From: Clostridia bacterium
GTDB lineage: Bacteria > Bacillota > Clostridia > TANB77 > CAG-508
Direction of reading: 5' to 3'
NCBI GenBank assembly: GCA_017939755.1
Contig: JAGBAJ010000038.1
Coordinates: 79,216-143,215, forward strand
Length of the DNA stretch: 64,000 nucleotides
In this document: positions 1 through 64,000 of the stretch, one piece after another
How the letters are laid out: the number at the start of each line of letters is the position of its first letter
Position numbering within the stretch: position 1 is the stretch's first letter
Notes under the pieces: model-generated
The model's database searches: none
What the model was told of the DNA's origin: nothing
Seen by the model: only the letters and a program-made list of their open reading frames with translations
Program-made: the position numbers and the translations under genes

Positions 1-48
1 AACTTGGCAACTTCCTTTTCGAATCTAACGCAATTTAAAGTTATTCAT

Positions 49-80
49 AAAAAAAAGAAGTAGATCTAATGAACTACTTC
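49..80 (-). terminator. Rho-independent terminator after the tRNA pair
   Basis: 7-bp stem GAAGTAG/CTACTTC (57-63 / 74-80), followed on the minus strand by a T8 run (A-run 49-56 on plus). Confidence 0.6.
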
Positions 81-81
81 T

Positions 82-167
82 TGGTGGGCAGGGATGGATT
101 CGAACCATCGTACTCAAATGAGAACAGATTTACAGTCTGCCGCCTTTAGCCACTCGGCCACCTACCC
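82..167 (-). tRNA. tRNA-Tyr (anticodon GTA), long variable arm, encoded CCA
   Basis: The reverse complement reads GGGTAGGTGGCCGAGTGG...GCAGACTGTAAATCTGT...GGTTCGAATCC...CCTGCCCACCA. The acceptor stem pairs 7/7 (one G-U), the anticodon loop is CT-GTA-AA, and the T-loop is GGTTCGAATCC. Confidence 0.9.
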
Positions 168-192
168 ATATATTAAATTAAAACAAAAAAAT

Positions 193-269
193 TGGTGCGC
201 CCTCAAGGATTCGAACCTTGGACCCACCGGTTATGAGCCGGTTGCTCTGACCAACTGAGCTAAGGGCGC
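193..269 (-). tRNA. tRNA with CAT anticodon (Met, or more likely lysidine-modified Ile2), encoded CCA
   Basis: The reverse complement reads GCGCCCTTAGCTCAGTTGGTCAGAGCAACCGGCTCATAACCGGTGGGTCCAAGGTTCGAATCCTTGAGGGCGCACCA. It lacks initiator hallmarks (no three G-C pairs at the base of the anticodon stem). From memory it resembles Bacillus tRNA-Ile2(CAU). Confidence 0.85.
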
Positions 270-292
270 GTTTTTCTCTGTCAACGATTGTT

Positions 293-321
293 AGTATATA
301 ATATATTTTAAATTCTGTCAA
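293..321 (-). promoter_or_regulatory. Putative sigma-A promoter for the tRNA operon
   Basis: On the minus strand: TTGACA (321-316), 17-nt spacer, TATACT (298-293), about 25 nt upstream of the tRNA(CAT) 5' end. Confidence 0.5.
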
Positions 322-358
322 TATAAATTTTAATTTTTTTTACAAATTTTCAATGTAC

Positions 359-450
359 ATGTTACAATTCACGGCTAAATAGCAATATATATAAATTGAT
401 ATTATATTTTTAAATTCTAATAAAATCTTATTAGACGTGAATTGTAACAT
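359..450. repeat. Family R repeat, short (core-less) form
   Basis: Perfect 15-bp terminal inverted repeats ATGTTACAATTCACG / CGTGAATTGTAACAT. The interior matches only the outer arms of the 52503-52722 copy. Confidence 0.75.
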
Positions 451-555
451 GTATGTATGAAGTACAATCTAGAAAGTTTTTAAGAAGAAAAAATGCTTAT
501 TAATATATCACTTTTTTCTGATATGTGATATATTTTGGCAAAGGAAGTGGATGAA

Positions 556-1092
556 ATGTATAGGATTGAAAGTGCAGAGCTTAAAGATGTAGATATAATA
601 TTGGATTGCAAATTGGACATAATATTCAATAGTGATGAGATTACACAAATTGAAAAAAGTGACATGGAAAAGGTTGTTAATTGTTGCGAAGAAGAAATTA
701 GAGAGAATATAAAAGATTATAAAATGGTGTATGAGCAGGAAGATTTAGTGGCAATATATGCTACTAGTGATTATAATGATGGAATTTTGATAGATACCTT
801 GTATGTTATGCCTGATTCAAGAAAAAGCGGTGTAGCTTCAAATTTAATTAATGGCATAATTTCACAAAATTTCAAGCCATTATATGTGTGGATATATAAA
901 AATAACGATGTTGCACTACATTTATATAAAAAATATAATTTTAATATTGAGGAAGAAACTGAATATAGATACTTTATGAAAAATGTAAACGAAAAAGAAA
1001 GTAATAATTCAATTAAATTAAAAATGTTTCAAGATGAAGTTATGCTTTTAGCAAAAAAATACAATGTGAATTACGAATTAATTGTAAAATAA
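556..1092 (+). CDS. GNAT-family N-acetyltransferase
   Basis: GNAT-like core: LYVMPDSRKSGVASNLING...VWIYKNNDVALHLYKKYNF. The ATG at 556 lies 6 nt after AAGGAAGTGG. The ORF track starts at a TTG at 535. Confidence 0.6.
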   Translation: MYRIESAELKDVDIILDCKLDIIFNSDEITQIEKSDMEKVVNCCEEEIRENIKDYKMVYEQEDLVAIYATSDYNDGILIDTLYVMPDSRKSGVASNLINGIISQNFKPLYVWIYKNNDVALHLYKKYNFNIEEETEYRYFMKNVNEKESNNSIKLKMFQDEVMLLAKKYNVNYELIVK

Positions 1093-1177
1093 TATAATTG
1101 TATTGTTTGTCATCAGAGGGATTGCATATCTTAGATTTTTCAGATTTGTTCGTAATGATTTGTGAAAATTTTGTAAA

Positions 1178-1204
1178 TTAGCACTCTTCTATTGACTTTG
1201 CTAA
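1178..1204 (+). promoter_or_regulatory. CIRCE-like (HrcA-type) operator, right half degenerate
   Basis: TTAGCACTC-N9-CTTTGCTAA compared with consensus TTAGCACTC-N9-GAGTGCTAA. It overlaps a possible -35 TTGACT and lies upstream of htpG. Confidence 0.45.
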
Positions 1205-1254
1205 AAAATGGGTATATCATACGATTTGTAAAGTAAAGAAGTAAGAGGTGTGTA

Positions 1255-1408
1255 GTGTGAAAGATAATTGATTTTTGCATCGTTAAATTTCATTTTAAAT
1301 CTAATCAACGTGCAAAGAGCACGCCTCATAGATTTAAAACTCATTTGCCTTGCAAAAATACAATTCTTTTTCACACAGAATTTGTGCCTAGATGGAATGG
1401 AGGTTTAT
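1255..1408 (+). repeat. Family A MITE-like element plus SD module (copy A1) in the htpG leader
   Basis: TIRs GTGAAAGATAATTGATTTTTGCA (1257-1279) and TGCAAAAATACAATTCTTTTTCAC (1351-1374), then AATTTGTGCCTAGATGGAATGGAGG. Near-identical copies at 10861 and 61060. Confidence 0.85.
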
Positions 1409-3289
1409 ATGGAAACAAAATTATTTAAAGCTGAATCAAAGAGATTACTTGATTTAATGATTAATTCAATTTACACAAATAAGGAGATTTTTTTAAGAGA
1501 GCTTATATCCAATGCTAGTGATGCAATGGATAAATTATATTATAACTCGCTTACAGATAAAAATATCAATATTAATAAGGAAGATTTAATTATAAAGTTA
1601 ACTACTGATCCTAAAGCAAAAACTTTAACAATTGAAGATAAAGGTATAGGAATGAGCGCAGAAGAGCTAGAAGAAAACTTAGGAACAATTGCTCACAGTG
1701 GTTCATTTGCTTTTAAAAACGAAAACGAAAAGAAAGATGATGTAGATATTATTGGTCAATTCGGAGTTGGTTTTTATTCAGCATTTATGGTTAGCAAAAA
1801 GGTAGAAGTAATTAGTAAAAAATATGGGGCAGACAAAGCCTATAAGTGGACATCAGAAGGAGCAGATGGATATACTATTGAGGAAGTAGAAAAGCCAGAT
1901 GCTGGTACTACGATAATTTTACATATAAAAGATGACCGAGAAGAAGAAAAATATTCAGAGTTTCTTGGTGAATATAGAATAAAAGGAATAGTTAAGAGAT
2001 ACTCTGATTATATAAGATTCCCAATTATGATGGACGTAACAAAAAAAGTTCCAAAGGAAGGATCAAAAGAAGAATTTGAGGATAAAACAGAAACAGAAAC
2101 TTTAAATAGTATGATTCCAATTTGGAAAAAGAAAAAATCAGAGGTTACAGATGAAGAGCTAAATAGTTTTTATGCTATGAAATTTGGCGATTTTGAAAAG
2201 CCAACAAGAGTTATAAGAGCAAGCGTAGAGGGAATGCTAAATTATGATATGTTAGTTTATATTCCATCAGTTTTACCATATGATTATTATACAAAGGAAT
2301 TTGAAAAAGGACTACAATTATATTCTAATGGCGTTCTTATAATGGAAAAATGTAAAGATTTATTACCAGATTATTTTAGCTTTGTTAGAGGACTTGTAGA
2401 TAGCCCAGATTTATCATTAAACATTTCTAGAGAAATTTTACAACAAGATAGACAATTAAAGACAATAGCCAAAAATATAGAAAAGAAAATTAAAGCAGAA
2501 TTAGAAGATATGCTTAATAAGAATCGTGATGAATATGTAAAATTCTTTAAGACATTCGGTGTTCAATTAAAATTTGGATGTTACAATAATTTTGGTGTGG
2601 ACAAGGATAAATTAAAAGATTTATTGATGTTCTATTCTTCAACAGAGCAAAAATTAGTAACTTTAAAAGAATATGTAACAAGAATGAAAGAAGGACAAGA
2701 TAAGATTTATTATGCATGTGGAGAAACTACTGATAAGATAGATATGTTACCACAAGTTGAAGGTGTTAAGAGCAAAGGATATGAGATTTTATACTTAACA
2801 GATGAAATTGATGAGTTCGTACTTCAGATTTTAGTAAATTATGAAGAAAAGGAGTTTGCCAATGTTTCAGCAAACAACATCGACTTAGACAGCAAAGAGG
2901 ATAAAGAAAAAATTGAAAAATTAAATGAAGATAGCAAAGACCTATTAACTATAATGCAAGAAGCGATACCAGATGTTGCAAAAGTTTGTTTTACAAATAG
3001 ACTAAAAGAGCATCCTGTATGTATAACAACAGAGGGTGCAATATCTGTTGAAATGCAAAAAGTAATAAATGCTCTACCAAATAATAGACAAGTACAAGCA
3101 AAAACGACTTTAGAAATTAATGGAAATCATCAGATTACAAATAAGTTAAAAGAGCTATTTAATAATGATAAAGAAGGATTAAAGAAATATGCAAAGATTT
3201 TATATGCACAAGCAAAATTGATAGAAGGATTAAGCATAGATAATCCAACTGAAATTAGTAATTATATTTGTGACCTAATTTCAAAATAA
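1409..3289 (+). CDS. htpG: Molecular chaperone HtpG (Hsp90)
   Basis: METKLFKAESKRLLDLMINSIYTNKEIFLRELISNASDA and GQFGVGFYSAFMV are Hsp90 signatures. The start is taken at the ATG 7 nt after GGAGG. The 47 upstream codons in the ORF track are read-through of the repeat. Confidence 0.95.
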   Translation: METKLFKAESKRLLDLMINSIYTNKEIFLRELISNASDAMDKLYYNSLTDKNININKEDLIIKLTTDPKAKTLTIEDKGIGMSAEELEENLGTIAHSGSFAFKNENEKKDDVDIIGQFGVGFYSAFMVSKKVEVISKKYGADKAYKWTSEGADGYTIEEVEKPDAGTTIILHIKDDREEEKYSEFLGEYRIKGIVKRYSDYIRFPIMMDVTKKVPKEGSKEEFEDKTETETLNSMIPIWKKKKSEVTDEELNSFYAMKFGDFEKPTRVIRASVEGMLNYDMLVYIPSVLPYDYYTKEFEKGLQLYSNGVLIMEKCKDLLPDYFSFVRGLVDSPDLSLNISREILQQDRQLKTIAKNIEKKIKAELEDMLNKNRDEYVKFFKTFGVQLKFGCYNNFGVDKDKLKDLLMFYSSTEQKLVTLKEYVTRMKEGQDKIYYACGETTDKIDMLPQVEGVKSKGYEILYLTDEIDEFVLQILVNYEEKEFANVSANNIDLDSKEDKEKIEKLNEDSKDLLTIMQEAIPDVAKVCFTNRLKEHPVCITTEGAISVEMQKVINALPNNRQVQAKTTLEINGNHQITNKLKELFNNDKEGLKKYAKILYAQAKLIEGLSIDNPTEISNYICDLISK

Positions 3290-3387
3290 ACGAAGTTTTT
3301 AGAAAAAAATGATATAATTGCATTGTCTATTTTTTTGTTCTAAATCGGACAACCCTGAATATAATAATATAGTCAGGAGGAATAGGC

Positions 3388-3564
3388 ATGGCATATATAA
3401 CACAATTATTTAAAAAGTTAGATAAAGAAAAAATGTCAGAGCAAGAAGTTATGCATAGACAAAACGATAAAATTTTTGTTTTTATTTTAGTGCTATCAGC
3501 GGTTGTAATTGCTATAGATTATGCATTAATTATAAAGTTCATAGATATGATAAAAAATTTGTAG
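3388..3564 (+). CDS. Small hypothetical membrane protein (58 aa)
   Basis: AGGAGG lies 6 nt upstream of the ATG. The product MAYITQLFKKL...IFVFILVLSAVVIAIDYALII has one predicted TM segment. It is below the ORF-track size cutoff. Confidence 0.4.
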   Translation: MAYITQLFKKLDKEKMSEQEVMHRQNDKIFVFILVLSAVVIAIDYALIIKFIDMIKNL

Positions 3565-3578
3565 TTAGGAGATGTTGT

Positions 3579-4436
3579 ATGAATTTAGCAAATAATTGGA
3601 GCGACTATCAAATATTAGATATGGCAAATGGAGAAAAACTTGAAAAATGGAAAGACATCATTCTTGTAAGACCAGACCCTCAAATAATTTGGAGAGATAA
3701 GTCATTTCCAGAAAAATGGAAAAATGCCAATGCAGAATACTTAAGAAGCAATACTGGCGGGGGACAATGGAAATATAATAAAAAAATTCCAGATACTTGG
3801 CAGGTTAAATACAAGGAATTAACCTTTAATATTAAACCCATGGGATTTAAACATACAGGTTTATTTCCTGAGCAAGCAGTTAATTGGGATTGGATGATGA
3901 ATAAAATAAAGAATGCTAATAGAGAAATTAAAGTTTTGAATTTATTTGCATATACTGGTGGAGCAACTGTGGCATGCTTGGCTGCTGGTGCGGCAGTAAC
4001 TCATGTTGATAGCTCTAAAGGAATGGTAGCATGGGCAAAAGAAAATGTTATTTCTTCAGGTTTGCAAGATAGACAAGTTAGATACCTTATTGATGATGTT
4101 GTTAAATTTGTGAACCGAGAAATTAGAAGAGGAAATAAATATGACGCTATAATTATGGATCCACCATCTTATGGCAGGGGAACAAATGGAGAAGTATGGA
4201 AATTTGAAGAAAATATTTATGATTTAGTACAATTGTGCACGAAGGTTTTAAGTGATAAACCGTTATTTTTCCTTATAAATTCATATACAACAGGAATTTC
4301 AAGTATGGTACTAGAAAATATACTAAAACTTAATATAAAAAATAAAGGAAAATACAGTAATGGAGAAATTGGAATTCCTATGCAAAATTCTAGTTTAGTG
4401 TTACCATGTGGAATATTTGGCCGTTGGGAAGAGTAA
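3579..4436 (+). CDS. Class I SAM-dependent methyltransferase (RlmI/YccW-like catalytic domain)
   Basis: NLFAYTGGATVA (SAM motif I) and IIMDPPSYGRG (motif IV, DPP). Confidence 0.75.
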   Translation: MNLANNWSDYQILDMANGEKLEKWKDIILVRPDPQIIWRDKSFPEKWKNANAEYLRSNTGGGQWKYNKKIPDTWQVKYKELTFNIKPMGFKHTGLFPEQAVNWDWMMNKIKNANREIKVLNLFAYTGGATVACLAAGAAVTHVDSSKGMVAWAKENVISSGLQDRQVRYLIDDVVKFVNREIRRGNKYDAIIMDPPSYGRGTNGEVWKFEENIYDLVQLCTKVLSDKPLFFLINSYTTGISSMVLENILKLNIKNKGKYSNGEIGIPMQNSSLVLPCGIFGRWEE

Positions 4437-4512
4437 ATGGTGGAAAAACAAATTTTTCCCAGCTGGATTAGTGTCCTGAGGAAAAAACGAAAAATTATGA
4501 AAGGAATAAAAA

Positions 4513-5196
4513 ATGCAGAATATAAATGTATTATATGAAGATAACCATATTATTGTAGTAGAAAAAATAGTAAATATTCCATCCCAAGCAGACAAAACTG
4601 GTGATATAGATATGCTTACGATTATAAAAGATTATCTTAAGCAAAAATATAATAAACCAGGCAATGTATATTTGGGTTTAGTTCATAGATTAGATAGACC
4701 AGTTGGTGGTATTATGGTTTTTGCTAAAACTTCAAAAGCCGCTGCAAGACTGAGCGAAGAGGTTAGAAGTAAGCAATTTGAAAAACGTTACTTAGTAATA
4801 GCAAATGGAAAATTTGAAGCTAAAATAGGAACATTTGAAGACTACTTATTAAAGAATCAAGCAAAAAATATGAGCAAAGTTGTTAAGGAAGGAACAAAGA
4901 ATTCTAAACTTGCTGTACTCGATTATGAAATTATAAAATATGATCCAGATTTAGATTTATCTGTTGCAAAAATAAACTTACATACAGGTAGACATCATCA
5001 AATTAGAGTTCAGCTTGCTAGTAGAAATCACAGTATATATGGTGATCAAAAGTATGGCGGAAGAGGTCATGGAAAACAAATTTGCTTATGGGCATATAGC
5101 CTAAAAATTATTCATCCAGTTACAAAGAAGGAATTAAATTTTGAATTGCTTCCACAAAAGATTGGTTCATGGAAAATTATAGAAGATTGTATGTAG
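4513..5196 (+). CDS. RluA-family pseudouridine synthase (no S4 domain)
   Basis: HRLDRPVGGIMVFAKT catalytic Asp motif and HTGRHHQIRVQ motif. Confidence 0.85.
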   Translation: MQNINVLYEDNHIIVVEKIVNIPSQADKTGDIDMLTIIKDYLKQKYNKPGNVYLGLVHRLDRPVGGIMVFAKTSKAAARLSEEVRSKQFEKRYLVIANGKFEAKIGTFEDYLLKNQAKNMSKVVKEGTKNSKLAVLDYEIIKYDPDLDLSVAKINLHTGRHHQIRVQLASRNHSIYGDQKYGGRGHGKQICLWAYSLKIIHPVTKKELNFELLPQKIGSWKIIEDCM

Positions 5197-5214
5197 AATA
5201 AAAAACAAACATAC

Positions 5215-5261
5215 GCGGGCTGAACTCTATACTAAATAATTTAGGATAGTAATCAGCCCGC
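5215..5261. terminator. Long hairpin between convergent genes
   Basis: GCGGGCTGA (5215-5223) pairs with TCAGCCCGC (5253-5261). There is additional inner pairing and a T-rich tail. Confidence 0.5.
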
Positions 5262-5425
5262 TATTGTTATATATTAGGAAAGTCATGCTGAATTTTCCTA
5301 ATATATATAAGCTTTGCAAAAACAGATGCACAGAAATTTTATGCAATAAAATTTCGTGCTGAACATCTATTAGTTGTGTGAATGAATACATAGGAAATTT
5401 ACTGAATAAACAAAGATTTTTCAAA
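5262..5425. repeat. Family B mosaic repeat (copy B1)
   Basis: Hairpin module TATATATTAGGAAAGTCATGCTGAATTTTCCTAATATATA, followed by ...AACAGATGCACAGAAATTTTATGCAATAAAATTTCGTGCTGAACATCTATTAG...GTGTGAATGAA. Shared with 7411-7641 and 16931-17175. Confidence 0.8.
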
Positions 5426-5430
5426 TTTAC

Positions 5431-6288
5431 TTAACAGTAGATTTCAAATTTTTGAATAAATTTGTCATCTTGCATTTGAGTGAATAAATCTAAATTTGTA
5501 TTTTTTGATAAGATTTGGTGAACTTCCCACAAACCAATACCAGAATTATTTTCTTTTGTTGAGAATCCCTTTTCGAATAGTTTATCAACAGAGATGTTCT
5601 TGTTTATAAATGTATTAATTATTTCAAATATATATTTTTGTTTATCATATGTTATAGTAACAGAAACAATCTTCTCTTCAGTTTCATTAGCTCCTTCTAA
5701 AGCATTATCTAGAAGAATACCTAAAATTTTTGAAATTTCGTATATATTGTTTTGTATTTTTGAAGTATCAACTAAAATTGATAAGTCCATTTGGATATGC
5801 ATTTTTGATGCCTTGTAAAGTTTGTCAGCCAGTATTCCATATATAGACGGATTAATTAAAAAGTTTGTGCATACCAAATCTAGATTATTAGTTTCTTTAC
5901 AATTATTACTTAGTTGAGAATAAAACTTTTTCAGTCCATTCATATCATTTAGCTCTATATATCCACTAATAGATTGAATTATATTATTAAAATCATGCTT
6001 AAAACATCTGATATTATTGTGTAAAGATTCTAAAGTTATGATATAATATTTAGCCATATCAAGCTCTCTTTTTATGTTTTTGTATGAGATTACTTTAAAT
6101 ATATAAGATGTACCTATTAAATTTGATACTATAAGCAGGGGCAACAAAGTTGCTACAATGTATGAAATTGAAACTATATCTTTTAATATAATAAATAAAC
6201 AAGTAATTATTAAAAATGTGACTACCATACATAAAACATATAGAGCCAAACAAATCTTAAAGTGAATAGTATTTTCTGATTTTTTCAT
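5431..6288 (-). CDS. Sensor histidine kinase, AgrC/ComD-like (HPK10) GHKL ATPase, short membrane domain
   Basis: N-terminal TM helices. The H-box-like CFKHDFNNIIQSISGYIE and the GHKL motifs LLDNALEG and STKENNSGIGLW are present. Confidence 0.7.
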   Translation of the reverse strand: MKKSENTIHFKICLALYVLCMVVTFLIITCLFIILKDIVSISYIVATLLPLLIVSNLIGTSYIFKVISYKNIKRELDMAKYYIITLESLHNNIRCFKHDFNNIIQSISGYIELNDMNGLKKFYSQLSNNCKETNNLDLVCTNFLINPSIYGILADKLYKASKMHIQMDLSILVDTSKIQNNIYEISKILGILLDNALEGANETEEKIVSVTITYDKQKYIFEIINTFINKNISVDKLFEKGFSTKENNSGIGLWEVHQILSKNTNLDLFTQMQDDKFIQKFEIYC

Positions 6289-6518
6289 TGTTGTACCTCC
6301 AAATAATTTATCGCAATATTTTTTACTTGGGCTCTTTTTAGAGGCTTTCGAATAAAAATTTGCTGTAATTTATATGATGTATTAATAATTTTATATACAT
6401 ATTGTATATTTATCTAACATATTTTTTACAACCATAAATATATATTAATATATAATAGTTGCTGACTTTTTTATAATATAATTAAAATTTTGTTTTGTAA
6501 ATAATAAAGGAGGATATT

Positions 6519-7304
6519 ATGAAAAAAAAGTCTATTTTTATGCAGATTACGGCATTTTTTGTTGTAGCAATAGTCTTATTTGTGTGCATTAGTAGTAAAA
6601 ATGATGTTGTAAGAACGAGCTCTTCAGATAGTTATTCAGGTTTAAGCAATAAGAAAATAGGATGGGGAATTAAAAGATCAGATAATCATGAACAACCAGA
6701 TGTTGGCAGTGAAAATAAACGTATAATGGATAAGTATAATGGATTGTATTTAGGAAACACAGAAAAAAAATATGTATATTTAACATTTGATGCTGGATAT
6801 GAAGCAGGATATACAGAGCAATTGCTAGAAACATTAAGAAATAATAACGTTAAAGCTACATTTTTTATAACAGGTCATTATTTAAATACACAACCTGATT
6901 TAATAAAAAAAATGATTGATGATGGAAATATAGTTGGCAATCATACAGTTAACCATAAAGTTATGCCAGATATAAGTATTGATGAAATTAATAAAGATGT
7001 AATGGGCTTGCATAAAGCAATGTACGAGAAGTTTGGATATGAAATGAAATATTCACGTCCACCTAAAGGAGAATTTAGCGAAAGAACAATAAGTTATACA
7101 AATTCATTAGGATATACTACTGTAATGTGGTCTTTAGCTTATGATGATTGGGATGAAAAGAAGCAGGGGAGAGAGGAGTACGCAAAGGAAAAAATCTTAA
7201 ATAATATTCATAATGGAGCAATTATATTATTACATTCGAATTCAAAAGATAATTGCAATATTTTAGATTATGTTATTAAAGAAATAAAGAATCAGCGGTT
7301 ATGA
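6519..7304 (+). CDS. pdaA: Delta-lactam-biosynthetic de-N-acetylase PdaA-like polysaccharide deacetylase (3' end apparently frameshifted)
   Basis: Signal/TM segment, then WGIKRSDNHEQPD, YLTFDAGYEAGYT and GNHTVNH (NodB motifs). The expected C-terminus GYEFKSLDEFEK is encoded in the +1 frame at 7297-7335. Confidence 0.8.
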   Translation: MKKKSIFMQITAFFVVAIVLFVCISSKNDVVRTSSSDSYSGLSNKKIGWGIKRSDNHEQPDVGSENKRIMDKYNGLYLGNTEKKYVYLTFDAGYEAGYTEQLLETLRNNNVKATFFITGHYLNTQPDLIKKMIDDGNIVGNHTVNHKVMPDISIDEINKDVMGLHKAMYEKFGYEMKYSRPPKGEFSERTISYTNSLGYTTVMWSLAYDDWDEKKQGREEYAKEKILNNIHNGAIILLHSNSKDNCNILDYVIKEIKNQRL

Positions 7305-7410
7305 ATTTAAATCGTTAGATGAATTTGAAAAATAGTTAAATTTTAGCGTACGAACAAATACGTGGCGTGTAAAGTAATCTAAAATGTTAAAGAATATTAA
7401 TCATGTCACT

Positions 7411-7641
7411 TTTGTTATACATTAGGAAAGTCATGTTGACTTTTCCTAATGTATAAAGAGGGCTTCGCCGAAAACAGATGCACAGAAATTTTATTGCATA
7501 AAATTTCGCGCCGAACATCGATTAGCCGTGTGAATGAAATGAATTACGGATAATACATACACAGGAAATTCACGGAAAACCTTCGATTTTCCGATTTGTT
7601 CTATAAGATTAAGATTTGTGCCCAGAAGGAATGGAGTTAAT
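7411..7641 (+). repeat. Family B mosaic repeat fused to SD module (copy B2)
   Basis: Hairpin module TACATTAGGAAAGTCATGTTGACTTTTCCTAATGTA, then GGCTTCGCCGAAAACAGATGCACA..., ending AAGATTTGTGCCCAGAAGGAATGGAG just before the yqfC ATG. Confidence 0.8.
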
Positions 7642-7920
7642 ATGAAAAATAAAAGATTACATAGACTTAATAAAGTTTTAGATTTGCCAGACGAAGTAAC
7701 ATCTGATGTCCCTAAAATAACCAATTTAGGGTTTTCAAAAATGATGATAGAAAATTACAGAGCAATTTTGGAGTATCAGGATTTTTTTATTAGGATACGT
7801 ACTACAATTGGAATTATAAATATAAATGGTTATGAATTAAAGATGAACGAAATGACAACAGATGATATTCTTATAGAAGGAAAAATTGATAGTATTGATT
7901 TTGAAGCCATAGAAGACTAG
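7642..7920 (+). CDS. yqfC: Sporulation protein YqfC
   Basis: LDLPDEVTSDVPKIT...ENYRAILEYQD...IEGKIDSIDF is typical of YqfC. It lies immediately upstream of yqfD. The ATG at 7642 follows GGAG. Confidence 0.85.
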   Translation: MKNKRLHRLNKVLDLPDEVTSDVPKITNLGFSKMMIENYRAILEYQDFFIRIRTTIGIININGYELKMNEMTTDDILIEGKIDSIDFEAIED

Positions 7921-7930
7921 GAGGAGAGTT

Positions 7931-9115
7931 TTGTTTTTTCAAAAGAGTAGAAGCATAATAACTGGATATGTAGAAGCAATTATAGAGGGATATAATATTG
8001 AAAAAGTTATAAATATGTGCAGAAAAGAGCATATATTACTGGAAAATATAAAGAAAAATAGAACGACAATGTTGTGTGTTAATATTCCAGTATATCAATT
8101 TAAGGCAGTAGCAAATATTGCCAAACAGAGCAAGTGTAAAATTAAAATTAAAGAAAAAAAAGGATTACCATTTGTACTAAAAAAATATAGGAAAAGAAAA
8201 ATATTTTTTATATCATTGATAATTCTTTTTGTTGCTCTAATAGCTTTATCAAAATTTGTATGGAATATAGATGTTGTAGGAAATGAAAAGATTTCTAACG
8301 ACGAAATACTTGAAATAGCAAAATCAGAAGGATTAGATATTGGTAAGTTAAAAAAAGGCATTAATTTTAATAATATTGTTGAGAAAATAAGAATGGAAAG
8401 ACAAGATGTTTCATGGGTTGGTATAAAAATGTCTGGAACAAATGTTATTATAGAAGTTGTAGAGGCAGACTTGGCTCCAGATGTAATAGACCAAAATGAA
8501 TATTGTAATATTGTTGCCACTAAAGATGCTGTTATAGATAAAATTTATGCACAAAATGGAACACTACAGGTTAAAGAGGGAGATGTAGTAAAAAAAGGGA
8601 CAATACTTGTATCTGGATGGTTAGAAGGAAAATATACTGGCACAAGATATGTTCACGCAACAGGAAAAGTAGTAGGAAAAGTTTGGTATTCGCAAACAGA
8701 ACGAGTTTACTATAAACAAAAGAAAGTAGAGAAAACAGGCAAGACAGAGCAAAAATATGCTGTAAACATCAATAATTTTGCAATAAATTTGTATAAAACT
8801 CTTTCAAAATTTGAAATTTATGATACAATAAGAACGGAAAAAAAGTTAAAAATTTCTTCAGATTTTTATTTGCCAATTAAAGTTGTAATAAATACAAATT
8901 ATGAAGTAACAGAAGAAGAACAGGTGCTTACAAAAGATGAGGCTAAAGAGCAAGCAATAAATGAAGCAAGAAAAAAATTAATGGAACAGATTGGTGATGA
9001 AGGAAATTTTATTAATGAATATATAAATACCAGTGAGTGTGATGAATATATAGATGTAGAGGTCATATATGAAGTACACGAAAATATTGGAACCGAAGAA
9101 AAAATAGCATTATGA
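7931..9115 (+). CDS. yqfD: Sporulation protein YqfD (stage IV)
   Basis: About 390 aa with a single central TM (IFFISLIILFVALIAL). Conserved position after yqfC. TTG start after GGAGGAG. TGA stop. Confidence 0.8.
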   Translation: MFFQKSRSIITGYVEAIIEGYNIEKVINMCRKEHILLENIKKNRTTMLCVNIPVYQFKAVANIAKQSKCKIKIKEKKGLPFVLKKYRKRKIFFISLIILFVALIALSKFVWNIDVVGNEKISNDEILEIAKSEGLDIGKLKKGINFNNIVEKIRMERQDVSWVGIKMSGTNVIIEVVEADLAPDVIDQNEYCNIVATKDAVIDKIYAQNGTLQVKEGDVVKKGTILVSGWLEGKYTGTRYVHATGKVVGKVWYSQTERVYYKQKKVEKTGKTEQKYAVNINNFAINLYKTLSKFEIYDTIRTEKKLKISSDFYLPIKVVINTNYEVTEEEQVLTKDEAKEQAINEARKKLMEQIGDEGNFINEYINTSECDEYIDVEVIYEVHENIGTEEKIAL

Positions 9116-9119
9116 AAGG

Positions 9120-10373
9120 ATGAATGACATGGAAGAAAAAAGCTTAAGAGTTTATGAGACTGAAAAAACATTTTTTTCTAAGATTGGAAATACGCTAAAT
9201 AGATTGCTAACTCCAGGTAAATTAGGAATAAATAACGTAATTGTATCTATAAAAAGAAATAGTATGCTTAAAAGTTATGAAAACTATATAGAAAATGAAA
9301 AAAACAATGATAGAAAAGGCGTATATCTAAAAAAATACGAAGAAGCATATTCTCTATATTTAGATTGTATTGATAAAAATGTTATCGAAGCAATATACAA
9401 AAAAGTTAAAAATAATACCGCAACAGAGTTTGAGAAGAATGCTTTGTCAAGATATTATAATATAATTCACCTTAAGGATATTGACTACACAGAATATAAA
9501 AATAAAAAACAAAAATTCTTATTAGAGATTGATTACGAGAATGTGCAGGCCTCTGGCAAAATTAAGCTTGCTAACAGATATGAAGCTTTTTATATGGATA
9601 AAACAGAAACTTTATATAAAAATATTGTAAAGCAATACTCAGTAAAATTATTGGAGGATAATTCGGATAGTGAAAAAAATGAAATATACAACAAAATATT
9701 CTCAATTATAGAAGAGTACGTCACAAATGTCCTTCCAAAGAAGATAGAGCAAGATCCAACTAAAGAGCTTTATATTGAAATTAATGATGAGTATGAAGAA
9801 TTTAAAGCCCTTAAAGTTAATAAGTTAGATCAAAATGATATTATTGAAAAAAATATGCTTTTACTAGGATTAAGTAGAAGGCTATTTACACATAGTTTAC
9901 CTCTTGGTGTTGCAGAGCAATGCTACACTAAATTATTAAATGATTTAAGAGATTTAATTGTTGATACAAGAATATCAAAAAAGAGAGACAGAGCATTTAA
10001 TTTATTAATAAGATTTATAGAAGAGTTTAACTTAAAAATATTATCTACAAAAGTATATTGGGATAATGCAGAAGAAAAAAATGCATTTAGAGAGTTTTGG
10101 AAAAAATATCAAGACCTAGATAAAATCGAAGATGCAAGCGATAAAGAAAAGCAGAAAAAAATAATATTTATACAAAATGAATTGAGGTCAGTTAGATCTA
10201 ATGAAAACAAGTATAATAAAATAATTTCATTCTATAAATCAAAATTAGTAGAACTTGGAGTATTAAAAGTATTACCAAGTAAATGTAGAACAATGAAAGC
10301 TGGAAGTGTATACGTTCAGGATTTATTTGAAGCTAAGAGAAATAAAGCTAAGGCAAAGGTGAAAAAGAAATAA
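9120..10373 (+). CDS. Hypothetical K/E/N-rich protein (417 aa)
   Basis: Long ORF tightly packed between yqfD and ybeY (stop/start overlap ATAATG at 10373). No motif recognised. Alternative ATG at 9129. Confidence 0.6.
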   Translation: MNDMEEKSLRVYETEKTFFSKIGNTLNRLLTPGKLGINNVIVSIKRNSMLKSYENYIENEKNNDRKGVYLKKYEEAYSLYLDCIDKNVIEAIYKKVKNNTATEFEKNALSRYYNIIHLKDIDYTEYKNKKQKFLLEIDYENVQASGKIKLANRYEAFYMDKTETLYKNIVKQYSVKLLEDNSDSEKNEIYNKIFSIIEEYVTNVLPKKIEQDPTKELYIEINDEYEEFKALKVNKLDQNDIIEKNMLLLGLSRRLFTHSLPLGVAEQCYTKLLNDLRDLIVDTRISKKRDRAFNLLIRFIEEFNLKILSTKVYWDNAEEKNAFREFWKKYQDLDKIEDASDKEKQKKIIFIQNELRSVRSNENKYNKIISFYKSKLVELGVLKVLPSKCRTMKAGSVYVQDLFEAKRNKAKAKVKKK

Positions 10374-10852
10374 TGGATGATATAGTAGAAATTAATTATA
10401 TAGAAACAGATGAAAATCCAGAAAATGAAAAAATAATAGAAACAGTTCTAAAAGCTTGTTATAAAGAAGAAAAAATGGACAAGTTGGGGTTATATGTAAG
10501 TGTAACTTTAACTTGTCCGTCATATATAAGAAAAATAAATAAGCAATATCGAGAGATTGACAAAGAGACAGATGTACTATCATTTCCTATGTTTGAAAAA
10601 GAAGAAATTGATAAGATGGTAGAAAATCAGAGCAACCAAATAAAAGACATATTTGGAGATATTATTGTATCTGTTGATAGAGTAAAAGAGCAAGCTACCG
10701 AATATGGACATAGTTTTGAGAGAGAATTAGCATATATGATAGTGCATGGTTTTTATCATTTAAGAGGATATGATCATATGACAGATGATGAAAAAGTTGT
10801 TATGAGAGAGAAAGAAGAAGTTATATTAGAAAGATTAAAAATAACTAGATAG
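10373..10852 (+). CDS. ybeY: rRNA maturation endoribonuclease YbeY
   Basis: HGFYHLRGYDH zinc-binding motif (HGxLHLxGYDH). Confidence 0.92.
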   Translation: MDDIVEINYIETDENPENEKIIETVLKACYKEEKMDKLGLYVSVTLTCPSYIRKINKQYREIDKETDVLSFPMFEKEEIDKMVENQSNQIKDIFGDIIVSVDRVKEQATEYGHSFERELAYMIVHGFYHLRGYDHMTDDEKVVMREKEEVILERLKITR

Positions 10853-10860
10853 GGGAAAAT

Positions 10861-11011
10861 GTGAAAGATAATTGATTTTTGCATCGTTAAATTTCACTTT
10901 AAATCTAATCAATGTGCAAAAAGCACGCCTCATAGATTTAAAACTCATTTGCCTTGCAAAAATGCAATTCTTTTTCATATTAGATTTTGTAGAGAAGGAA
11001 TGGAGAATTTT
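10861..11011 (+). repeat. Family A MITE-like element plus SD module (copy A2) between ybeY and era
   Basis: About 90 % identical by eye to 1255-1408. Ends ...TAGATTTTGTAGAGAAGGAATGGAGAATTTT followed by the ATG. Confidence 0.85.
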
Positions 11012-11917
11012 ATGAGCGAGGAATTTAAATCGGGATTTGTCTCAATGATGGGGAGAACTAATGTAGGAAAGTCAAGTATAATGAATAGTTTGGTTAAAGA
11101 AAAAGTAGCTGCAATAGCAAATAAACCACAAACAACAAGAAATGCTATAAGAGCCATTGTTAACAGAGACAACCTACAAATAGTTTTTATTGATACACCT
11201 GGTATTCATAAACCAAAATCGAAACTTGGAAATGTAATGGTTGAAACTGCTTTTGGCGTCGTTCCAGATGTTGATGTTGTGTTATTTGTTATTGAGGCTA
11301 CATCCGATAGCATTGGAAAAGGTGATAGAATTATTCTTGATAGAATAAAAGAGTCCAATAAAAAGGCAATTTTAATAATTAATAAAATCGATTTGGTAAG
11401 GAGAGAAAGTATTGCTAAACTTATTGATTTATATAAAGATGAGTATAATTTTGAAGCGATAATTCCTGTATCTGTTGAAAAAAATATAAATATGGATGCA
11501 ATAATTGATGAAATTAGTAAACATTTAAAAGTTGGTCCTGCATATTATGATATAGAGGAATATACAGACCAAACTTTAAGACAGTTAGTAGAAGAAATTA
11601 TTAGAGAAAAAGCATTAAGGCTTCTAAATGATGAAGTTCCTCATGGAATATATGTAGAAACAGAAAAAATGAAAGAGCGTGAATCTAAGTCAGGAGAACC
11701 TATATACGATGTTGATGCAACAATATATTGTTTAAGAAATTCTCACAAGGGAATAATTATTGGAAAAGACGGAAATATGCTCAAAAAAATTGCATCGTAT
11801 GCAAGAATGGATTTGGAGAAAATGCTAGATGTAAAAATAAATTTAAAGGTATGGGTTAAAGTCAAAGAAGATTGGCTAAATAATGATAGTCTTGTTAAAA
11901 AATTTAAATTACAATAG
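11012..11917 (+). CDS. era: GTPase Era
   Basis: GFVSMMGRTNVGKSS (G1), DTPG (G3), NKID (G4), and a C-terminal KH domain. The start is taken at the ATG after GGAG. The upstream 21 codons are repeat read-through. Confidence 0.95.
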   Translation: MSEEFKSGFVSMMGRTNVGKSSIMNSLVKEKVAAIANKPQTTRNAIRAIVNRDNLQIVFIDTPGIHKPKSKLGNVMVETAFGVVPDVDVVLFVIEATSDSIGKGDRIILDRIKESNKKAILIINKIDLVRRESIAKLIDLYKDEYNFEAIIPVSVEKNINMDAIIDEISKHLKVGPAYYDIEEYTDQTLRQLVEEIIREKALRLLNDEVPHGIYVETEKMKERESKSGEPIYDVDATIYCLRNSHKGIIIGKDGNMLKKIASYARMDLEKMLDVKINLKVWVKVKEDWLNNDSLVKKFKLQ

Positions 11918-12000
11918 CGAATAAAATATTAAAAAATAGCAAAAGATATGGATATATAAATTAGATATAATTTACGATATCAGGTTGGGAGATGATTCAT

Positions 12001-12183
12001 ATGATAAAACAAATGGCATGGAACACTTTTAAAAACACGGGGGATATTAATACATTCTTAGAGCTAGTACAGCTTGAAAGTATAGAAAAAAACAATATAG
12101 AAAAAATGAGTTTAGATAATAACACTAAGGTGAATGAGTATGGGGAACATAAAGACAAAGGGGATAATATTATTAGAGAATAA
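12001..12183 (+). CDS. yqzL: YqzL-like small protein
   Basis: MAWNTFKNTGDINTFLELVQLE resembles the YqzL family. Conserved slot between era and recO. It overlaps the recO start. Confidence 0.6.
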   Translation: MIKQMAWNTFKNTGDINTFLELVQLESIEKNNIEKMSLDNNTKVNEYGEHKDKGDNIIRE

Positions 12184-12865
12184 TATGGGCGATTTTGACA
12201 AGATGGTAACTTTGTTAACACCTTTTGGAAAAATCGGATGTGCGGCAAAAGGAGCTAGAAGAAATAACAGCTCCTTGATGGCTGGTACACAGTACTTGTG
12301 TTTTGGCGAATATATGATTTTTAAAGGAACAAATTCATATAAAATAAATTCCTCAGAAACGATAGAGGTATTTTACAATATAAGAACAGACTTAGATAAG
12401 CTCAAGTATGCGGTACATATTACAAAAATAGTTAATGATGTAACAGATGAAAATCAAAACACCTATAGAATATTACAGTTACTATTAAATACACTTTATA
12501 TTATATCAGAAACAGATAAAAATTTAACATTAGTATTATCTATATTTAGATTGCGTTTATTATGTGTTTTAGGGTTCAAGCCTCAGACCAACAAATGCTG
12601 GCATTGTGGTGTAACATCAAATATAAATTTTTTTAGTATAAGAGATAATTCTGTAAAATGTGAAAATTGTGGAAGAGCAGATAAGTCTGCAATTTCAATA
12701 AGTCCTAGTACATATGACGCCATAAGATATGTAGTAGGGGCAGATGCAAAAAGGATTTTTTCATTTGATATACCAGAAGATGCAATTAAGGAGTTTGATT
12801 TAGTTACAAAAATATTTCTAAATGAAAAATTAGAAAAGGAATATAAGTTAGAAAACCTTTGGTAA
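12134..12865 (+). CDS. recO: DNA repair protein RecO
   Basis: N-terminal OB region (KGIILLENNMGDFDKMVTLLTPFGKIGCAAKGARR) and a C4 zinc motif (CWHCG...CENCG). Alternative ATG at 12140. Confidence 0.9.
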   Translation: MSMGNIKTKGIILLENNMGDFDKMVTLLTPFGKIGCAAKGARRNNSSLMAGTQYLCFGEYMIFKGTNSYKINSSETIEVFYNIRTDLDKLKYAVHITKIVNDVTDENQNTYRILQLLLNTLYIISETDKNLTLVLSIFRLRLLCVLGFKPQTNKCWHCGVTSNINFFSIRDNSVKCENCGRADKSAISISPSTYDAIRYVVGADAKRIFSFDIPEDAIKEFDLVTKIFLNEKLEKEYKLENLW

Positions 12866-12877
12866 CAATTAATAGTT

Positions 12878-13075
12878 AAAATTCACAGCTAAATAATAAA
12901 GATTAGTGATATAGTGTAAATTTATAATATTACGCCCCAACTGCATAAGAAAATTTATATTTTTACTGTGTTGTAAAAATTAAATTCTCTAATTTGCTGG
13001 TCCTCACCTTAACTTCATATTATAAATTTACACTATATCACTAATCTTATATGAAAATAAGTTAAGTTGTGAGTT
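12878..13075 (+). repeat. Family R palindromic MITE-like element (copy R1)
   Basis: A 32-bp perfect stem (12899-12930 with 13017-13048) flanks the core TACGCCCCAACTGCA...TTTGCTGGTCCTCACCTTAACTTC. Outer ends are AAATTCACAGCT and a degenerate AAGTTGTGAGTT. Confidence 0.85.
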
Positions 13076-13118
13076 GGAACAATCAACATAATTTTCTATC
13101 AAAAAATAAAAAAAGCTC

Positions 13119-13147
13119 TTGCATAAAAATATACAATATGATAATAT
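13119..13147 (+). promoter_or_regulatory. Putative sigma-A promoter of the 6S-like RNA
   Basis: TTGCAT (13119-13124), 17-nt spacer, TAATAT (13142-13147). Confidence 0.5.
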
Positions 13148-13164
13148 AATTATAACAAATGAAT

Positions 13165-13360
13165 AGCTATTCTAATCCCTGCATAGTGCGTGTAGACTGA
13201 AATTTTAGAACCAACGCGGATTAAACGGGAATCTGCCTTTGGATGTGGCGTGCAAGCTTAACTCGTATTAAGAAGCCCAGAAGCATTCAACAAGATACCC
13301 ACCTGTGAAAGCAGGTCCTTAAAATTTCACTAATCCTTACGGCTAAAGCGGGGCTCTTTT
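13165..13360 (+). ncRNA. ssrS: 6S RNA (SsrS)-like regulatory RNA
   Basis: About 195-nt non-coding rod. The 5' TCCCTGC pairs with the 3' GCGGGG, and TGAAATTTTA (13198-) pairs with TAAAATTTCA (13319-). From memory, it contains blocks reminiscent of E. coli and B. subtilis 6S (GATGTGGCG, GAAGCC, CATTCA, CCCACCTG...GCAGGTC hairpin). It has its own promoter and a downstream terminator. Confidence 0.65.
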
Positions 13361-13390
13361 ATATACTAGAGAAGGTTAGAATAATTATTA

Positions 13391-13437
13391 GCAGACTGAA
13401 GATGCGAAGAAGATAAGAATTCAGTCTGCAATTTTTG
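13391..13437 (+). terminator. Rho-independent terminator
   Basis: 10-bp stem GCAGACTGAA / TTCAGTCTGC followed by AATTTTTG. Confidence 0.75.
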
Positions 13438-13474
13438 TATTATAAAATATAAATAAAATTAAGAGGACAAATAT

Positions 13475-14317
13475 ATGAATATAAAAGATATTATAAATTA
13501 TGGAAAGAATTATCTTAATGAAAACAATGTAGATGATTATGAGACCATTGTAAAAATAATAGTTGAATATGTCTTTAAGATAAATAAAAATGAGTTTATT
13601 TTACACTACGAAGATGAAGCAGATGAACTTGCGGTTTTCGATTATAAGCGTTATTTAAAACAGATTGCAGATGGAGTGCCAATTCAATATATAACAAATA
13701 AACAGGAGTTTATGAATCTTAATTTTTATGTAGATGAGAATGTTTTAATTCCTCAACCTGATACAGAGACACTTGTTGAAGAGGTTATAAGTATTTACAA
13801 AGATACAAAATGCGAGATACTAGACCTATGTACAGGAAGTGGTGCAATTGGCATATCTTTGGCAAAATATATCAGTGAATCATATGTTACAATTAGCGAT
13901 ATAAGCCAAAAGGCAATTCAAATTGCAAAATTAAATTCCGAAACAAATCAAGTACATAATAAAATGGAATATTACGAATCAGATATGTTTACGAACATTG
14001 AAAAAAAGCAATATGATATAATTGTTTCAAATCCACCATATATAGAAACTTCAATTATTGAGGCATTAGACAAACAGGTAAAACATGAACCATATATTGC
14101 GTTAGATGGTGGAAGTGATGGACTTAAATTTTACAAAATAATTGTAAAAAATTCACCAGACTATTTAAAAAATGGCGGAAGACTATTTCTAGAGATAGGA
14201 TATAACCAAAAGGATTCAGTTATGAAACTTTTAGAGGAAAGCAAAAATTATAGTAATATATATTCTAAAAAAGATTTAGGAGGAAACGACAGAATTATTG
14301 TTGCTACGAGGAGGTAA
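13475..14317 (+). CDS. prmC: Release-factor glutamine N5-methyltransferase PrmC (HemK)
   Basis: ILDLCTGSGAIGI (SAM motif) and IVSNPPYI (NPPY). Confidence 0.9.
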   Translation: MNIKDIINYGKNYLNENNVDDYETIVKIIVEYVFKINKNEFILHYEDEADELAVFDYKRYLKQIADGVPIQYITNKQEFMNLNFYVDENVLIPQPDTETLVEEVISIYKDTKCEILDLCTGSGAIGISLAKYISESYVTISDISQKAIQIAKLNSETNQVHNKMEYYESDMFTNIEKKQYDIIVSNPPYIETSIIEALDKQVKHEPYIALDGGSDGLKFYKIIVKNSPDYLKNGGRLFLEIGYNQKDSVMKLLEESKNYSNIYSKKDLGGNDRIIVATRR

Positions 14318-14320
14318 GAC

Positions 14321-15202
14321 ATGTCTTTTGGATCACAAGTAAAAGAAGAGCTAAGTAAAATTAATAATTTAGCAAAAAAAGACCAAGTAAAAATGGAATT
14401 ATGTGGATACTTAATAAGCTCTAATACAAGTATTATTGGTAAGAAGATAAAATTTTCAACAGAAAGCGAATATAATATTAATAGATTTGCTAAATTACTA
14501 AAAAATTGTGGAATAGACAATTATACAATTAATATAAAAGGAAAGAAGTTTTTTATAGAGTTTAAAATTCCTGAAAAGAATGCTATCTTTGAGATAGATG
14601 AAAATTCATGTAAAATAAATAAATATGAGAGCACAGAATTTGGAGATAAAGCTTTAGTTAGAGGTGTATTTTTAGGTGGAGGATATGTTAATAATCCAGA
14701 GAAGAAATATCATATGACTATTAATCTTAGCACAGAGCAAAATTTAGATTTTATATGCAACATTTTAAAAAAATATACAATTTTTGCAAAAAAATTGGAA
14801 AGTGATAGTATGCATACATTGTATCTTAAAGAGGGCGAAGAAATATCAAAATTATTGGCATTTGTTGGAGCAAATACATCAGTATTAAAATTTGAAGAAA
14901 CGAGAGTAATAAGAGATACAAGTAATAACTTAAATAGAATAGTAAATTGTGAGACGGCCAACCTTACAAAAACAATTCAAGCGGGGAAAAAACAAATTGA
15001 TGATATAAAGTATATCAAAGCAAAGAGAAAGTTTAGTGAACTTCCAGAGAACCTACAAATTATTGCAAATTTAAGATTAAAATACCCAGAGGCCTCACTT
15101 ACAGAACTTGTAAAAATTATGGACAACTCAATATCAAGATCTGGAATAAGTCATAGATTATCAGCAATATCAAAGTTCGCTGATGAGATAAGAAGTAGAT
15201 GA
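14321..15202 (+). CDS. whiA: DNA-binding protein WhiA
   Basis: MSFGSQVKEEL start, LAGLIDADG-like middle region (RGVFLGGGYVNNPEKKYH) and a C-terminal HTH. TGA stop. Confidence 0.88.
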   Translation: MSFGSQVKEELSKINNLAKKDQVKMELCGYLISSNTSIIGKKIKFSTESEYNINRFAKLLKNCGIDNYTINIKGKKFFIEFKIPEKNAIFEIDENSCKINKYESTEFGDKALVRGVFLGGGYVNNPEKKYHMTINLSTEQNLDFICNILKKYTIFAKKLESDSMHTLYLKEGEEISKLLAFVGANTSVLKFEETRVIRDTSNNLNRIVNCETANLTKTIQAGKKQIDDIKYIKAKRKFSELPENLQIIANLRLKYPEASLTELVKIMDNSISRSGISHRLSAISKFADEIRSR

Positions 15203-15218
15203 ATGAAGGGATAATTTT

Positions 15219-16385
15219 ATGAAAGAAATAGGTGTGTATATCCATATACCTTTCTGCAGACAAAAGTGTTATTATTGTGATTTTTGTTCATTAGTAAGTA
15301 ACGAAGATATTTATAAACAATATATTAATTGTTTGTTATCAGAAATAGAAAACTATAAAATAAAATTGATAAATCTACCACATGAATGGCATGAGGAAAA
15401 ATTAATTGTAAAAACTATATACATAGGTGGAGGAACTCCATCTATTATTAATGATGAATATATTGTTGACATTATAAGAAAAATAAAGGAAAAATTTACT
15501 GTTGACGAAAATGCAGAAATAACAATAGAGGTTAATCCAGGAACTATAACAGAGAAAAAGCTTCATAGCTATTATGATGCAGGAATTAATAGAATAAGTA
15601 TAGGACTGCAAACGACTAATGATAAACTTTTAAAAGTTATTGGTAGAATACATAATTTTAATGAGTTTGAAAATGCATATAAACTTGCTAAAAGCGTTGG
15701 TTTTTCAAATATAAATGTAGATTTAATGATAGGCCTTCCAACACAAACAATTGTTGATGTAGAGCAAAGTTTAAATCAAATTATTAATAAGAATCCAAAG
15801 CATATATCTGTGTATTCATTAATATTAGAAGAAAATACTATATTAGAAAAAAAGATAAGAAGCGGAGAGCTTGTTTTGCCAAACGAAAACGATGAAAGAG
15901 CTATGTATTGGAAAGTAAAAAATATACTCGAAAAAAACGGATATTCGCAATATGAAATTTCAAATTTTAGTTTAAAAGGTTATGAGTCAAAACATAATAC
16001 CGATTGTTGGAATCAAAAGGAATATTTAGGGTTTGGACTTGCTGCGCATTCGTATTACAACAATATTAGATTTTCAAATTTGTGTAATTTAGACGATTAC
16101 TTAGGAAATATAAAAAAGGAAGACTTTTGTTCAAATATTCAAATTCATGAGGTCCAAAAATCTGAGGATAAAATGAATGAGTATGTTATTTTAAAATTAC
16201 GTACAATGCAAGGGGTGAACTTTCAAATATTTAAGAAAATATTTAAAATAGATTTTATGAAAAAATATAAATCAAAAGTTGAGAAATTGGTAAAGCAGGG
16301 TTTAATTGAAATAAGTGATTACGGCGTAAGGCTATCTATCAAAGGTATTGATTTTGCCAATGTAGTATGGTGTGAATTCGTATAA
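15219..16385 (+). CDS. hemW: Radical SAM heme chaperone HemW (HemN-like)
   Basis: YIHIPFCRQKCYYCDF (CxxxCxxC), IYIGGGTPS, and a C-terminal HemN_C-like region. Confidence 0.9.
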   Translation: MKEIGVYIHIPFCRQKCYYCDFCSLVSNEDIYKQYINCLLSEIENYKIKLINLPHEWHEEKLIVKTIYIGGGTPSIINDEYIVDIIRKIKEKFTVDENAEITIEVNPGTITEKKLHSYYDAGINRISIGLQTTNDKLLKVIGRIHNFNEFENAYKLAKSVGFSNINVDLMIGLPTQTIVDVEQSLNQIINKNPKHISVYSLILEENTILEKKIRSGELVLPNENDERAMYWKVKNILEKNGYSQYEISNFSLKGYESKHNTDCWNQKEYLGFGLAAHSYYNNIRFSNLCNLDDYLGNIKKEDFCSNIQIHEVQKSEDKMNEYVILKLRTMQGVNFQIFKKIFKIDFMKKYKSKVEKLVKQGLIEISDYGVRLSIKGIDFANVVWCEFV

Positions 16386-16463
16386 ATTTATTAATAAAAG
16401 CTTGTAAAAATTAGTATAAATTGATATACTAATGATGCAAAATATATCATAGGAGGTATTTTT

Positions 16464-16886
16464 ATGGAAAACGAAAATAATAATGAAATGATTGATACAA
16501 GCGCTAATGAAATAGTGGTAAATAGTGAGGATAATAATAAAATTAGAATAGCTGATGAGGTTGTTGCTGTAATTGCTGGAAAAGCTGTATCAGAAATACA
16601 TGGGGTATCAGAAATGTCTGGTGGTTTTGCAGGTGGAATAGGCGAAGTTCTAAGCGGAAAGAAAAATCTTGCAAAAGGAATTAAAGTAGTTGTTACAGAA
16701 AAAGATGCTAAAATTGATGTAAATATTATTGTAGAATATGGAGTTAGAATACCAGAGATCGCATTTGAAATTCAAACAAAGGTAAAAAAAGCAGTAGAAA
16801 CAATGACAGGATTAAAAGTTACAGAAGTAAATGTTCATGTTCAAGGTGTAAATACAAACATTGAGAAAAAAGAAGGAATGGAATAA
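16464..16886 (+). CDS. Asp23/Gls24-family alkaline shock protein
   Basis: IADEVVAVIAGKAVSEIHGV...VNIIVEYGVRIPEIAFEIQTKVKKAVETMTGLKV is typical of Asp23. Confidence 0.88.
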   Translation: MENENNNEMIDTSANEIVVNSEDNNKIRIADEVVAVIAGKAVSEIHGVSEMSGGFAGGIGEVLSGKKNLAKGIKVVVTEKDAKIDVNIIVEYGVRIPEIAFEIQTKVKKAVETMTGLKVTEVNVHVQGVNTNIEKKEGME

Positions 16887-16894
16887 TAAAATAG

Positions 16895-16932
16895 CTAAAT
16901 TGAGCTGTAAATATAAGCTCAATTTAGTTTTG
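16895..16932 (+). terminator. Rho-independent terminator
   Basis: 12-bp stem CTAAATTGAGCT / AGCTCAATTTAG followed by TTTTG. Confidence 0.75.
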
Positions 16933-17175
16933 TATTTATATATTAGGAAAGTCATGCTGATTTTTCCTAATATATAAAAAAGGCTTCGCCGAAAACAGAT
17001 GCACATCGATTAGCCGTGCGTAACGAAGTTAAGATAGCTGTGCGAATGAAATGAGCTACAGATATCTTATGCAAAGCTTAGCTACGGATAATACATGCGC
17101 CGAACAAATTCACGGAAAATCTTCGGTTTCCAGATTTGTTCTCTAATATGGAAAGTAGAACTTTCCTAAATACGT
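16931..17175 (+). repeat. Family B mosaic repeat (copy B3)
   Basis: Hairpin module TATATATTAGGAAAGTCATGCTGATTTTTCCTAATATATA, then GGCTTCGCCGAAAACAGATGCACA, ...ACGGATAATACATGCGCCGAACAAATTCACGGAAAATCTTCGGTTTCCAGATTTGTTCT. Confidence 0.8.
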
Positions 17176-17189
17176 AAAGAAGGTTAGAT

Positions 17190-17864
17190 ATGAAGATATT
17201 AGAAAAGTTAATTTTAATTTTGTATTCGGTATTAATTTTAGTAATATCCGTTGTAGTTTGCCTAATTATCTTTAATGTAATTAATATAAATCAAATAAAA
17301 TTCTGTATTGATTATATTATAAGTGATATTGCTCTTACAATAATAGTGTTGGCTTCTTCTATTGTGTGTATGTTACTTTCGATTAAATGCTTATTTTTTA
17401 GAAAGAAAAAACAAATAAAAAAATCAACAGCAACAGATATTTTATTAGAAAATGAATCTGGTAGGTTACTAATTTCTAAAACTGCTATTGAAAATGCTGT
17501 AAAGAATATTGTTAGAGATGCAATGAAATGTGATTCAGATATAAAAACAACAGTAGATATTGATCCAGCAAACAATATTAGTATATACATAGCTGTAATG
17601 ATTGATAGTGCATTAAGGGTTAGAGACTTGACTATTGATTTACAATTAAAAATTAAAAATGACATAAAAGGAAATTTTGGATTAGAGGTTAAACAGGTAA
17701 ATATTAAAGTTGATAGTGATGAAAAGCAGATAGAAAAAATTGAAAAGCAAAACGAGAAGAAAAAAATGGATGATCTTAAGAGAATCGAAGAAGCAAAGAC
17801 AGAGAAAGTGGGCAAAATAGAAGAAAGCGTTATTGAGATAAAAAAGGATGAAGAAAACAATTAG
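17190..17864 (+). CDS. Membrane protein, AmaP-like (Asp23 membrane anchor) with K/E-rich tail
   Basis: Two N-terminal TM helices. It sits between asp23 and a DUF2273-like gene, the usual Asp23 locus architecture. Confidence 0.5.
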   Translation: MKILEKLILILYSVLILVISVVVCLIIFNVININQIKFCIDYIISDIALTIIVLASSIVCMLLSIKCLFFRKKKQIKKSTATDILLENESGRLLISKTAIENAVKNIVRDAMKCDSDIKTTVDIDPANNISIYIAVMIDSALRVRDLTIDLQLKIKNDIKGNFGLEVKQVNIKVDSDEKQIEKIEKQNEKKKMDDLKRIEEAKTEKVGKIEESVIEIKKDEENN

Positions 17865-17883
17865 ATTTTGGAGGTAATTCGCA

Positions 17884-18087
17884 ATGGATGGATTCAAAAG
17901 TTTTTTTAATAAATTTGGTGGAGCACTTATAGGAGCAATTATTGCTTTAATATTTGCGTGCACAAATTTTTATAGATTTGTTATTGCTATAGTTTTTATT
18001 GGTTTGGGTGCATGGATAGGAAATTATGTTCAAAAGAATAAGGAAATGGTTAAAGAAAAACTAAAGAACTTGATAGACAAATTGTAA
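17884..18087 (+). CDS. Small integral membrane protein (DUF2273-like)
   Basis: 67 aa with two TM segments (GALIGAIIALIFA, IAIVFIGLGAWIG). Conserved partner in Asp23 loci. Confidence 0.6.
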   Translation: MDGFKSFFNKFGGALIGAIIALIFACTNFYRFVIAIVFIGLGAWIGNYVQKNKEMVKEKLKNLIDKL

Positions 18088-18108
18088 TAAAGAGGGGAAT
18101 GTTAATTA

Positions 18109-18522
18109 ATGAATAAATCAGAAATAAGAGAAGAAATATTCAAATTAATTTATAGTTTAGAAGTTCAAAAATGTGAAAGTGAAGATCAAATAAATATTTA
18201 TTTAGAAAATAGTGGATTGTCTGATAAAGAAAAAAATAAAATTAAAGAGGATACCATAAAAATTATAGAGCTAGAGAAAGATTTAAATAATGAAATTGAA
18301 AAAAATCTTAAATCCGAGTGGAAAATTAATCGTATTTCAAAAATAAACACTACTATTTTAAAAATAGCAATATTTGAGATTACATACAAAAAGTTACCAT
18401 ATAAAATATCTATAAACGAAGCTGTAGAGCTAGCAAAGAAATATGGCGAAGACTCATCAGCATCTTTTGTTAATGGTATTTTAGCTAGTATAGTAAAGGA
18501 AAATAATCTAGCAGAAGAATAA
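18109..18522 (+). CDS. nusB: Transcription antitermination factor NusB
   Basis: [12 protein letters not shown]..., W...[40 protein letters not shown]. Confidence 0.9.
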
Positions 18523-18534
18523 GTAAAACAAAAA

Positions 18535-18696
18535 GTTGAAAAAACAATTACAATTTTGGCTGTGTCAAATTTCTTTTAAAACATGGTTACATACAATGAG
18601 TATGTGCCCTTGCTGTTTAAATTAAATTTTCCTTACCAAAATTTAAACCTTCTTAGGCTGCTAGATTTGTACTTTGAGGAAGGAATATGATTACAT
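18535..18696 (+). repeat. Family A' MITE-like element plus SD module (copy A'1) between nusB and xseA
   Basis: GTTGAAAAAACAATTACAATTTTGGC...TACCAAAATTTAAACCTTCTTAGGC, then CTAGATTTGTACTTTGAGGAAGGAAT. Closely matches 40466-40620. Confidence 0.8.
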
Positions 18697-19887
18697 ATGG
18701 AATATAATCCAATTACAGTTACAGAGCTAAACCTATATATAAAAGAAAGATTTAGTTCAGATGAATATTTGAATAATGTACTTATAAAAGGTGAAATTTC
18801 AAATTTTAAACATCATTATACAGGTCACATGTATTTTACACTAAAAGATGAGAATTCACTAATAAAGTGTGTTATGTTTAAATCATATACTAATAATTTA
18901 AACTTTGTTCCAAAGGATGGTATGAAAGTTATTATTCTTGGAACTGTCTCTGTCTATGAAAGGGATGGAGTATATCAGATATATTGTAAGGGAATGCAAG
19001 AAGATGGACTTGGTAGTTTACATGTTGCGTATGAGGAGCTAAAGGCAAAACTAGAGAAAGAAGGCCTTTTTGACGAAGCTCATAAAAAGCCTATACCTAA
19101 AATGCCAAAATGTATTGGTGTATTAACATCTAATACAGGAGCTGTTATACGTGATATTATTAATGTATCTACAAGAAGAAATCCAAATGTAAATATAAAA
19201 TTATTACCTGTTCCTGTCCAAGGTGAAGGTGCTGCACCAAAAATAGCAAAGGCAATTAAGATTATGAATGAACTTAATATGGTGGATGTTATAATTATTG
19301 CTAGAGGTGGTGGATCATTAGAGGATCTTTGGCCATTTAATGAGGAGATTGTAGCAAGAGCTATTTATGATTCTGAGTTACCAGTAATATCAGCAGTTGG
19401 TCACGAAACGGATTTTTCTATTTCGGATTTTGTAGCTGATTTAAGAGCTCCTACACCATCAGCAGCGGCTGAACTTGCAGTTCCAAATATTTCAGATATA
19501 ATTATTAAATTAAATAATTACGATTTAAGATATAAAAATGCATTAAAAAAGAAAATAGAGGTAATGCGTTTAAGATATGAAAAATGCATGATGAATAGGG
19601 TTTTTAGAAATCCATTACAAGGAATACAAGATAGGTATGTGTACATAGATAGACTTAATAAATCAATGCAAACTAGTGTAACATCAAAGATTCATACAAG
19701 TAAAACTAAAATGGTTGAGTTGATTACTAAATTGGACAACTTAAGTCCATTAAAGACTTTAACTAGAGGGTATTCGATTTTAGAAAAGGATAAATCTGTG
19801 ATAAAATCAGTTAAAGATCTTTCTAAAGGTGATCAGATAAATATTAGATTAATAGACGGAATTGCAAAAGCTAAAATTTGTGAATAG
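18697..19887 (+). CDS. xseA: Exodeoxyribonuclease VII large subunit
   Basis: N-terminal OB fold (VLIKGEISNFKHHYTGHMYFTLKD) and the core IGVLTSNTGAVIRDI...ARGGGSLEDLWPFNEE. Confidence 0.93.
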   Translation: MEYNPITVTELNLYIKERFSSDEYLNNVLIKGEISNFKHHYTGHMYFTLKDENSLIKCVMFKSYTNNLNFVPKDGMKVIILGTVSVYERDGVYQIYCKGMQEDGLGSLHVAYEELKAKLEKEGLFDEAHKKPIPKMPKCIGVLTSNTGAVIRDIINVSTRRNPNVNIKLLPVPVQGEGAAPKIAKAIKIMNELNMVDVIIIARGGGSLEDLWPFNEEIVARAIYDSELPVISAVGHETDFSISDFVADLRAPTPSAAAELAVPNISDIIIKLNNYDLRYKNALKKKIEVMRLRYEKCMMNRVFRNPLQGIQDRYVYIDRLNKSMQTSVTSKIHTSKTKMVELITKLDNLSPLKTLTRGYSILEKDKSVIKSVKDLSKGDQINIRLIDGIAKAKICE

Positions 19888-19899
19888 GGAGGATTACAG

Positions 19900-20373
19900 A
19901 TGAATAAAAAGACAAAGGGAATTATTGCTGTTCTAGTAGCGTTAATAGTAATTATTGCTATTTTTTTATGTTATACTTATGGTTTTAATACAAATACAAA
20001 AAATTCAAATTCTGAAAATACAACAAACAATGTGGTTGAAAATAAAGTTAAGGAAAACATAGTAGAAGAAAATAAAATTGAAAATCCTATTAATAATGAA
20101 GTAAATGAAATAGTTAAGCCAGAAGAGCCTGATCCAGTTGAACCAGAAAAAGAGCCAGAGCCAGTAAATGAAAAATCCGAGATACAAACTGATAATGATG
20201 AAGATAGAGCTATTTCTATAGTAAAAAATGATTGGGGCGATTCAACTGGTGTTGCATTCAAAATTGAACATATTAATAATGATGGTTCATATGAAATTGT
20301 AGTAAGAAATGAAGATGGAATGGCTTTAGCGTGGTATACAGTAAACCCAAAGACAGGCACATTTTCAAAATAA
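19900..20373 (+). CDS. Membrane-anchored hypothetical protein with P/E-rich linker
   Basis: N-terminal TM (IIAVLVALIVIIAIFL), a PEEPDPVEPEKEPEPV linker and a small C-terminal domain. Tight spacing between xseA and xseB. Confidence 0.6.
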   Translation: MNKKTKGIIAVLVALIVIIAIFLCYTYGFNTNTKNSNSENTTNNVVENKVKENIVEENKIENPINNEVNEIVKPEEPDPVEPEKEPEPVNEKSEIQTDNDEDRAISIVKNDWGDSTGVAFKIEHINNDGSYEIVVRNEDGMALAWYTVNPKTGTFSK

Positions 20374-20406
20374 TAGATTCAAAATAATAGAGAGGAGCTT
20401 ATTGTT

Positions 20407-20649
20407 ATGGGCAACAAAAATGATGATATAAACTTTGAAGAGGCAATGAAAAAGCTAGAAAGCATTGCTAATCAATTAGAGCAAAATGATTTAGAGCTAG
20501 ATGAATCCGTGAAGGTATTTGAAGAAGGAATGAATTTATCAAAAAAATGTAGTGAAATTTTGGAAAATGCCGAAAAGAAGATTACTATACTTTTAAATGA
20601 TGGAAAAGATAATTTTTCAGAAGAAAGTTTTGATGCAAATCAGGCATAG
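20407..20649 (+). CDS. xseB: Exodeoxyribonuclease VII small subunit
   Basis: 80 aa. FEEAMKKLESIANQLEQNDLELDESVKVFEEGMNLSKKC is typical of XseB. Confidence 0.9.
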   Translation: MGNKNDDINFEEAMKKLESIANQLEQNDLELDESVKVFEEGMNLSKKCSEILENAEKKITILLNDGKDNFSEESFDANQA

Positions 20650-20672
20650 CATATATAATAGAGAGGTATATT

Positions 20673-21110
20673 ATGGAAGAATTTTTGGGGGATTATAAGT
20701 TTATAATTGTACCACTTATTTTATGGTTTTTTATACAATGTTTTAAGGTTATTTGGGATCTTATAGCTACAAAAAAGCTTAATTTTAAAAGAATTATGGG
20801 GGCAGGTGGAATGCCAAGCTCTCATACCGCTGTTGTTACATCTTTAGCAACAATGATAGCTAAGGAGAATGGATTAGAGTCTCCAATTTTTGCATTATCT
20901 TTTGCTTTTGCTTGTGTTGTAATGTACGATGCAACAGGTGTAAGAAGAGCTGCAGGAAAACAGGCTCAACTACTAAATAAAATTGTTGAAACCCCTGGAT
21001 TAACTGGATTGGAAGTTAAAGAGCGATTAGTAGAAGTATTAGGACATACTCCAATTCAGGTATTTGTGGGAGCTATTATTGGCATATTGGCAGGATTTTT
21101 TGCTGTGTAA
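20673..21110 (+). CDS. Divergent PAP2 / DUF212 membrane protein (acid phosphatase/vanadium haloperoxidase-related)
   Basis: GGMPSSHTA motif and 4 TM segments. Confidence 0.8.
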   Translation: MEEFLGDYKFIIVPLILWFFIQCFKVIWDLIATKKLNFKRIMGAGGMPSSHTAVVTSLATMIAKENGLESPIFALSFAFACVVMYDATGVRRAAGKQAQLLNKIVETPGLTGLEVKERLVEVLGHTPIQVFVGAIIGILAGFFAV

Positions 21111-21134
21111 TAATAAAAAGTAGGAGGAGATATA

Positions 21135-22796
21135 ATGGAAGATATTGAAATAGCAAAAATGACTGAAATAAAAAATATAAATGAAATTGCTAATAAACTA
21201 GGAATAAGAGAAGAGCTTATTGAGCAATATGGAAAGTATAAGGCTAAAATAGATTTAAAAATAAACAAAGAATTAGAAAATAGACAAAATGGCAAATTAG
21301 TACTTGTAACTGCAATTAATCCAACGCCACTAGGAGAAGGAAAAACAACAATAAGCATTGGACTTACTGACGCACTAAATAAAATTGGAAAAAATGCTGT
21401 AGGAGTATTAAGGGAACCTTCACTTGGTCCTGTTTTTGGAATTAAGGGTGGCGCAACTGGAGGTGGATATTCTCAAGTAATTCCTATGGAAGATATAAAT
21501 ATACATTTTACGGGGGATATTCATGCTATTACAGCAGCTAATAATTTACTTTCTGCAATGATTGATAATCATATTTATTCAGGAAATGAATTAAAAATAA
21601 AAAACGTAACTTGGAAAAGATGTATGGATTTAAATGATAGGCAACTAAGAAAAATAAATACAGGACTATCAGGAGAAAAAAATACAAAAGAGCGTGTAGA
21701 TGGATTTGATATTACTGTAGCGTCAGAAATAATGGCAATTGTATGTTTGTCAAAGGATTTAGAAGATTTAAAAAGAAGAATATCAAACATTATTATTGGA
21801 TACAATGAAGATAACCAGAAGGTAACTGCAAAAGATATTAAAGCTGAGGGAGCTATGACAGTGCTTCTAAAAGATGCGATAAAACCAAATTTAGTCCAAA
21901 CTCTAGAGCATAATCCTGTGTTAATGCATGGTGGACCTTTTGCTAACATAGCTCATGGATGCAATAGCATAATTGCAACTAAAATGGGACTAAAACTTGG
22001 TGACTATGTTGTTACAGAAGCTGGATTTGGTGCAGACTTGGGAGCAGAAAAATTTTTAGATATTAAAACCAGAGCCGCAGGTGTTATTCCAAATGTTGTT
22101 GTTTGTGTGGCGACAATTAAAGCACTGAAATATCATGGAGGAATGGATATAAAGGAAATATCTACAGAGAGCATTGATTATCTAAAAAAGGGAACAGACA
22201 ATTTATTGAAGCACATAAGTAATATAAAAAATGTTTATGGTATTAATGCTGTAGTTGCCATCAATAAATTTAATATCGATACTGAAAATGAAATTAACTG
22301 CCTAAAGGAAATTTTAGATAGAAATAATATTGAAATGAGTTTAGTTGAATGTTGGGGAAGAGGTAGCGAAGGCGCAGTAGAGCTAGCAAACAAAGTCGTT
22401 GGCTTAGCAGAGAATAATGGAAATATAAATTATCCATATGATTTAAGCGATTCATTTAAAACCAAGATAGAAAGTATTGCAACAAAAATATATGGTGCAA
22501 CAAAGGTTGTATACACTGAAATTGCAGAAGAAAAGATACGAAAATTTGAAAATATGGGATATGGAAAATTACCTATATGTATATCAAAAACTCAATACTC
22601 ATTTTCAGATGATCCTAAGAATTTGTTGTGTGATAAGCCGTTTGATATTACAGTACGTGACGTGGAAATTAAAGCTGGTGCAGAATTTTTAGTTGTGTAT
22701 ACAGGTAATGTAATTACAATGCCAGGACTTCCCAAAGTACCAGCAGCCGAAAAGATAGATATTGATAATAATGGAAATATTGTGGGATTATTTTAA
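21135..22796 (+). CDS. fhs: Formate--tetrahydrofolate ligase
   Basis: PTPLGEGKTT P-loop, GGGYSQVIPMEDINIHFTGD, full length 553 aa. Confidence 0.95.
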   Translation: MEDIEIAKMTEIKNINEIANKLGIREELIEQYGKYKAKIDLKINKELENRQNGKLVLVTAINPTPLGEGKTTISIGLTDALNKIGKNAVGVLREPSLGPVFGIKGGATGGGYSQVIPMEDINIHFTGDIHAITAANNLLSAMIDNHIYSGNELKIKNVTWKRCMDLNDRQLRKINTGLSGEKNTKERVDGFDITVASEIMAIVCLSKDLEDLKRRISNIIIGYNEDNQKVTAKDIKAEGAMTVLLKDAIKPNLVQTLEHNPVLMHGGPFANIAHGCNSIIATKMGLKLGDYVVTEAGFGADLGAEKFLDIKTRAAGVIPNVVVCVATIKALKYHGGMDIKEISTESIDYLKKGTDNLLKHISNIKNVYGINAVVAINKFNIDTENEINCLKEILDRNNIEMSLVECWGRGSEGAVELANKVVGLAENNGNINYPYDLSDSFKTKIESIATKIYGATKVVYTEIAEEKIRKFENMGYGKLPICISKTQYSFSDDPKNLLCDKPFDITVRDVEIKAGAEFLVVYTGNVITMPGLPKVPAAEKIDIDNNGNIVGLF

Positions 22797-22853
22797 AAGA
22801 TGAATAAATCAGCTCTATTTGGAAATGATAAAACCAAATGGGGTGATTTTTTT

Positions 22854-23540
22854 ATGAAAAGAAGTAATAAGAAGAAAATTATAGTGCTATCACTAATAGT
22901 ATTAGTAGTAATGGTAGTAAATATTGTCATATTTATAAAGGAGAGCTATGCTCTATCAAAATATGGTTCGAGAGGTAGCGAGGTTACAACTATACAGACT
23001 AAACTTAAAAGATGGGGATACTATACAGGCGTAATTGATGGTATTTTTGGATCTCAAACATTAAATGCTGTAAAGAAATTCCAAAGCAAAAATGGATTAA
23101 CTCCTGATGGTATAGCAGGTACTCAAACTTTAAATGCAATGGGAATAATGAATTCATCAAATTCAAGTAATTCGAGTTCAAGTGCAAATTCTTCGGATTT
23201 AAATTTACTAGCAAGAGCTGTGTATGCAGAAGCAAGAGGAGAGGTATATGAAGGACAGGTTGCTATTGCTGCTGTTATACTAAATAGGGTTAGAAATAGC
23301 TCTTTTCCAAATTCAGTTGCAGGAGTAATATATCAACCTGGAGCTTTTACTGCCGTATCGGATGGTCAGATTAATTTAACTCCAAATGCAACAGCTAAAA
23401 AAGCTGCACAAGATGCTTTAAATGGGTGGGATCCAACATATGGATGTATATATTACTTTAATCCAAATACTGCAACAAGTGGTTGGATATGGTCAAGACC
23501 ATATGTCCTTACAATTGGAAAACACAGATTCTGTAGATAA
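22854..23540 (+). CDS. sleB: Spore cortex-lytic enzyme SleB-like (PG_binding_1 + Hydrolase_2)
   Basis: Signal/TM segment, then GSEVTTIQTKLKRWGYYTGVIDGIFGSQTLNAVKKFQ (peptidoglycan-binding repeat) and LLARAVYAEARGE...AVILNRV (CwlJ/SleB hydrolase). ATG at 22854 after GGGGTGA. Confidence 0.85.
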   Translation: MKRSNKKKIIVLSLIVLVVMVVNIVIFIKESYALSKYGSRGSEVTTIQTKLKRWGYYTGVIDGIFGSQTLNAVKKFQSKNGLTPDGIAGTQTLNAMGIMNSSNSSNSSSSANSSDLNLLARAVYAEARGEVYEGQVAIAAVILNRVRNSSFPNSVAGVIYQPGAFTAVSDGQINLTPNATAKKAAQDALNGWDPTYGCIYYFNPNTATSGWIWSRPYVLTIGKHRFCR

Positions 23541-23574
23541 CATGTCAGCCTAAAATCAAAATAAGCCGTAAAGA

Positions 23575-23656
23575 TAGAAAATATTAAATTTTATTCCACT
23601 CCTCGGCTGTCGCTGTTCGCTCGGCATTCGTCATTTCATAAAATTTAATATTTTCT
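23575..23656. repeat. Isolated 20-bp inverted repeat with G+C-rich 43-nt loop
   Basis: TAGAAAATATTAAATTTTAT (23575-23594) and ATAAAATTTAATATTTTCTA (23638-23657) enclose TCCACTCCTCGGCTGTCGCTGTTCGCTCGGCATTCGTCATTTC. Confidence 0.7.
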
Positions 23657-23758
23657 ACTTTACTACTCTACTTTTAGTAGACTTATTCTATCTTGTATTT
23701 TTGGTTGACAAATTTGGCATATATTGATAAGATAAATGCGATAAAATGAGGTGAAAAA

Positions 23759-24265
23759 ATGATATTATATCCAGATTTATATTGCGAAGGAGTAACTGCA
23801 GTAACTATAGAAATACTTAGGCAGCATAATATCAAAGGTCTAATATTAGATATAGACAATACATTAATAGATTATGACAGAAATATGGATGAGAAAATAA
23901 AATTATGGGTCAATGAACTTAAAGAAAAAGGCATTAAATTTTGTATAGTTTCAAATACAAATAAAGTTGATAAGGTAAAAAAAGTATCAGAGGATTTAGA
24001 TATTCCATATTTTTATTTTGCAAAAAAGCCATTTAAAAAAGGATTTCTGAAAGCAAAGGAATTAATGGGTCTTGAAAGCAGGAACATAGCTGCTATTGGA
24101 GATCAAATTGCAACAGATATATTAGGTGCAAATAGATGTGGAATGTTTTCTATTTTAGTTAAACCTATAAGTGAAAAAGATATTTTTATGACAAAAGTTA
24201 AAAGACCGATAGAAAAAATTATTATAAACAGATATTTATCAAAGTCGAAGAAAGAGAAGGTATAG
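23759..24265 (+). CDS. yqeG: YqeG-family HAD-IIIA phosphatase
   Basis: LILDIDNTL (DxDxT), IVSNT, GDQIATDILGANRCG. Confidence 0.85.
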   Translation: MILYPDLYCEGVTAVTIEILRQHNIKGLILDIDNTLIDYDRNMDEKIKLWVNELKEKGIKFCIVSNTNKVDKVKKVSEDLDIPYFYFAKKPFKKGFLKAKELMGLESRNIAAIGDQIATDILGANRCGMFSILVKPISEKDIFMTKVKRPIEKIIINRYLSKSKKEKV

Positions 24266-24266
24266 A

Positions 24267-25013
24267 ATGTATATAAATGATATTAATATAATTGCGTATG
24301 TAATTGTAGCAGTATTAGGGGCAATTGCAGGAGAAATAACGGATGTTTTAAATTACTTTTTACCAAAACATAAAAAGATATTTTCTATAGAGAATTTTAA
24401 AGAATACTTACATAGTGCAACGCCGAAGTATTTGTTAATGGTAATACATATTTTGATTTATATAGGAATATTATGTAGATATGGAACTAGTGATATTAAT
24501 ACAATAAAATATATGGTACTTACGCCACTTATAGTATCTGCGTTTTATATTGATTATAAAAAACAAATTATTCCAAATAGACTCACTCTTACCATATTTG
24601 AAACGGGTATGATTTTTACATTTTTACAGGGAATATCAAATTTGAATGTTGCTGTAAGTATGTTTCAAGGTATGATTATAGGATGCCTTATATTTCTTAT
24701 ATTAACTATCCTAGGAGGAATAGTATTTGGTAAAGAGACGATGGGATTTGGCGACGTTAAAATGATGGGAGCTCTTGGCCTATATATAGGATTCCAAGGT
24801 ATTATAGCAGTAGCTATATTAGCATTTTTAATAGCCGCAGTATTTAGTATTTTATTATTAATTAAACAAAAAATTGCACATAAAGAGCTAGTAGAATACA
24901 TAGCATTTGGACCATTTATTGTAATAGCAACATTTTTGGTAATATTTGTGCCACTTGATATTTTAATGGTATTACCATTTATTATTTTTTCATTTGGAAG
25001 ATATGGAGTATAA
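24267..25013 (+). CDS. Prepilin peptidase (A24 family)
   Basis: Polytopic membrane protein with GFGDVKMMGALG, which contains the catalytic Asp motif. Confidence 0.8.
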   Translation: MYINDINIIAYVIVAVLGAIAGEITDVLNYFLPKHKKIFSIENFKEYLHSATPKYLLMVIHILIYIGILCRYGTSDINTIKYMVLTPLIVSAFYIDYKKQIIPNRLTLTIFETGMIFTFLQGISNLNVAVSMFQGMIIGCLIFLILTILGGIVFGKETMGFGDVKMMGALGLYIGFQGIIAVAILAFLIAAVFSILLLIKQKIAHKELVEYIAFGPFIVIATFLVIFVPLDILMVLPFIIFSFGRYGV

Positions 25014-25033
25014 AGAATTGAGGGGATGTGTTT

Positions 25034-26095
25034 ATGAACGAAAAAATAAAATGGCTTAGAAATAAACTGCTAGGATTAAATATGCAGGGCATGATAATTA
25101 CTAATCCTGTTAATATAAGATATTTAACAGGAATTAATGCGGAAGGTATATTCATAATTACAAGAAAAGAAAATATATTTATAACGGATAGTAGATATAT
25201 AGAGCATGTGAATGCAATATTAACAATAGAAGACGGCATTATAGTAGCAAATATAAAAGATTTATCACTAGAAGATTATGAGAATTTCTTTATATTTTGT
25301 GAGAATGTTGGATTTGAAGAATCGCATCTAACATATGCAAAGTACAAAGAATATATGCATAAATTCAAAATTAATAATTTTGAAGAAACAGAAGGTTTTA
25401 TTGAGAAGCAAAGAATGATTAAAGAGCCTGAAGAAATTGAAAACATAAAAAGAGCATGCAAAATTACAGATGATTGTTTCGAGTATTTAAAAACATATAT
25501 AAAAATAGGAATGTCAGAGAAGCAAATTGCAGCAGAAATAGAGAGATTTTTTCTTGAAAATGGAGCAGATGATGTAGCCTTTGAAACAATAGTAGCATCA
25601 GGAAAAAATTCATCAATGCCACATGCTGTACCAACAGATAAATTAATCGAACCGGGAGATCCAATAACAATAGATATGGGGTGTAAAGTTAATGGATATT
25701 GTTCAGATATGACAAGAACAATATTTGCTGGATTTGTACCACAAAATATCAAACCAGTATATGATTTAGTTTTGAAAAATCAAATACAAGTTATAGAGAT
25801 GTTAAAAGAAGGATCAAATATGAGGAATATATCAAAAATGGTAGATGGGAACATCAAACTTAATGGTTTTGAGGTAATGCATAGCTTAGGCCATGGTGTT
25901 GGATTAGATATACATGAGTATCCATTCTTTAGTAATAACGTAGATTTTTTATTAAAAGAAAATATGGTTATTACAGACGAACCAGGTATTTATATTCAAA
26001 ATAAATTTGGAGTTAGAATAGAAGATACACTATTAATTAATAAATATTCGGCGACTCCACTAACAAAATCAGATAAAAAGTATGTTGTAATATAA
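25034..26095 (+). CDS. M24-family Xaa-Pro aminopeptidase/dipeptidase
   Basis: Creatinase-like N-domain, then the metal ligands ...DMGCKVNGYCSDMTRT, HSLGHGVGLDIHE, EPGIY, RIED. Confidence 0.88.
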   Translation: MNEKIKWLRNKLLGLNMQGMIITNPVNIRYLTGINAEGIFIITRKENIFITDSRYIEHVNAILTIEDGIIVANIKDLSLEDYENFFIFCENVGFEESHLTYAKYKEYMHKFKINNFEETEGFIEKQRMIKEPEEIENIKRACKITDDCFEYLKTYIKIGMSEKQIAAEIERFFLENGADDVAFETIVASGKNSSMPHAVPTDKLIEPGDPITIDMGCKVNGYCSDMTRTIFAGFVPQNIKPVYDLVLKNQIQVIEMLKEGSNMRNISKMVDGNIKLNGFEVMHSLGHGVGLDIHEYPFFSNNVDFLLKENMVITDEPGIYIQNKFGVRIEDTLLINKYSATPLTKSDKKYVVI

Positions 26096-26177
26096 CGTAA
26101 CTATTGATTTTTCAAACAAAATGGTGTATTATATATAAATATGTAATAAGAAAAAATAAATCAAGGAGGATTTTATA

Positions 26178-26744
26178 ATGGCAGAAGTATATATGGCAGG
26201 AGATTTAAGAAATGGAACAACATTTGAATTAGATGGAAACGTAATGAAGGTTGTTGAATTCCAACATGTAAAACCAGGTAAAGGAGCTGCTTTCGTAAGA
26301 ACAAAATTAAAAAATGTTATATCAGGAGCAGTTATTGAAAAAACATTTAATCCATCAGAGAAATTCCCAGGAGCAGAAATAGAAAAAAGAGAAATGCAAT
26401 ATTTATATAATGATGATTCATTATACTATTTTATGGATAATGAAACATACGAGCAAATGCCACTAAACAAAGAACAATTGGGTGATAGTTTAAAATTCAT
26501 TAAAGAGAATATGAATGTTAAAATATTATCATACAAAGGAAATGTATTTGCTGTTGAGCCACCAATGTTTGTTGAGCTTGCAGTAACATATACTGAACCA
26601 GGATTTTCTGGAAATACAACTACAACATCTGGAAAACCAGCTACATTAGAAAATGGTTATGAAGTATCAGTTCCACTATTCGTTAACATTGGAGATGTTA
26701 TAAAAATTGATACAAGAACTGGCGAATATATGGAAAGAGTTTAA
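26178..26744 (+). CDS. efp: Elongation factor P
   Basis: [15 protein letters not shown]...[21 protein letters not shown] lies 8 nt upstream of the ATG. Confidence 0.95.
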
Positions 26745-26761
26745 TTTGAAAGGGTATTTTA

Positions 26762-27241
26762 ATGTCTGAATTAAGTAATAAATATCGAGAGATTATGAAT
26801 GAACTCGATGAAAAAATTACAGATAAAAAGCAATTAGATTTTGTTAAGAGCAAATTATCTGAGATTTCTATAATTTTTGTTGATATTATTGATAGAATGA
26901 GCGAAATAGTTGAGGATAAAGTTTTTGATATTGAAAAAGGACAAAAAAACATAGAAAGTAGATTGACAAAAATACAAAATGTAATTGATTCAATTGAGAG
27001 CGACATATACGAGGAAAATGTAGAAACTGAAATTGTTTGTCCATATTGTAATAGTGAATTTTTAGCAGTTATAGGCGATGAGGAAGAAAATGAAATTGAA
27101 TGTCCAGATTGCCATAATATTATAGAGCTAGATATGACTTCTGATAATTCTGCTGATGATTTTAAGACTTGCACAGGTGGATGTCAATGCAGTGGAAGTT
27201 GCTCAAATAAAAAATTGAATAATGAAGATGATGATATGTAG
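26762..27241 (+). CDS. Hypothetical zinc-ribbon protein with acidic, Cys-rich tail
   Basis: CPYCNSEF...CPDCHN (CxxC-N20-CxxC) and a C-terminal CTGGCQCSGSC. It follows efp. Confidence 0.6.
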   Translation: MSELSNKYREIMNELDEKITDKKQLDFVKSKLSEISIIFVDIIDRMSEIVEDKVFDIEKGQKNIESRLTKIQNVIDSIESDIYEENVETEIVCPYCNSEFLAVIGDEEENEIECPDCHNIIELDMTSDNSADDFKTCTGGCQCSGSCSNKKLNNEDDDM

Positions 27242-27273
27242 AGATAAGGTTAAATCTTATCTCTCTTTTCTTA

Positions 27274-27753
27274 TTAAAAAAAATCAAGCGGATTCAAATA
27301 GTCGTTTCCACTGCGGACAGCAAAATGAAGATGTGGACCAGTAGTTGCTCCATTTGTCGGATTTCCATTATTATCTCTATATTTGTTCTCAGGAAATCCA
27401 TATACATTTTTTGGTCCTACTTGTGAAATTAATTGGCCCTTTTCTACATAAACTCCAGGCGATACAATAAAATTAGGGGAAACATGGCAATACGATGTAT
27501 ATATATTTCCATTTTGAATAGTAATAGTGCATCCACCGCTGCCACTAAATTTGGCAGTTACAACTATACCAGACATTGCTGCATATATATTCGTTCCAGG
27601 TGGAGCAGGAATGTCAATTCCTTTATGATATGACGACGCATAGGCTGTTGGGGATGATCTCTTTCCAAAATAAGAGCTAATACGTTTATATTCTAATAAT
27701 GGCCAGAAAAATTTTGAACTTTCAGGTATGACAAAATTAGTTTGCGATGACAA
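27274..27753 (-). CDS. M23-family peptidoglycan endopeptidase (5' end probably extends to about 27876)
   Basis: HKGIDIPAPPGTNIYA and GPHLHFAV motifs. The in-frame upstream codons (to 27885) encode a hydrophobic signal-anchor preceded by GGAGG (27886-27881), but there is no ATG/GTG/TTG there. Confidence 0.75.
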   Translation of the reverse strand: MSSQTNFVIPESSKFFWPLLEYKRISSYFGKRSSPTAYASSYHKGIDIPAPPGTNIYAAMSGIVVTAKFSGSGGCTITIQNGNIYTSYCHVSPNFIVSPGVYVEKGQLISQVGPKNVYGFPENKYRDNNGNPTNGATTGPHLHFAVRSGNDYLNPLDFF

Positions 27754-27971
27754 ATTAGATGTTTGAATATTTGTAGATGAAGAAATAGTTGGTGTGGTAA
27801 GAATGGGAGTAAATAGAATTATGATAATTAAAGAAATTGATAAAATAAAAGAATAAAAAAATTTTAAATAATTAATATTGACCTCCTATGATTATAAAAA
27901 ATGTGATTAAAGAAAAAAATTGTATAAATATGGCATGAAAACATTTATACAATTTTTTTCATGCCATTATT

Positions 27972-28460
27972 TTAATCGTGTTTAAATGCAAAAAACTTAC
28001 TAATAAAGAAATTTAAAATTATTACAAGGATAGTTATAGTAATTTTACTTACAATTTCTGGAATAAATGAAACTTTAAACATTAAATAACATCCAACAAG
28101 CTCTACAACCATTGTGAATGCTCTACCAAGCATAAACTTTCCAAATTCAGTTAGTTTATCTTTTAATGTTACAGCTTGTGAATTAAATACAAGCCCCTTA
28201 TTTGTAAAGTACGCAAATAGTACGGCTATTATAATTGCAACTATATTTGCAAGATTTTGTTGTAAGTTAAATTTATATCTTAAAAGTGAAAATGTTCCAA
28301 TATTAATTAACGTCGTAAGAACACCAAAAAAAATGTATAGAACAATTTCTACACTAAGTAATTTTTTTTCTAGTTCAAGTAGTTTTTTTGGAAATATTTT
28401 CTCTGATATTTTTAGGATAAAATCTATAAGTGTTTGAGTAATATTTTTTATTAATTCCAT
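27972..28460 (-). CDS. GtrA-family membrane protein
   Basis: 162 aa with 4 TM segments. YIFFGVLTTLINIG...FAYFTNKGLVFNS is typical of GtrA. Confidence 0.8.
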   Translation of the reverse strand: MELIKNITQTLIDFILKISEKIFPKKLLELEKKLLSVEIVLYIFFGVLTTLINIGTFSLLRYKFNLQQNLANIVAIIIAVLFAYFTNKGLVFNSQAVTLKDKLTEFGKFMLGRAFTMVVELVGCYLMFKVSFIPEIVSKITITILVIILNFFISKFFAFKHD

Positions 28461-28508
28461 ATTTGCTCCTTATTTTGCAACATTTTAATAAATTTATGAA
28501 TAAAAAAA

Positions 28509-28584
28509 TGGCAGGGGTACTAAGACTCGAACTCAGACCTGTGGTTTTGGAGACCATCATGCTAACCATTGACACCATACCCCT
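28509..28584 (-). tRNA. tRNA-Trp (anticodon CCA), encoded CCA
   Basis: The reverse complement reads AGGGGTATGGTGTCAATGGTTAGCATGATGGTCTCCAAAACCACAGGTCTGAGTTCGAGTCTTAGTACCCCTGCCA. The anticodon loop is CT-CCA-AA. Confidence 0.9.
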
Positions 28585-28907
28585 ATCAACATAGAATATA
28601 CTAGCATAAATGCCAAAAAAAATCAATAGAAATTTTAAGAAATTAGAAATTAGTTTTTCACTTCTCGCAACACTTAGATATGCTGACTTAGATAATAATT
28701 TAATTGTAAAAATATCTAAAATGTAGTATACTATGTGCAGTGTACTACATTTTAAGTATTGAAGGGAATGTAGAATGAGTGAGAAAGTTTATAGTATAGA
28801 AGATAGACACATTTTTTGCGATTTTTATCAAGCATAGATTAGGAGTTATTATAAATATTAAAAAAATCTTTAATATAAATTAAAAATGAAGAAAAGGGGC
28901 TTTGATA

Positions 28908-29162
28908 ATGGAAAAAAGTGAGATAAGTTTTAAAGTACTAAAAAATGTTACCAAGGAAAAAAAATATAGTGACTACGAAATAAAAGTTTTACAAAGGTTT
29001 ATAAAAGAATTTGAAAGCGTATGTGGAGAATACCTCAATAGAGATGAATTAATAAAGAGGTTAATGGAAAATTTTAATGGATTTGCATATGTAAGAGACA
29101 TGAATAGATTTGCTGCAGTGTATAGCATTGAAAGTGGCGAGAAAAATAAAAAAGTTTTATGA
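28908..29162 (+). CDS. Hypothetical protein; same frame as the next ORF, separated only by TGA
   Basis: ORF ending at TGA 29160-29162. 29196 minus 29160 is 36, so the downstream ORF is in the identical frame with no other stop between. Confidence 0.45.
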   Translation: MEKSEISFKVLKNVTKEKKYSDYEIKVLQRFIKEFESVCGEYLNRDELIKRLMENFNGFAYVRDMNRFAAVYSIESGEKNKKVL

Positions 29163-29195
29163 AATGGGAGTATAATAAGTAATACAGAATCTGAA

Positions 29196-30392
29196 ATGAA
29201 AAGTGCTATGTTATTTCATGAGTTATTTCATGTTGTAACACGCAATGAAAAATATAAGTGTACAGGATTTGATCAGCATAGAGAAAATGTTGAATTGAAT
29301 CAAGAATGTTTGGGCAGAGGAATAAATGAAGCTACTACTGAATATGCAACAATTAAAAGAAACCAAATATGTAAATTTCAGAGTGGTGAACAAAGAAAGT
29401 TTGGTTTTTATGAATACGGTCCAGAGCTTATTAGAGAATTAGATAATGCTTTAGGAGAAGGAACATTATTTAATACTATATTAAATTGTCCTCAAGATTT
29501 AAACAAAGTTCTTGGAAATAATGCACAAATTATTGTTAATGGATTAGACTATTTATATGATCAAGACAGTAATGTAATGTATGATACCATTACTTCAAAA
29601 GCCTATATTAATTCTGAAAGAGGAAGAGATGTATATAGTGATATTGTACAAAGTATAATAGAAATTAAATGTCAAAATATTACTGATATGAAAGAAAAAA
29701 TACAGATAATTTGTGATACTATACAGAATTTATCAAATGGAAGTATGAAGATTGGTAGTAATTTTAAGATTTATAGCTATCTATATGAGGAAATATGCAA
29801 AGCTGTAAAATCTGGTATTAAGATAGAGGATATAATAGAGAATATTTCCGATAAACAAAAAATTATGATTCAAAAATGTATAAATTTTAATAGATTTAAA
29901 TATGCAAGTACTACAGAAATAATAGAATTGCTAAATGATAAAGATTATATCAATGAAATAAAAAGAATTGGTAATGACGATAAAGTAAATTTAATTAATG
30001 GATTCGATACTATAAATTATGGTGAAGTAGAAAAAAATCTGTTCGAAGAAAAAATTTTAGAGCAGATATTACCTAATTTTGATGGAGAACTTAGAAAACT
30101 ACTTGTCGAAGCACTACCAAATGGGGTAGGAGAAGAATTAATTAAAAAAGGTATAGATATTCATCAATTAGATTTTAATATATGTTACTCAAGCAAAATA
30201 CCAGAAGAATGTTACGGATTAAATTTATTTGTAGCCAAAGATGACGAGCAACAATATATTGGAACAATTTTAATAAAAGATGAAAGAGTGATAAGTACAG
30301 AATTAATTCAGTATGATGACTATAATTCTGGTGATATGCCAGAACAACCAATGACATGGAGTGACGTGGATGCTGATTGGGTAGAGCTATAA
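29196..30392 (+). CDS. Putative HExxH zinc metalloprotease-like protein
   Basis: MLFHELFHVV (HExxH) with a downstream GINEATTEY (candidate third ligand Glu). No other motif recognised. It may be the C-terminal part of a 28908-30392 protein. Confidence 0.55.
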   Translation: MKSAMLFHELFHVVTRNEKYKCTGFDQHRENVELNQECLGRGINEATTEYATIKRNQICKFQSGEQRKFGFYEYGPELIRELDNALGEGTLFNTILNCPQDLNKVLGNNAQIIVNGLDYLYDQDSNVMYDTITSKAYINSERGRDVYSDIVQSIIEIKCQNITDMKEKIQIICDTIQNLSNGSMKIGSNFKIYSYLYEEICKAVKSGIKIEDIIENISDKQKIMIQKCINFNRFKYASTTEIIELLNDKDYINEIKRIGNDDKVNLINGFDTINYGEVEKNLFEEKILEQILPNFDGELRKLLVEALPNGVGEELIKKGIDIHQLDFNICYSSKIPEECYGLNLFVAKDDEQQYIGTILIKDERVISTELIQYDDYNSGDMPEQPMTWSDVDADWVEL

Positions 30393-30523
30393 TTGAATTG
30401 GTAGTAAAAAGAAATTAATACGGTGTTTAAATTTTTAAGATAATTACAATATCCCTAAAGAAGATATGTTCGGAAATTTAGTATTCAAAGAAAGTATTTT
30501 AATAGAATTACGGAGGAATAAAA

Positions 30524-31186
30524 ATGAATTACTTTAGAAATATTATTGAAGATGAATCAAAGAAAGACTACTATGTCAAGTTACATGATTTTATTGATGT
30601 GGAATATAAAAATAAAACAATTTATCCAGAAAGAGAAAATATATATGCTGCATTAAAATATACACCATATGATAAAGTTAAAGTAGTTATATTAGGGCAG
30701 GATCCATACCATGGTGAAGGGGAGGCACATGGACTTTCTTTTTCTGTATGTCCTGGAATAAAGACTCCACCTTCATTGAAAAATATATACAAAGAGCTTA
30801 ATGCAGAGCTAGGTTGTTATATTCCAAACAATGGATATTTAACAAAATGGGCTAATCAAGGTGTATTACTTTTAAACTCTGTATTAACTGTACAAAAGGA
30901 TACTCCAGCATCACATAGGGGAAAAGGTTGGGAAACCTTTACAGATAAAATAATTGAAGAAATAGATAAAAAAGATGAACCTGTTGTGTTTTTACTGTGG
31001 GGAAACTTTGCAAAATCCAAGGAGGCACTATTAAAAAATCCAAAACATTTAGTTTTATCATCGGCTCATCCAAGTCCTTTTTCTGCGAGAAATGGATTTT
31101 TTGGAAATAACCATTTTATAAAAGTAAATGAATATTTGAAAGCAAATGGTGCCGAGCCAATTGATTGGCAAATAGAGAATATTTAA
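30524..31186 (+). CDS. ung: Uracil-DNA glycosylase
   Basis: VVILGQDPYH water-activating loop, GVLLLNSVLTV, HPSPFSA. Confidence 0.95.
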   Translation: MNYFRNIIEDESKKDYYVKLHDFIDVEYKNKTIYPERENIYAALKYTPYDKVKVVILGQDPYHGEGEAHGLSFSVCPGIKTPPSLKNIYKELNAELGCYIPNNGYLTKWANQGVLLLNSVLTVQKDTPASHRGKGWETFTDKIIEEIDKKDEPVVFLLWGNFAKSKEALLKNPKHLVLSSAHPSPFSARNGFFGNNHFIKVNEYLKANGAEPIDWQIENI

Positions 31187-31255
31187 TACATAAAAATTAC
31201 TTTGTAAGTTTGACGCACCAATATGTATTAGTATATGTTTCTAAGAAAAATTTGG

Positions 31256-31283
31256 TTGACAAAATCCAGAATTATAGTATAAT
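31256..31283 (+). promoter_or_regulatory. Putative strong sigma-A promoter
   Basis: TTGACA (31256-31261), 16-nt spacer, TATAAT (31278-31283). Confidence 0.55.
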
Positions 31284-31314
31284 ATATGTATGTCTAATGT
31301 AAAGGAGAGATATT

Positions 31315-31464
31315 ATGTTAGCAAAAATATGGAGAAAATTATTACTATTTATTTTGATAGTAGCTTGTTTATTTAATGTAATAACGAAGTTTGTTAAGAA
31401 ATCGTCATTAAACGATGAATTACTTTCTTCTGCGAAATATATACAAAGTTTACAACAAAAATAA
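31315..31464 (+). CDS. Small hypothetical membrane protein (49 aa)
   Basis: AAAGGAGAG lies 6 nt upstream of the ATG. The product is MLAKIWRKLLLFILIVACLFNVITKF..., with one TM segment. It is below the ORF-track cutoff. Confidence 0.4.
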   Translation: MLAKIWRKLLLFILIVACLFNVITKFVKKSSLNDELLSSAKYIQSLQQK

Positions 31465-31549
31465 TCGAAAAACTATTGAAATGCGGAAAAATATGTGATA
31501 ATATATTAAATAGTTTTGATTATTAATTTAAAGGAGAGGTGAATACATA

Positions 31550-31750
31550 ATGAAAGAAGGAATACATCCAAATTACCAAGAAGCAGTTATAACTTGTGCT
31601 TGTGGAAATGTAATGCATACATTTTCTACAAAAAAAGATATGAAAGTTGACGTTTGTTCAAAATGCCATCCATTCTACACAAATAACTTAAAAATTGAAA
31701 AAACTGGTGGTAGAATTGAAAAATTCAAAAATAAATATGGTCTTAAATAA
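31550..31750 (+). CDS. rpmE: 50S ribosomal protein L31 (zinc-binding type A)
   Basis: MKEGIHPNY...CACGN...CSKCHPFYT. Confidence 0.95.
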   Translation: MKEGIHPNYQEAVITCACGNVMHTFSTKKDMKVDVCSKCHPFYTNNLKIEKTGGRIEKFKNKYGLK

Positions 31751-31782
31751 AAACGGAATAGCGAAAAACTATTTCGTTTTTT
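31751..31782 (+). terminator. Rho-independent terminator of rpmE
   Basis: Stem AAACGGAATAG / CTATTTCGTTT followed by a T-run. Confidence 0.75.
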
Positions 31783-31940
31783 GGCTCTTTGTAAAGATGG
31801 ATCTTTGTCAAGAGTTGGTCAAATAATTGCATTATTTTTGCAAAAAATAAAGTTGGAGTTGTACTACTCCAACATTTTTTATAAATTCACTTTTTTATAA
31901 TGTTGGAGCTTTTATATTCCAACATTTATCATTGAGTCGT

Positions 31941-32414
31941 TTATTTCTCACATTCTATTTCTAGTCTGTTAAAACATTCTTTTGCAGATTCTTCTGAAAC
32001 ATTATTTCCTAATAAAATGCCAGTATTTGAATCTTTAATTTTTATAACGTAATTGAATTCTGTGTCTTTGTAATTATAGAAAATGTAATCAATACCATCT
32101 TTTGACCCAGAATCAATAATTTTAACATTAGATCCTTGCTTTGTAGCATTTTTGTAATATTCGTGAGTACCTTCTGTTAGAAAAATTCCTTTTGTCAAAT
32201 CCTCGTCATCTTTTGAAATTGTAAATGGTAAGCTAGATGTTAAGTCGTAATTATCACTTGTGTCTAATGTGAGTTTTACCTTATCTCCAGTTTCTACATT
32301 ATAAGTGAATGATTTTGATGTTTTAACTCCGTTAGATGATGAATCACATCCGGTTAAAAGTACTAGCATTAAGCCGATGAATAATATAGAAAAGATTCTT
32401 GTAATTTTTTTCAT
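31941..32414 (-). CDS. Lipoprotein, function unknown
   Basis: Signal peptide with lipobox LLTGC (MKKITRIFSILFIGLMLVLLTGCDSS). Confidence 0.7.
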   Translation of the reverse strand: MKKITRIFSILFIGLMLVLLTGCDSSSNGVKTSKSFTYNVETGDKVKLTLDTSDNYDLTSSLPFTISKDDEDLTKGIFLTEGTHEYYKNATKQGSNVKIIDSGSKDGIDYIFYNYKDTEFNYVIKIKDSNTGILLGNNVSEESAKECFNRLEIECEK

Positions 32415-32559
32415 AAATTATTACCCCCTTTGATTATTTTATAATTATAATTTTATCAGAGATACCAGTAAAGTCAACTGAAATTTAGATAAATAAATGT
32501 TGAAAAATGGAGAAAAAAGTAGTAGAATAACGTTATTAATTAGAAGGGAATCGATAAAA

Positions 32560-33936
32560 GTGAATATAGAAAATCAAGAAGATTTTATTGAAAAAGTAAG
32601 TAAGTTAAACGATGGAAAAAATATGAAATATTCTGTATATACTATGGGATGTCAATTAAATGAAAATGACTCAGAAAAGATTAGTGGTATGATGGAAAAA
32701 ATGAAATATTCTAATACAACTAAAATTGAAGAAGCTGATTGTATTATCTTTAATACATGTTGTGTAAGAGAAAATGCTGAAGATAAGCTTTTTGGAAAAT
32801 TGGGAGAAGTAAAAAAATACAAGGAGCTCAAAGGAACTATTATTGCAATATGTGGATGTATGATGCAAGAAAAGCATATTGTTGAAAAAATAAAGAAGAG
32901 CTATCCTTTTGTTGATATTATTTTTGGTACACATACAATTCATAAATTACCAGAAGATTTATATACGGCATTATGTTCGAATAAAAATGTTATAGACATA
33001 TTAGATATTGATGGAGAGGTTATAGAAGGATTACCTATAAAAAGAAATGATAGAGCAAAGGCTTCTGTAACAATAATGAATGGATGTAACAACTTCTGTA
33101 CTTATTGTATTGTTCCATATGTTAGGGGAAGAGAGCGCAGTAGATCTCCAGAAAACATAATAAATGAAATTGAAGAATTGGCAAGAGCAGGATACAAAGA
33201 AATTACATTACTTGGACAAAATGTTAATTCATATAAAGGAAATGGCAGTTTAGGTATAACAAAATTTTCAGAATTATTAAGAGCAGTAAATAAAATAAAT
33301 GGAATCGAAAAGATAAGGTTTATTTCGCCACATCCAAAGGATTTTACAGACGATGTAATTGATGCAATTAGAGATTGTGACAAAGTTTGCAAAATGATAC
33401 ATTTACCATTACAATCTGGAAGCTCTGAAGTATTAAAAAAGATGAATAGAAAATATACAAAAGAGCAATATTTAAATTTGGTCCATAAAATGAAATCTAG
33501 AATTCCAAATTTAACACTATCAACTGATATTATTGTTGGTTTTCCAGAAGAAACTGAGGAAGATTTTAAAGATACTTTAGATGTCGTTGATAAGGTGAAT
33601 TTTGAACAGGTATTTATGTTTATATATTCAAGAAGAGTTGGAACTCCAGCAGATAAAATGGAAAAACAAATACCTGACGAAGTAAAACATGAAAGATTTA
33701 ATAGGTTAAAGAGCTTAGTTGAGAGCAAAATTGTAGAAAATAATAAGAAGTATATTGGTACCATTCAAGATATTATTGTTGAAGGAAGAAGTAAAACGAA
33801 CAATAATATGCTTACAGGCAGGACAGATTCTAACAAGGTTATAAACTTTGAAGGGGATGATAGCTTAATAGGAAAGGCTATAAAAATTAAAATAATATCA
33901 GAGCATATGTGGTACTTAAAAGGTGAAGTTGTGTAA
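32560..33936 (+). CDS. miaB: tRNA (i6A37) methylthiotransferase MiaB
   Basis: YTMGCQLNENDSE (UPF0004 domain), the radical-SAM motif CNNFCTYCIVP, and a C-terminal TRAM domain. The start is uncertain: GTG 32560, with alternatives ATG 32623 or ATG 32497. Confidence 0.9.
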   Translation: MNIENQEDFIEKVSKLNDGKNMKYSVYTMGCQLNENDSEKISGMMEKMKYSNTTKIEEADCIIFNTCCVRENAEDKLFGKLGEVKKYKELKGTIIAICGCMMQEKHIVEKIKKSYPFVDIIFGTHTIHKLPEDLYTALCSNKNVIDILDIDGEVIEGLPIKRNDRAKASVTIMNGCNNFCTYCIVPYVRGRERSRSPENIINEIEELARAGYKEITLLGQNVNSYKGNGSLGITKFSELLRAVNKINGIEKIRFISPHPKDFTDDVIDAIRDCDKVCKMIHLPLQSGSSEVLKKMNRKYTKEQYLNLVHKMKSRIPNLTLSTDIIVGFPEETEEDFKDTLDVVDKVNFEQVFMFIYSRRVGTPADKMEKQIPDEVKHERFNRLKSLVESKIVENNKKYIGTIQDIIVEGRSKTNNNMLTGRTDSNKVINFEGDDSLIGKAIKIKIISEHMWYLKGEVV

Positions 33937-34065
33937 ATGAGGGCAAACATTATTGACACAAAGCATACTAAGAATACTAATGAAATCGAATTTTAATATT
34001 CCTGCAAAAATGAGTGTTTCAATTAACGTATAGGCAGGCAAAATAGCAAAAAGTAGGGGGTTATT

Positions 34066-36720
34066 ATGGCAGAGTTTTCACCAATGATGCAGCATTATTT
34101 AGATACAAAAAAACAATATAGCGATTGTGTATTATTTTATAGATTAGGTGACTTTTATGAAATGTTTTACGAAGATGCTGAAATTGTTTCAAAAGAGCTC
34201 GAACTTACATTAACAGGAAAAGATTGTGGTCAAGAAAAAAGAGCACCTATGTCTGGTATTCCCTTTCACGCTGCAGAGGGATATATTGCAAAACTAATTG
34301 AAAAAGGATATAAGGTAGCTATTTGTGAACAAGTTGAAGATCCGAAAACAGCTAAAGGTATGGTAAAAAGGGAAGTAGTAAGAGTTGTAACACCAGGTAC
34401 TGTAATTGAGTCCAACCTTCTAGAAGAAAAGAAAAATAATTATATTATGGCTATATATAAAAGTGGAATATATTTTGGCATTAGTGTTTGTGATGTTTCT
34501 ACAGGAGAGTTTTTGGCAACTCAGATAGTTGAACATAATAATTTTGCAAGATTATTAGATGAAATTTCAAGATATTCTCCAGCAGAAATTATCGTTAGTG
34601 ATTTAATGTTCAATAGTAAAACTGAAATTGAAAAAATTAAAGAGCGTTTTAAAACATATATTTCGCAAGAATCAGAAGAATTTTTCGATGGCGAGTATGA
34701 GTTGCTTTCTGGAATGTATAATATAATTGATGATAGAAATAATAAAATCGAAGATTTAGCAGAAAAAAAATTAGCAATTTATGCAATAAATGCTCTATTA
34801 AAATATTTGGAAGATACTCAGAAAACAGGATTGGAACATATAAATACAATTAAAATATATAATACTACAAGATACATGGCTTTAGATATAAATGCTAGAA
34901 GAAACTTAGAGCTAACAGAAAAAATGAGAGATAAATCAAAAAAGGGTACTTTACTTTGGGTTTTGGATAAAACTTCAACATCTATGGGGGGAAGAATGTT
35001 AAGACGTTGGTTAAATGATCCTCTTATAGATAAGCAAGAAATAAATGAAAGACTTGAAGCAGTTGACGAAATGAAAGGGTCAATTATCCTTAGAGGAGAT
35101 ATAATTGACGCATTAAAGAAAGTATATGATATAGAAAGATTGGCAGGTAAAATTGCATATGGAAATGCTAATGGACGAGATTTAATTTCATTGAAAAATT
35201 CTGTAAAACAGTTACCAAATATTAAAAGAATTTTGGCAACAACAGGCTCAAAATTACTTAAAAATATTTATAGTGAGTTAGACACACTTGATGACATACA
35301 CGAAATTATAGAAAAATCTATAGTTGAGGATCCTCCTATTGGTGTAAAAGACGGAGGATTAATAAAGATAGGTTATGATCCAGAAATAGATAAACTAAAA
35401 TTGGCAACAACTGAAGGAAAAAAGTGGATAATTGACCTTGAAACACGTGAGAAAGAAGAAACTGGAATCAAAAACTTAAAAATTGGATTTAATAAGGTAT
35501 TTGGATATTTCTTAGAAGTGACCAAATCAAATATTTCATTAGTTCCAGAGCGATATATACGTAAGCAGACGTTGACAAATGCTGAACGATATGTAACAGA
35601 AGAGCTTAAACAATTGGAAAACCAAATTTTGGGAGCTGAAGAAAAAGTAGTAACACTTGAATATAATGCTTTTTCTGAAGTTCGAGATTCAATAGAAAAG
35701 CAGATACAAAGATTACAAAAAACAGCCACACTTATTTCGGAGCTAGACGTAATTGCTTCTTTTGCGATTGTCGCAGATGATATGGGGTATGTAAAACCGA
35801 TTGTTGATAATGAGGGAATTATAGACATTAAGGAGGGTAGACATCCTGTTATAGAAAAGATGATATCATCAAATAATTTTGTGCCAAACGATACATATTT
35901 AGATAAAAATGACAATAGACTTGCTATTATTACAGGACCTAATATGGCTGGAAAATCTACATATATGAGACAGGTAGCTTTAATTACATTAATGGCACAA
36001 GTGGGGTCTTTTGTTCCAGCATCATATGCTAAAATAGGCATAGTAGATAAAATATTTACAAGAGTTGGTGCATCTGATGATTTAAGTATGGGACAGAGCA
36101 CATTTATGGTTGAAATGATGGAAGTGGCAACCATATTAAAGGAGGCAACGAATGAAAGCTTGGTAATTCTTGATGAAATAGGTAGAGGTACTTCAACATA
36201 TGATGGTTTATCAATTGCTTGGGCCGTTGCAGAATATATTGCAGATACAGAAAAGTGTGGAGCTAAAACATTATTTGCAACACATTACCATGAATTGACC
36301 GAACTTGAAGATAAAATTGAAGGCGTAAAGAATTATTCTATTGCTGTAAAGGAAAAAGGTGAAGATATTATTTTCCTAAGAAAAATTGTAAATGGTGGAA
36401 CTGATGAAAGTTATGGAGTTCACGTTGCCAAACTTGCTGGTGTACCACAAATTGTTACGTCAAAAGCTAATGAAATTTTGCAAAGTTTGGAAAGGAAAAA
36501 TGTATTAAATAATAAAATTTCTATTACAGATACAGTTGCATCAAATAAAGAAGTTGCAGATTCAATAAGTCAAATCCCTATAGGAATGCCACAAAATTTT
36601 GATATGAATAATTATAAAATTGCAGAAGTAGCTCACGAAATTGATAAAATAGATTTTAATCAAATTACTCCGCTAGAGGCTTTGAATACACTAGTAAAAA
36701 TAAAAGAAAAGTTATCATAA
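34066..36720 (+). CDS. mutS: DNA mismatch repair protein MutS
   Basis: SPMMQHYL...FYRLGDFYEMF mismatch-binding motif, Walker A GPNMAGKST, 884 aa. Confidence 0.96.
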   Translation: MAEFSPMMQHYLDTKKQYSDCVLFYRLGDFYEMFYEDAEIVSKELELTLTGKDCGQEKRAPMSGIPFHAAEGYIAKLIEKGYKVAICEQVEDPKTAKGMVKREVVRVVTPGTVIESNLLEEKKNNYIMAIYKSGIYFGISVCDVSTGEFLATQIVEHNNFARLLDEISRYSPAEIIVSDLMFNSKTEIEKIKERFKTYISQESEEFFDGEYELLSGMYNIIDDRNNKIEDLAEKKLAIYAINALLKYLEDTQKTGLEHINTIKIYNTTRYMALDINARRNLELTEKMRDKSKKGTLLWVLDKTSTSMGGRMLRRWLNDPLIDKQEINERLEAVDEMKGSIILRGDIIDALKKVYDIERLAGKIAYGNANGRDLISLKNSVKQLPNIKRILATTGSKLLKNIYSELDTLDDIHEIIEKSIVEDPPIGVKDGGLIKIGYDPEIDKLKLATTEGKKWIIDLETREKEETGIKNLKIGFNKVFGYFLEVTKSNISLVPERYIRKQTLTNAERYVTEELKQLENQILGAEEKVVTLEYNAFSEVRDSIEKQIQRLQKTATLISELDVIASFAIVADDMGYVKPIVDNEGIIDIKEGRHPVIEKMISSNNFVPNDTYLDKNDNRLAIITGPNMAGKSTYMRQVALITLMAQVGSFVPASYAKIGIVDKIFTRVGASDDLSMGQSTFMVEMMEVATILKEATNESLVILDEIGRGTSTYDGLSIAWAVAEYIADTEKCGAKTLFATHYHELTELEDKIEGVKNYSIAVKEKGEDIIFLRKIVNGGTDESYGVHVAKLAGVPQIVTSKANEILQSLERKNVLNNKISITDTVASNKEVADSISQIPIGMPQNFDMNNYKIAEVAHEIDKIDFNQITPLEALNTLVKIKEKLS

Positions 36721-36745
36721 AAAGTCTATAATATTTAAGGAATTC

Positions 36746-36811
36746 AAGATATAATATTAATTTATAAGTTTCGACCCCACACGGAAGAATAAGTAATTGT
36801 TGCTGTGCTTT
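36746..36811 (+). repeat. Family R repeat, truncated left half (copy R2')
   Basis: AAGATATAATATTAATTTATAAGTTTCGACCCCACACGGAAGAATAAGTAATTGTTGCTGTGCTTT aligns with 52541-52605 of the full copy. The right half is absent. Confidence 0.7.
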
Positions 36812-36837
36812 ATAATTGTATAATTTAAAATAAAAAA

Positions 36838-36868
36838 ATAGCTAGGCGCAAAAGCCTAGCTATTTTTT
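36838..36868. terminator. Bidirectional rho-independent terminator
   Basis: Stem ATAGCTAGGC / GCCTAGCTAT flanked by an A7 run (5') and a T6 run (3'). It lies between convergent mutS and the 36915-37535 gene, and is followed by a family-B hairpin module (36867-36903). Confidence 0.75.
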
Positions 36869-36914
36869 ATATAATAGGGAAGTCAAACTTTCCTATTATA
36901 TAAAATAAAAATTA

Positions 36915-37535
36915 TTAATCAATTACAGACCATTTTCCATTAATTTTTAATACATCTAAAGTCATAAAGTTTGTTTCTTTTTCGTCAGATCCTTTTACAG
37001 TAAGTTTAACACATACTTTGTATCCTGATGAAATTTTAATTTTTTCATCATCGTAATCTTCTTTTAACTCATCTTTAACTTTATCTAATTCATCTTTTGT
37101 CATTTTTATTTTATCTACTACTTTATATGAAAGTTTAACATTGTCTCCATATGTTTTTTCTAAAGATTCCTTTCTTTTTTCTAAGAATTCTTCATCATAA
37201 GTATCCTCAAGATTTTCCCTCATAAACTCTGGGTACGCTTTTAAATAAGTTTTAGCATTTGTTTTTTGTACACCATTAAAATAATTTTTGATTGGTGTTT
37301 TGTATGCTCCACCAATTAAAGAGAATATAACAACTATAACTATTATAGCTGCGACTATTATACCACCAACTATAGCAATAGTTTTTACATTACTTTTTTC
37401 TACTTTTTCTGTATTTGCATTAGCATTTTTTACATCCTTTTTTGCTGCTTTTCCTTCTACTGCAGCTCCGCAGTTTGGACAAACCTTATCGTTGTCTTTT
37501 AATTCTGAACCACAATGTTCACAAAATTTACTCAT
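36915..37535 (-). CDS. Zinc-ribbon membrane-anchored protein
   Basis: N-terminal CEHCG...CPNCG zinc ribbon, one TM segment (IAIVGGIIVAAIIVIVVIF), and an extracytoplasmic C-domain. Confidence 0.65.
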   Translation of the reverse strand: MSKFCEHCGSELKDNDKVCPNCGAAVEGKAAKKDVKNANANTEKVEKSNVKTIAIVGGIIVAAIIVIVVIFSLIGGAYKTPIKNYFNGVQKTNAKTYLKAYPEFMRENLEDTYDEEFLEKRKESLEKTYGDNVKLSYKVVDKIKMTKDELDKVKDELKEDYDDEKIKISSGYKVCVKLTVKGSDEKETNFMTLDVLKINGKWSVID

Positions 37536-37806
37536 ATCAATATCCTCCTTCTTTTGATAGATATATAATAATACAACGTAATTATATTTGTCAATTACTT
37601 GACTAAAAAAAAATATAGATATAAAATGAAATTGCTATAAAATGTAGCAATGCGTAATATTTTCGATAACAAATGATAAATAAATCAAAAGAATTTTATC
37701 TGCTTGTAATATATTTGTACTGCACATTATATAGTTTATTAATAAATATTCTAAAATTTAATAAATAGAATATTTTATTAAAAAAAATACAAATATGGAG
37801 GCACAT

Positions 37807-39444
37807 ATGATTGAGATAACATATAAAGGTGATACAATAAAAACTGAAAATATAAAGGTGGTAGATTTATTAAAAGACGAAATAAATAATTGTCAAGCGA
37901 TTGCTTGTAGATTTAATAATGAAGTTAAGTCTTTAAGTTATGAATTAACACAAAATGGTAAAATTGAATTAATAGATATGTCAGATAGAGATGGTAGAAG
38001 AGTATATATAAGAGGATTAGTTTATATTTTAACTAAAGCTTTTAGTGAGTTATATCCTAATGCTAAGACAGAAATAAATTATCAATTGTCTAATTCTATG
38101 CTTTGTGAAGTAGTTGATGAAAATGTTACTGATGAAATGATTGAAAATATAAATAAAAAAGTAGCTGAGATTATTGAAAAAGATATTCCAATAATAAAGA
38201 AGGAAATGTCAAAGTCTGAAGCGAAAGCTTTTTACGATATTGAAAAAAATGAAAAGGGTAGACTTCAAATAGAATATGGTAAAAAGGATGTTGTAAGCTT
38301 ATATTATTGTGAAGACTACTATAATTATTTTTATGGTGTTATGCCGATATCAACAGGTTTTGCTAAGATATATGAAATTGTAAAATATCATAGTGGAATT
38401 CTTATTAGATATCCTAGCAAAAAGGATATTACCAAGTTGCCAGAGTTTAAAGAAAATAAAAAACTTCTAGAGACATTGGATGAATATGAAGAGCTACATG
38501 AAACTCTTCATGTACAAACGCTATATAAATTAAATAGAATAATAAAGAAAAACAAAATAAAAGAATATATTTTATTAGATGAGGCTTTGCATGAGAAAAA
38601 ATTAGCTGCTATAGCCGATGACATAGTGAAAAGGGAAAAGGTAAAAGTTATTTTAATAGCAGGGCCATCTTCATCTGGAAAAACAACATTTGCACAAAGA
38701 CTGGGCATACAATTACGTCTAAATGGATTAAAACCTGTTACATTATCAGTTGATAACTATTTTGTTGAAAGAGCGGATAATCCAAAAGACGAAAATGGAG
38801 AGTATGATTTTGAATGCATAGAAGCAATTGACACAAAGTTGTTTAATGATCATTTATTGAAATTATTAAATGGTGAAGAAATTGATGTACCTACATTTGA
38901 TTTTGAAGTTGGAACTAAACGTTATAATGGCGAAAAATTAAGATTAAAAGATGACCAAATATTAGTTATTGAGGGAATTCATTGTCTAAATGATAAACTT
39001 ACTCCACTTATTAGCAAGGAACAAAAATATAAAATATACATTAGTTGTCTAACTGTATTAAATATGGATTACAACAATAGAATTTCAACAACTGATTCAA
39101 GATTGATTAGAAGAATTGTTAGAGATAGCCAATTTAGAGGATATAAAGCACTACATACATTAAACATGTGGGAATCAGTAAATAAGGGCGAAGAGAAGAA
39201 TATTTTTCCATTCCAAGAGCAAGCAGATAGCATGTTTAATTCATCTTTAATATACGAATTGGCGGTTTTAAAGGATTATGCGTTACCATTACTAAAGGAA
39301 ATTGATAATACTAATCCTGCATATTCTGAGGCTAGAAAATTAATTTCTATGCTAGAGTATTTTGAATCTGTACCAGAAGAATATGTACCAAAAAATTCTC
39401 TATTAAGAGAATTCTTGGGAGGTAGTATCTTCTATAATAATTAA
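37807..39444 (+). CDS. Uridine kinase-family nucleoside kinase with N-terminal TGS-like/ThrRS-like region
   Basis: P-loop IAGPSSSGKTTFAQRL and the uridine kinase core ...VIEGIHCLND. ATG at 37807 after GGAGG. Confidence 0.75.
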   Translation: MIEITYKGDTIKTENIKVVDLLKDEINNCQAIACRFNNEVKSLSYELTQNGKIELIDMSDRDGRRVYIRGLVYILTKAFSELYPNAKTEINYQLSNSMLCEVVDENVTDEMIENINKKVAEIIEKDIPIIKKEMSKSEAKAFYDIEKNEKGRLQIEYGKKDVVSLYYCEDYYNYFYGVMPISTGFAKIYEIVKYHSGILIRYPSKKDITKLPEFKENKKLLETLDEYEELHETLHVQTLYKLNRIIKKNKIKEYILLDEALHEKKLAAIADDIVKREKVKVILIAGPSSSGKTTFAQRLGIQLRLNGLKPVTLSVDNYFVERADNPKDENGEYDFECIEAIDTKLFNDHLLKLLNGEEIDVPTFDFEVGTKRYNGEKLRLKDDQILVIEGIHCLNDKLTPLISKEQKYKIYISCLTVLNMDYNNRISTTDSRLIRRIVRDSQFRGYKALHTLNMWESVNKGEEKNIFPFQEQADSMFNSSLIYELAVLKDYALPLLKEIDNTNPAYSEARKLISMLEYFESVPEEYVPKNSLLREFLGGSIFYNN

Positions 39445-39476
39445 AATTTGTGACATCATGAAAGGATGATTAAAAA

Positions 39477-39797
39477 ATGGAGACAAGTCTATTTACCAAA
39501 ATAGATGAAGAATTTATATGTGAAAATTGCGGAAAAAAAGTTTCAAAACTAGGGTACACATGTAGAAATCATTGCCCATATTGCCTACATTCAAAACACG
39601 TTGACGTGAATCCAGGAGATCGTAGTGAGGATTGCCATGGTTTATTAGAGCCAATTGGAATAGAAATTAGCCCCAAAAAAGGATATGTAATTGTGTTTAA
39701 GTGTAAAAAATGTGGAAATATACGTAAGAATAAAGCTGCTGATGATGATAACATGGACTTAATAATAGAGTTAAGTGCGAACAATGATGTTATATAG
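39477..39797 (+). CDS. RNHCP domain zinc-ribbon protein
   Basis: The literal motif CRNHCPYCLHSKHVD plus CENCG and CKKCG. Confidence 0.75.
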   Translation: METSLFTKIDEEFICENCGKKVSKLGYTCRNHCPYCLHSKHVDVNPGDRSEDCHGLLEPIGIEISPKKGYVIVFKCKKCGNIRKNKAADDDNMDLIIELSANNDVI

Positions 39798-39805
39798 ATA
39801 CCGAG

Positions 39806-39857
39806 AGTGAAAGATAATTAATTTTTTCAGATTTGTTCTAAAGAAATGGAGGTTAGT
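39806..39857 (+). repeat. Family A short form plus SD module (copy A5)
   Basis: AGTGAAAGATAATTAATTTTTTCAGATTTGTTCTAAAGAAATGGAGG is the left TIR fused directly to the tail/SD module. Confidence 0.6.
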
Positions 39858-40454
39858 ATGAATTTAGCAAACAAATTAACAATTTTTAGAATAATTTTAG
39901 TACCAATAATGGTAATTATTCCGTTTATACCAATAGAAGGAGATTTATTTGGCATACCAATTACATGGCTATTAATTGCATTAATTTTTATTATTGCATC
40001 CATAACAGATAAATTAGATGGGTATATTGCAAGATCAAGAAATCAAATAACAACATTTGGAAAATTTTTAGATCCGATTGCTGATAAAATTTTAGTTTTA
40101 ACAGCAATGATAATGCTTGTTGAAGCAAATAGATTACCTGCATGGATTCCAGTAATTGTTTTATTCAGAGAATTTATAGTGTCTGGATACAGATTAATAG
40201 CCGTGGAAAAATCTGGTAATGTTATTGCGGCATCTATTTGGGGAAAATTAAAAACTGTTACCCAAATGGTAGGTTTAATAGTTGCTTTATTAGATATGAA
40301 TGCTTTTGGGGAATTTATAGGTGGAAGTTTAGATGGATTTGGATTAGTAGTAAATGTAATAAGTAGTACATTGCTATTTATTTCTGTAATTGCAACTATT
40401 TTTTCTGGATGGGATTATTTAAAAAATGGTAAAGAGTTATTTAAGGATATGTAA
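39858..40454 (+). CDS. pgsA: CDP-diacylglycerol--glycerol-3-phosphate 3-phosphatidyltransferase
   Basis: MNLANKLTIFRI... and DGYIARSRNQITTFGKFLDPIADK (CDP-alcohol phosphatidyltransferase motif). Confidence 0.93.
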   Translation: MNLANKLTIFRIILVPIMVIIPFIPIEGDLFGIPITWLLIALIFIIASITDKLDGYIARSRNQITTFGKFLDPIADKILVLTAMIMLVEANRLPAWIPVIVLFREFIVSGYRLIAVEKSGNVIAASIWGKLKTVTQMVGLIVALLDMNAFGEFIGGSLDGFGLVVNVISSTLLFISVIATIFSGWDYLKNGKELFKDM

Positions 40455-40465
40455 AATGGAGTAAG

Positions 40466-40620
40466 GTTGAAAAATAATTACAATTTTGGCTGTGTCAAAG
40501 TTTATTTAAAACGCGGTTACATACAATAAGTATGCGTTCTTGCTTTTTAAATTGAATTTTCCTTGCCGAAATTTAATTCTTTTCCAACTGGATTTGTGCT
40601 TAGAAGGAATGGAGTAATAT
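40466..40620 (+). repeat. Family A' MITE-like element plus SD module (copy A'2)
   Basis: TIRs GTTGAAAAATAATTACAATTTTGGC / GCCGAAATTTAATTCTTTTCCAAC, then TGGATTTGTGCTTAGAAGGAATGGAG, and the ATG at 40621. Confidence 0.85.
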
Positions 40621-41346
40621 ATGGATATCAAGTTAATTACAAAAAAATGTCCAAATTGTGGAGCAAATTTAAAATTTAATATGAGTGATACTTCTGTTAC
40701 ATGTGAGTATTGCGGAACATATGCACTAATAGAGCATGATAGAAAAAATATGTATACTACTACAGAACCTGGCGTAAATAGAATATATGTAAATAAAGCT
40801 GGAGAGGTATTTAAGTGGGTAAGCCGTGCAATTATATCTGCAATGCTATTAATATTTGGAATTATGATGTGCTCGTTAAGTAGCCCTATTTATGGAGTTA
40901 TTTTAATTTTTGGTGCAATATTAACAATGTTGCCAATATCAATAAAGGGAATTGACAAGATACCACATTTGAGAGCTGCAATAATTGCTATAATATTTTT
41001 TGTTGGTTTCTTTGGCGGATGTATGTCTATGTACGAATTACCATCAGAATTTCAAGGGAAATACGTATCAGATACTTCAGGTATTATTGTTGAAATTAAA
41101 GGAAATAACATTAAAGTTACAGATGGTGATTATGTTGTGAAAGAAAAATTATATACGTGGGAAGAAACCTGGGGACACGTTACATATCACAATATAAAAG
41201 TAAACAATGGTGAGTATGAATTTAGATTGGTGGATCATGGTGGGGTAGAATTTCAATTTTATGAGAGAGCTCCATATGGCACCCCAAAAACTTTTTATTA
41301 CAATACAAAAAATAAGAGCAAATATATTTGTGAAGAAAAATATTAG
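40621..41346 (+). CDS. Zinc-ribbon membrane protein, function unknown
   Basis: N-terminal CPNCG...CEYCG, 3-4 TM helices, and a soluble C-domain. Confidence 0.6.
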   Translation: MDIKLITKKCPNCGANLKFNMSDTSVTCEYCGTYALIEHDRKNMYTTTEPGVNRIYVNKAGEVFKWVSRAIISAMLLIFGIMMCSLSSPIYGVILIFGAILTMLPISIKGIDKIPHLRAAIIAIIFFVGFFGGCMSMYELPSEFQGKYVSDTSGIIVEIKGNNIKVTDGDYVVKEKLYTWEETWGHVTYHNIKVNNGEYEFRLVDHGGVEFQFYERAPYGTPKTFYYNTKNKSKYICEEKY

Positions 41347-41383
41347 ACACGATTTTTCAGTTCTAAATGTACATAAAATGAGT

Positions 41384-41416
41384 GATTCAAAGTATAACGC
41401 TTTGAATCTCTATTTT
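41384..41416 (+). terminator. Putative terminator hairpin
   Basis: Stem GATTCAAAG / CTTTGAATC with a T-rich tail. Confidence 0.5.
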
Positions 41417-41510
41417 ATATAATAGGAAAGCTCTACTTTCCTATTATATAAAAAATAAACATTGCACACAAATTTTCTTTGAAAATTTGGCGCATGAACA
41501 AATAAACATT
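41413..41510 (+). repeat. Family B repeat, partial (copy B5)
   Basis: Hairpin module TATATAATAGGAAAGCTCTACTTTCCTATTATATA, then AACATTGCACACAAATTTTCTTTGAAAATTTGGCGCATGAACAAAT (related to the second module of B1). Confidence 0.65.
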
Positions 41511-41552
41511 TACAAAACTTATTTTTATACTATATTTTTTTGAGGAGATTAA

Positions 41553-43553
<2,001 letters not shown>

Positions 43554-43577
43554 ATTATATTAGAGAGAGGTATACAA

Positions 43578-43994
43578 ATGGAAGAAAAATATAGAATGGC
43601 TTATGCAGAAGTTAACGAAATTTTAAAGTTATCATCTGTGGAGGTTACAAATAAAATACCATACAATTTTAGAAGAAAAATAATAAAAAATATGGATAAA
43701 AATTACGTTCCAAATATAACTCCCAAGAAAGATTTTTTAGAGCAAAATCTCATGAATGAAACGTACGAGATACTTAAGCTAATATATATAAAATATCTGG
43801 AACCGCAAAGCCCAAAAAAAGAAGTTACAGAAAAATTTAATGCTAATGATATTTTTAAAGACAGAAGAGCTTCAAATAATCAGTCGTCTATCGATAGTGA
43901 AAAGAAATCAGATGAGCTTATAATGATTAATCATAAATGGTACATCAAATTATTAAATAAGATAAAGAATTTTTTTAGAGGGAGTAAGGTATAG
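43578..43994 (+). CDS. Hypothetical small protein, paralog of 52153-52500
   Basis: AYAEVNEIL...NKIPYNFRRKIIKNMDKNYV aligns with AYTEVNAII...NKIPEKVRANIKQKMDKSYV. It starts 25 nt after ligA (SD AGAGAGAGG). Confidence 0.65.
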   Translation: MEEKYRMAYAEVNEILKLSSVEVTNKIPYNFRRKIIKNMDKNYVPNITPKKDFLEQNLMNETYEILKLIYIKYLEPQSPKKEVTEKFNANDIFKDRRASNNQSSIDSEKKSDELIMINHKWYIKLLNKIKNFFRGSKV

Positions 43995-45727
43995 TGGATA
44001 AAGGATTAGAATTAAAAATAAATGAGCTATTTGAATATAATTCCGAAAAGTCACAAGATTTTGAGATATATTCATATCCATATTTAATAAGAAAAATTAA
44101 TGATGAAAATTTAAAGCAACGTGCTCAAGCAAAACTAATACAGATTGCATTGCAAGATTATGATATTTCGGCTGTAGAATATATTTTAGAAAATTTGAAT
44201 ATGCCACAAGAAGAAAAAAATCCAGTATATATAGAATTATTAGAAAAAAGATTAAAAAAAATAAATTTAGATGAGATTAAAGATTCAGAGAATGACATAA
44301 GTTATAGATTGTCAATTTTTGGAGATTTTCAAAGAATTTTTTCAAATTTACACTTAGTTGAAGATGACGCTAAGTGGAAAAAAAATTTTATTGATAAATG
44401 TAGCGAAGCTCTTGATGGCTATTTAGAGTGGTATATTGGTTCTTATGAAGGTGGCAGAGAAAGTAGAATAATTAATGAACATTTACGCTACATATTATAT
44501 TGTGAAAATCCAGGTGATGTAAATATTCTTATGGAAAAATGGGGAACAGAGTTTCAAGATGATTATAAAAAGATAGTAGAGCTTCATTGTAATAAAAACT
44601 ATATAATGGATAGAGCAAATTCATATAGTTTTGACGAAGTTGACCTCGGAGTAGATGAAGATTTAACCATAGGTACAGAGATAGAAATTAATCAAAAGAA
44701 TAGACATGCTTTATACCCATTAAATGAACAGATTGGAATAGAAGAGTGGACTACAAGACCTGATGCAACTGTACCTGATGGAAATGAATTTATATCGCCT
44801 CCAATGAGAAATACTCCAGAAGATATGTGTAAATTTAAAGCAATACTTGAAACACTTAAAGAAACAGGACATTATTTTGACTATTCTGAGAAATTTAATT
44901 CAAATGCTTCTGGACAAATAAATATAGGACTGGATTATTTAGATACTGCTGAATCGATACTTACTTTTTTTGAATTATATGGCAATGCAGAAGAAATATT
45001 ATATCATATTGCTAATCCAGATGGGCAAATAACAAGACAACCAGTTTTTGATAATTCAAGAATGAATCCAATATCTACCCAAATTGGTAAGGTAAGTGTT
45101 GATGAAGATATTAGTAGAGACGAAACTATAAGGATGTTATCTGGATTTGACGATATACGAATGAAACATAAAAAAATGTCTATTTGTATAAGAGATGGTT
45201 TGGTAAAAGGAAGAGCTAGACTTGAGTGGAGAATGCCAAATGGAAGTTGTGAATTTGAGGTGTGGAAAGCAAATATTAAATTGATAGCTAAAATAGTTGA
45301 AAAATCAAAGGAAATAGCAAATATAAAGTTAAAATCCGATATTACCCCTGAGGAAGAAGAAAAACTAATGTTATTCGAGTCACTAAAAACTGAGAAATAC
45401 AAAGATGAAATGGACTACAAAAGACGAAATTTATTTGAGCCATTAAACTACAATGAAATAAATGACGAAAAATTAGTCGATTTTTTAGATTTAATTTTTG
45501 AAGATGAGAATGATAAAAAGGTATATTTTGATAGATATTATATGACAGAGCAATCTATAGAGCGAACTGGAACCAATAAATATTACCCATATAGTAGATG
45601 CGATAATCCAGGACAAGGTTTTAAAATGGTACAGTTTGAGAGGGTTTATAGAAGTAGGCAGAAGGTTTATTCTTATGATCCAGAAACAGGAAGATACACA
45701 GAGGACGAAGATTTTGGAGATAGATAG
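43994..45727 (+). CDS. Hypothetical 577-aa protein with amidoligase-like (Amidoligase_2/GCS2-like) central region
   Basis: The GTG start overlaps the preceding TAG (TAGTG). The motifs IGTEIEI, GNEFISPP and ARLEWRMPNGS occur in the order expected for the GxExE / E-x-x-SP / EFR signatures of the putative amidoligase family. Confidence 0.6.
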   Translation: MDKGLELKINELFEYNSEKSQDFEIYSYPYLIRKINDENLKQRAQAKLIQIALQDYDISAVEYILENLNMPQEEKNPVYIELLEKRLKKINLDEIKDSENDISYRLSIFGDFQRIFSNLHLVEDDAKWKKNFIDKCSEALDGYLEWYIGSYEGGRESRIINEHLRYILYCENPGDVNILMEKWGTEFQDDYKKIVELHCNKNYIMDRANSYSFDEVDLGVDEDLTIGTEIEINQKNRHALYPLNEQIGIEEWTTRPDATVPDGNEFISPPMRNTPEDMCKFKAILETLKETGHYFDYSEKFNSNASGQINIGLDYLDTAESILTFFELYGNAEEILYHIANPDGQITRQPVFDNSRMNPISTQIGKVSVDEDISRDETIRMLSGFDDIRMKHKKMSICIRDGLVKGRARLEWRMPNGSCEFEVWKANIKLIAKIVEKSKEIANIKLKSDITPEEEEKLMLFESLKTEKYKDEMDYKRRNLFEPLNYNEINDEKLVDFLDLIFEDENDKKVYFDRYYMTEQSIERTGTNKYYPYSRCDNPGQGFKMVQFERVYRSRQKVYSYDPETGRYTEDEDFGDR

Positions 45728-45760
45728 GGTATTAGTATTAAGGAAGGAATGAGATTATAC

Positions 45761-45997
45761 ATGGAAAATTATACTTTTGAAAATTTAGAGCGAGATTTAG
45801 ATAATGGTTACCAGATATTTTTTACATATGTACGTAATAGGTATCTTCTATATAAAACTTCAGAAAATAGCTATACACAAGAATTATTATCAGACCATCC
45901 AAAAAATCCTCAGCCAAGAATGCAAATTGTAACACACAAGAGAATTTTTGAGATGTTCCCATTTATGGAGGAAATTGAATATAAGGTAGGAATTTAA
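45761..45997 (+). CDS. Hypothetical small protein (78 aa)
   Basis: ORF in the same operon with short gaps on both sides. No motif recognised. Alternative ATG at 45749. Confidence 0.5.
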   Translation: MENYTFENLERDLDNGYQIFFTYVRNRYLLYKTSENSYTQELLSDHPKNPQPRMQIVTHKRIFEMFPFMEEIEYKVGI

Positions 45998-46008
45998 GGA
46001 GTAAGTGC

Positions 46009-46536
46009 ATGGATATTGAAGAGGTTAAACAGAATGCCAACAACAAAGAAAAGTTCATGGAATATGTTAAAGAAGATGGTTTAGTTTTAGAATGGGCTTC
46101 ACCAGAGCTGCAAGATGATAAAGAGCTAGTAATGGAAGCTGTAAAATGTGATGGTGGAGCTTTAGAGTTTGCAAGCGATAGATTAAAAGATGACAAAGAT
46201 ATTTTATTAACTGCAGTTGAGGTTAAGGGTTGGGTTTTATGCTATGCAAGTGAAAGGCTTCAAGCAGATAAAGATGTTGTTTTAAAAGCTGCGAGTCATG
46301 ATGGACAGGTTTTATATTATGCAAGTCAAAAGCTAAGAGATGATAAAGATGTAGTACTTGCAGCAGTTAGTAATAAAGGTATAATTTTAAAATATGCAAG
46401 CAGACGTATGAGAGAAGATAAAGATGTAGCTATAGCTACATTAAAACAATCTAAAAAAGCTTTTAGCTATATTGGTGATACATTAAAGGATGATCCTGAT
46501 ATACAAAATATTATGAATCCACCAACTGATGGATAG
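46009..46536 (+). CDS. DUF4116 repeat protein
   Basis: Five tandem repeats of about 30 aa of the type G..L.YAS..L..DKDVVLAAV, which is the DUF4116 signature. Confidence 0.75.
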   Translation: MDIEEVKQNANNKEKFMEYVKEDGLVLEWASPELQDDKELVMEAVKCDGGALEFASDRLKDDKDILLTAVEVKGWVLCYASERLQADKDVVLKAASHDGQVLYYASQKLRDDKDVVLAAVSNKGIILKYASRRMREDKDVAIATLKQSKKAFSYIGDTLKDDPDIQNIMNPPTDG

Positions 46537-46581
46537 AAATCAACTCGGTAGATGTGTATGAATAATTATATATAATACAAG

Positions 46582-46609
46582 AAGGATGGAAGATAAAATT
46601 TCCATCCTT
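46582..46609. terminator. Hairpin between convergent genes
   Basis: 10-bp stem AAGGATGGAA / TTCCATCCTT. The U-tracts are weak on both strands. Confidence 0.45.
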
Positions 46610-46640
46610 AAATTTGGATCACGAACAATCATATTTAGCC

Positions 46641-48485
46641 TTAAAGTTCAATTTTTGGATTATATTTTTCAAGCCACATATTTACTTGACATAGATAAGC
46701 TATTAGTTGTGGTCCTGTCATTAATTGCCCAAACCAAGGTCTTGAAAAAGCCTTACCATTGGTTTCTAATATTTCAAGAATATATTTTCTATTCAAGATA
46801 TTATTTATAGGCGCATTTGGATTATTCATAATTTTTGTTAATTTATTTTTTACAGTTGCAAGGTATGTCGGATTCCATGTTTTTGGATATGGGCTCTTTT
46901 TTCTTTCTACTATTTCCTCAGGTAAAATATCTTTCATTGCATACCTTAGCAAGCCCTTTTCACGGCCATTTAAGGCTTTCATTTCCCAAGGAATATTCCA
47001 TACATATTCTGCAAGCTTATAGTCGCAAAATGGAACTCTTATTTCAAATCCATTATACATGGCCATTCTATCGGATCTATCTAGTAATGTTTGCATAAAC
47101 CAATTTAATGTTAAGTGCGAAATTTTTCTTTTTCGAGCTGTTTCCATCGAGTCTTCATCAAGGATATCAACTTCGCTAAGCGATTCTTGATACCTATAAT
47201 CTATATAATTTTTCAAGTCTATTTTTGATGAAATAGATTCATTTAATAGATTTTGCCTTTCTGAAATGGCAATTGACCACGGAAATGTATTGCTTTTTAG
47301 AGCATCTTCTCTAAAGAACCAAGGATATCCTGCAAATATTTCGTCTGCACATTCTCCAGTAAGAGTGACTGTTGCGTATGGCTTTACATTTTTGCAGAAT
47401 AAAAGTAGGGAAGAGTCTACATCTGCCATACCAGGAAAATCTCTAGCAATCATAGCATCTTCTAATGCATCTGCAAGCTCTGGCGTATCTAGGGTTATTG
47501 TTTGATGATTTGTGTGTAACTTGTTTTGCATTAACTCAATGAAGTATTTGTCAGAATTAGGCTGAAAATCTGTTTTTTGAAAATTTTTATCATTATCAAC
47601 ATAATCAACGGAGAATGTATTTAAGTTTCCTAATCTATGCTCTTCAAAATATTTAGATGCATAATGTGCAATTATACTAGAGTCTAAACCTCCTGATAAA
47701 AATACACATAAAGGAACATCTGAAAATAATTGTCTATTTATTGAATCTTCTAATAAGTGTCTGACGTTGTTTGAAGTATCATTTAGACTATCATAGTGAG
47801 GCTTTGATTCTAGTTTCCAGTATTTTTGCAAGTGTAAACCTGACTCATTGAATATAGCAAAATGTGCAGGTTTTATTTCGTTAATATTTTTAAATATACC
47901 GCATCCTGCTGTTCGTGCAGGTCCAATGCCAAATAATTCAGCAACACTTTGCTCATCTAAAGTTGCTTCAACACCTGGATAGGCTAAAAGAGCTTTTACT
48001 TCAGACGCAAATATTAATGTATCATTTAAGATAGTATAGAATAGAGGCTTTACGCCAAAATGATCACGTGCTAAAAAAAGCTCTTTTTTATTGCCATCCC
48101 AAATTGCAAAAGCAAAAATTCCATTTAATTTTTTTACTAAATCATGATTCCAGTGCATATAGCCTTTTAAAATAACTTCTGTATCAGAATACGAGTCAAA
48201 TTCATAACCATTTTGTTCAAGCTCTTTGCGTAGCTCTTTTGTGTTGTAAATTTGACCATTATACACAATCGTAAATACATTATTTGAATTCATGTTTGTC
48301 ATAGGTTGTTTTCCACCATCTGGATCAACTACAATTAAACGTTTATGTCCAAGACAAATATTTTTTTCATAATAATAACCATCTTCATCAGGTCCTCTTT
48401 TTGATAGGGTATTGTTCATATTGTAAATATTAGTTTTTGAAGATATATCTTCTTTTAAATTTGCAAATCCAACGAATCCACACAT
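46641..48485 (-). CDS. asnB: Asparagine synthase (glutamine-hydrolysing)
   Basis: MCGFVGF N-terminal nucleophile Cys, SGGLDSS PP-loop, 614 aa. Confidence 0.95.
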   Translation of the reverse strand: MCGFVGFANLKEDISSKTNIYNMNNTLSKRGPDEDGYYYEKNICLGHKRLIVVDPDGGKQPMTNMNSNNVFTIVYNGQIYNTKELRKELEQNGYEFDSYSDTEVILKGYMHWNHDLVKKLNGIFAFAIWDGNKKELFLARDHFGVKPLFYTILNDTLIFASEVKALLAYPGVEATLDEQSVAELFGIGPARTAGCGIFKNINEIKPAHFAIFNESGLHLQKYWKLESKPHYDSLNDTSNNVRHLLEDSINRQLFSDVPLCVFLSGGLDSSIIAHYASKYFEEHRLGNLNTFSVDYVDNDKNFQKTDFQPNSDKYFIELMQNKLHTNHQTITLDTPELADALEDAMIARDFPGMADVDSSLLLFCKNVKPYATVTLTGECADEIFAGYPWFFREDALKSNTFPWSIAISERQNLLNESISSKIDLKNYIDYRYQESLSEVDILDEDSMETARKRKISHLTLNWFMQTLLDRSDRMAMYNGFEIRVPFCDYKLAEYVWNIPWEMKALNGREKGLLRYAMKDILPEEIVERKKSPYPKTWNPTYLATVKNKLTKIMNNPNAPINNILNRKYILEILETNGKAFSRPWFGQLMTGPQLIAYLCQVNMWLEKYNPKIEL

Positions 48486-48575
48486 AAAATACCTCCGAGA
48501 AAAAATATAATATATAGTATATGCAATAAAATAAAAAAAGATAATAAATGAATCTTTAAAAAGAAGTTACCAATT

Positions 48576-48796
48576 GTTACAATTCACAGCTTTAAAATTA
48601 TGTAATAAAGATTAGCAATATAATGTAAATTTATAATATTACGCCCCAACTACATAAGAGAATCTATTTTTTTTACAGCGTGATACACTTGTAAAAATTA
48701 GATTCTCTAATTTGTTGGTCCCCACCTTAACTTCATATTATAAATTTACATTATATTGCTAATCTTATATGAAATTAAGCTGTGAATCGTAGTTAC
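48576..48796 (+). repeat. Family R palindromic MITE-like element (copy R3)
   Basis: A 32-bp perfect stem (48608-48639 with 48735-48766) and the core TACGCCCCAACTACA...TTTGTTGGTCCCCACCTTAACTTC. Ends are GTTACAATTCACAGC / GCTGTGAATCGTAGTTAC. AGTTACCAATT occurs at both borders. Confidence 0.85.
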
Positions 48797-48956
48797 CAAT
48801 TTGTCAGATAAAAAGATAAAATCAAAAAAACCATATATAACTTTTTCAGTTAATATATGGTTAATAATATACATAAGAAATTGGAGAGGAAGAGCTTCAG
48901 TTGCCTGAAATCTCCTCCTAATGCACTCCTAGGGAATTTGCCATGATCCGCAATAC

Positions 48957-49199
48957 TTATTTGATAAGATCGCGGATGAAGTTAATCACTGCAGCTATGC
49001 CGAGGCCAATGATGACCACTGCAATGACCATCTGAATGGTGAAGTTGATTTTTGCGATTTCGTAGATGGACCAAATTGCTGCAAATACTGCCAAAAACGC
49101 GTCGAACACAAGCTTTCTAGCCTTTTTTGAATCTGCAAAACGCAGAATAATGACTTCGATTACGAGTGTAACGACTGTAGCAAGAAGATATCCTGTCAT
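48957..49199 (-). CDS. Small hydrophobic membrane protein (80 aa) in a G+C-rich islet
   Basis: ATG at 49199 preceded by AGGAGG (49215-49210). The product is MTGYLLATVVTLVIEVIIL...MVIAVVIIGLGIAAVINF, with 2-3 TM segments. G+C content and codon usage are visibly atypical for the window. Confidence 0.6.
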   Translation of the reverse strand: MTGYLLATVVTLVIEVIILRFADSKKARKLVFDAFLAVFAAIWSIYEIAKINFTIQMVIAVVIIGLGIAAVINFIRDLIK

Positions 49200-49382
49200 G
49201 GTAAATTCGCCTCCTTTCTCAAGTAAAATCTTACTTCGAGGACCCACCTTGTAGGGTGGTGAAGCGAGTCCCGGTGCATCTCCGGATACATCATTATTAT
49301 AGCACAGTAAATTAATTATGTAAATAGAAAAGACGAAAAATTAACTTTTTTTTTTAAAGGCTCCTATTTGGAAAAAATTGTA

Positions 49383-49411
49383 TTGACAAACAAGGAAAAA
49401 ACTAGTATACT
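49383..49411 (+). promoter_or_regulatory. Putative sigma-A promoter of rpmF
   Basis: TTGACA (49383-49388), 17-nt spacer, TATACT (49406-49411). Confidence 0.55.
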
Positions 49412-49489
49412 CTTAAAGTGATATTTAAACTGTCAAATTATTAGTATACAATATAGATAGATACTAATTGGCAAAGGAGGGAATAGAAA

Positions 49490-49681
49490 ATGGCACAACC
49501 AAAAAGAAGATGGTCTAAAGCTAGAACACATTTAAAAAGATCAACATGGACTTTAAAAGCAAGAAATTTAGTAGAATGTCCACATTGTCATGAATTAATT
49601 GAGCAACATAGAGTATGTCCAGCTTGCGGATATTATGATGGAGAAAAAGTTGTTAGCGTAAAAAGCGATAATAATGAATAA
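49490..49681 (+). CDS. rpmF: 50S ribosomal protein L32 (zinc-ribbon form)
   Basis: MAQPKRRWSKARTHLKR... and CPHCH...CPACG. Confidence 0.9.
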   Translation: MAQPKRRWSKARTHLKRSTWTLKARNLVECPHCHELIEQHRVCPACGYYDGEKVVSVKSDNNE

Positions 49682-49691
49682 TAATAAAAAT

Positions 49692-49714
49692 CAGCATGTA
49701 AATGCTGTTTTTTT
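49692..49714 (+). terminator. Rho-independent terminator of rpmF
   Basis: Stem CAGCAT / ATGCTG with a GTAA loop, then a T7 run. Confidence 0.7.
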
Positions 49715-49893
49715 GCTCTAAGAAAGAATTTGTTTATAACTTTTAATATACTGCTATTGTTGCAAATAGTTGCTCTAAACAGAAGAAAATGGTATAATGA
49801 TGGATAATGTTTACAGAGATATTCTATCAAGTTTTGTAAAAATGATAAATTATTTAATGTGCAAAGCTATTAACCAAGAAAAGGAGAATAAGT

Positions 49894-52125
49894 ATGAGAG
49901 TATTAATATACGAAGGTAAGGAATTTAGGTCTATTAGTCAACTTGCTGCATACACGGGAATAGAAAGATCAAGATTAAGTAGAGCAATACAAAAGAATAC
50001 AGATACTCCGATAGAAGATATTATAGCCACTTTAAAAGTTACTAAAACATATACTTATAATGGAAAAGAATATGATTCAATTAGGTCTGCTGCAGATGAT
50101 TTAAAATTAAATAAAAATACACTATCTAAGTATCTAAAATTAGCAAACGATAACTTAGAAGCAGCTATGGAGTTATTCCACAAAGAGCATACTTTTGCTA
50201 CAATAGATGGTGTTAGGTATTCCTCTGCTGAAAAATTAGCACATAAACTAGGAGTTAACAACATTACGCTTACTAAATATATAAACAAAAGTGCAACTAT
50301 CGAGGAGGCAGTTCAAGCAATAATAAGTATGAAAAATAAATATGTTTGGAGAGGAAAATCGTACGAGAGTGATTCTAGCCTGGCGCGTGCAATGGGAATG
50401 TCACGACCTACACTTCTTAGACTTATCGAAAAAAATGAGAGGATGAGTTTAGACGATATATATGAGTTATATCATTCTAGAAATGACGGAAAATTTAAAG
50501 GATATACATATGGAGGAAAAGAATATTCTTCATTAAGAGGTATGCTTACAGATTTAGATATCTCTCCTCAAAGATATTACGGAAAAATCGAAGAATGTGG
50601 TGGTGATATGGAAAAGGCTATAGAGCTACTACTTGAAGAAAATGAAGAAAGAAAACATAAAGCTGAAGAAAAATTAAAATCAGAATTAGAGCAAAAAGCT
50701 CTAATGGAAAAGAAAAAAATAGAGGCTCCAGTGTACACATTTAATGGGGAGGAATATCAGTCTATAGCGGCATTATCAAGAGCAGTTGGGATTAGTGAAA
50801 CCACGATAAAAAGATTATTAGTTGAATACGGTAATGACTTAGATGCAGCCATAAAAGATAGAGCAGAAAATAAAATTATATACAACTATCAAGGTGTAGA
50901 ATATCCTAGCATAAAGGCTTTGTCTGCTGCCACAGGAATAAAAGAGCTAAGACTAGGAAGATATATACGAAAATATAATCGTGATGCTGAAAAAGCAATT
51001 TTTATGATCAAACTAAGAGATTCTAGACTAAAAGCTAATAAAGAGAAAGATTCAGATATAAATATTCAAGATATAGCAATTATATTAGGTATTAAACGTA
51101 GAGATTTAGAAACATTACTTAATAGTGGGATGTCCATTGATGAGATAAAAGATAGTTTATCCAGAGGAGATTTATCTGTAGCTGAAAGAGGTATCAGAGC
51201 AAAAAAAGTAATGTATGATGAAAAACAAAGTTTGCATGAATATTGTGTAGAGCATGGTTTGAACTATAGTTGTATATATTATGCAATGACAACCTATGGA
51301 AAGACTAAGGAACAAGCAATACAAAACTATAAGGAAAATGGACAAAAAATACCGACTGCATGGATTTATGAAAGATATGGAGTTTTACTAAAACATTTAT
51401 TACTTTCAGAAAATATAGATTCAAAAAAAATTATTGCACATATGCGTGTATTTGGTACTTCTTTAGAGGAGGCAATTGAAAACTATATAATTGATGATAT
51501 CTCCAAAGAAAGAGATTTAGATAAATTTTGGCAACGCGAAGTATATTCAGCTCTTACATTAGATATTTTTTCTGAGGATGAAAAAAATGATTTTATAAAA
51601 GAGTTTAGGATAAATTCAGATGAGATACAGGCTACAGAAGATTGTAAAGCAAGAATTGACCAAGTAAAAAGAAAGATGCTTCTTTACGAAATGTCTGAAT
51701 GTATACAAGAGGAACTATTTACTAAAACTGAAATGGCTACAATTATGCGTATGTACAATATATCTGCAGATGAACTTGAAACAATTTTCTTGGAGTTATA
51801 TTCTAAATTTGATAATAAAGTATTATTAGGTAGTGAGCAAGATGAGTTAACGAGAAGAAGGCAGATAATACAATATATAAAGGAATTACCAAGTTATTCT
51901 GAAGAGAATATTAGTGATTTACGAGCAAAAGTTTCTGAGGATGAGTATAAACATATTATAGAAACGTCAAATTTAATTCAGACATACAAAGAAGCGGTTA
52001 CTACTGATGCAGATTTATTAAAGCTTATGAGATCCACTGTACGTGATAATATATCAACTAATGTAGAAACAAGAAAAGAGTTATCTAAATCAATTGAACC
52101 AAAAGATAAAATAGTTAAAAGATAG
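49894..52125 (+). CDS. Hypothetical 743-aa protein made of tandem NUMOD1-like HTH modules
   Basis: At least 7 repeats of about 49 aa, Y.Y.GKEY.S...LA...GI....L.RYI.K.....E.AI (for example YTYNGKEYDSIRSAADDLKLNKNTLSKYLK and YTFNGEEYQSIAALSRAVGISETTIKRLL), plus degenerate copies. No nuclease motif was seen. Confidence 0.65.
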   Translation: MRVLIYEGKEFRSISQLAAYTGIERSRLSRAIQKNTDTPIEDIIATLKVTKTYTYNGKEYDSIRSAADDLKLNKNTLSKYLKLANDNLEAAMELFHKEHTFATIDGVRYSSAEKLAHKLGVNNITLTKYINKSATIEEAVQAIISMKNKYVWRGKSYESDSSLARAMGMSRPTLLRLIEKNERMSLDDIYELYHSRNDGKFKGYTYGGKEYSSLRGMLTDLDISPQRYYGKIEECGGDMEKAIELLLEENEERKHKAEEKLKSELEQKALMEKKKIEAPVYTFNGEEYQSIAALSRAVGISETTIKRLLVEYGNDLDAAIKDRAENKIIYNYQGVEYPSIKALSAATGIKELRLGRYIRKYNRDAEKAIFMIKLRDSRLKANKEKDSDINIQDIAIILGIKRRDLETLLNSGMSIDEIKDSLSRGDLSVAERGIRAKKVMYDEKQSLHEYCVEHGLNYSCIYYAMTTYGKTKEQAIQNYKENGQKIPTAWIYERYGVLLKHLLLSENIDSKKIIAHMRVFGTSLEEAIENYIIDDISKERDLDKFWQREVYSALTLDIFSEDEKNDFIKEFRINSDEIQATEDCKARIDQVKRKMLLYEMSECIQEELFTKTEMATIMRMYNISADELETIFLELYSKFDNKVLLGSEQDELTRRRQIIQYIKELPSYSEENISDLRAKVSEDEYKHIIETSNLIQTYKEAVTTDADLLKLMRSTVRDNISTNVETRKELSKSIEPKDKIVKR

Positions 52126-52152
52126 TTTAATTGTTACGCAAGGAGGAGTGTT

Positions 52153-52500
52153 ATGTTAGATAGTAGAGCATACACCGAAGTGAATGCTATAATTAGTGCC
52201 TTATCTATACACAAAAGGAATAAAATTCCAGAGAAAGTAAGAGCTAATATAAAGCAAAAGATGGATAAGAGCTATGTATTTACCATTGATTGTAATGATA
52301 TAAAAAATACAATACTATTAGAAGATACAAAGAAAATTTTATCTGTATTATATGTTGATTATTTTTCAACATATGCAGAGCGAGAAATAGCTACTAAGAT
52401 TGAAAAAGATAGATATTTAAAAGAAGAGCAATTAAAATTAAAAAGATTTCCTATTGATGTTTTTGAAAAGAGAATAAAAAAGTATCGCGGAAATGGATAA
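52153..52500 (+). CDS. Hypothetical small protein, paralog of 43578-43994
   Basis: AAGGAGG SD. The N-terminal 75 aa align with the ligA-linked small protein. Confidence 0.65.
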   Translation: MLDSRAYTEVNAIISALSIHKRNKIPEKVRANIKQKMDKSYVFTIDCNDIKNTILLEDTKKILSVLYVDYFSTYAEREIATKIEKDRYLKEEQLKLKRFPIDVFEKRIKKYRGNG

Positions 52501-52502
52501 AA

Positions 52503-52722
52503 TGTTACAATTTACAGCTAATAAGATCTTGTTAGAATTTAAAGATATAATATCAATTTATGAGTTCCACCCCAACTGCAGAGAATAAGTAATTGTTGCT
52601 TTGCTGTACGCTTGCAACATTCACTTATTCTACTTTGTTGGTCCCCGCCTTAATTTCACATCATAAATTGATATTATATCTTTAAAGTTTTATATATTGC
52701 TATTTAGCTGTGAATTGTAACA
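52503..52722 (+). repeat. Family R palindromic MITE-like element (copy R4, variant core)
   Basis: TIRs TGTTACAATTTACAGCT / AGCTGTGAATTGTAACA. Core CCACCCCAACTGCAGAGAATAAGT...ACTTATTCTACTTTGTTGGTCCCCGCCTTAATTTCA. Confidence 0.85.
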
Positions 52723-52808
52723 CTAAAATAATTGCATACAAAATTTTTATATTTTAGAGTTGTTTTTGTATATTCAGATATAATATAATGTAAGAAAAAG
52801 CAGGAATA

Positions 52809-52876
52809 GTGTGAAAGATAATTGATTTTCCAATTTGTTCTACAAGATTTGTGCTTGGAAGGAATGGAGGATTTGT
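52809..52876 (+). repeat. Family A short form plus SD module (copy A4)
   Basis: GTGTGAAAGATAATTGATTTTCCAATTTGTTCTACAAGATTTGTGCTTGGAAGGAATGGAGG. Confidence 0.7.
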
Positions 52877-53437
52877 ATGAAAAAAGTTGCAATAATGTTA
52901 GCCGATGGTTTTGAAGAGATAGAAGCATTATCACCATTTGATGTGTTAAAAAGAGCAGAAATTAAATGTGATTTCATAAGCATAAAAAGTGATTTATATG
53001 TAAAAGGAGCCCATGGTGTTGTTGTTAAATCTGATAGATTACTTGAAGAAGCAAGTGAATTAAAGGAATACGACATGATTATTTTACCTGGAGGGATGCC
53101 TGGTGCAAAATACCTATCAGAAAATGAGAAGGTATTATCTATTATAAAATCGTTTGATATGGGAGGAAAGTTAATTGCAGCAATATGTGCATCTCCAGCC
53201 CTAGTCTTGACAAAAGCAAATATCGTAAATAATAAGAGGGTAACATGTTACCCTGGTATGGAAGAGAATTTCAATAATTCTATTTATGTGAAAGAAAATG
53301 TGGTTGTTGATGGAAATATAATAACTAGTAGGGGACCTGCAACAGCTTTAGAATTTTCTTATAAATTAGTAGAAATTTTAGGATATGATCCAGAAAGTAT
53401 AAAGGGTGGTATGTTATATAAGCAGAAAATTGACTAA
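52877..53437 (+). CDS. DJ-1/PfpI (ThiJ) family protein
   Basis: MKKVAIMLADGFEEIE... and AAICASPALVL (nucleophile-elbow Cys). Confidence 0.88.
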   Translation: MKKVAIMLADGFEEIEALSPFDVLKRAEIKCDFISIKSDLYVKGAHGVVVKSDRLLEEASELKEYDMIILPGGMPGAKYLSENEKVLSIIKSFDMGGKLIAAICASPALVLTKANIVNNKRVTCYPGMEENFNNSIYVKENVVVDGNIITSRGPATALEFSYKLVEILGYDPESIKGGMLYKQKID

Positions 53438-53487
53438 TTTGCGATTTTGTTATAAAATAGAAAAAAATATTTTTATAGGAGGAATAA

Positions 53488-54813
53488 ATGGCTAAACCAG
53501 TAGTTGCAATTGTTGGTAGACCTAATGTTGGAAAATCTACTTTTTTTAATTATATAGTTGGAAAAAGAATTTCAATAGTAGAAGATACACCAGGTGTTAC
53601 AAGAGATAGAATATACGCCGAAGCAAATTGGCGCGGCATGGATTTTACAGTTATAGATACAGGTGGAATTGAACCAGAATCAGAAGACTTAATTGTAACT
53701 CAAATGAGAAATCAAGCAGACATAGCAATAAGTATGGCGGATGTAATTGTTTTTGTTACAGATATGAAAGCAGGAATTACTAGTGCAGATAATGAAATTG
53801 CATTAATGCTTAGAAAATCAAAGAAACCAATAGTATTAATATGTAATAAAGCTGATAACTTTGGAAGAACTCAAGATGATATATATGAATTTTATAATTT
53901 AGGACTGGGAGATCCATATCCAGTGTCTGCCAAAAATGCATTAGGAATTGGTGATGCATTAGATGCAATATATAATCAATTACCAAAGAATGAGAGCGAA
54001 AATGACGATAGTGATGTTATTAAGGTTGCGTTGATTGGTAAACCAAATGTGGGAAAGTCCTCTCTTATAAATAAGATTCTTGGAGAAAATAGAGTTATTG
54101 TAAGTAATATTGCAGGAACAACACGAGATGCAATAGACTCAGAATTTGAAAATGACTATGGAAAATATGTCTTTATTGACACAGCAGGTATTAGAAGAAA
54201 AAGCAAAGTTACAGAGAGCATAGAGCGATATAGTGTAATGAGAACTAGTCTTGCAATTGAAAGAGCAGATGTATGTGTGTTTATGATAGATGCAAACGAA
54301 GGTGTAACAGACCAAGATGCAAAGATAGCAGGTGAAGCACATGAAGCAGGAAAAGGTGTTATTATTGCAGTAAACAAATGGGATGAATATGAAAAGAGCA
54401 ATAATGCTACAGAAAAATACAAAAAAGAAATATATGACAAATTATCATATTTATCATATGCACCTATTATGTTTATCTCTGCTAAAACCGGACAAAGAGT
54501 AGAAAAGTTATATGAAATGATAAATATTGTAGCTAGTCAAAATGCCTTAAGAGTGTCAACAGCTGTATTAAACCAGGTTCTTAACGAGGCTATAGCAATT
54601 GTTCAACCTCCAACAGATAAAGGAAAGAGGTTAAAAATATTTTATATGACTCAAGCATCAACAAAGCCACCTACATTTGTTGTATTTGTAAATGATAAAA
54701 AGTTATTCCATTTTTCATATGAGAGATATTTGGTAAACCAATTAAGAAAAGAATTTGTCTTGACTGGAACACCAATTAGAGTTATTGTAAGAGAAAAGAA
54801 AGATAAAGAATAA
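53488..54813 (+). CDS. der: Ribosome biogenesis GTPase Der (EngA)
   Basis: Two GTPase domains (GRPNVGKST and GKPNVGKSS, each with DTGG/DTAG and NKAD/NKWD) plus a KH-like C-terminus. Confidence 0.96.
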   Translation: MAKPVVAIVGRPNVGKSTFFNYIVGKRISIVEDTPGVTRDRIYAEANWRGMDFTVIDTGGIEPESEDLIVTQMRNQADIAISMADVIVFVTDMKAGITSADNEIALMLRKSKKPIVLICNKADNFGRTQDDIYEFYNLGLGDPYPVSAKNALGIGDALDAIYNQLPKNESENDDSDVIKVALIGKPNVGKSSLINKILGENRVIVSNIAGTTRDAIDSEFENDYGKYVFIDTAGIRRKSKVTESIERYSVMRTSLAIERADVCVFMIDANEGVTDQDAKIAGEAHEAGKGVIIAVNKWDEYEKSNNATEKYKKEIYDKLSYLSYAPIMFISAKTGQRVEKLYEMINIVASQNALRVSTAVLNQVLNEAIAIVQPPTDKGKRLKIFYMTQASTKPPTFVVFVNDKKLFHFSYERYLVNQLRKEFVLTGTPIRVIVREKKDKE

Positions 54814-54837
54814 ACAAAAGAAGGAGTGAATGGTATT

Positions 54838-55464
54838 ATGGCAATTTATATAATAATGGCTGTTATTGCGTATGCAATAGGAAGTATAAACTTTTCTATT
54901 ATATTTAGTAAAAAGTTTGCAGGTTTTGATGTTAGAGAAAAAGGAAGTGGCAATGCTGGAACAACAAATATGCTTCGAAGTGTTGGAAAGGGATTAGCAG
55001 CATTAACACTTATATGTGATATTCTAAAAGGTGTTATTTCAATTCTAATTGCAATTGGAATTGGAAAAATTGCAAAAGATATTAAACCAGAAATTGTTGT
55101 TCAAGTAGCAGGTATATTTGCAATTATTGGACATACATTTCCAGTATATTTTGGATTTAAAGGTGGAAAAGGTGTTGCAACATCACTAGGAATATTATTA
55201 TTAACAAATTGGCAAATAGGATTAATATGTATGGTATTTGCATTAGTATTAATGATTTTGACAAGAATGGTTTCATTAGGATCAATAATGGCTGCAGTAC
55301 TATTTCCAATTCTAACAATATTTATAACAGATAATTATATTGTAGAAGGAAATTATATTATATTTGGCTTAATAATGGCTTTAATAGTAATATTTAATCA
55401 TAGATCAAACATAAAGAGAATATACAATGGAGAAGAAAACAGATTAAGTTTAAAGAAATCATAA
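54838..55464 (+). CDS. plsY: Glycerol-3-phosphate acyltransferase PlsY
   Basis: GSGNAGTTN, HTFPVYFGFKGGKGVAT, 5-6 TM segments. Alternative GTG at 54826. Confidence 0.93.
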   Translation: MAIYIIMAVIAYAIGSINFSIIFSKKFAGFDVREKGSGNAGTTNMLRSVGKGLAALTLICDILKGVISILIAIGIGKIAKDIKPEIVVQVAGIFAIIGHTFPVYFGFKGGKGVATSLGILLLTNWQIGLICMVFALVLMILTRMVSLGSIMAAVLFPILTIFITDNYIVEGNYIIFGLIMALIVIFNHRSNIKRIYNGEENRLSLKKS

Positions 55465-55469
55465 ATTAG

Positions 55470-55568
55470 AAATTAGGGACGGGGTTCAATTTTAAATAAT
55501 TTAAATTGGGGACGGGGTTCAATTCTAAATAATTTGAATAAGGGACGGAGTTCAATATTAAAGTATTT
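55470..55568 (+). repeat. Three tandem 33-bp direct repeats
   Basis: AAATTAGGGACGGGGTTCAATTTTAAATAATTT, AAATTGGGGACGGGGTTCAATTCTAAATAATTT, and GAATAAGGGACGGAGTTCAATATTAAAGTATTT, with a partial fourth unit to about 55587. Confidence 0.85.
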
Positions 55569-55596
55569 AAATAAGGATGTTCTCGTGTACAAAACT

Positions 55597-55636
55597 AAAA
55601 TCAGAATATAGATATGTATTCTGATTTTATATTTTT
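55597..55636 (+). terminator. Rho-independent terminator after plsY
   Basis: 12-bp stem AAAATCAGAATA / TATTCTGATTTT, then ATATTTTT. Confidence 0.75.
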
Positions 55637-55842
55637 CTTGATATTTTAGGGCTCAAATAGTACAATATTAGTGTCAAAATAAGAAATTTTATAATTTATT
55701 AGGGTTATAATATTGATGCGATTTATTAATACAAAGAATTTTATTTTTGCATAAGTAAAGAGAAAGGTAAAATTTTAAACGAAGAATAGGATATATTTGG
55801 AATTTCAAAAGTTCAAATGAAGCATGTCCCTAGTTTTAAAAA

Positions 55843-55869
55843 TTTAAAATTGAACCCCGTCCCTAATTT
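55843..55869 (-). repeat. Inverted copy of the 33-bp repeat unit
   Basis: TTTAAAATTGAACCCCGTCCCTAATTT is the exact reverse complement of 27 nt of unit 1. It lies 23 nt upstream of the gpsA ATG. Confidence 0.8.
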
Positions 55870-55891
55870 AAATAGAAAGGAAGAAATTTTT

Positions 55892-56881
55892 ATGAAAAAT
55901 ATTGCGATAATAGGAAGTGGAAGTTGGGGAGTTGCATTAGGAATGCACCTTGCAAGACTTGGAAATAATGTTAAGATATGGTCTTTTGAAAAAGAAGAGG
56001 CTGATTTAATAAATAACGAAAAGAAATGTAAGTTTTTACCAAATATTACCTTACCAGATAATATAATATGCTCTTTAGACTATAAAGAGGTGATTGAAGG
56101 TTCTGATTTAATTTTGCATGTTACGCCATCAAAATTTACGAGAAACATTGTTAAAGACTACAAGGATTTTGTTGATGTGAAGAAACAACCAATAATAGTT
56201 TGTTCAAAGGGGTTAGAGCTTTCAACACTTTCAATTTTAACTGATGTAATTAAAGAAGAAATTCCAAGTGCAATGGTTGGAGCTTTATCTGGACCAAGTC
56301 ATGCAGAAGAGGTTTCTGTAGGAATGCCAACAGTACTTGTTAGTGCATCAGAGGATAAATTCGTTAGAAACTTCGTTCAAGATTTATTTATGGATAAAAA
56401 CATGAGAGTATATACATCAGACGATGTTATTGGTGTTGAATATGGATCAGCTTTAAAAAATATCATTGCTTTTTGTGCTGGAGCTGCAATTGCCTTAGGT
56501 TGTGGTGATAATACATATGCAGCACTACTTACAAGGGGTTTGGCAGAAATTGCTAGACTGGGAGAGAAGGTAGGAGCTAAGAAAGAAACTTTCTTTGGAC
56601 TTACAGGATTAGGTGATTTAATTGTAACTTGTGGGAGTGAGCATAGCAGAAATAGAAAGGCAGGAAAACTTGTTGGTCAAGGATTATCTTTGGATGAAGT
56701 GAAAAAAGAAGTTGGAATGGTAATTGAAAGTATTGATAATATTGAAGCTGCATATATGTTAAAAGAAAAATATAATGTTGAAATGCCAATTGTTGATGAA
56801 GTATATAATGTTTTATACAATGGTGAAAATCCACAAGATGCAGTATATAAATTAATGCAAAGAGACAAGAAGGCTGAGTAG
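55892..56881 (+). CDS. gpsA: NAD(P)H-dependent glycerol-3-phosphate dehydrogenase
   Basis: MKNIAIIGSGSWG Rossmann motif, LSGPSHAEEV, NIIAFCAG. The upstream 25 codons of the ORF track run through the repeat. Confidence 0.95.
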   Translation: MKNIAIIGSGSWGVALGMHLARLGNNVKIWSFEKEEADLINNEKKCKFLPNITLPDNIICSLDYKEVIEGSDLILHVTPSKFTRNIVKDYKDFVDVKKQPIIVCSKGLELSTLSILTDVIKEEIPSAMVGALSGPSHAEEVSVGMPTVLVSASEDKFVRNFVQDLFMDKNMRVYTSDDVIGVEYGSALKNIIAFCAGAAIALGCGDNTYAALLTRGLAEIARLGEKVGAKKETFFGLTGLGDLIVTCGSEHSRNRKAGKLVGQGLSLDEVKKEVGMVIESIDNIEAAYMLKEKYNVEMPIVDEVYNVLYNGENPQDAVYKLMQRDKKAE

Positions 56882-56897
56882 GAATTTAGTGAAGTTT

Positions 56898-57028
56898 TAG
56901 GGATGGTTCTCTTGTCTAAAGATTTGGACGTTGAAGAATTGAAACTTTTAAAGAAAAAATGGACAATGGAACTGTTCATATGTCCAGAAAATTTGGAAAA
57001 ATGGACAAGAGAGCCGTTCCCTTGTCCA
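56898..57028. repeat. Inverted/direct repeat cluster in the gpsA / GH57 convergent spacer
   Basis: TAGGGATGGTTCTCTTGTC (56898-56916) pairs with GACAAGAGAGCCGTTCCCT (57004-57022). Direct repeats are AAAAATGGACAATGGAACTGTTCATATGTCCA and AAAAATGGACAAGAGAGCCGTTCCCTTGTCCA, each with an internal hairpin. Confidence 0.7.
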
Positions 57029-57032
57029 TTTT

Positions 57033-58625
57033 CTAGTAATAAATGTTATAATCTATTTCTGGAAATATACAATCGTACTCCTCAAGATATGCAACAAAAT
57101 TTTCGTCAATATTATTTTGTTTTATCTGATTGTATAATTTAGTAAATCTACCTACATGGTCTTTTATTCTTTTTTTGGCATAGTCTACCATGGTTCCGTT
57201 GGTTATAATAAACAACCAATCACTGCTTTGAGCTAGCAATAATTCTCTAGCACATTGGTTTAATGCTCTTTTTAAAAGAGCGTTATCTGTATTAGGGAAT
57301 AGGTGGGCAAGCTCAATCATCCAATCACCAATTTTATGAAGGTGTCTGTGGGCATAATCATTACTTGGATTTAACCAAACTTCACTATAACCATTGGCTC
57401 CCCAACTAGATCTACAAGGAGTGGCTATCTGAATGTTTGGATAATTATCAATGTATTCTCCAGGTGTGGTTAATTTAAAATTACAATCATCGTAATAAAT
57501 TTTCTTAAATAGAATATATAGCCAATATGGTCCTTCATACCACCAATGTCCATACAATTCTGCATCATAAGGGCATAAGATGATAGGAGGCTTATCCATA
57601 AGTTCACAGATTTTATTTATTTGATTTGTTCGACTATCCAAGAAATGACCTGCTTGCTTTTCTGCTGAGTCATGTGCCCATTGAACGTCATAATAATCTT
57701 TATTTTCAGTTTTTCCAGTAATTCTATGATATTTTATGCCTGTATTTACTCGAACTCCGTTTGAAGCAATATATGGTTTTATATATTCATAGTCTGCATC
57801 ATAACCAATATCACGATAGAATTCTCTATAATTAAAATCTCCAGGATATCCATTTACAGAGCTCCAAACTTGTCTTGATGATTCCATATCTCTTCCAAAG
57901 GCAACAACCCCATCAGGAGAAACAATAGGTGAAAATGTACCATATATAGGAGCTGGATTTGAATATAAGATTCCGTGACTTTCTGTTATTACGTACTGAA
58001 TTCCAAATTCTCTTAGATATTTATCTGCTTCTGGAACATAACCACATTCAGGTAACCATATACCACGAGGTTTTTTTCCAAAATATTTTTCGTATGTTTG
58101 AACTCCAACTGCAATTTGTGCTTTAACTGTTTGCTCAGCGACGTACAAAATAGGAAAATATCCATGAGTAGCACCACAGGTTATTATTTCTAAAACACCA
58201 ATATCTTGAAAATGTTTAAATCCTTGTATAATATTACAATTATATTTTTCTTCAAAAAAATATAAGTCATGTGAATATCTATCGAAATAATAATGTGCAA
58301 GTCTATTTAATCTTTCATCATAAGAGGTTCTTTCTATTTCTTTTTTAGAAAGCTCTATGTGGGATTTTAAGTATTTTATATAACGCTCTTGTAGCAATTT
58401 ATTATCGAGCATATTTAATAATGGTGGAGTAAGTGACATCGTAATTCTAAAATCAACGTGCTCTTGGGCTAATTTTTCAAAGTTCATAAGTAGGGGGATG
58501 TAAGTTTCGGATATTGCTTCAAATAACCATTGCTCTTCTAAATAGTCTTCACTTTCTGGATGATGAACAAATGGAAGATGAGCGTGTAATACAAAACTTA
58601 CAAAGCCTTTTATATTTTTTTTCAT
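57033..58625 (-). CDS. Glycoside hydrolase family 57 (alpha-glucan branching enzyme-like)
   Basis: FVLHAHLPFV, ...ETYIPLL, CGATHGYFP, WLPECGY, YDAELYGHWWYEG are typical GH57 blocks. Confidence 0.88.
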   Translation of the reverse strand: MKKNIKGFVSFVLHAHLPFVHHPESEDYLEEQWLFEAISETYIPLLMNFEKLAQEHVDFRITMSLTPPLLNMLDNKLLQERYIKYLKSHIELSKKEIERTSYDERLNRLAHYYFDRYSHDLYFFEEKYNCNIIQGFKHFQDIGVLEIITCGATHGYFPILYVAEQTVKAQIAVGVQTYEKYFGKKPRGIWLPECGYVPEADKYLREFGIQYVITESHGILYSNPAPIYGTFSPIVSPDGVVAFGRDMESSRQVWSSVNGYPGDFNYREFYRDIGYDADYEYIKPYIASNGVRVNTGIKYHRITGKTENKDYYDVQWAHDSAEKQAGHFLDSRTNQINKICELMDKPPIILCPYDAELYGHWWYEGPYWLYILFKKIYYDDCNFKLTTPGEYIDNYPNIQIATPCRSSWGANGYSEVWLNPSNDYAHRHLHKIGDWMIELAHLFPNTDNALLKRALNQCARELLLAQSSDWLFIITNGTMVDYAKKRIKDHVGRFTKLYNQIKQNNIDENFVAYLEEYDCIFPEIDYNIYY

Positions 58626-58690
58626 TTATAATTCTCCAATATCTTATTTATTTATAACAAAAGCCCTTAAATAGGGCTTTACAACAATTT

Positions 58691-59536
58691 TTAAATAACC
58701 TGAAACATATTAAATCCAGATGAAGGATTATGCTCATATTCGTTATTATCTTGATACAAACCAATTATACTAGAAATATTTTTTTGATTTTTATTAGAAA
58801 TTTTCTTTACTTCTACCTGATTTGTAATTACATTTTTAAAATAAATTTTATTTGGTAATTTCCTTAAAACATGATCGTTAGGTGATTCTAATACATTAGA
58901 GGTTGCTATATGTAAAATATTCGAACTATTTCCAAAGTCGATTTTAGGATTTTTAGTGATTTTTTTTCGCCCAAGTTCAATATTAAATACACAATTACTT
59001 GTAGGTGTTTTTAAATACCAACTATTGGTAAAATCATCAACTTCAATCTCAAAGCTTGAGTTTAATGTTTGATTATGAACAAGTAAAACTGGTTTGGTTT
59101 CGTTAAAGAAAGTATCACCATATTTTTCGATTAAATTTAATCTGTCATCATCAGAAATGTCCCAATAAATAAACAATGAATGAGGTGTTTGGGCTAATAT
59201 TTTTACAATAGTTTGGTTGTATCTATATGGCAAGTCATAGTATTCAGCAATAGGAACAACAGCTTTGTTTTGTTTTTTTATTACAGCCCTTTTTGATGTC
59301 TTTTCCGATTTATTCACAGCATTATTTACAATCAATTTTTTTTCTTTTTGAATTGATCTACTTGTAATCTTTTTGTTTGTTTTAGGTAGTTCTGTAATTG
59401 TATTAGAAACATTTGCAGTTGTTTTAGTTACAGATTTTTTTTCGGTAGATGAAGTTTTTTCTACACTTTTTTTTGTAAGTATTTTAGCGGCAGTTTGCTG
59501 TTTCATTGCTTCATTTTTTTCTTTTGTTTCTTCCAA
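58691..59536 (-). CDS. DUF4912 domain protein with K/T/S-rich N-terminus
   Basis: YDLPYRYNQTIVKILAQTPHSLFIYWDIS is the DUF4912 signature. It is the usual partner of GH57 genes. Confidence 0.75.
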   Translation of the reverse strand: MEETKEKNEAMKQQTAAKILTKKSVEKTSSTEKKSVTKTTANVSNTITELPKTNKKITSRSIQKEKKLIVNNAVNKSEKTSKRAVIKKQNKAVVPIAEYYDLPYRYNQTIVKILAQTPHSLFIYWDISDDDRLNLIEKYGDTFFNETKPVLLVHNQTLNSSFEIEVDDFTNSWYLKTPTSNCVFNIELGRKKITKNPKIDFGNSSNILHIATSNVLESPNDHVLRKLPNKIYFKNVITNQVEVKKISNKNQKNISSIIGLYQDNNEYEHNPSSGFNMFQVI

Positions 59537-59750
59537 GTTTTTAGTCCTCCTTAAGAATATAAATTATTAAACATATACTATATCAAAATTATTATAAATT
59601 CAATAGAAAATTGTAACAAAATGGAAAAAAAAGTAAAATTTTATTTACATTTAAAATAATCTTGTATAAAATAGTTATGATATATAAGATGAAAAAATAG
59701 ATGGTGTATAAAACGTAGAAAACAAAAGATTAGAAAGGGGCATGATTAAC

Positions 59751-61052
59751 ATGAAAATTCTGATGTTAACATGGGAATATCCTCCAAGAATAGTAGGAGG
59801 TATAGCTCGTGTAGTACATGACCTATCACACAGATTGATAAAAGATGGTCATGATGTTACAGTAGTAACATATAAGGACGCTAACATCCCAAATTTGTTA
59901 GATTTTGAAAATGATAAAGGTGTAAAAGTATATCGTGTAGATAACTATATGATTACACCAAACAATTTTACAGATTGGATAATGCAATTAAACTTTAATT
60001 TAATTGCAAAGGCAACAGAGATTATTAATGAGGAAGGGAAATTTGATGTTATACATGCACATGATTGGCTTGTAACATATGCAGCAAAAACATTAAAGCA
60101 ATCATACAAAATACCACTAGTTGCAACAATTCATGCTACAGAAGCTGGAAGAAATAGCGGAATACATGATGATGTTCAAAGATATATTAACGATACTGAA
60201 TGGTTGTTAACATACGAGTCAACAGATGTTATAGTAAATAGTAATTATATGAAATGTGAGTTACAAAGATTATTTGGTTTACCATTTGAAAAAATAAATG
60301 TTATTCCAAATGGTGTTAACTTAAATTTATATAACGGAATAGATAGAGATTACGATTTTAGAAGGCAATATGCAATGGATAATGAAAAGATAATATTGTA
60401 TCTAGGGCGATTAGTATATGAAAAAGGTGTGCAAAATTTAATTTCTGCAATGCCCAAAATTTTAAGTAGTTATAATGATGCTAAACTAGTTATTGCCGGA
60501 AAAGGTGGAATGATTGATGAACTTAGAAATCAAGTTAACTATTTAGGAATTCAAGATAAGGTATATTTTACAGGATATTTAGATCAAAAATCAGTACAGA
60601 AAATGTACAAATGTGCTGATGTGGCGGTATTCCCAAGTACATACGAACCTTTTGGAATAGTTGCACTTGAAGCTATGCTTTCTGGAACACCAACAGTTGT
60701 TTCGGATGTGGGTGGATTAAATGAAATAGTTGAGCATAGTGAGGATGGAATGAAGAGCTATGCAGGAAATCCTAATTCTATAGCTGATTCGGTTTTGGCA
60801 TTACTATATAATCCTCAGTTATGTGATAAGGTTTCGAAAAACGCCAAAACAAAAGTTAAAAATCAGTATAACTGGAATAAAATTGCTCAAGATGTACATT
60901 ATGTGTATGAGAGAGCTATATGTCAAACTGAAGCAGAAAAACAACTAAAACAACTAGAGCAAGAAAGACAAAATAAGGCAACAAAAGCTCAAAATTCAGA
61001 AAAGGAAATATCAAAGTTATTGACATTTAAGAAGAAACATGCGTATGCCTAG
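59751..61052 (+). CDS. GT4-family glycosyltransferase (glycogen synthase-like)
   Basis: MKILMLTWEYPPRIVGGIARVV start and E...FPSTYEPFGIVALEAM (EX7E). Alternative ATG at 59742. Confidence 0.88.
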   Translation: MKILMLTWEYPPRIVGGIARVVHDLSHRLIKDGHDVTVVTYKDANIPNLLDFENDKGVKVYRVDNYMITPNNFTDWIMQLNFNLIAKATEIINEEGKFDVIHAHDWLVTYAAKTLKQSYKIPLVATIHATEAGRNSGIHDDVQRYINDTEWLLTYESTDVIVNSNYMKCELQRLFGLPFEKINVIPNGVNLNLYNGIDRDYDFRRQYAMDNEKIILYLGRLVYEKGVQNLISAMPKILSSYNDAKLVIAGKGGMIDELRNQVNYLGIQDKVYFTGYLDQKSVQKMYKCADVAVFPSTYEPFGIVALEAMLSGTPTVVSDVGGLNEIVEHSEDGMKSYAGNPNSIADSVLALLYNPQLCDKVSKNAKTKVKNQYNWNKIAQDVHYVYERAICQTEAEKQLKQLEQERQNKATKAQNSEKEISKLLTFKKKHAYA

Positions 61053-61059
61053 AAGGATA

Positions 61060-61211
61060 GTGTGAAAGATAATTGATTTTTGCATCGTTAGATTTTATTT
61101 TATATCTAATTTACGTGAAAAAAAGCGTGCCTCATAGATTTGAACATTTACCTTGCAAAAATTCAATTCTTTTTCACACTAAATTTGTACTTAGAAGGGA
61201 TGGAGATTATT
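61060..61211 (+). repeat. Family A MITE-like element plus SD module (copy A3)
   Basis: GTGTGAAAGATAATTGATTTTTGCATCGTTAGATTTT...CCTTGCAAAAATTCAATTCTTTTTCACAC, then TAAATTTGTACTTAGAAGGGATGGAG. Confidence 0.85.
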
Positions 61212-61553
61212 ATGAGTAATGTTTATGACGCAGCCAACAAATTGGCAAGTGAAATAAGACAATCAGAAGAATTTATAAAATATAGAGATGCAAAGAAAAA
61301 GGTTCTTGCTAATCCAGATCAAAAAGAAAGAATTGAAGAATTTGAAAAAATTAGATACGAGGTTCAAGTACTATCAATGGAAAAAGGAGAGAAAAGCCCA
61401 GAAAAAATGCAAAAATTACAAGACTTATATACAATTTTAATTGATAATAAAGACATTAAAGAATATTTCGATTTAGAGGTTCGATTCAATGTTATGGTTG
61501 CTGATATAAACAAGATAATAGCGGAGTCAATGGAAGATATATTTGTAAAATAA
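61212..61553 (+). CDS. YlbF/YmcA-family (UPF0342) regulatory protein
   Basis: VYDAANKLASEIRQSEEFIKYRDAKKKV... The size (113 aa) is typical of the family. Confidence 0.7.
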   Translation: MSNVYDAANKLASEIRQSEEFIKYRDAKKKVLANPDQKERIEEFEKIRYEVQVLSMEKGEKSPEKMQKLQDLYTILIDNKDIKEYFDLEVRFNVMVADINKIIAESMEDIFVK

Positions 61554-61673
61554 ATAAGTTGTTTTAGATATTATATTGTGGTAAAATATCAGAATTATTA
61601 TATAAAATATATGAATTTGAATTAAAAGCACAGCAGGAAGCAAAAAGATAAAGTTATAAAGGAGTAGATAATA

Positions 61674-62435
61674 TTGGAAATTTTAGAATATGGAAAAGAA
61701 AATAAAGATAAAATCATTTTAATACATGGATTTGAGACTCCATATCAGATTTGGGAAAGATATATCGAACACTATAAAAATAGTTTTCACATTATAGTTC
61801 CTATATTACAAGGACACAATCCAAAAGAAAAAGATGATTTTATATCATTTGAACAAAGTGCTAAAGATATAGAAGATTATTATATTTCTCGTTATGGACA
61901 AAATGTATTTGCAATTTATGGAATGTCTATGGGAGGGGTATTAACAGCAAAACTTTGGGAAAATGGAAACTTACATATAGACAAAGTAATATTAGAAAGT
62001 TCGCCTTTAATTTCTTGTAATAGAATAATGACATCAATGATGACAAAACAATATCTTATGCTAACTCATAAAACACAAGCAAGAGATAAAAAAATTGTTG
62101 CACAAGCAGTTAAATCTATTATTCCAGAAGATAAACTAGATGAATTTTTTGAAATGATGGATAATATATCAGACACAACAATTATTAACTGTATAGGACA
62201 AATTGGAAAATATAAATTGCCTAGTAATATAAATACTCCTAATACAGAAGTTTATTATTATTATGGTACTAAAATAAATGAATTACTTGCAAAGAAAACC
62301 GCAAAGTACATTAGAAAAAACTATCCTACCTCAAAAGTAAAATGTTTTGAAGGTAAGGGACATTGCGAAGATTCGATACTTAATCCATCTGTTATGATAG
62401 AAGAATTAGATAAAGTGTTAGGTGTGCAAAAATGA
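61674..62435 (+). CDS. Alpha/beta hydrolase
   Basis: LIHGFE and the nucleophile elbow GMSMGG. TTG start 9 nt after AAAGGAG. Confidence 0.75.
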   Translation: MEILEYGKENKDKIILIHGFETPYQIWERYIEHYKNSFHIIVPILQGHNPKEKDDFISFEQSAKDIEDYYISRYGQNVFAIYGMSMGGVLTAKLWENGNLHIDKVILESSPLISCNRIMTSMMTKQYLMLTHKTQARDKKIVAQAVKSIIPEDKLDEFFEMMDNISDTTIINCIGQIGKYKLPSNINTPNTEVYYYYGTKINELLAKKTAKYIRKNYPTSKVKCFEGKGHCEDSILNPSVMIEELDKVLGVQK

Positions 62436-62868
62436 GATAATACATAATTTCATTATTTACAAACTTCTAATGAAGTAAAGACAGATAGAAGTCAAACAGT
62501 AATTGAAACAAATACAAGAAAAGGAACAGATGAAGTATAAAGATAAATTACAATATTGCAAAAGAATTTTTGTTTGTAAATATAGAAATTGTAATGAATA
62601 CAAAACAAAGATAGTGAGAGTTATAAAAAGTAACTTTCGCTATTTATTTTTGCTAAAAATAAATATTCAATTTGATTAAATTTTCAAATATAGCTGACTA
62701 GAAATAGCTTAAAATATCTCGTTTCACTATAAAATTACTATATTACAGAGCTCCCAAATTTATACCATTAAATAGCAATAGCATATTCATTTTTTTTCCA
62801 ATATACCCTTTTAAATTTACCAAAAATGATATACAATAAGGAAAATTATAGAATATAAGGAGAAAAGG

Positions 62869-64000
62869 ATGAATAAAAAATGGGAATATTGTGACATTAA
62901 TGCTAAAGATGTAGAAGAGATAAAAAATAAATATAATGTAAGTGAACTTGTTGCAACAGTTATTTCAAATAAAAAGTTAACAAGTAGTATAGATGTATTT
63001 TTAAATCCTAGTAGAGGGGATTTTTATGATCCTTTTTTAATGCCAGATATGGAAATTGCAGTAAATAGGATTATGAAAGCTATACAAAACAACGAAAAGG
63101 TTATTATATATGGTGATTACGATGTTGATGGAATAACAAGCATAACAGTTCTAAAAAAATTTTTAAAAGAGCGTGGATTAGAGGTAGATAGTTATATTCC
63201 TAATAGACTAACAGAGGGTTATGGTCTAAATAAGAGCGCTATAGATAAAATTGTCGAAAAAAAATATACACTAATGATTACCGTAGATTGTGGTATATCA
63301 AGTCAAGAAGAAGTTGAATATGCAAATAGTTTAGGATTAGAAATAGTCATTACAGACCACCATGAGCCTGCAGAAACATTACCAAATGCTCTAGCAATTG
63401 TAGATGCAAAAAGAAAGGATAATAAATATCCGTACAATCAACTTGCTGGCGTTGGTGTTGTTTTTAAGGTTATACAGGCTATTTCCCAAAGATATAATCT
63501 TGATGAAAGAGAATACTTAAAGTATTTGGATATAGTTTGTGTCGGAACAATATCCGACATCGTTCCATTGGTAGATGAAAATAGAGTAATATCAAAACTT
63601 GGACTAAAATTAGTTGCGGTTACAAAAAATATAGGACTCAGAGCATTAATTGAGTCAATTGGACCAAAAACAATTGACTCTTCTGTGATATCTTTTGGTA
63701 TTGCCCCAAGAATAAATGCATGTGGAAGACTTGGATACGAACAAGAAGCTTTAGAGCTGTTTTTTACAGAGAACATTGTGAATGCACAAGAAATTGCAAA
63801 AAGATTAAATAGTTATAATAGCGAAAGGCAGCAAAAGGAAATTAAAATTTTTAATGAGTCAATTGAAATGATTGAAAATGGAGAGAAAGATAAATTTTGC
63901 ATTATATTAGGTCATGAAGGTTGGCACCATGGAGTAATCGGTATAGTATCTTCTAAAGTTACAGAAATGTATTATAAACCAAGTATATTAATCGGATTTG
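62869..64000 (+). CDS. recJ: Single-stranded-DNA-specific exonuclease RecJ (5' part; continues past the window end)
   Basis: VIIYGDYDVDGITS (DHH motif I/II), ITVDCGI, ITDHH, GVGVVFK. The frame is open to position 64000. It is absent from the ORF track because no stop lies within the window. Confidence 0.93.
   Translation, partial: MNKKWEYCDINAKDVEEIKNKYNVSELVATVISNKKLTSSIDVFLNPSRGDFYDPFLMPDMEIAVNRIMKAIQNNEKVIIYGDYDVDGITSITVLKKFLKERGLEVDSYIPNRLTEGYGLNKSAIDKIVEKKYTLMITVDCGISSQEEVEYANSLGLEIVITDHHEPAETLPNALAIVDAKRKDNKYPYNQLAGVGVVFKVIQAISQRYNLDEREYLKYLDIVCVGTISDIVPLVDENRVISKLGLKLVAVTKNIGLRALIESIGPKTIDSSVISFGIAPRINACGRLGYEQEALELFFTENIVNAQEIAKRLNSYNSERQQKEIKIFNESIEMIENGEKDKFCIILGHEGWHHGVIGIVSSKVTEMYYKPSILIGF

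Follow-up and report, generated by a model that had tools for sequence, protein, structure and literature searches.

How does a palindromic repeat come to stand directly in front of the start codons of unrelated housekeeping genes, always in the orientation of the gene, and is its RNA of use to the host? The question is raised by the 64-kb stretch of clostridial DNA analysed here (the window), in which an initial annotation had described five copies of such a repeat, three of them full and two short. All five were present at their stated positions, and a profile search combined with a covariance model built from the copies (model R1) detected three more, all on the + strand, namely two A2 copies at 18535-18696 and 40465-40620 and a tail-only copy at 7590-7641. 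This repeat, referred to as Family A, is thus represented in the window by three near-identical full copies (subfamily A1), two full diverged copies (A2), two short forms and one tail-only copy. As first claimed, every copy shares the orientation of the gene downstream: 8/8 are found on the + strand, each directly next to a start codon on that strand. The covariance-model scan, which the annotation had proposed for the whole genome and its relatives, was run on the window and on the relatives' loci, and detected no copy on the - strand of the window, minus-strand matches being palindromes that match themselves at much lower scores. No further copies were found in the flanks of the window on its source scaffold (ENA ERZ28654709 scaffold_50, 221 kb), of which 9.4 kb upstream and 7.6 kb downstream were searched, so that the sequence covered amounts to 81 kb of the source genome and ~190 kb of relatives.

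The core of Family A is a hairpin module of ~122 nt, an imperfect palindrome in which 24-nt terminal inverted repeats (TIRs) enclose a middle stem capped by a short tip stem, and which occurs in at least three sequence subfamilies (A1, A2 and a type found in the genome HGM13623). The ends of Family A are of the GTGTGAAAGATAATTGATTTTTGCA type, and those of the A2 subfamily read GGTTGAAAAATAATTACAATTTTGGC ... GCCGAAATTTAATTCTTTTCCAAC. The shared TIRs of about 24 bp reported for the first copies were recovered well above chance, with five matches to the left arm GTGAAAGATAATTGATTTTTGCA in the window at up to three mismatches, all on the + strand (0.00 in dinucleotide shuffles), and three matches to the right arm (shuffle mean 0.03). 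Full copies span 152-162 nt from their first base to the ATG and contain no conserved ORF. Family A thus displays the usual traits of bacterial MITEs, being short (<~300 bp), non-coding, multi-copy and bounded by TIR arms of ~24 nt. The earlier description of a MITE-like, recently expanded repeat is further supported by the 97% identity between the A1 copies at htpG and era (family D1) and by the variable presence of copies between related genomes.

On the 3' side of the hairpin lies a tail module of ~32 nt, ATTTGTGCTTAGAAGGAATGGAG, which ends in a strong Shine-Dalgarno (SD) sequence, GGAATGGAG[G]. Family A had been said to end 25-35 nt before the ATG, and this holds for the TIR, whose end lies 31-33 nt from the ATG, but not for the repeat as a whole: similarity among copies runs past the right TIR and through the tail and its SD, to 5-7 nt from the ATG (family D4). 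The spacing between the GGAG of the tail and the ATG is 5-7 nt in seven of the eight copies, the exception being the xseA copy, in which the tail is degenerate. The tail varies less among copies than the hairpin does and is common to A1, A2 and copies with other modules (family D4), and its conservation reaches ~20 nt upstream of the SD.

The three A1 copies precede htpG, era and a ylbF-like gene. At htpG, the hairpin module occupies the 5' UTR from TIR to TIR (1255..1376, + strand; fold -43.2 kcal/mol, z -9.6; 140 bits against model R1), followed by a tail with the SD GGAATGGAGG and a 6-nt spacer (1377..1408, +; family D4) up to the htpG ATG at 1409. The copy between ybeY and era consists of a hairpin module at 10859..10980 (+), identified by fold and covariance model, and a tail at 10981..11011 (+) with the SD GGAATGGAG and a 6-nt spacer, delimited by comparison of filled and empty sites, with the era ATG at 11012. 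The third A1 hairpin module lies between a GT4 glycosyltransferase gene and the ylbF-like gene (61060..61179, +; 119.5 bits), and its tail with SD (61180..61211, +; family D4) leads to the ylbF-like ATG at 61212. The two A2 copies lie before xseA and after pgsA: the hairpin module between nusB and xseA (18535..18659, +; 92.8 bits) has a degenerate right arm and is followed by the degenerate tail GAGGAAGGAATATGATTACAT (18660..18696, +) and the xseA ATG at 18697, in a junction that is 13-15 nt long in relatives, and the one located after pgsA (40465..40589, +; 101.7 bits), for which an orthologous A2 hairpin exists in the related locus L088, is followed by a canonical tail with SD (40590..40620, +; family D4) and the ATG of a 241-aa zinc-ribbon ORF at 40621. 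Of the short forms, the one before pgsA (39807..39857, +; ATG 39858) is an A1 left arm fused straight to a tail, and the one before the DJ-1/PfpI gene (52809..52876, +; ATG 52877; families D4, D7 and D10) comprises an A1 left arm, a duplicated ATTTGT motif and a tail. The tail-only copy before yabP (7590..7641, +; ATG 7642; families D4 and D10) is fused to another repeat module (7566-7609) within a mosaic spacer of ~290 nt, where relatives have <40 nt.

Syntenic regions of related uncultured Clostridia, retrieved via Era and PgsA homologues, show what these junctions look like when empty. Six related genomes (five with Era 87-91% identical and one with PgsA 84% identical) have neither the hairpin nor a tail-like sequence in ~110 kb of largely syntenic DNA. 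Junctions in relatives measure 8-11 nt for ybeY-era, 13-15 nt for nusB-xseA and 18 nt for RNHCP-pgsA, compared to spacers of 159, 174 and 60 nt in the window at era, xseA and pgsA, respectively. Insertion polymorphism was thus observed at era, xseA, yabP and pgsA, all of which are empty in relatives (the pgsA site in L091), and the synteny of junctions only 8-15 nt long in relatives supports the earlier suggestion that copies lie within operons. Since neither hairpin nor tail is found in the tight junctions of the six relatives, the tail does not derive from a native leader and instead arrived with the repeat.

The filled and empty sites at era also place the insertion relative to the gene. 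The window reads ...AGA TAG GGGAAAAT GTGAAAGATAATT...GGAATGGAGAATTTT ATG, with the element beginning at |GTGAAAG..., and the empty sites read ...AGA TAG GGGATTAT ATG (L078) and TAG GGGTCATT ATG (L068). The left side of the filled site retains the old SD (GGGG) and the 8-nt stop-to-start remnant, this former host SD and spacer being GGGGAAAAT at 10852-10860, and the element starts at the former position of the ATG. The A2 element at xseA opens with a TTG, and 13 nt lie between it and the nusB stop, against 13-15 nt from stop to ATG in empty sites; the old SD there has decayed from GTGAGG to GTAAAA. Remnants between stop codon and element at the other operon-internal copies measure 6-12 nt, or about one original spacer. 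Filled sites can be aligned with empty ones over the N-terminal codons of both Era and XseA, which shows the downstream ATG to be the original start, and the host SD and spacer stranded to the left of the element at both genes indicate insertion at the start codon, with the element supplying a new ribosome-binding site (RBS). Judging from these alignments, the insertion point lies at, or no more than a few nt from, the boundary between spacer and ATG, and the gene would now depend on the SD of the tail. The exact left boundary is ambiguous by ~4 nt, with TAGT found before the GTG in 5/7 A1-type copies and absent at era, and a TA is found beside the hairpin at 61060 and that of L002, and not beside those at 1255, 10859 or 40465. 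A long target-site duplication gained no clear support, as the likeness seen by eye between left flank and own tail (p = 0.12 in a permutation against other tails) probably reflects a generic stop-plus-SD composition.

We consider it probable, with real room for doubt, that Family A consists of mobile, non-autonomous palindromic repeats equipped with a portable RBS, whose insertion is tolerated only in an orientation and a place in which this RBS serves the downstream gene. Its mobility would proceed by transposition, with an enzyme acting in trans, and the SD of the tail is likely the one in actual use. Family A would insert directly 5' of a start codon and in the orientation of the gene, which would strand the SD and spacer of the host to the left of the element, and the tail SD, 5-7 nt before the ATG, would take over translation initiation. 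As it contains neither promoter nor terminator, the element would be read through as part of the mRNA, and compact operons, with their very short spacers, would hence tolerate its insertion in one orientation only. Following insertion, the tail alone would be maintained because it now acts as the RBS of the gene, and the hairpin would decay or be swapped.

Several features of the copies bear on how neutral such an insertion might be for gene expression. The earlier placement of the elements in transcribed spacers is consistent with the sequence of the full copies, within which no + strand promoter-like (sigma-70-like) or terminator-like site was found. At htpG, a sigma-70-type promoter (TTGACT-17-TATCAT; 1192..1220, +) is located outside of the repeat and upstream of it, so that this copy is part of the transcribed leader. 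A CIRCE-like half site, TTAGCACTC, at 1179 overlaps the same promoter (1179-1220), which suggests that the htpG leader now containing the repeat is under HrcA-type heat-shock control. No through-ORF with a stop codon overlapping the downstream start was identified: the reading frames of A2 terminate within the hairpin and differ between the A2 copies. A conserved leader peptide or through-ORF was likewise rejected, the only candidate seen being the A1 4-codon GTG AAA GAT AAT followed by a stop. Sequestration of the SD by Family A was rejected too, as the region from SD to ATG has a mean unpaired probability of 0.37-0.60 and no conserved pairing partner.

The strict position next to a start codon could stem from the choice of target or from the survival of harmless insertions, and we think that both play a part, some of the targeting being real. 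In favour of such targeting are the htpG copy, located in a 5' UTR, and those at DJ-1 and yabP, located in long spacers: insertions elsewhere in these regions should do no harm, yet all three abut the ATG. On the other hand, the A2 hairpin found after pgsA in L088 is followed by the native ligA leader and not by a canonical tail, showing that alternative arrangements can occur or be produced by deletion, which counts against targeting; this tail-less hairpin may reflect either a hairpin moving alone or a local deletion. That Family A actively targets start sites, integrating at the boundary between SD-spacer and ATG and swapping the host RBS as a mobile "RBS cassette", is accordingly a reading we regard as possible but doubtful. 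One extension of active targeting concerns the left end of the element. The A1 left end, TAGTGTGAAAGATAATTGA, contains stop codons in all three frames within 20-25 nt, and places a 4-codon mini-ORF, GTG AAA GAT AAT TGA, at the former ATG position, with TAA instead of TGA as its stop in the pgsA copy and in a second species (HGM13623). This mini-ORF is absent from A2 and from two diverged copies. It would make ribosomes loaded at the stranded SD terminate at once, which is suggestive only, and the view that a GTG or TTG start with an early stop is an adaptation disposing of ribosomes from the stranded native SD is offered tentatively, as one that may well prove wrong.

We next consider the role proposed by the initial annotation, i.e. 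a host-beneficial structured leader or intercistronic RNA in which the TIR hairpin acts as a processing site (for instance for RNase III), a stabiliser or an element of translational control. The hairpin itself is real and very stable: the three A1 copies each fold as one long hairpin of -33 to -43 kcal/mol (z -5.8 to -9.6 against shuffles), forming a rod in which the outer stem made by the TIRs is followed by an internal loop, then a middle stem and finally a short stem at the tip. Folding is less extreme for A2 and HGM13623 copies (z -1.9 to -5.2), although the architecture is kept in all three subfamilies: their sequences have diverged while their folds remain alike, and 11/37 consensus pairs are preserved via two-sided changes. 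Transcription is certain at the operon-internal sites, and the outer helix of ~24 bp has what we take, by analogy with Correia elements, to be the size of an RNase III substrate. These pair-preserving changes show selection for the palindrome without telling apart a benefit to the host from one to the element, and the same pattern would be expected of a transposition intermediate or of two identical ends being bound. Attempts to determine the strand of a functional RNA from + versus - folding energies and G-U counts yielded no consistent asymmetry, so that the palindrome could equally matter as DNA. No match was found in Rfam at the gathering threshold, and a permissive search of three element regions returned only chance-level microRNA and sRNA matches (E >=0.5).

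Comparison with close relatives weighs further against a selected role of the hairpin RNA. At pgsA, the sequence GGAGGTTAGTATG is identical in the window and in L088 (PgsA 92%); the window precedes it with a left arm only, and L088 with 7 nt of the left arm joined to a right arm. In L089 (PgsA 95%), the same site contains another module followed by a similar tail, AAATGGAGGATAATATG. The era site of L075 (98% relative) consists of an A1 left arm, another module and a tail, and the yabP site of that relative carries an A2 short form in place of the 290-nt mosaic of the window, both of them ending in AATGGAGTTAATATG. Sister lineages have thus lost or replaced the hairpin by different routes and kept the tail, and within the tail, the part upstream of the SD (ATTTGTGC) decays in sister orthologues while the GGAATGGAG-like SD persists. 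Across these close relatives (92-98%), the hairpin looks dispensable for the host and only the RBS looks selected, as far as can be read from sequence comparison. Furthermore, the six genomes that are empty at the same junctions do without Family A entirely, the genes served (htpG, yabP, era, xseA, pgsA, DJ-1 and ylbF) are unrelated housekeeping ones, and conserved pairing that would sequester the SD was not seen. We therefore consider a selected RNA-level role of the TIR hairpin unlikely, and this part of the annotation was not upheld.

Another possibility is that the orientation of Family A reflects replication and not genes, as would be expected for single-strand insertion of the IS200/IS605 or REP/RAYT kind, with genes on the leading strand making copies seem gene-locked. 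Most genes of the window are on the + strand, so that the 8/8 copies on this same gene-rich strand cannot by themselves separate gene-locking from a replication-strand bias; the hairpin-forming palindrome is also REPIN-like, and an obvious target duplication is absent. A second lineage is more informative in this respect. The same architecture was found in the human-gut Clostridia MAG HGM13623 and in two metagenome contigs (L002, L029 and L045), and L045 contains a full and a short copy which, 2 kb apart, occupy different strands; each of them has the orientation of the gene whose start codon it abuts, although this is a single case. Here, the full copy precedes a + strand gene beginning MENLLHVGLDVGSTTVK, which we take by eye to encode a BadF/BcrA-type ATPase, and the short copy, itself on the - strand, is flanked by two - strand genes and abuts the start of a gene beginning MKGKLYVVATPIGN, presumably rsmI-like on the same kind of reading. 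The locking of orientation and position to the next start codon claimed at first hence holds across all of the sequence reached, i.e. 8 copies in the window, with 81 kb of source genome covered, and 6 in relatives. A replication-strand bias would also leave the constant 5-7 nt between SD and ATG unexplained, the ends of Family A are true TIRs, unlike the differing subterminal hairpins of IS200/IS605, and no GTAG signature of REP sequences was found, GTAG being seen at the left end of one copy only. No Y1 transposase gene was found in 81 kb of the source genome, a stretch too short to exclude one. Overall, we give this explanation a slim chance.

Searches for the machinery and for the wider family of Family A covered several kinds of sequence. 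No transposase or autonomous partner with matching ends was found in the window, its 17 kb of flanks, the related loci, plasmids, phages or viral contigs. Two ORFs were considered as transposase candidates and rejected: the 241-aa ORF following an A2 copy had only a weak zinc-ribbon match, and the 743-aa ORF at 49894-52125 displayed NUMOD1 and many weak helix-turn-helix matches, with no transposase or nuclease domain above threshold. Scans with the left arm of GTDB representative genomes and JGI metagenomes gave chance matches and one orthologous site in HGM13623-like genomes, and from this we conclude that the source species is not among the GTDB representatives or JGI metagenomes scanned; viral contigs (searched with three patterns), plasmids and phages gave no Family A match. 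Established classes of mobile DNA were rejected mostly on anatomy. The ends do not fit the R''/R' cores of integron attC sites (RYYYAAC ... GTTRRRY) in the required order, and the flanking genes are syntenic housekeeping genes. An IS200/IS605-derived element (PATE) does not fit with ends that are true, mutually pairing TIRs and with a left TAGT present in only 5/7 A1-type copies, and IS110-type targeting was also rejected on anatomy.

Finally, it is very improbable that the tail is a cis-acting site for a trans regulator (an RNA-binding protein or small RNA) wiring unrelated genes together post-transcriptionally, for although its uniformity across A1, A2 and other-module copies and the conservation ~20 nt upstream of the SD would fit such a site, this upstream part (ATTTGTGC) is what decays in sisters that keep only the GGAATGGAG-like SD, no candidate regulator or complementary RNA was seen, and the gene set has no functional theme.

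A mobile repeat bringing its own RBS, as we favour for Family A, can be compared to several known systems. MIRUs are described as mobile repeats whose insertion at start codons affects expression minimally, their internal ORF being translationally coupled to the downstream gene through a stop codon overlapping its start (PMC12548453). Family A resembles them in being short, located within operons, co-oriented with the gene and placed at start codons, with a downstream gene that would stay expressed. It differs by the lack of a through-ORF, by its organization as a 122-nt hairpin plus a tail with a free-standing SD, and by its occurrence in another phylum. MIRUs, for their part, occur as tandem units and are not known to carry long terminal inverted repeats. 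The repeats REP2 (CREN) of Neisseria and IR of Borrelia are found directly upstream of ORFs, and include an RBS next to the ATG, a promoter and internal stem-loops (PMC3184786). As in these, the Family A repeat supplies an RBS beside the ATG, its GGAATGGAG being absent from empty sites; however, the Neisseria and Borrelia repeats have a promoter and no TIRs, whereas Family A has TIRs and no + strand promoter, and sits within operons, where it relies on read-through.

Other palindromic repeats are similar in structure and differ in placement. ERIC/IRU and Correia (CREE) elements are also imperfect palindromes with TIRs, of ~105-160 bp, located in transcribed intergenic DNA and forming long mRNA hairpins. 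Correia elements duplicate a TA, and their hairpins are cleaved by RNase III. In contrast to Family A, these elements are found in both orientations, at variable distances from genes and without providing the RBS of a gene; a TA duplication is seen at some Family A copies only, and there is no sequence similarity. REPIN, REP-RAYT and BIME repeats share with Family A a hairpin made of two inverted arms and a mosaic, modular intergenic layout, but no GTAG-type signature was found in Family A, which is AT-rich and not GC-rich and lies 5' at start codons and not 3' of genes, and the sequence covered (81 kb) contains no RAYT gene. A 2024 review of the functions of prokaryotic MITEs nowhere mentions an RBS or orientation (PMC10969869). 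Overall, Family A lacks the defining trait of each of its nearest counterparts, i.e. the coupled through-ORF of MIRUs and the promoter of REP2 and Borrelia IR, and mobile repeats that carry an RBS or sit at start codons form a rare but known kind, so that Family A is not categorically new.

Family A is one of several dispersed repeats in this small genome, which is unusually rich in intergenic ones. A second repeat family on the + strand (5267-5386, 7415-7538 and 16936-17005; families D5 and D12) consists of a terminator-like hairpin, TTATATATTAGGAAAGTCATG...TTTTCCTAATATATA, followed by a conserved AAAACAGATGCACAGAAATTTTAT..., and forms part of the 290-nt mosaic before yabP. A further module, AAATTCACGGAAAAnCTTCGnTTTCCnGATTTGTTCT, with a small hairpin, was identified at 7566-7609, 17106-17149, L075:3340-3400 and L089:1-60; as it is joined variously to the tail or the left arm of Family A, these intergenic repeats are mosaic and exchangeable. 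Families D3, D9 and D11 (70-90 nt, 75-92% identity) are intergenic as well, at 12894-13061, 48603-48779, 52534-52702 and 36738-36825, and one of them adjoins the region of the 6S RNA gene (13173-13358, +; Rfam RF00013, 108.8 bits). An AT-rich hairpin repeat located downstream of genes, TATATAATAGGGAAGT...ACTTTCCTATTATATA (family D8; 36860-36911, 41408-41459 and 54863-54914), looks like a shared terminator-type module, and the spacer between a plsY-like and a gpsA-like gene (55470-55568) contains three tandem copies of a 33-nt unit, AAATTAGGGACGGGGTTCAATTTTAAATAATTT.

Rearrangement breakpoints between close relatives coincide with repeats. Downstream of pgsA, the window (40621-41555) has the 241-aa zinc-ribbon ORF, a tail and a repeat hairpin between the A2 hairpin and ligA, L088 (2900-3100; 92% relative) has ligA directly after pgsA and the A2 hairpin, and in L089 (95% relative) pgsA is followed by a convergent Band_7 gene. 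An agr-like locus in L070:2945-5800 and L072:2963-5777 encodes AgrB, a 42-aa AgrD-like peptide, a histidine kinase of ~440 aa and a LytTR response regulator, and its counterpart in the window (5197-6520) contains only a 285-aa kinase remnant (- strand) and repeat modules. This agr-like quorum-sensing locus thus appears to have decayed in the lineage of the window.

For the organism, the dispersed mosaic copies of Family A coincide with local rearrangements among close relatives, and the RBSs of core genes (era, xseA, pgsA and htpG) have been replaced wholesale by a shared sequence, which could alter expression levels. The combination of tail and hairpin also provides a ready strain-typing marker for uncultured gut Clostridia, and a natural insulated RBS part. 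If active targeting were true, Family A would be an "RBS cassette" that standardises, and possibly rewires, translation initiation of core genes, as well as a TIR/hairpin repeat with start-codon-specific integration, a target choice undescribed for MITEs. More broadly, a selfish repeat can colonise a compact genome with operon spacers of 8-15 nt by carrying the RBS that its insertion destroys and by avoiding promoters and terminators. Taken together with MIRUs, this suggests that expression-neutral insertion at start codons arose independently in distant phyla, through a free SD in one case and a coupled ORF in the other.

Follow-up and report, generated by a model that had tools for sequence, protein, structure and literature searches.

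Genomic context and organization of Family R

The DNA analysed here, called the window, is a stretch of 64,000 nucleotides with a GC content of 29%, which lies on a metagenome scaffold of 221 kb belonging to a Clostridia bacterium that forms spores. It carries housekeeping genes found nearly all on the + strand, namely htpG, era, recO, the 6S RNA gene, prmC, mutS, ligA, asnB, rpmF, der, plsY and gpsA. Five copies of a palindromic element, named Family R, are dispersed in the window, at positions that an earlier note on this DNA had given correctly to within a few bases.

Three copies are full and are read, like their parts, on the + strand. R1 (12874-13081, 208 bp) has degenerate terminal repeats and sits between the recO stop codon (12865) and the 6S RNA gene (13173). 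Its inner stem (12899-12930 with 13017-13048) is followed inwards by the core motifs M1 (12933-12945) and M2 (12993-13017), located on either side of an apical hairpin (12948-12990). R3 (48575-48794, 220 bp) is organized in the same manner, with an inner stem at 48608-48639 and 48735-48766, M1 at 48642-48654, the apical hairpin at 48657-48708 and M2 at 48711-48735. Its left terminal repeat (48575-48591) is exact and its right one (48778-48794) is degenerate, and the copy is bordered by a 6-bp duplication, ACCAAT (48569-48574 and 48795-48800). R4 (52503-52722, 220 bp) represents a second subtype. Both of its terminal repeats are intact, its flanking 6-mers are ATAAAA and CTAAAA, and its inner stem (52538-52561 with 52663-52686), M1 (52568-52580), apical hairpin (52582-52631) and M2 (52634-52658) follow the same order. 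The two remaining copies are R4-like. R2′ (36738-36825, + strand), directly 3′ of the mutS stop codon, is an 88-bp internal fragment 75% identical to 52534-52621. Its inner stem survives on the left side, along with one half of the apical hairpin and, between the two, an M1 motif (36772-36785) that has degenerated. The short form (360-449, − strand) lies in the orientation opposite to that of R4 and has lost the core together with the apical hairpin. When elements found elsewhere are included, the size range of the family is 90-222 bp.

The zones of the element, whose full length is ~205-225 bp, become apparent when left arms are aligned with their reverse-complemented right partners. From the outside to the inside, these are the terminal repeat, a subterminal spacer, an inner inverted repeat, the asymmetric core and the apical hairpin. 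The terminal-repeat zone is palindromic and conserved in all elements. The subterminal stretch (15-25 bp) is not palindromic. The inner stem, of 25-32 bp, shows near-perfect Watson-Crick complementarity, with a sequence that varies by subfamily. Mean pairwise identities are 0.87-0.97 for the terminal repeats (GC 34-39%), 0.52-0.81 for the cores (GC 42-58%) and 0.34-0.73 for the arms (GC 9-22%). Within the window, the core flanks CCCCAACTRCA and TTTGYTGGTCCYCRCCTTAAYTTCA, described in the earlier note as conserved, are indeed present in R1, R3 and R4, but R2′ deviates from them (CCCCACACGGA). The apical hairpins of the two subtypes, previously regarded as completely different, are not wholly unrelated, since GAGAAT/ATTCTC at their base is common to both subtypes.

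Terminal repeats, target duplications and coding capacity

The terminal inverted repeat, TGTTACAATTCACAGC(T), is 16-17 bp long and has the ends 5′-TG...CA-3′. In the window, the string TGTTACAATTCACAGCT is matched seven times at up to 3 mismatches, as compared to 0.35 matches expected. R3 on its left side and R4 on its right side match this string without error. The left end of R4 and the two ends of the short form depart from it by 1-2 mismatches, those of R1 by 2-3, and the right end of R3 by 4. The repeats, described in the earlier note as shared by all copies, are therefore unevenly intact, and R2′ has none. The motif TGTTACAATTCACAGC(T) is found at both ends of R4, of the short form and of 12 elements elsewhere.

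Target duplication is supported by the flanking 6-mers, for which a mean match of 4.06/6 was observed, against 2.07 in displaced controls. Perfect 6-mer duplications flank 5 of 18 elements and none of 180 controls. All the elements examined for position (20/20) are intergenic. No open frame is found in the element, stop codons closing all six frames, and a protein-coding reading was dropped for this reason.

A wider superfamily in other genomes

Metagenome contigs were scanned for pairs of terminal repeats at MITE spacing. All 11 matches proved to be real elements, 207-222 bp long, at loci of 27-31% GC in other genomes, with more copies adjoining them. A scan of one genome per species with a core 20-mer yielded one real locus, L002, and two chance matches. 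The L002 locus, from a water-deer cecum MAG, contains a core-deleted copy and a full copy, 87% identical, on both sides of which stands the same 6-mer, a perfect duplication (AACATT when read on one strand). A core 25-mer had zero matches in metagenomes, scans of viral contigs with the core and with the terminal repeats returned chance matches only, and blastn of R3 against plasmids and phages gave no match.

The elements of this superfamily have their terminal repeats in common and differ in their arms, and their GC-rich cores are of three types. Type B, the R-like type, reads CCCCAAC ... GGTCCCCACC. In type A, a hairpin separates ACCGCGTAAGCGACCAAACGAGCGnAAGCGAGTGCGATTGGAGC from GCGACACCAAGGTA. 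Type C has CGAACGAAGTGAG and TGCGATTGGAG in common with type A, in another order. As the left motif of type B matches the reverse complement of GTGCGAATTGGAGC of type A, the core types are related. A full-text literature search with the terminal-repeat string found no paper, and this wider superfamily of low-GC gut Clostridia is apparently undescribed in the sources searched.

Insertion polymorphism and recent activity

Comparison with relatives of the window organism shows that they lack the copies. In sister species whose Der proteins are 94% and 91% identical, no R sequence was found in 20 loci. There, der directly follows rpmF and the asnB-rpmF spacer measures ~230 nt. In relatives with 97% Der identity, R3 and R4 are both absent, and the DJ-1 gene is located 150 nt after rpmF, so that R4 belongs to an insertion of ~3.0 kb (49732-52746) missing in close relatives. 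Sister species of the window organism have kept a lone terminal-repeat remnant. Two further candidates may be set aside at this point. R3 and R4 do not delimit a composite transposon, since the core gene rpmF lies between them and the relatives show two separate insertions flanking rpmF. Neither the 743-aa NUMOD1/HTH protein nor the 115-aa ORF beside R4 is retained as a partner, because no homologue of them occurs near other elements.

Polymorphism is also seen at the level of strains. Eleven contigs of one species (L043 and L051 to L060) were obtained via RecN variants at least 99% identical to that of L043. Between strains with identical RecN, a copy may be present or absent. The copy located between asd and recN is present in 8 contigs and absent from 3. 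The empty site reads GTCAAA-ATAAAT-TGAC, and ATAAAT is found on both sides of the element at the filled site. In the eight carrying strains, the direction of this copy with respect to recN does not vary; an invertible promoter was rejected on this ground, the alternative allele being the empty site. On contig L051, six elements are packed within 21.6 kb and one of them is nested within another. At two sites, either a full copy or a core-less derivative is found, depending on the strain, and the short form of the window is the same kind of product as these core-deleted derivatives. Assembly contigs break inside copies. In species at 70% and 68% RecN identity, the syntenic region contains no elements.

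Terminal repeats, a target duplication, a small size with no ORF, and dispersed polymorphic copies are features of MITEs, and are found here. The conclusion of the earlier note, according to which the element is not a decaying MITE, is not supported, in view of the terminal inverted repeats, the 6-bp duplications, the filled and empty sites and the absence from relatives. Nested insertions are also seen, as are decayed copies, in the form of the eroded ends of R1, the R2′ fragment and core-deleted elements. With high confidence, Family R corresponds to MITEs (non-autonomous DNA transposons) of a wider superfamily of low-GC gut Clostridia. To the complete reading, in which these MITEs are moved in trans and their fold and core are tied to propagation, we give a probability of about 0.75.

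The location of many copies suggests another view. R1, R2′ and R4, as well as the elements L047, L049 and L050b, lie 2-20 nt after a stop codon, and their rods are extremely stable in either orientation. It might be imagined that they are host-domesticated regulatory hairpins of untranslated regions, which would terminate transcription, protect mRNA 3′ ends or be cut by RNase III, and whose pairing would be preserved by selection at each site; other MITEs are known to have functions of this sort (PMC3184786). This view is hard to reconcile with the polymorphism described above: sites occupied in one genome are empty in close relatives, even between strains, so that no site is conserved, and copies decay in place (ends of R1, R2′ fragment, core deletions). 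Moreover, the element has no terminator-like T-tract, and domestication would leave the asymmetric core and the conservation of the terminal repeats unexplained. Such a host role is considered very improbable, and the MITE reading is kept in what follows.

Fold, covariation and the nature of the core

Full copies fold as rods, with z values of −11 to −15, whichever strand is considered and whether it is folded as RNA or as DNA. For R3, the two strands reach −80.7 and −86.7 kcal/mol as RNA, and z is −12.2 as single-stranded DNA. With type A elements, 92.8% of the cells are paired, compared to at most 46.5% when the partners are slid, and 19 pairs show two-sided changes versus 9.1 ± 2.0 in shuffles (0/500). 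With type B elements, the corresponding values are 89.5% paired versus at most 45.5%, and 19 pairs versus 11.2 ± 1.6 (0/500). The idea that structure is kept despite sequence turnover is thus borne out for types A and B. In the window, R1 and R3 each form a perfect 32-bp stem, and the 3 positions at which they differ are all mirrored, as previously noticed.

The conserved structure had been taken to point to a functional RNA or single-stranded-DNA structure, but the mirrored changes do not single out RNA. No excess of G.U pairs is found in the long stems on either strand. Arm mismatches of the G.T and A.C kinds are in ratios of 7:4 in type A and 13:17 in type B. Between strains carrying the same insertion, wobble-neutral substitutions number 2 on one strand and 3 on the other, and none is mirrored. 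In addition, changes of this type arise at the DNA level by quasipalindrome template switching, through which an imperfect inverted repeat becomes perfect (PMC7202029). Strict Watson-Crick pairing, the lack of strand-specific G.U pairs and the equal folding of both strands indicate that the fold is a DNA-level property or a transposition requirement. The rod-like fold is probably needed for, or produced by, the propagation of the element, and gives no evidence for an RNA gene of the host.

An RNA may nevertheless be sought in the GC-rich core taken together with its closing stems. The element would then be a vehicle for a structured non-coding RNA made from one strand, such as a small regulatory RNA, a ribozyme, or a cofactor or guide of transposition, with the terminal repeats serving only for dispersal. 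The core is retained from one species and subfamily to the next, unlike the arms, which are replaced, and the three core types have modules in common, in permuted order, as in circularly permuted ribozymes. Furthermore, the type A core contains, outside the global palindrome, two local mini-hairpins with GNRA-like loops (GUAA/GAAA-type) and two compensatory pairs. However, GNA and GNRA loops are unusually stable in DNA also. In 16 of 19 elements, the more stable fold is that of the G-rich strand, an advantage that is discounted because it is expected from G content alone. On this strand, pairing reaches 88.9% in a 5-bp helix that closes off the apical hairpin and varies only by A/G opposite U, but its covariation is not significant in the shuffle control (331/500). 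The copy L002A, intermediate between R1 and R3, has a G.U pair on the G-rich strand and an A.C mismatch on the other.

Searches against known RNA families argue in the opposite direction. With Rfam, no element was matched at the gathering score or at E values up to 10 in the window, in six loci and in 241-nt slices, in agreement with the earlier statement that the element could not be placed in a known motif family; this holds for every core type. The 6S model matches only the true 6S gene (13173-13358). Rfam 15 families including 6S, T-box, hammerhead, twister and HDV-like gave no model match to the elements. Resemblances to T-box GGGUGGNACC, to hammerhead, twister and HDV cores, to attC, plasmid single-strand origins, Chi/KOPS-like G-rich motifs and G-quadruplexes, and to the geminivirus TAATATTAC nonamer in R1 and R3, fell on inspection or after the Rfam search. 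Promoter-like and terminator-like sites occur in the elements at background frequency only, and an intrinsic promoter or terminator was not retained. Outside the window, the orientation relative to flanking genes is mixed. Finally, some strains keep, at these very sites, copies that have lost the core. On the whole, the vehicle for a non-coding RNA appears unlikely, though it is the least improbable of the alternatives to a MITE whose fold and core serve propagation.

Orientation of the cores

The core had also been described as strand-locked. In the window, the four cores do lie on the + strand, which is the leading strand according to a GC skew of +0.16 to +0.28 throughout, and the C-rich strand of all four is therefore on the leading strand. 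Outside the window, however, type B cores are distributed 4:3 relative to the leading strand, and contig L050 carries both core orientations among co-directional genes. Hence, Family R is not strand-locked. When all core types are considered, the C-rich strand is on the leading strand in 14 of 17 informative elements, and in 10 of 13 outside the window (one-sided p about 0.05); in these counts, the common orientation given to types A, B and C rests on short local similarities, and the GC skew of short contigs reflects mostly local gene direction. An orientation bias across core types is possible. Such a bias is not predicted for a symmetric cut-and-paste element.

These orientations bear on a model in which Family R would be a single-stranded DNA element coupled to replication, one strand of which would fold and be recognised on the lagging-strand template, in the manner of integron attC sites, of the ends of IS200/IS605 or of plasmid single-strand origins. 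Its orientation would then be set by the direction of the replication fork. The agreement of the four window cores and of the 14 elements would fit this model, as would the strict Watson-Crick stems, the z value of the single-stranded DNA and the frequent deletions of the palindrome interior. On the other side, in addition to the type B ratio, the L050 contig and the limits of the skew measurements, integration of the DDE type, on double strands, is indicated by terminal repeats combined with duplications of 6 bp, and the single-strand chemistry of HUH enzymes and integrases produces no such duplication. The same two features contradict an assignment to IS200/IS605-derived PATE elements and to REP elements, which are devoid of both and have subterminal hairpins next to a conserved tetra- or pentanucleotide. 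A replication-coupled element of this sort is quite improbable, clearly more so than the non-coding RNA vehicle, and the MITE reading remains preferred.

A possible mechanism and its significance

Part of the history of the element can be read directly from the sequences. Copies insert in AT-rich intergenic DNA with 6-bp target duplications, have been active recently, and decay by erosion of their ends, by truncation and by deletion of the palindrome interior. For the remainder, the following scenario may be envisaged. Mobilisation would be ensured by a putative DDE-type transposase recognising the terminal repeats. Loci totalling ~1.3 Mb contain no ORF enclosed by two terminal repeats at a distance of 0.06-4 kb, and no autonomous element or transposase with these repeats was matched in plasmids, phages or viral contigs; mobilisation in trans is proposed for this reason.

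The rod itself may be regarded as the single-strand view of an inverted-repeat architecture. Mirrored differences would arise from symmetrisation at the DNA level by quasipalindrome template switching, from selection on master copies, or from both. In the case of selection, a hairpin or cruciform would be favoured in transposition-competent master copies. These differences are not ascribed to an RNA function in the host. The symmetry is selective, with a perfect inner stem next to a non-palindromic subterminal zone, a contrast for which symmetrisation by mechanical means alone has no obvious explanation. Moreover, the state of L002A looks like stepwise compensation rather than one-step template switching. 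Together with the mini-hairpins of type A, these two observations allow for selection on master copies as well.

The core is the best-conserved part after the terminal repeats, is GC-rich in a genome of 29% GC and recurs in other species. That it is conserved together with these repeats suggests that it acts in cis. Most likely, the core would be a putative cis-acting module for propagation, and this is the weakest step of the scenario. It may be a binding site for the transposase, for an accessory protein or for a host factor, or a structured nucleic-acid element. In a bolder version, the core would be a mobile structured RNA module expressed in cis, acting as cofactor, guide or small ribozyme for a DDE-type system. 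This version is improbable, at about the level of the replication-coupled element. If it were true, these MITEs would retain precisely the two parts needed by the machinery, the terminal repeats and the RNA, and RNA-assisted transposition, as in the omega RNAs of IS200/IS605 and the bridge RNAs of IS110, would be extended to classical cut-and-paste elements.

Whatever the function of the core, the combination of TGTTACAATTCACAGC, a 6-bp duplication and a length of ~215 bp provides a signature that gives a name to a repeat fragmenting the assemblies of several uncultured gut and rumen Clostridia and that could, without this signature, be confused with an RNA gene. With its strain-level presence or absence, its nested insertions and its interior deletions, the repeat marks ongoing genome plasticity in these lineages. 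The puzzle lies in a conserved and GC-rich core of which at least three related, partly permuted versions are found behind the same terminal repeats. If this core is required in cis, it would reveal what a transposase, or an RNA, needs beyond terminal repeats.

Comparison with known mobile elements

Regarding the ends, the closest parallels are the DDE insertion sequences of the IS481/IS3 type, which likewise have 5′-TG...CA-3′ termini and a short duplication of fixed length. In IS481, the duplication ranges from 4 to 15 bp, so that 6 bp falls within. Other families, IS21 among them, would also fit the TG...CA ends and the duplication size, and an IS481/IS3-type parentage is taken as a lead.

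Several families of small palindromic repeats offer further points of comparison. ERIC/IRU and RUP-type repeats are imperfect palindromes of 100-130 bp, intergenic, with internal indel variants and pairing conserved at the RNA level. They have no sequence similarity to Family R. ERIC has neither a clear duplication nor terminal repeats linked to a transposase, and RUP is linked to IS630-Spn1, with a TA duplication. Correia elements of Neisseria exist, for their part, as full-length and internally deleted size classes. Like Family R, the Correia/NEMIS elements are terminal-repeat MITEs with a long stem-loop and an internal core motif, in that case an IHF site and promoters (PMC3184786). However, their terminal repeats are of 26 bp and unrelated, their duplication is TA instead of 6 bp, their hosts are Proteobacteria, and their internal protein site is AT-rich whereas the core of Family R is GC-rich and structured.

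More generally, MITEs classically combine long stem-loops with functional motifs, and possibly with compensatory changes, as in bcr1 (PMC3184786). This MITE-like element of ~155 bp from the Bacillus cereus group resembles Family R in many respects: it belongs to Firmicutes, is intergenic and dispersed, is flanked by short direct repeats, has a distribution that is not conserved between related strains, and displays a fold maintained by compensatory changes with copies whose stability decays (PMC3184786). The two elements differ in the duplication (5 bp in bcr1, 6 bp in Family R), in the terminal repeats and in the shape of the fold, since bcr1 forms a cruciform with two independent stem-loops and Family R one long rod. 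Transcription was shown for bcr1, which is devoid of a GC-rich asymmetric core occurring in permuted types, such as that carried by Family R.

Insertion surroundings of Family R in the window

R1 (12874-13081), a copy of the MITE family called Family R, lies between the recO stop codon on one side and the region just upstream of a 6S RNA gene on the other. This gene, on the downstream side of R1 and separated from it by 92 nt, occupies 13173-13358 on the + strand and, with its match to Rfam RF00013 (108.8 bits), is a bona fide 6S RNA gene.

Another copy, R4, is contained in an insertion of about 3.0 kb (49732-52746) that is missing in relatives at 97, 94 and 91% Der identity to the window organism. 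The insertion encodes a 743-aa protein with repeated NUMOD1/HTH-like units (49894-52125) and a 115-aa ORF (52153-52500), and an AATTT repeat is found at its junctions. No homologues of its proteins were found near any other element. A segment at about 48880-49330, with a G+C content visibly above that of its 29% GC surroundings, is kept in relatives at 97% Der identity and missing at 94% and 91%. It includes a 96-aa ORF (48957-49247, - strand), directly preceded upstream by a G+C-rich stretch, and searches of Pfam and Rfam gave no match for it.

Related and distinct elements in relatives

In two loci from sister species, a lone terminal-repeat remnant, consisting of AGTTACAATTCACWGCT and about 30 nt (L017, 6979; L021, 6980-7010), has a 79-aa ORF on one side and a DUF4116 gene on the other. 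Both sister species have conserved this remnant at a single shared site, and the window lacks it. The history of the superfamily in their clade is older. In the element-dense species, copies of type B, the R-like GC-rich core type, are bounded by a variant terminal repeat, TGTTACAGTTCAGTA (contig L051, 5897-6099 and an outer element at 4246-4597), and these ends suggest that there is a second transposase specificity related to the first.

The sister species at 94% Der identity carries, 3′ of mutS, a palindromic element of a different kind, GGGAAAAAGGGACGGTTCTCTTTGACA ... TGTCAAAGAGAACCGTCCCTTTTTCCC (L017, 880-1130), which differs in length among strains, as seen by comparison with L019. It is probably another MITE-like family.

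Other repeats of the window

Two families of short, terminator-like palindromic repeats (5264-5336, 7415-7484 and 16936-17005; also 36860-36911, 41405-41459 and 54863-54914) both sit 3′ of genes, one example being TTATATATTAGGAAAGTCATGCTGAxTTTTCCTAATATATAA. Between plsY and gpsA, three tandem 33-nt units (AAATTAGGGACGGGGTTCAATTTTAAATAATTT) and inverted copies some 290 nt distant (55470-55568 and 55815-55873) may form another palindromic mobile element or array.

Finally, a second repeat family, of at most about 150 nt, is found at 1254-1411, 7602-7636, 10858-11015, 40554-40623, 52805-52869 and 61059-61214. Its 3′ end consists of GGAATGGAG and a start codon, and its copies directly precede htpG, era, the DJ-1 gene, ylbF and other genes. 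These repeats look like a dispersed promoter, leader or ribosome-binding cassette.

Follow-up and report, generated by a model that had tools for sequence, protein, structure and literature searches.

A chromosomal, diverged Amidoligase_2-like protein with an apparently remodelled active site and a facultative small-protein neighbour in a Clostridia bacterium

In the window analysed here, a 64,000-nucleotide stretch of DNA from a Clostridia bacterium, four genes follow ligA, and the second of these (gene 2, Table 1) codes for a three-domain, diverged Amidoligase_2-like protein with a glutamine synthetase (GS)/GCS2 fold. It belongs to a subclade, referred to here as QxN, in which the H-x-H strand of the canonical relatives is replaced by Q-x-N. 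Of the surrounding genes, only gene 1, which lies directly upstream, is linked to gene 2 in a reproducible manner; gene 3, gene 4 and ligA lie nearby in this genome and are not parts of a conserved system. We consider it probable that gene 2 is a chromosomal, lineage-restricted GS-fold amidoligase with a rebuilt active site, for which the gene 1 protein acts as a facultative partner. To our knowledge, Amidoligase_2 is a large and purely predicted enzyme family, in which no member has a demonstrated substrate.

The four open reading frames run in the same direction as ligA and have the sizes given in a first-pass annotation of the sequence. The identity of LigA is supported by a match to NF005932 of 849.2 bits (NCBIfam; equivalog cut-off 369). 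The SD-like sequence GAGAGAGG is found 6-7 nt 5' of the gene 1 ATG, GGGAG precedes the gene 2 start, and the SD-like AGGAAGGA and AAGGAG are located 5' of genes 3 and 4, respectively. The stop codon of gene 1 and the GTG of gene 2 overlap by 1 nt (TAGTG), and no terminator-like site is present on the + strand between positions 41408 and 46582, both as previously noted for the genes downstream of ligA. Upstream of ligA, we found a promoter-like site (41509-41536) and a terminator-like hairpin (41384-41408). The first hairpin 3' of gene 4, which is common to the convergent asnB, is likely the end of the ligA-to-gene-4 transcription unit, and ligA is the upstream gene of what appears to be one unit with genes 1-4. 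The flanks in the window are housekeeping genes, namely ligA, asnB, rpmF, der, pgsA and mutS, and the context of the locus is that of a core chromosome.

Table 1. Features of the locus and of the gene 2 protein (positions in the window)
Feature	Position	Strand	Description
ligA (NAD-dependent DNA ligase)	41556..43553	+	upstream gene; NF005932
Gene 1	43578..43994	+	ORF, 138 aa
Gene 2	43994..45727	+	ORF, 577 aa, GTG start
Gene 2, N-terminal all-alpha domain	43994..44641	+	aa 1-216; DSSP of model
Gene 2, GS-like catalytic core	44651..45328	+	aa 220-445
Gene 2, GTEIE	44672-44686		aa 227-231; E229/E231
Gene 2, DGNEFISPP	44777-44803		aa 262-270; E265
Gene 2, GQINIG	44912-44929		aa 307-312; Q308/N310
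Gene 2, RLEWRMPNG	45218-45244		aa 409-417; R409-E411-R413, N416
Gene 2, C-terminal domain, helical with small beta-sheet	45341..45727	+	aa 450-577
Gene 3	45749..45997	+	orphan ORF, 82 aa; 78 aa if start is ATG 45761
Gene 4	46009..46536	+	175 aa; DUF4116 repeat protein, ~25-aa units
Hairpin, 10-bp stem	46582..46609	.	between convergent gene 4 and asnB
NUMOD1/HTH-repeat protein	49894-52125		743 aa; immediately 5' of gene 1 paralog
Gene 1 paralog	52153..52500	+	115 aa; directly 3' of NUMOD1/HTH-repeat protein

Compared directly with PF12224 (Amidoligase_2), gene 2 scores 17.8 bits (E 0.0032; aa 263-434, model positions 75-244 of 245), which is below the gathering threshold of 22 bits, and it matches PHROG 2443 'amidoligase' with an E-value of 0.002. 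For all four proteins taken together, the Pfam, NCBIfam, PHROG and PADLOC scans yielded nothing of note besides these sub-threshold amidoligase matches and the DUF4116 matches of gene 4. PF12224 is the 'COOH-NH2 ligase' family of Iyer, Abhiman, Burroughs and Aravind (2009, Mol Biosyst 5:1636), as referred to through PMC4431377. A profile made from 10 gene 2 relatives retrieved 1,275 representative sequences (384 below 1e-30), and of the 77 family members in the alignment, 62 have a PF12224 match at E<1e-3, the best with 6.6e-20. The QxN sequences P0008 and P0009 as well as the H-x-H clade carry a precomputed PF12224 domain. The proposed match to this model therefore held for the family and fell short for gene 2 itself. 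As the direct score is sub-threshold, the support for an amidoligase rests on this transitive profile homology together with the fold. The AF2 model of gene 2 (pLDDT 88.1, pTM 0.86) has a GS-like catalytic fold, for which Foldseek returned glutamine synthetase (E 3e-4), YbdK (1r8g, 1.8e-3) and GshF, all with a probability of 1.0 and with low TM-scores of 0.25-0.42, only the core being superposed. In a structural search of BFVD, the top ~30 matches were models of phage 'amidoligase enzymes' (E 2e-6). The comparison of the family profile with the single E. coli YbdK sequence using hhalign was not significant (Prob 2.75). A PDB sequence search with the same profile gave designed helical repeats at the N-terminal region only, which we discarded as spurious. 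Taken together, the amidoligase-like core suggested by the first-pass annotation is borne out. The regions on either side of it, which had been described as matching nothing recognisable, indeed have no match among the Pfam, NCBIfam and PADLOC models. In the H-x-H relatives, the N-terminal domain is replaced or extended by a varying number of helical repeats, as judged by the alignment and the lengths of the representatives. The C-terminal domain is kept in both clades, with Y511 and R514 being invariant.

The motifs IGTEIEI, GNEFISPP and ARLEWRMPNGS, from which the family had originally been recognised, are present at the places given for them, and the AF2 model puts the core residues, which also include R348, K393 and R400, on beta strands (226-234, 263-267, 306-312, 397-400 and 409-412; DSSP). 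Across 77 sequences from both clades, E229, E231, E265, E333, E411 and N416 show no variation and R348 and R413 hardly any, and N427 is fully or almost fully conserved in each of the two clades. The acidic G-x-E-x-E strands, the downstream Glu and the E-x-R/N-G phosphate-binding strand are hence present in gene 2, whereas the H-x-H strand is not: the GH[IV]HIG of the canonical relatives aligns to GQINIG, and the earlier description of a replaced HVH block is correct. Q308-I-N310 is found in 22/22 QxN-clade sequences and H-x-H in 54/54 sister-clade sequences in the same columns, with P0024 being an H-x-N intermediate. Q308, N310, R409, R400 and K393 are 100% conserved within the QxN clade. Their counterparts in the H-x-H clade are H at 308, H at 310 and T at 409, and positions 400 and 393 are variable. 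In addition, the invariant Cys preceding the canonical H-x-H is an Ala in the QxN clade. This small subclade stems from uncultured low-GC gut Bacillota, and its sequences are only 29-41% identical.

In glutamine synthetase, the H-x-H strand provides a metal ligand and a nucleotide contact, and in YbdK, too, it contacts metal and nucleotide. Gln and Asn are also able to ligate Mg or Mn. As this strand is lost, catalysis by the QxN enzyme is not assured, and one could envisage that the clade gave up ligase activity and that gene 2 is a structural, scaffolding or regulatory protein, which binds a ligand without ligating it. The replacement of both histidines and of the Cys, the sub-threshold Pfam score and the large non-catalytic domains at both termini, which would suit a binding role, are in line with such a pseudoenzyme, but we regard it as unlikely: five core glutamates together with R348, R413, N416 and N427 remain (nearly) invariant, the replacements are themselves invariant despite the low identity, a pattern expected of a functioning, re-tuned site, and Gln and Asn could still hold the metal. 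Since the core Glu, Arg and Asn residues persist and the substitutions are fixed within the clade, the sequence pattern argues for a remodelling of the active site and not for its decay. We propose that the site was rebuilt by changing the two His residues to Gln and Asn and the Cys to Ala and by gaining R409, R400 and K393, with the Glu, Arg and Asn residues for metal and phosphate binding being retained. The QxN enzyme would then have an altered metal or nucleotide site and probably a substrate other than that of its H-x-H relatives. Most likely, it would activate a carboxylate in an ATP-dependent manner as an acyl-phosphate, which is then attacked by an amine.

The gene 1 protein consists of an N-terminal four-helix domain (aa 1-75, AF2 pLDDT about 88), a Glu/Lys-rich, disordered linker (pLDDT below 50), in which the motif (E/K)K(Y/F)NxDN(L/I)F is conserved according to the family alignment, and an amphipathic, basic helix at the C-terminus. 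A fold search of gene 1 against the PDB gave no match. A word-indexed search with gene 1 alone returned only itself, and a 4-sequence profile was needed to uncover the family, which comprises at least 423 clusters and has no Pfam model. The paralog reported further downstream next to a different large protein is genuine (phmmer E 3.8e-10; profile E 5.6e-31) and lacks the C-terminal helix of gene 1; the pair it forms with the NUMOD1/HTH-repeat protein is also found in sibling-species loci (L041-L043). The large proteins 5' of gene 1 homologues were considered as a single family, which we rejected as they show no mutual similarity: they are an LPxTG surface protein, an HExxH protein, the NUMOD1/HTH-repeat protein, LigA and UvrC. 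The idea that gene 1 is a shared module is therefore supported by its recurrence beside the ligase family, but its other neighbours are unrelated to one another and a role as an adaptor is unproven.

Among ~21 synteny types of the ligase, gene 1 occurs in four. A homologue is located 3-5 nt 5' of the ligase in L003/4/5/21/22/27 and L007/29, and in L044 one (profile E 6e-33) is found two genes downstream of the canonical H-x-H relative P0010, which is only 26% identical to gene 2. The gene-1-linked ligase lineages lie on non-sister branches of the tree. As gene 1 is present in several synteny types, including one beside a canonical H-x-H relative, the facultative pair is real. Of five loci sampled by way of the gene 1 family, three lack a ligase in the surrounding 5 kb, and the partnership can thus be no more than facultative. 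The observation that about 17 of the ~21 synteny types lack an adjacent gene 1 homologue, that the gene 1 family is also encoded beside unrelated genes, and that the nearest solved structures, those of GS, YbdK and GshF, belong to small-molecule ligases might indicate that gene 2 is a stand-alone enzyme, which forms a lineage-specific amide metabolite of the gamma-glutamyl or a similar type, with gene 1 being an unrelated common neighbour. We think this possible, though doubtful, as the adjacency recurs on separate branches, as only ~0.2 such adjacencies would be expected by chance in ~22 contexts (an estimate assuming 1-2 copies per genome), far below the number observed, and as gene 1 and the ligase are translationally coupled in three lineages. 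We therefore retain gene 1, coupled to gene 2 in the window via the 1-nt overlap, as a facultative partner of the amidoligase, where it could most plausibly act as a substrate, an adaptor or a regulator.

The remaining genes do not share this link. Gene 4 is a member of PF13475 (DUF4116; E 4e-60, 199.6 bits, gathering threshold 24.9) and matches PHROG 31839 (E 2e-39). Pfam reports four stretches of the 49-aa model, and by eye we count ~25-aa units, five of them clear and one degenerate, which makes the five repeats previously counted a fair description. A DUF4116 homologue is found at the equivalent position only in L007 (E 8e-44), giving two of the ~21 synteny types, and gene 3 and ligA occur in one each, that of the window. 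No gene 3 homologue was detected in about 40 related loci, ligA is absent from all other ligase loci, and profile and single-sequence searches of all ligase loci revealed no hidden homologues of genes 1, 3 or 4 beyond those listed. Elsewhere, the ligase is flanked by unrelated genes (xth, glycosyltransferases, L17, thrS, MiaB, GH5, sortase, DUF2201). The first-pass annotation had interpreted ligA and genes 1-4 as a coherent, conserved modification or conflict system around the amidoligase. The co-directional genes with tight spacing, SD sites and no internal terminator, the presence of gene 1 and a DUF4116 gene on the two flanks of the ligase again in L007 and the frequency of Amidoligase_2 proteins in phages and plasmids are compatible with this view, but in other genomes the genes are found apart from each other, a result that the first-pass annotation had itself named as refuting the cassette, and together with the unrelated housekeeping or surface genes flanking the ligase elsewhere this makes such a system extremely unlikely. 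The linkage to ligA is incidental.

An association with mobile or conflict systems likewise found no support. Against the anti-phage defence models of PADLOC, genes 1 and 3 and the paralog gave only chance-level partial hits (E>1e-3), and genes 2 and 4 gave no hit at all. The QxN profile has no relatives in IMG/VR, searches of phage sequences with gene 2 (INPHARED), P0010 and one gene 1 homologue gave no matches, and no gene 1 homologues were found on plasmids. The amidoligase matches in IMG/VR and on Clostridium perfringens plasmids are distant and cover the core only. A phage or plasmid origin was therefore rejected, in keeping with the housekeeping flanks.

DNA-repair genes are found on the same strand next to the ligase in 4 of the ~21 synteny types, namely ligA in the window, uvrC (L007/L029), exodeoxyribonuclease III (L001/L006/L010) and uvrA (L020), and amidoligase-domain genes co-occur with phage thymidine-hypermodification genes (PMC8989533). 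A truncated ABC ATPase gene upstream in L009 was also considered as uvrA, and rejected as it codes for a transporter-type ATPase. One might speculate that DNA or repair proteins are the target of the ligase and of gene 1 with it. However, the category was picked after the data had been seen, repair genes are missing from about 17 other contexts, these small genomes have lineage-specific genes interspersed among housekeeping genes, and neither the Pfam and NCBIfam scans of genes 1 and 2 nor the fold search of gene 1 gave a nucleic-acid-binding domain, and we find a repair function very unlikely. An extended version of our proposal, in which both protein families form a hitherto unrecognised two-component protein-modification module of uncultured gut Bacillota, the ligase covalently modifies or conjugates the gene 1 protein via the disordered linker, the QxN residues mark a switch in chemistry or substrate and the repair neighbours hint at genome maintenance, is in our opinion improbable.

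With this, we delineate a chromosomal amidoligase branch of over 1,000 representative sequences from uncultured gut Firmicutes. The change from H-x-H to Q-x-N with its compensating Arg and Lys gains provides a natural variant pair, which can help to dissect the role of the histidine strand. We also bring out a small-protein family with neither a Pfam model nor a fold match, which is linked to the ligases in a non-random manner and could be their substrate or adaptor. As the 'ligA-linked four-gene system' is a genome-specific juxtaposition, knock-out or phage-challenge work built on the four genes would be misdirected.

Like the PF12224 proteins, gene 2 has a GS-like core with the G-x-E-x-E, E-x-x-S-P and E-x-R...N-G strands in the same order. 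It differs from the canonical members in the Q-x-N in place of H-x-H with the coordinated Cys to Ala and Thr to Arg changes, in the additional ~216-aa N-terminal and ~130-aa C-terminal domains, in its chromosomal location among housekeeping genes as opposed to phage and plasmid contexts, and in the absence of an adjacent class-II amidotransferase gene from the operon. For the H-x-H sister clade, the closest relatives with an annotation are 'amidoligase family proteins' of C. perfringens conjugative plasmids (e.g. NC_007773, NZ_CP065633), to which the identity is 31% along about 170 aa of the core (E 4e-11). These are plasmid-borne, have only the core in common and were not detected with gene 2 of the window in the phage search. 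Gene 4 is an unambiguous DUF4116 protein, and nothing sets it apart from other members of PF13475. The catalytic-core fold is shared with YbdK/GCS2 (PDB 1R8G, 1TT4) and GS (8FBP, 7W85; Foldseek E 3e-4 to 6e-3), and the GQHVHVG of YbdK aligns with the GGHIHIG/GQINIG strand of the family, an alignment that is not significant alone. On the other hand, the identity to YbdK and GS is 9-13% with TM-scores of 0.25-0.42, the histidines are replaced, and gene 2 has neither the oligomerisation nor the N-terminal beta-grasp domain of GS. In the PafA/Dop-Pup system, a GS-fold ligase is encoded beside a small disordered protein. Gene 1 and gene 2 have no sequence relationship to these proteins, proteasome and depupylase genes are absent, and unlike Pup, gene 1 proteins have a folded N-terminal domain and variable, basic C-termini instead of a conserved GGQ/GGE. 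The likeness would lie in the arrangement, in which a GS-superfamily ligase adjoins and is coupled to a small protein with a long disordered segment. If the ligase modified the small protein through this segment, the two would resemble PafA-Pup or RimK-S6 in function as well.

Four open reading frames, referred to here as genes 1 to 4, follow ligA on the same strand, as the first-pass annotation had described, and the other details it gave for this locus were also recovered. GAGAGAGG is positioned 6-7 nt 5' of the gene-1 ATG, one base is common to the gene-1 TAG and the gene-2 GTG (TAGTG, with GGGAG upstream) and genes 3 and 4 are each preceded by an SD-like sequence. In agreement with the claim that no terminator intervenes between ligA and gene 4, a consensus scan of the + strand found no terminator-like site between the two hairpins that flank this region. 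Gene 4 unambiguously codes for a DUF4116 repeat protein (E 4e-60), and the gene-1 paralog was detected both by pairwise comparison (E 3.8e-10) and with the gene-1 family profile (E 5.6e-31).

Coordinates of the features discussed in the window and in related sequences
Feature	Sequence	Positions	Strand	Remarks
6S RNA	window	13173-13358		Rfam RF00013, 108.8 bits
549-aa ORF	window	37795-39444		
241-aa protein	window	40621-41346		between pgsA and ligA
Hairpin	window	41384-41408		upstream of ligA
ligA	window	41556-43553	+	NAD-dependent DNA ligase LigA, 849 bits; repair gene
Gene 1	window	43578-43994	+	ORF, 138 aa
Gene 2	window	43994-45727	+	ORF, 577 aa, GTG start
Gene 3	window	45749-45997	+	ORF, 82 aa, or 78 aa from second ATG
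Gene 4	window	46009-46536	+	ORF, 175 aa, DUF4116 repeat protein
Hairpin, 10-bp stem	window	46582-46609		between gene 4 and the asparagine synthase gene
Hairpin and asparagine synthase gene	window	46582-48485		gene convergent
NUMOD1/HTH-repeat protein	window	49894-52125		743 aa
Gene-1 paralog	window	52153-52500		
xth (exodeoxyribonuclease III)	L001	7211-7963		repair gene
xth (exodeoxyribonuclease III)	L006	1-402		repair gene
uvrC	L007	3-1523		repair gene
uvrA	L020	7135-8871		repair gene
LPYTG protein	L003	2688-4151		5' of gene-1/ligase pair
LPYTG protein	L021	3485-4960		5' of gene-1/ligase pair
LPYTG protein	L022	3469-4956		5' of gene-1/ligase pair
Split gene-1 homologue	L029	1155-1629		upstream of ligase
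Distant amidoligase	NC_007773	54845-55453		Clostridium perfringens plasmid

The gene-2 protein contains, in this order, the motifs GTEIE (residues 227-231), DGNEFISPP (262-270), GQINIG (307-312) and RLEWRMPNG (409-417); an amidoligase-like core had been proposed from the first, second and fourth of these. This proposal is supported by transitive homology and the predicted fold but not by a direct profile match, because the score against Pfam Amidoligase_2 is 17.8 bits and thus under the cut-off of 22; a PHROG annotated 'amidoligase enzyme' was matched at E 0.002 only. A word-indexed search returned only ten relatives. An exhaustive HMMER search with the profile of those ten yielded 1,275 representatives (counted at 50% identity), including 384 with E below 1e-30, and PF12224 was matched by 62 of the 77 family members scanned one by one (best 6.6e-20). 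The AlphaFold2 model built on the family alignment is confident (pLDDT 88.1, pTM 0.86) and has three parts, an all-helical N-terminal domain (residues 1-216), an alpha/beta core (~220-445) and a C-terminal domain of helices and a small sheet. Foldseek gave a probability of 1.0 for matches of the core to glutamine synthetase, YbdK (GCS2) and GshF (E 3e-4 to 2e-3), and the top ~30 matches for gene 2 in a viral model library were phage proteins bearing the annotation 'amidoligase enzyme' (E 2e-6). When the family profile was compared with the single E. coli YbdK sequence, the result was not significant, and the sole aligned segment pairs GQHVHVG of YbdK with the GGHIHIG/GQINIG strand of the gene-2 family.

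The first reading had also pointed out that GQINIG replaces the usual histidine block, and this replacement defines a subclade. Among the best 160 family sequences, G-Q-[IV]-N-[IL]-G is present in ~25-30 and G-H-x-H-x-G in 105 at the same place; in the 77-sequence alignment, the corresponding columns contain Q..N in 22 sequences, H..H in 54 and H..N in one (P0024), an H-x-N intermediate. Residues E229, E231, E265, E333, R348, E411, R413, N416 and N427 are common to both groups. The Q-x-N group shares the invariant changes C305→A, H308→Q, H310→N and T409→R, the last at a position where the H-x-H sister clade has an invariant Thr, and K393 and R400 are new and invariant in this group, even though the identity of its members to the window protein is no more than 29-41%. 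The canonical motif at residues 305-310 of the family alignment is CGGH[IV]HIG, in which the Cys ahead of both histidines is invariant; we know of no role for this residue. In glutamine synthetase, the histidine pair of the H-x-H strand provides a metal ligand as well as a contact to the nucleotide. Judging from their placement on predicted core strands, the conserved residues probably cluster into one site. The loss of the histidines might be taken to indicate that gene 2 codes for a pseudoenzyme. However, since they are lost while cationic side chains are gained nearby, the Q-x-N site looks re-tuned rather than dead.

About 40 loci with gene-2 relatives, or roughly 21 synteny types after grouping, were collected by exact look-ups of the first matches, scans of GTDB species representatives and metagenome contigs, and look-ups from gene-1 relatives and from P0010, a canonical H-x-H relative; every ORF in these loci was searched by single sequence and by profile. 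Outside the window, neither a gene-3 homologue nor ligA was found beside the ligase (the gene-2 homologue) in any of these loci, a DUF4116 gene accompanies it in one other lineage (L007, E 8e-44) and gene 1 occurs with it in four synteny types, that of the window included. Neighbours elsewhere are miscellaneous, with genes for exodeoxyribonuclease III, glycosyltransferases, an ankyrin protein, ribosomal protein L17, MiaB, a GH5 cellulase, a GNAT protein, a sortase, a DUF2201 metallopeptidase and a SPOUT methyltransferase, as well as thrS and uvrA. Because genes 3, 4 and ligA seldom or never recur beside the ligase, the proposal of a coherent four-gene system fails: the genes occur independently of one another elsewhere, an outcome that the first-pass annotation had itself named as counting against it. 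The ligA linkage is not conserved either, and the system-like appearance of the locus does not survive comparison with other genomes. Alternatively, gene 2 might have a DNA-repair-linked role, as ligA, uvrC, xth and uvrA are same-strand neighbours of a Q-x-N-clade ligase in four of the ~21 synteny types, which is more than we would expect by chance, but this category was chosen post hoc. A parallel to this idea is the co-occurrence of amidoligase-domain genes with phage thymidine-hypermodification clusters (PMC8989533).

In two further layouts, a gene-1 homologue precedes the ligase gene by 3-5 nt, namely mreB, rSAM, LPxTG surface protein, gene 1, ligase, ~85 aa gene, gap-pgk (L003/4/5/21/22/27) and uvrC, gene 1, ligase, DUF4116, gatCAB (L007/L029). 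In a neighbour-joining tree, the window adjoins xth-linked lineages, which are without gene 1, and the gene-1 linkage is therefore present on non-sister branches. The most telling case is L044, in which a gene-1 family member (profile E 6.4e-33) lies two genes downstream of P0010, a protein with only 26% identity to the window gene-2 protein. Four gene-1/ligase adjacencies were seen in ~22 contexts, as compared to ~0.2 expected by chance, our own estimate assuming one or two gene-1 copies per genome. Gene 2 could also be a stand-alone metabolite ligase to which gene 1 is irrelevant; this count speaks against that reading, and the fact that most ligase loci are without gene 1 speaks for it. The link is non-random but facultative. 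Gene-1 relatives with no ligase within 5 kb were found beside rpsF-ssb-rpsR (L023), after an HExxH protein near a resolvase (L024) and after a NUMOD1/HTH-repeat protein (the window paralog and L041-43). Comparison of the large proteins preceding gene-1 homologues revealed no mutual similarity, and a shared adaptor, as had been suggested, would therefore have no common client except the ligase.

P0011, the best Q-x-N-clade match, and P0182, a 123-aa gene-1 relative (ENA), are both listed with a 15,628-bp longest contig and probably lie on the same contig, hence forming another gene-1/ligase pair. In the lineage L003/L021/L022, the gene immediately 5' of the gene-1/ligase pair codes for a conserved secreted protein of ~490 aa, which has an LPYTG sortase motif but no Pfam domain, and an ~85-aa orphan lies downstream of the pair. 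The gene-1 homologue in L029 is split over two reading frames, which points to a pseudogene or else to an error in assembly.

A four-sequence profile search places gene 1 in a family of at least 423 clusters (counted at 90% identity; family handles P0162-P0280); its members are 140-156 aa long and all lack both a Pfam domain and a name. A conserved head of ~75 residues (EVYEII...NKIP..F....NMD..Y...ID.....T..ILALIYRDYL) is followed by a Glu/Lys-rich linker with a conserved (E/K)K(Y/F)NxDN(L/I)F motif (also given as EKYNxDNLFKK), a variable acidic stretch and a basic amphipathic C-terminal helix. In the AlphaFold model, confidence is high for the head (about 88) and the linker is predicted to be disordered; Foldseek found no PDB relative. 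With its conserved ILALIYRDYL helix and linker motif, gene 1 may represent a new domain family of gut Bacillota. The gene-1 C-termini vary, and a Pup-like C-terminal tag is therefore not indicated. The short paralog in the window directly follows a protein composed of numerous NUMOD1/HTH-like repeats, with matches to NUMOD1 (E 5.6e-15) and to a dozen HTH families; a sibling species (L041-L043) has the same pair in the same DJ-1/der/plsY/gpsA synteny, with the repeat gene split into 275 + 424 aa in L041.

The window belongs to the core chromosome of an uncultured bacterium with a low GC content (about 29%); almost all genes are on one strand, the GC skew is positive, and 6S RNA, tRNAs, mutS, pgsA, ligA, asnB, rpmF and der are present. 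A database entry identical to the gene-2 protein, named hypothetical protein, stems from a 'Clostridia bacterium' MAG. The goat and human gut MAGs that encode its relatives bear the labels Clostridia, Bacilli, Tenericutes, Erysipelotrichaceae and Clostridium sp. CAG:451. The suspected association with mobile or defence elements was not borne out: no cassette protein matched a PADLOC defence model, the Q-x-N profile found nothing in IMG/VR, INPHARED phages gave nothing for the window gene-2 protein, P0010 or a gene-1 homologue, and a plasmid search returned no gene-1 homologue. IMG/VR contigs and C. perfringens conjugative plasmids carry distant, core-only amidoligases only; the plasmids (100 records; plasmid matches H1-H20) encode an 'amidoligase family protein', in one case annotated beside a SWIM zinc-finger protein. 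Amidoligases are often paired with class-II amidotransferases. However, the convergent asparagine synthase, a glutamine-hydrolysing enzyme that combines a class-II amidotransferase with a synthase (TIGR01536, 510 bits) and whose gene ends 32 nt from the shared 10-bp-stem hairpin, is encoded on the opposite strand, scores above the housekeeping equivalog cut-off and was not found at other loci. Upstream of ligA, the 549-aa ORF is uridine-kinase-like in its C-terminal ~200 aa (85 bits, equivalog cut-off 220), with no NCBIfam match at E <= 1e-10 for the N-terminal ~280 aa, and the 241-aa protein has an N-terminal zinc ribbon (CxxC...CxxC; only weak zinc-ribbon matches) and predicted membrane segments.

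We consider it most likely that gene 2 codes for an ATP-dependent carboxylate-amine ligase of the glutamine synthetase fold with an altered metal/nucleotide site, which would probably act on a substrate other than that of its H-x-H sisters. A macromolecular substrate or an adaptor is suggested by its large flanking domains and by the small protein that recurs beside it and is translationally coupled to it, and genes 3, 4 and ligA would be local neighbours. In this reading, the fold, the family, the residue pattern and the neighbourhood statistics have been shown, and catalysis, the class of substrate and what gene 1 does are inferred. Amidoligases as a kind of enzyme are already known, from prediction only. 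To these, our analysis adds the delineation of a chromosomal family branch, a subclade in which H-x-H has been remodelled to Q-x-N in a coordinated manner, and a non-random, facultative link of the ligase to an undescribed family of small proteins.

Follow-up and report, generated by a model that had tools for sequence, protein, structure and literature searches.

The gene and its locus

Within the window, the 64,000-nt stretch of DNA analysed here, the HTH-module array gene occupies exactly the positions of the initial annotation, 49894 to 52125 (+ strand), and encodes a 743-aa protein from an ATG start. It is located on the chromosome of an uncultured Clostridia-type bacterium from the gut. 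The upstream neighbour, rpmF (L32; 49490-49681), is closed by a terminator-like hairpin followed by a T-run (49692-49707, + strand), which was identified by a sequence scan and occurs likewise after rpmF in the orthologous locus L037. Direct reading of the sequence revealed a candidate extended -10 promoter element, TGgTATAAT (49790-49798, + strand), with a weak -35 element, TTGCTC (49770-49775), separated from it by a 17-nt spacer. The -35 element matches only 3 of 6 consensus positions, and the pair was not listed by a consensus promoter scan. With the rpmF terminator upstream of this element, the gene is probably transcribed from a promoter of its own. A ribosome-binding site (AAGGAG, 49881-49886, + strand) is located 7 nt before the ATG and is the sole upstream stretch conserved with L037; a comparison of the sequences upstream of both orthologous genes gave no shared operator-like motif.

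Downstream, 27 nt past the stop codon, a gene at 52153-52500 (+ strand) encodes a basic 115-aa protein (pI 9.5) of a family that we termed C2, and this gene is co-transcribed with that of the 743-aa protein. The order rpmF-gene-C2-DJ1-der-plsY-gpsA is common to a 75%-identical relative. The window gene is thus placed between rpmF and der-plsY-gpsA and is not part of an intron or intein. The gene is not located on mobile DNA, judging from searches of phage, plasmid, and IMG/VR collections, which yielded no sequence relatives of the 743-aa protein.

A link between the protein and the dispersed repeats of this genome, as had been suggested earlier, was not borne out: the closest relative harbors the same gene pair at the same place but lacks the repeat elements that adjoin it in the window. 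BLAST searches with the repeat elements of the window against all fetched loci gave no copies in the loci of this relative, in which short spacers stand in place of the repeat insertions. Palindromic elements of ~220 nt lie at 12871-13083, 48575-48791, and 52503-52722 of the window. A 33-nt tandem repeat at 55470-55576 occurs at that single site only.

The N-terminal part is an array of NUMOD1-type modules

The N-terminal array (aa 4-381; 49903-51036, + strand) consists of seven NUMOD1-like units. The motif G-x2-[YF]-x-S occurs seven times, with units starting at residues 4, 53, 102, 150, 204, 281, and 330, whereas 20,000 shuffles of the protein contained a mean of 0.18 and a maximum of 3 occurrences. 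These starts agree within one residue with those of the seven units of about 49 aa previously described. The spacings are 49, 49, 48, 54, 77, and 49 aa, and the units extend over aa 4-48, 53-98, 102-146, 150-196, 204-234, 281-325, and 330-381. Their identity to one another is 20-38%. An iterated unit HMM gave 10 units in total, a count with some circularity, since the HMM was built from these same sequences.

Several lines of evidence support the assignment of the units as NUMOD1-type HTH modules, in agreement with the initial annotation. Pfam NUMOD1 (PF07453) matched four separate stretches with 55.5 bits, compared to a gathering cutoff of 22.8, and relatives of the protein score up to 119 bits. 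The match to phrog_3377 ('HNH endonuclease') is restricted to the C-terminal DNA-binding part of that family. In the AlphaFold2 model (mean pLDDT 79.6) all seven units fold into a beta-hairpin followed by three helices; the pTM is only 0.50, and the relative arrangement of the units, hence their fit to DNA, is not predicted by the model. The best Foldseek matches among viral structures (BFVD) were NUMOD1, GIY-YIG, and HNH homing-endonuclease proteins (E values of 9e-5 to 5e-3). When the unit profile was compared to PDB sequences, the nearest entries were all DNA-binding HTHs (for example TyrR, Fis, an IS transposase, and Cro), with marginal E values of 0.01-0.1.

Units 5 and 6 are separated by a long helix rich in E, K, and R (aa 239-276, 38 residues; 50608-50721, + strand), as seen in the AlphaFold2 model, the sequence, and the alignment. 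This segment had been described as a coiled-coil linker; its composition favors an ER/K single helix instead, and it is probably a spacer of that type. The relatives P0014, P0016, and P0017 lack the long helix and, according to the alignment, also units E and F.

Residues 1-384 carry a net charge of +8 (pI 9.0). Over its full length the protein is slightly acidic (pI 6.1, net charge -6), and the HTH cores of units 5 and 6 are acidic and poorly conserved; both features speak against a DNA-binding model. Three-helix bundles of this size also serve in protein binding. We considered that the HTH-like units have lost DNA binding and that the protein is a scaffold or adaptor, in which tandem protein-binding modules resembling UBA, CUE, or SOUBA domains recruit several copies of a partner. 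The acidic character just described would fit such a role, as would weak Pfam matches to UBA_4 (E value of 2.7e-5, 24.3 bits versus a cutoff of 21.8) and CUE over the third helix of some units, a weak Foldseek likeness to the SOUBA triple bundle of UBAP1, and a C-terminal half that is helical-repeat-like and matches designed repeat proteins only. However, the NUMOD1 score is far above those of UBA or CUE, 84% of 93 family members have a basic array, conservation is highest in the HTH recognition helix including its basic residues, and the best viral fold matches all are DNA-binding regions of endonucleases. We consider a scaffold rather improbable on these grounds.

A conserved C-terminal domain and no enzymatic part

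The array is followed by a conserved, all-helical, acidic domain (aa 385-650; 51046-51843, + strand; net charge -14, pI 4.9). Degenerate HTH-like units lie within this domain at aa ~389-420, 441-480, and 496-532, and alignment of the unit profile with the C-terminal alignment by hhalign gave matches at aa ~390-426 (E value of 0.003), 455-481 (E value of 9.5e-5), and 507-529 (E value of 0.049). Degenerate copies after unit 7, as proposed in the initial annotation, are thus present, three in number though weak. However, the C-terminal part is more than a set of decayed repeats, as it represents the most conserved and family-defining domain. Most residues that are invariant in the family lie within it; 29 such residues were found in an alignment of 21 sequences, including D393, K401, C451, N457, H501, W546, E549, and R593. 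The family-defining part comprises the last unit together with the acidic all-helical domain (aa ~330-650). The remaining helical tail (aa 651-743; 51844-52122, + strand) is variable in length and partly of low confidence in the model.

No Pfam or NCBIfam model exists for the C-terminal domain, and the C-terminal 359 aa contain no Pfam domain. The modelled segment of aa 385-650 had no significant match among PDB folds; fold searches with the whole protein and the C-domain likewise had no significant outcome, the best matches being designed helical proteins (E value of 0.03). Profile searches against PDB sequences with the whole family and with the C-domain returned nothing.

Regular expressions for GIY-YIG, HNH, and LAGLIDADG motifs found none in the 743-aa protein, and no nuclease family was detected with Pfam, NCBIfam, PHROGs, or PADLOC. 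PADLOC-DB yielded a single match, an HTH stretch of 28 residues that resembles mad1 (21.9 bits). Among the 81 family members scanned, none had an enzyme domain. A nuclease in the C-terminal third, which had been named beforehand as contrary to the proposed array, was found neither by Pfam nor among PDB folds nor in these 81 members. Motif, profile, and fold searches thus support the earlier statement that the 743-aa protein has no catalytic domain.

The C-domain defines a family, and the gene is under purifying selection

With a C-domain profile built from 14 members, the window protein included, we obtained 278 cluster representatives at E≤1e-3, 49 of them at E≤1e-30. All are unnamed, and they constitute a new domain family that current databases do not describe. 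Among the members listed, the C-domain is C-terminal or nearly so and is preceded by 0-1080 aa of repeats. In the members sampled, its partner is a basic array at the N-terminus with 2-21 repeats of HTH or HA type, the only two repeat types in the 81 members scanned. HA repeats replace the NUMOD1 units in 8 of these 81, all of them distant members (best E value of 9.6e-63), so the two repeat types appear to be interchangeable in this architecture. In 93 family members, the median pI was 9.2 for the N-terminal array, with 84% above 7.5, and 5.2 for the C-domain; this split into basic array and acidic domain was the same for NUMOD1-like and HA-like arrays.

Orthologues of 40-45% identity keep the unit order B-C-D-E-F-G-h-i position by position, and arrays grow through duplication of the B-C module, reaching 21 units in P0054. 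Within units B, C, D, and G, conservation is highest in the recognition helix (0.67-0.80), where T, K/R, and Y residues are maintained (TLsKYLKL, TL.KYI, TLKRImE, and RLGRYirK). Compared to the 75%-identical orthologue of L037, dN/dS was 0.23 overall and 0.18 in the C-domain. The gene is functional and under purifying selection. Its dS of 0.58 was lower than that of plsY and DJ-1 (1.2-1.4), which we tentatively attribute to K/E-rich, A-biased codon use and saturation, not to recent transfer.

NUMOD1 modules are typical of homing endonucleases, and in L036, originating from one metagenome sample, the orthologue is split into 275 aa and 424 aa. Both observations could point to the decaying relic of a free-standing GIY-YIG or HNH enzyme that lost its nuclease and whose remnant is drifting. 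In contrast, dN/dS is low across the whole length, the gene is intact and syntenic in the other samples of this relative (L035, L037, and L038), and the order of units is maintained across orthologues of only about 40% identity. Moreover, the modules are fused to a conserved non-nuclease domain common to 278 cluster representatives, and the gene lies outside any intron or intein, with no relatives among the phage, plasmid, and viral sequences searched. We therefore regard a drifting relic as hardly credible. The modules may have evolved from DNA-binding domains of endonucleases, which would be compatible with the explanation favored below.

The metagenome contig L039 encodes five tandem paralogues of the HA-repeat form, and array type and length are highly variable across the family. 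Such diversifying paralogues would fit an arms race, in which the array of a defence or conflict component senses foreign DNA and the C-terminal domain signals. However, the PADLOC match was not meaningful, and effector or enzyme domains were absent from the 81 members scanned. Housekeeping genes, not defence islands, surround the loci, and orthologues display stable synteny and purifying selection. A role in defence is thus very unlikely.

Neighbouring genes

The flanking genes vary by locus: rpmF and der in the window, ruvB and queH in L004 and L007, polC and recU in L040, and glyS in L001. The MAGs concerned stem from gut samples of rabbit, sheep, mouse, and human. A C2 homologue is located directly downstream of the large gene in L004, L007, L010, L011, and L035-L038, and upstream of it in L028. 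The C2 gene has a dN/dS of 0.155, and its product has 16 relatives without annotation.

Evidence for a partner protein is thin, as paralogues of C2 also adjoin unrelated genes and C1, an ~87-aa protein with two transmembrane segments encoded after short forms, is very widespread. With 6975 clusters, C1 is far more common than the family itself and was rejected as a specific partner. A 577-aa protein encoded beside a C2 paralogue turned out to be unrelated to the 743-aa protein (hhalign probability of 0.4%). A membrane tether, for which C1 and C2 came into question, was dropped as a main claim: long C2 paralogues end in an amphipathic helix (muH of 0.64-0.81), whereas that of the C2 protein encoded in the window is weak (0.46).

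HTH modules are common in regulators that act locally, and the promoter-like element together with the co-transcribed small gene would be in line with an ordinary transcription factor for its own operon or adjacent genes, the additional HTH units being redundant. However, a local factor is difficult to reconcile with flanking genes that differ among loci and with upstream regions that share no conserved operator-like motif in two orthologous loci, and 10-21 modules plus a conserved domain of 266 aa far exceed the needs of a local repressor. We consider it unlikely. The lack of shared upstream motifs beyond the ribosome-binding site also counts against a DNA-binding model in general.

A proposed model of multivalent DNA binding

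The basic arrays and the conserved recognition helices suggest that the array binds DNA. The explanation we favor, with about an even chance of being correct, is a non-enzymatic, multivalent DNA-binding protein that is likely to act in nucleoid organisation or broad transcriptional control. We infer its geometry on DNA, the role of the C-domain, a partner interaction, and the cellular role as follows. The basic seven-unit N-terminal array would lie along extended double-stranded DNA, with the second HTH helix of each unit entering a major groove. The sum of weak contacts may result in high avidity, or the array may recognise a long target, on the order of 70-100 bp, and the E/K-rich helix could serve to space two sub-arrays apart. 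The last unit, which is strongly basic, and the acidic helical C-domain would form the constant 'business end' of the family, which may mediate self-association or the binding of a partner, for example the basic 115-aa protein of the same transcript. The protein might then contribute to organisation of the chromosome or nucleoid, or to broad transcriptional control, in uncultured gut Bacillota.

A bolder version, which we put forward tentatively and think is doubtful in its full extent, would make the protein the founding example of long-array HTH readers. These would use 7 to more than 20 position-specific HTH or HA modules to read targets of ~70-200 bp or to coat DNA cooperatively. Their arrays would have arisen by duplication of supermodules of two or three units, and the acidic C-domain would serve as effector or anchor. 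Uncultured gut Bacillota would then have a chromosome-organising or centromere-like binding system that had gone unrecognised so far.

In mobile homing endonucleases, NUMOD1 modules are known to anchor the enzyme to DNA. New here is that they occur as long ordered arrays in a chromosomal gene that is stable and subject to purifying selection, together with a conserved unannotated domain that also partners HA, a different type of repeat. A survey of the literature on NUMOD1, tandem HTH, and HA domains found no description of nuclease-free arrays and nothing else of relevance. If the arrays read DNA, they would provide a natural example of long-target recognition by many HTH modules and could give insight into chromosome organisation or regulation in poorly known gut Clostridia and Bacilli.

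Comparison with known systems

The units share the build of the NUMOD1 modules found in homing endonucleases of phages and organelles (I-TevI and I-HmuI type; PF07453, PF20987, and PF22083), that is, about 45 aa forming a beta-hairpin and a helix-turn-helix. The closest viral structural matches were homing endonucleases and a phage protein of 218 aa whose sole annotation is NUMOD1. Homing endonucleases typically carry few NUMOD1 modules; in contrast, the array comprises 7-10 units in the window protein and up to 21 in its relatives, each position has its own conserved identity, and the array is fused to an acidic helical domain in place of a GIY-YIG, HNH, or LAGLIDADG nuclease. Unlike these mobile enzymes, the window protein is encoded by a stable chromosomal gene, for which searches of phage, plasmid, and viral collections returned no sequence relatives.

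HA (helicase-associated, PF03457) domains are uncharacterised, and their DNA binding is predicted only. Distant members with the same C-domain bear them as tandem repeats, while the window protein has none. Regulators of the AraC/MarA type likewise have consecutive HTH modules in one chain, and the two HTHs of MarA contact adjacent major grooves. Two consecutive units gave a weak profile match to these two HTHs that was not significant (E value of 0.11). The two modules of MarA form one rigid domain, whereas the 7-21 units of the present family fold separately, each with its own hairpin.

Long tandem arrays of small helical modules are also found in TALE and TALE-like repeat proteins, and the lengthening of the array by module duplication, as in P0054, can be counted as a TALE-like trait. 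The fold is that of an HTH and not the two-helix repeat of TALEs, however, and in contrast to the near-identical TALE repeats, the divergent units (20-38% identity) display no visible code of hypervariable residues; instead, each unit position is conserved between orthologues.

NUMOD1-type units in the 743-aa protein

The ORF at 49894..52125 (+ strand, ATG start) encodes a protein of 743 aa, exactly as given in the initial annotation. Seven copies of the simple anchor motif G-x2-[YF]-x-S are present in this protein (unit starts at residues 4, 53, 102, 150, 204, 281, and 330), compared to a mean of 0.18 and a maximum of 3 in 20,000 shuffles of it, confirming the seven tandem units (A to G) that had been proposed. 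Pfam NUMOD1 matched four separate stretches with 55.5 bits, well above its gathering score of 22.8 bits, and fold matches agreed with the proposed NUMOD1-type identity; the units are members of this family by sequence and fold. The remaining Pfam matches among those listed were generic helix-turn-helix (HTH) families and, weakly, UBA_4 and CUE. An iterated unit HMM detected ten units in all. When the unit alignment was compared at the profile level with that of the C-terminal part, unit-like stretches were found at aa ~390–426 (E 0.003), 455–481 (E 9.5e-5), and 507–529 (E 0.049). Degenerate copies do, accordingly, follow unit 7 as annotated; however, the C-terminal part is not merely degenerate. 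In the family alignment the strongest conservation, with most of the invariant residues, resides in the last unit and the C-terminal domain rather than in the array.

The absence of a nuclease or other catalytic domain was likewise substantiated. No enzyme family from NCBIfam, PHROGs, or PADLOC was detected in the protein, motif regexes found no GIY-YIG, HNH, or LAGLIDADG signature, the C-terminal 359 aa had no Pfam domain, and Pfam scans of 81 family members yielded no enzyme domain in any of them. A PHROG 'HNH endonuclease' match covered profile positions 101–187 of 196 only, which is the DNA-binding end. By tblastn, neither half of the protein matched any of 50,697 phage records and the full protein matched none of 72,556 plasmids; IMG/VR contained no relatives. 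As searches for a catalytic domain and for a mobile context both came out negative, identity as a homing endonuclease was rejected.

Distribution, genomic context, and selection

The protein has a striking architecture and belongs to an undescribed family. Among 5.8 billion proteins, word-indexed searching returned only 25 relatives, all from metagenomes or MAGs and all unnamed or annotated as 'hypothetical protein'. Scanning GTDB at one genome per species yielded 25 loci, the best only 42% identical; all were from MAGs of uncultured gut Clostridia or Bacilli (rabbit, sheep, mouse, human), except for a marginal 39-residue match in a Marinilabiliales MAG. With the C-terminal domain (aa ~385–650) as query, an exhaustive HMM search identified 278 cluster representatives at E<=1e-3, of which 134 reached <=1e-10 and 49 reached <=1e-30. 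Among the members listed, this domain is located at or near the C-terminus and is preceded by 0–1080 aa. In Pfam scans the 81 members matched only HTH-type families, plus tandem HA (PF03457) repeats in eight of them (best E 9.6e-63). A simple hydropathy scan of 186 family and neighbour proteins detected no TM-like segment. The C-terminal domain is new to the databases, having neither a Pfam or NCBIfam model nor a PDB counterpart.

Four metagenome contigs of a related species (L035–L038) carry an orthologue 75% identical to the window protein and share with the window the gene order rpmF, terminator, 743-aa gene, 115-aa gene, DJ-1/PfpI, der, plsY, gpsA. A good RBS precedes the gene, and TGgTATAAT, an extended -10-like element, is located at 49790–49798 (+ strand) downstream of the rpmF terminator. 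Nei-Gojobori dN/dS against the 75%-identical orthologue was 0.23 overall (array 0.27, C-terminal domain 0.18, tail 0.21), and 0.155 for the 115-aa gene. The orthologue is split in two in L036, which represents one sample, and intact in the other three contigs. Selection, synteny, and the conserved fusion contradict the reading of the gene as a decaying endonuclease relic, which we regard as highly improbable. The dS between the window gene (49894–52125) and L037 1095–3305 was 0.58, about half that of plsY and DJ-1 (1.2–1.4); saturation or a K/E-rich, A-biased codon usage may be the reason. Distant members are surrounded by housekeeping genes that differ from locus to locus: ruvB and queH in L004 and L007, glyS in L001, polC and recU in L040.

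One metagenome contig (L039 2–10555) encodes five tandem head-to-tail paralogues of the HA-repeat form of the same C-terminal-domain family (592+, 728, 728, 722, and 726 aa). Such a series would suit a defence or conflict protein; however, neither a defence context nor an effector was found, and this role appears very unlikely.

Predicted structure, charge, and order of the array

In an AlphaFold2 model based on 21 homologues (mean pLDDT 79.6, pTM 0.50), all seven units are predicted to adopt the same fold, in which three helices follow a two-stranded hairpin. The third helix of unit 5 extends into a 38-residue helix at aa 239–276, EKAIELLLEENEERKHKAEEKLKSELEQKALMEKKKIE. The long helix annotated between the two sets of units was thus recovered, but its composition suggests an ER/K-type single helix rather than the coiled coil originally assumed. 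Beyond unit 7, hairpin-less three-helix units and longer helices continue to ~aa 650, followed by a helical tail. Among predicted viral structures, the best matches to the full model were GIY-YIG and HNH homing endonucleases along with a phage protein annotated 'NUMOD1' (E 9e-5 to 5e-3). When aa 385–650 were modelled separately (pLDDT 80.7), no significant PDB fold match was obtained (best E 0.03, designed helical proteins), and PDB sequence searches with this region and with the whole family gave no match.

Irrespective of repeat type, the family pairs a basic N-terminal array (93 members; median pI 9.2, 84% above 7.5) with an acidic C-terminal domain (median pI 5.2); in the 743-aa protein the array has a net charge of +8 (pI 9.0) versus -14 (pI 4.9) for the C-terminal domain. 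When every unit of the homologues was assigned to its best-matching unit in the window protein, the order B-C-D-E-F-G-h-i, where h and i are degenerate later units, was kept across orthologues 40–45% identical, with the first one or two units variable. Three members (P0014, P0016, P0017) have neither units E and F nor the ER/K helix, and in another (P0054, 1391 aa) B-C(-A) blocks were duplicated repeatedly to give 21 units. In units B, C, D, and G conservation peaks in the second HTH helix (0.67–0.80), where polar and basic residues are retained (TLsKYLKL, TL.KYI, TLKRImE, RLGRYirK); conservation is poor in units E and F. Together, charge, array order, and helix conservation are compatible with every array position using its recognition helix to contact a defined and conserved ligand. 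Since the HTH modules are of the endonuclease type and the array is basic, DNA would be the obvious ligand. Weak UBA, CUE, and SOUBA similarities and the acidic units 5 and 6 would instead suit a protein-binding scaffold, which we consider unlikely; an ordinary local regulator seems less likely still. Best supported, with about an even chance, is a non-enzymatic, multivalent DNA binder, in which the array would lie along extended DNA, the conserved acidic domain would mediate self-binding or partner-binding, and the role would be chromosome organisation or broad regulation. The protein would work most like a multi-HTH DNA binder, but with many more units than proteins of the two-HTH MarA type have. 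It is not TALE-like, since its units are only 20–38% identical and the identities are position-specific.

Small neighbouring proteins

A conserved 115-aa ORF (52153–52500, + strand) starts 27 nt downstream of the 743-aa gene. Its product is basic (pI 9.5), has 16 relatives, and received no family annotation from Pfam or NCBIfam. Members of this small family (C2) directly follow long forms in L004, L007, L010, L011, and L035–L038, often overlapping the stop codon, and in L028 one directly precedes the family gene. C2 is not exclusive to the family, as paralogues adjoin unrelated genes, one of them preceding ruvB in L007. In the window, a 138-aa paralogue (43578–43994) ending in an amphipathic helix, WYIKLLNKIKNFFR (muH 0.64), directly follows ligA (41556–43553) and abuts the start of a 577-aa protein (43994–45727) with only a weak Amidoligase_2 match.

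Short forms (~590 aa) are followed by an ~87-aa two-TM protein (C1) in place of C2. It was observed in L013–L015, L019 (7394–7660), L021, L023, L027, L029, and L033, comprises a charged N-terminal helix and two TM segments, and often overlaps the stop codon of the short form. This very strongly conserved protein (74–99% identity, unnamed, no Pfam model) forms 6975 clusters and is far more widespread than the family; therefore, we do not take a membrane link as established.

Dispersed repeats and other elements in the window

Intergenic dispersed repeats fill the window, in line with the initial annotation, which had tentatively connected them to the protein. A ~220-nt palindromic intergenic element with internal inverted symmetry occurs in full at 12871–13083, 48575–48791, and 52503–52722 and in part at 360–450 and 36743–36812. 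The direct copies at 48575–48791 and 52503–52722 flank a 96-aa membrane ORF, rpmF, the 743-aa gene, and the 115-aa gene. Downstream of the 115-aa gene, L037 has a spacer of 58 nt and the window one of ~370 nt, and so these elements look like MITE-type insertions. As, in addition, none of the window repeat elements was found in contigs of the close relative carrying the same gene pair, these data lend no support to a link between the protein and the repeats, without refuting one.

A ~150-nt element (1254–1411, 10858–11015, 61059–61214; partial at 40554–40623, 52805–52869, 7602–7636) terminates with an RBS and an ATG, directly 5' of several unrelated ORFs starting near 1268, 10949, 40621, 52873, and 61140. 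A shared promoter/leader cassette is one possibility, a mobile element bringing expression signals another. A ~112-nt non-coding element (18533–18651, 40466–40576) recurs at 8297–8407 of L010, a rabbit-gut MAG, with 86.6% identity, unusually high for intergenic DNA; the 743-aa protein itself shares only 42% identity with its L010 counterpart. The element may represent a structured RNA or a leader; no Rfam family matched there at gathering thresholds. Between plsY and gpsA, where L037 has a 68-nt spacer, the window carries an insert of ~400 nt bounded by three tandem 33-nt repeats with the core GGGACGGGGTTCAA and an inverted copy (55470–55576, 55826–55873); gpsA probably starts at the ATG at 55893, not at 55817. 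The window further contains a 6S RNA gene (13173–13358, 108.8 bits) and encodes a 175-aa protein with four DUF4116 repeats (46009–46536).
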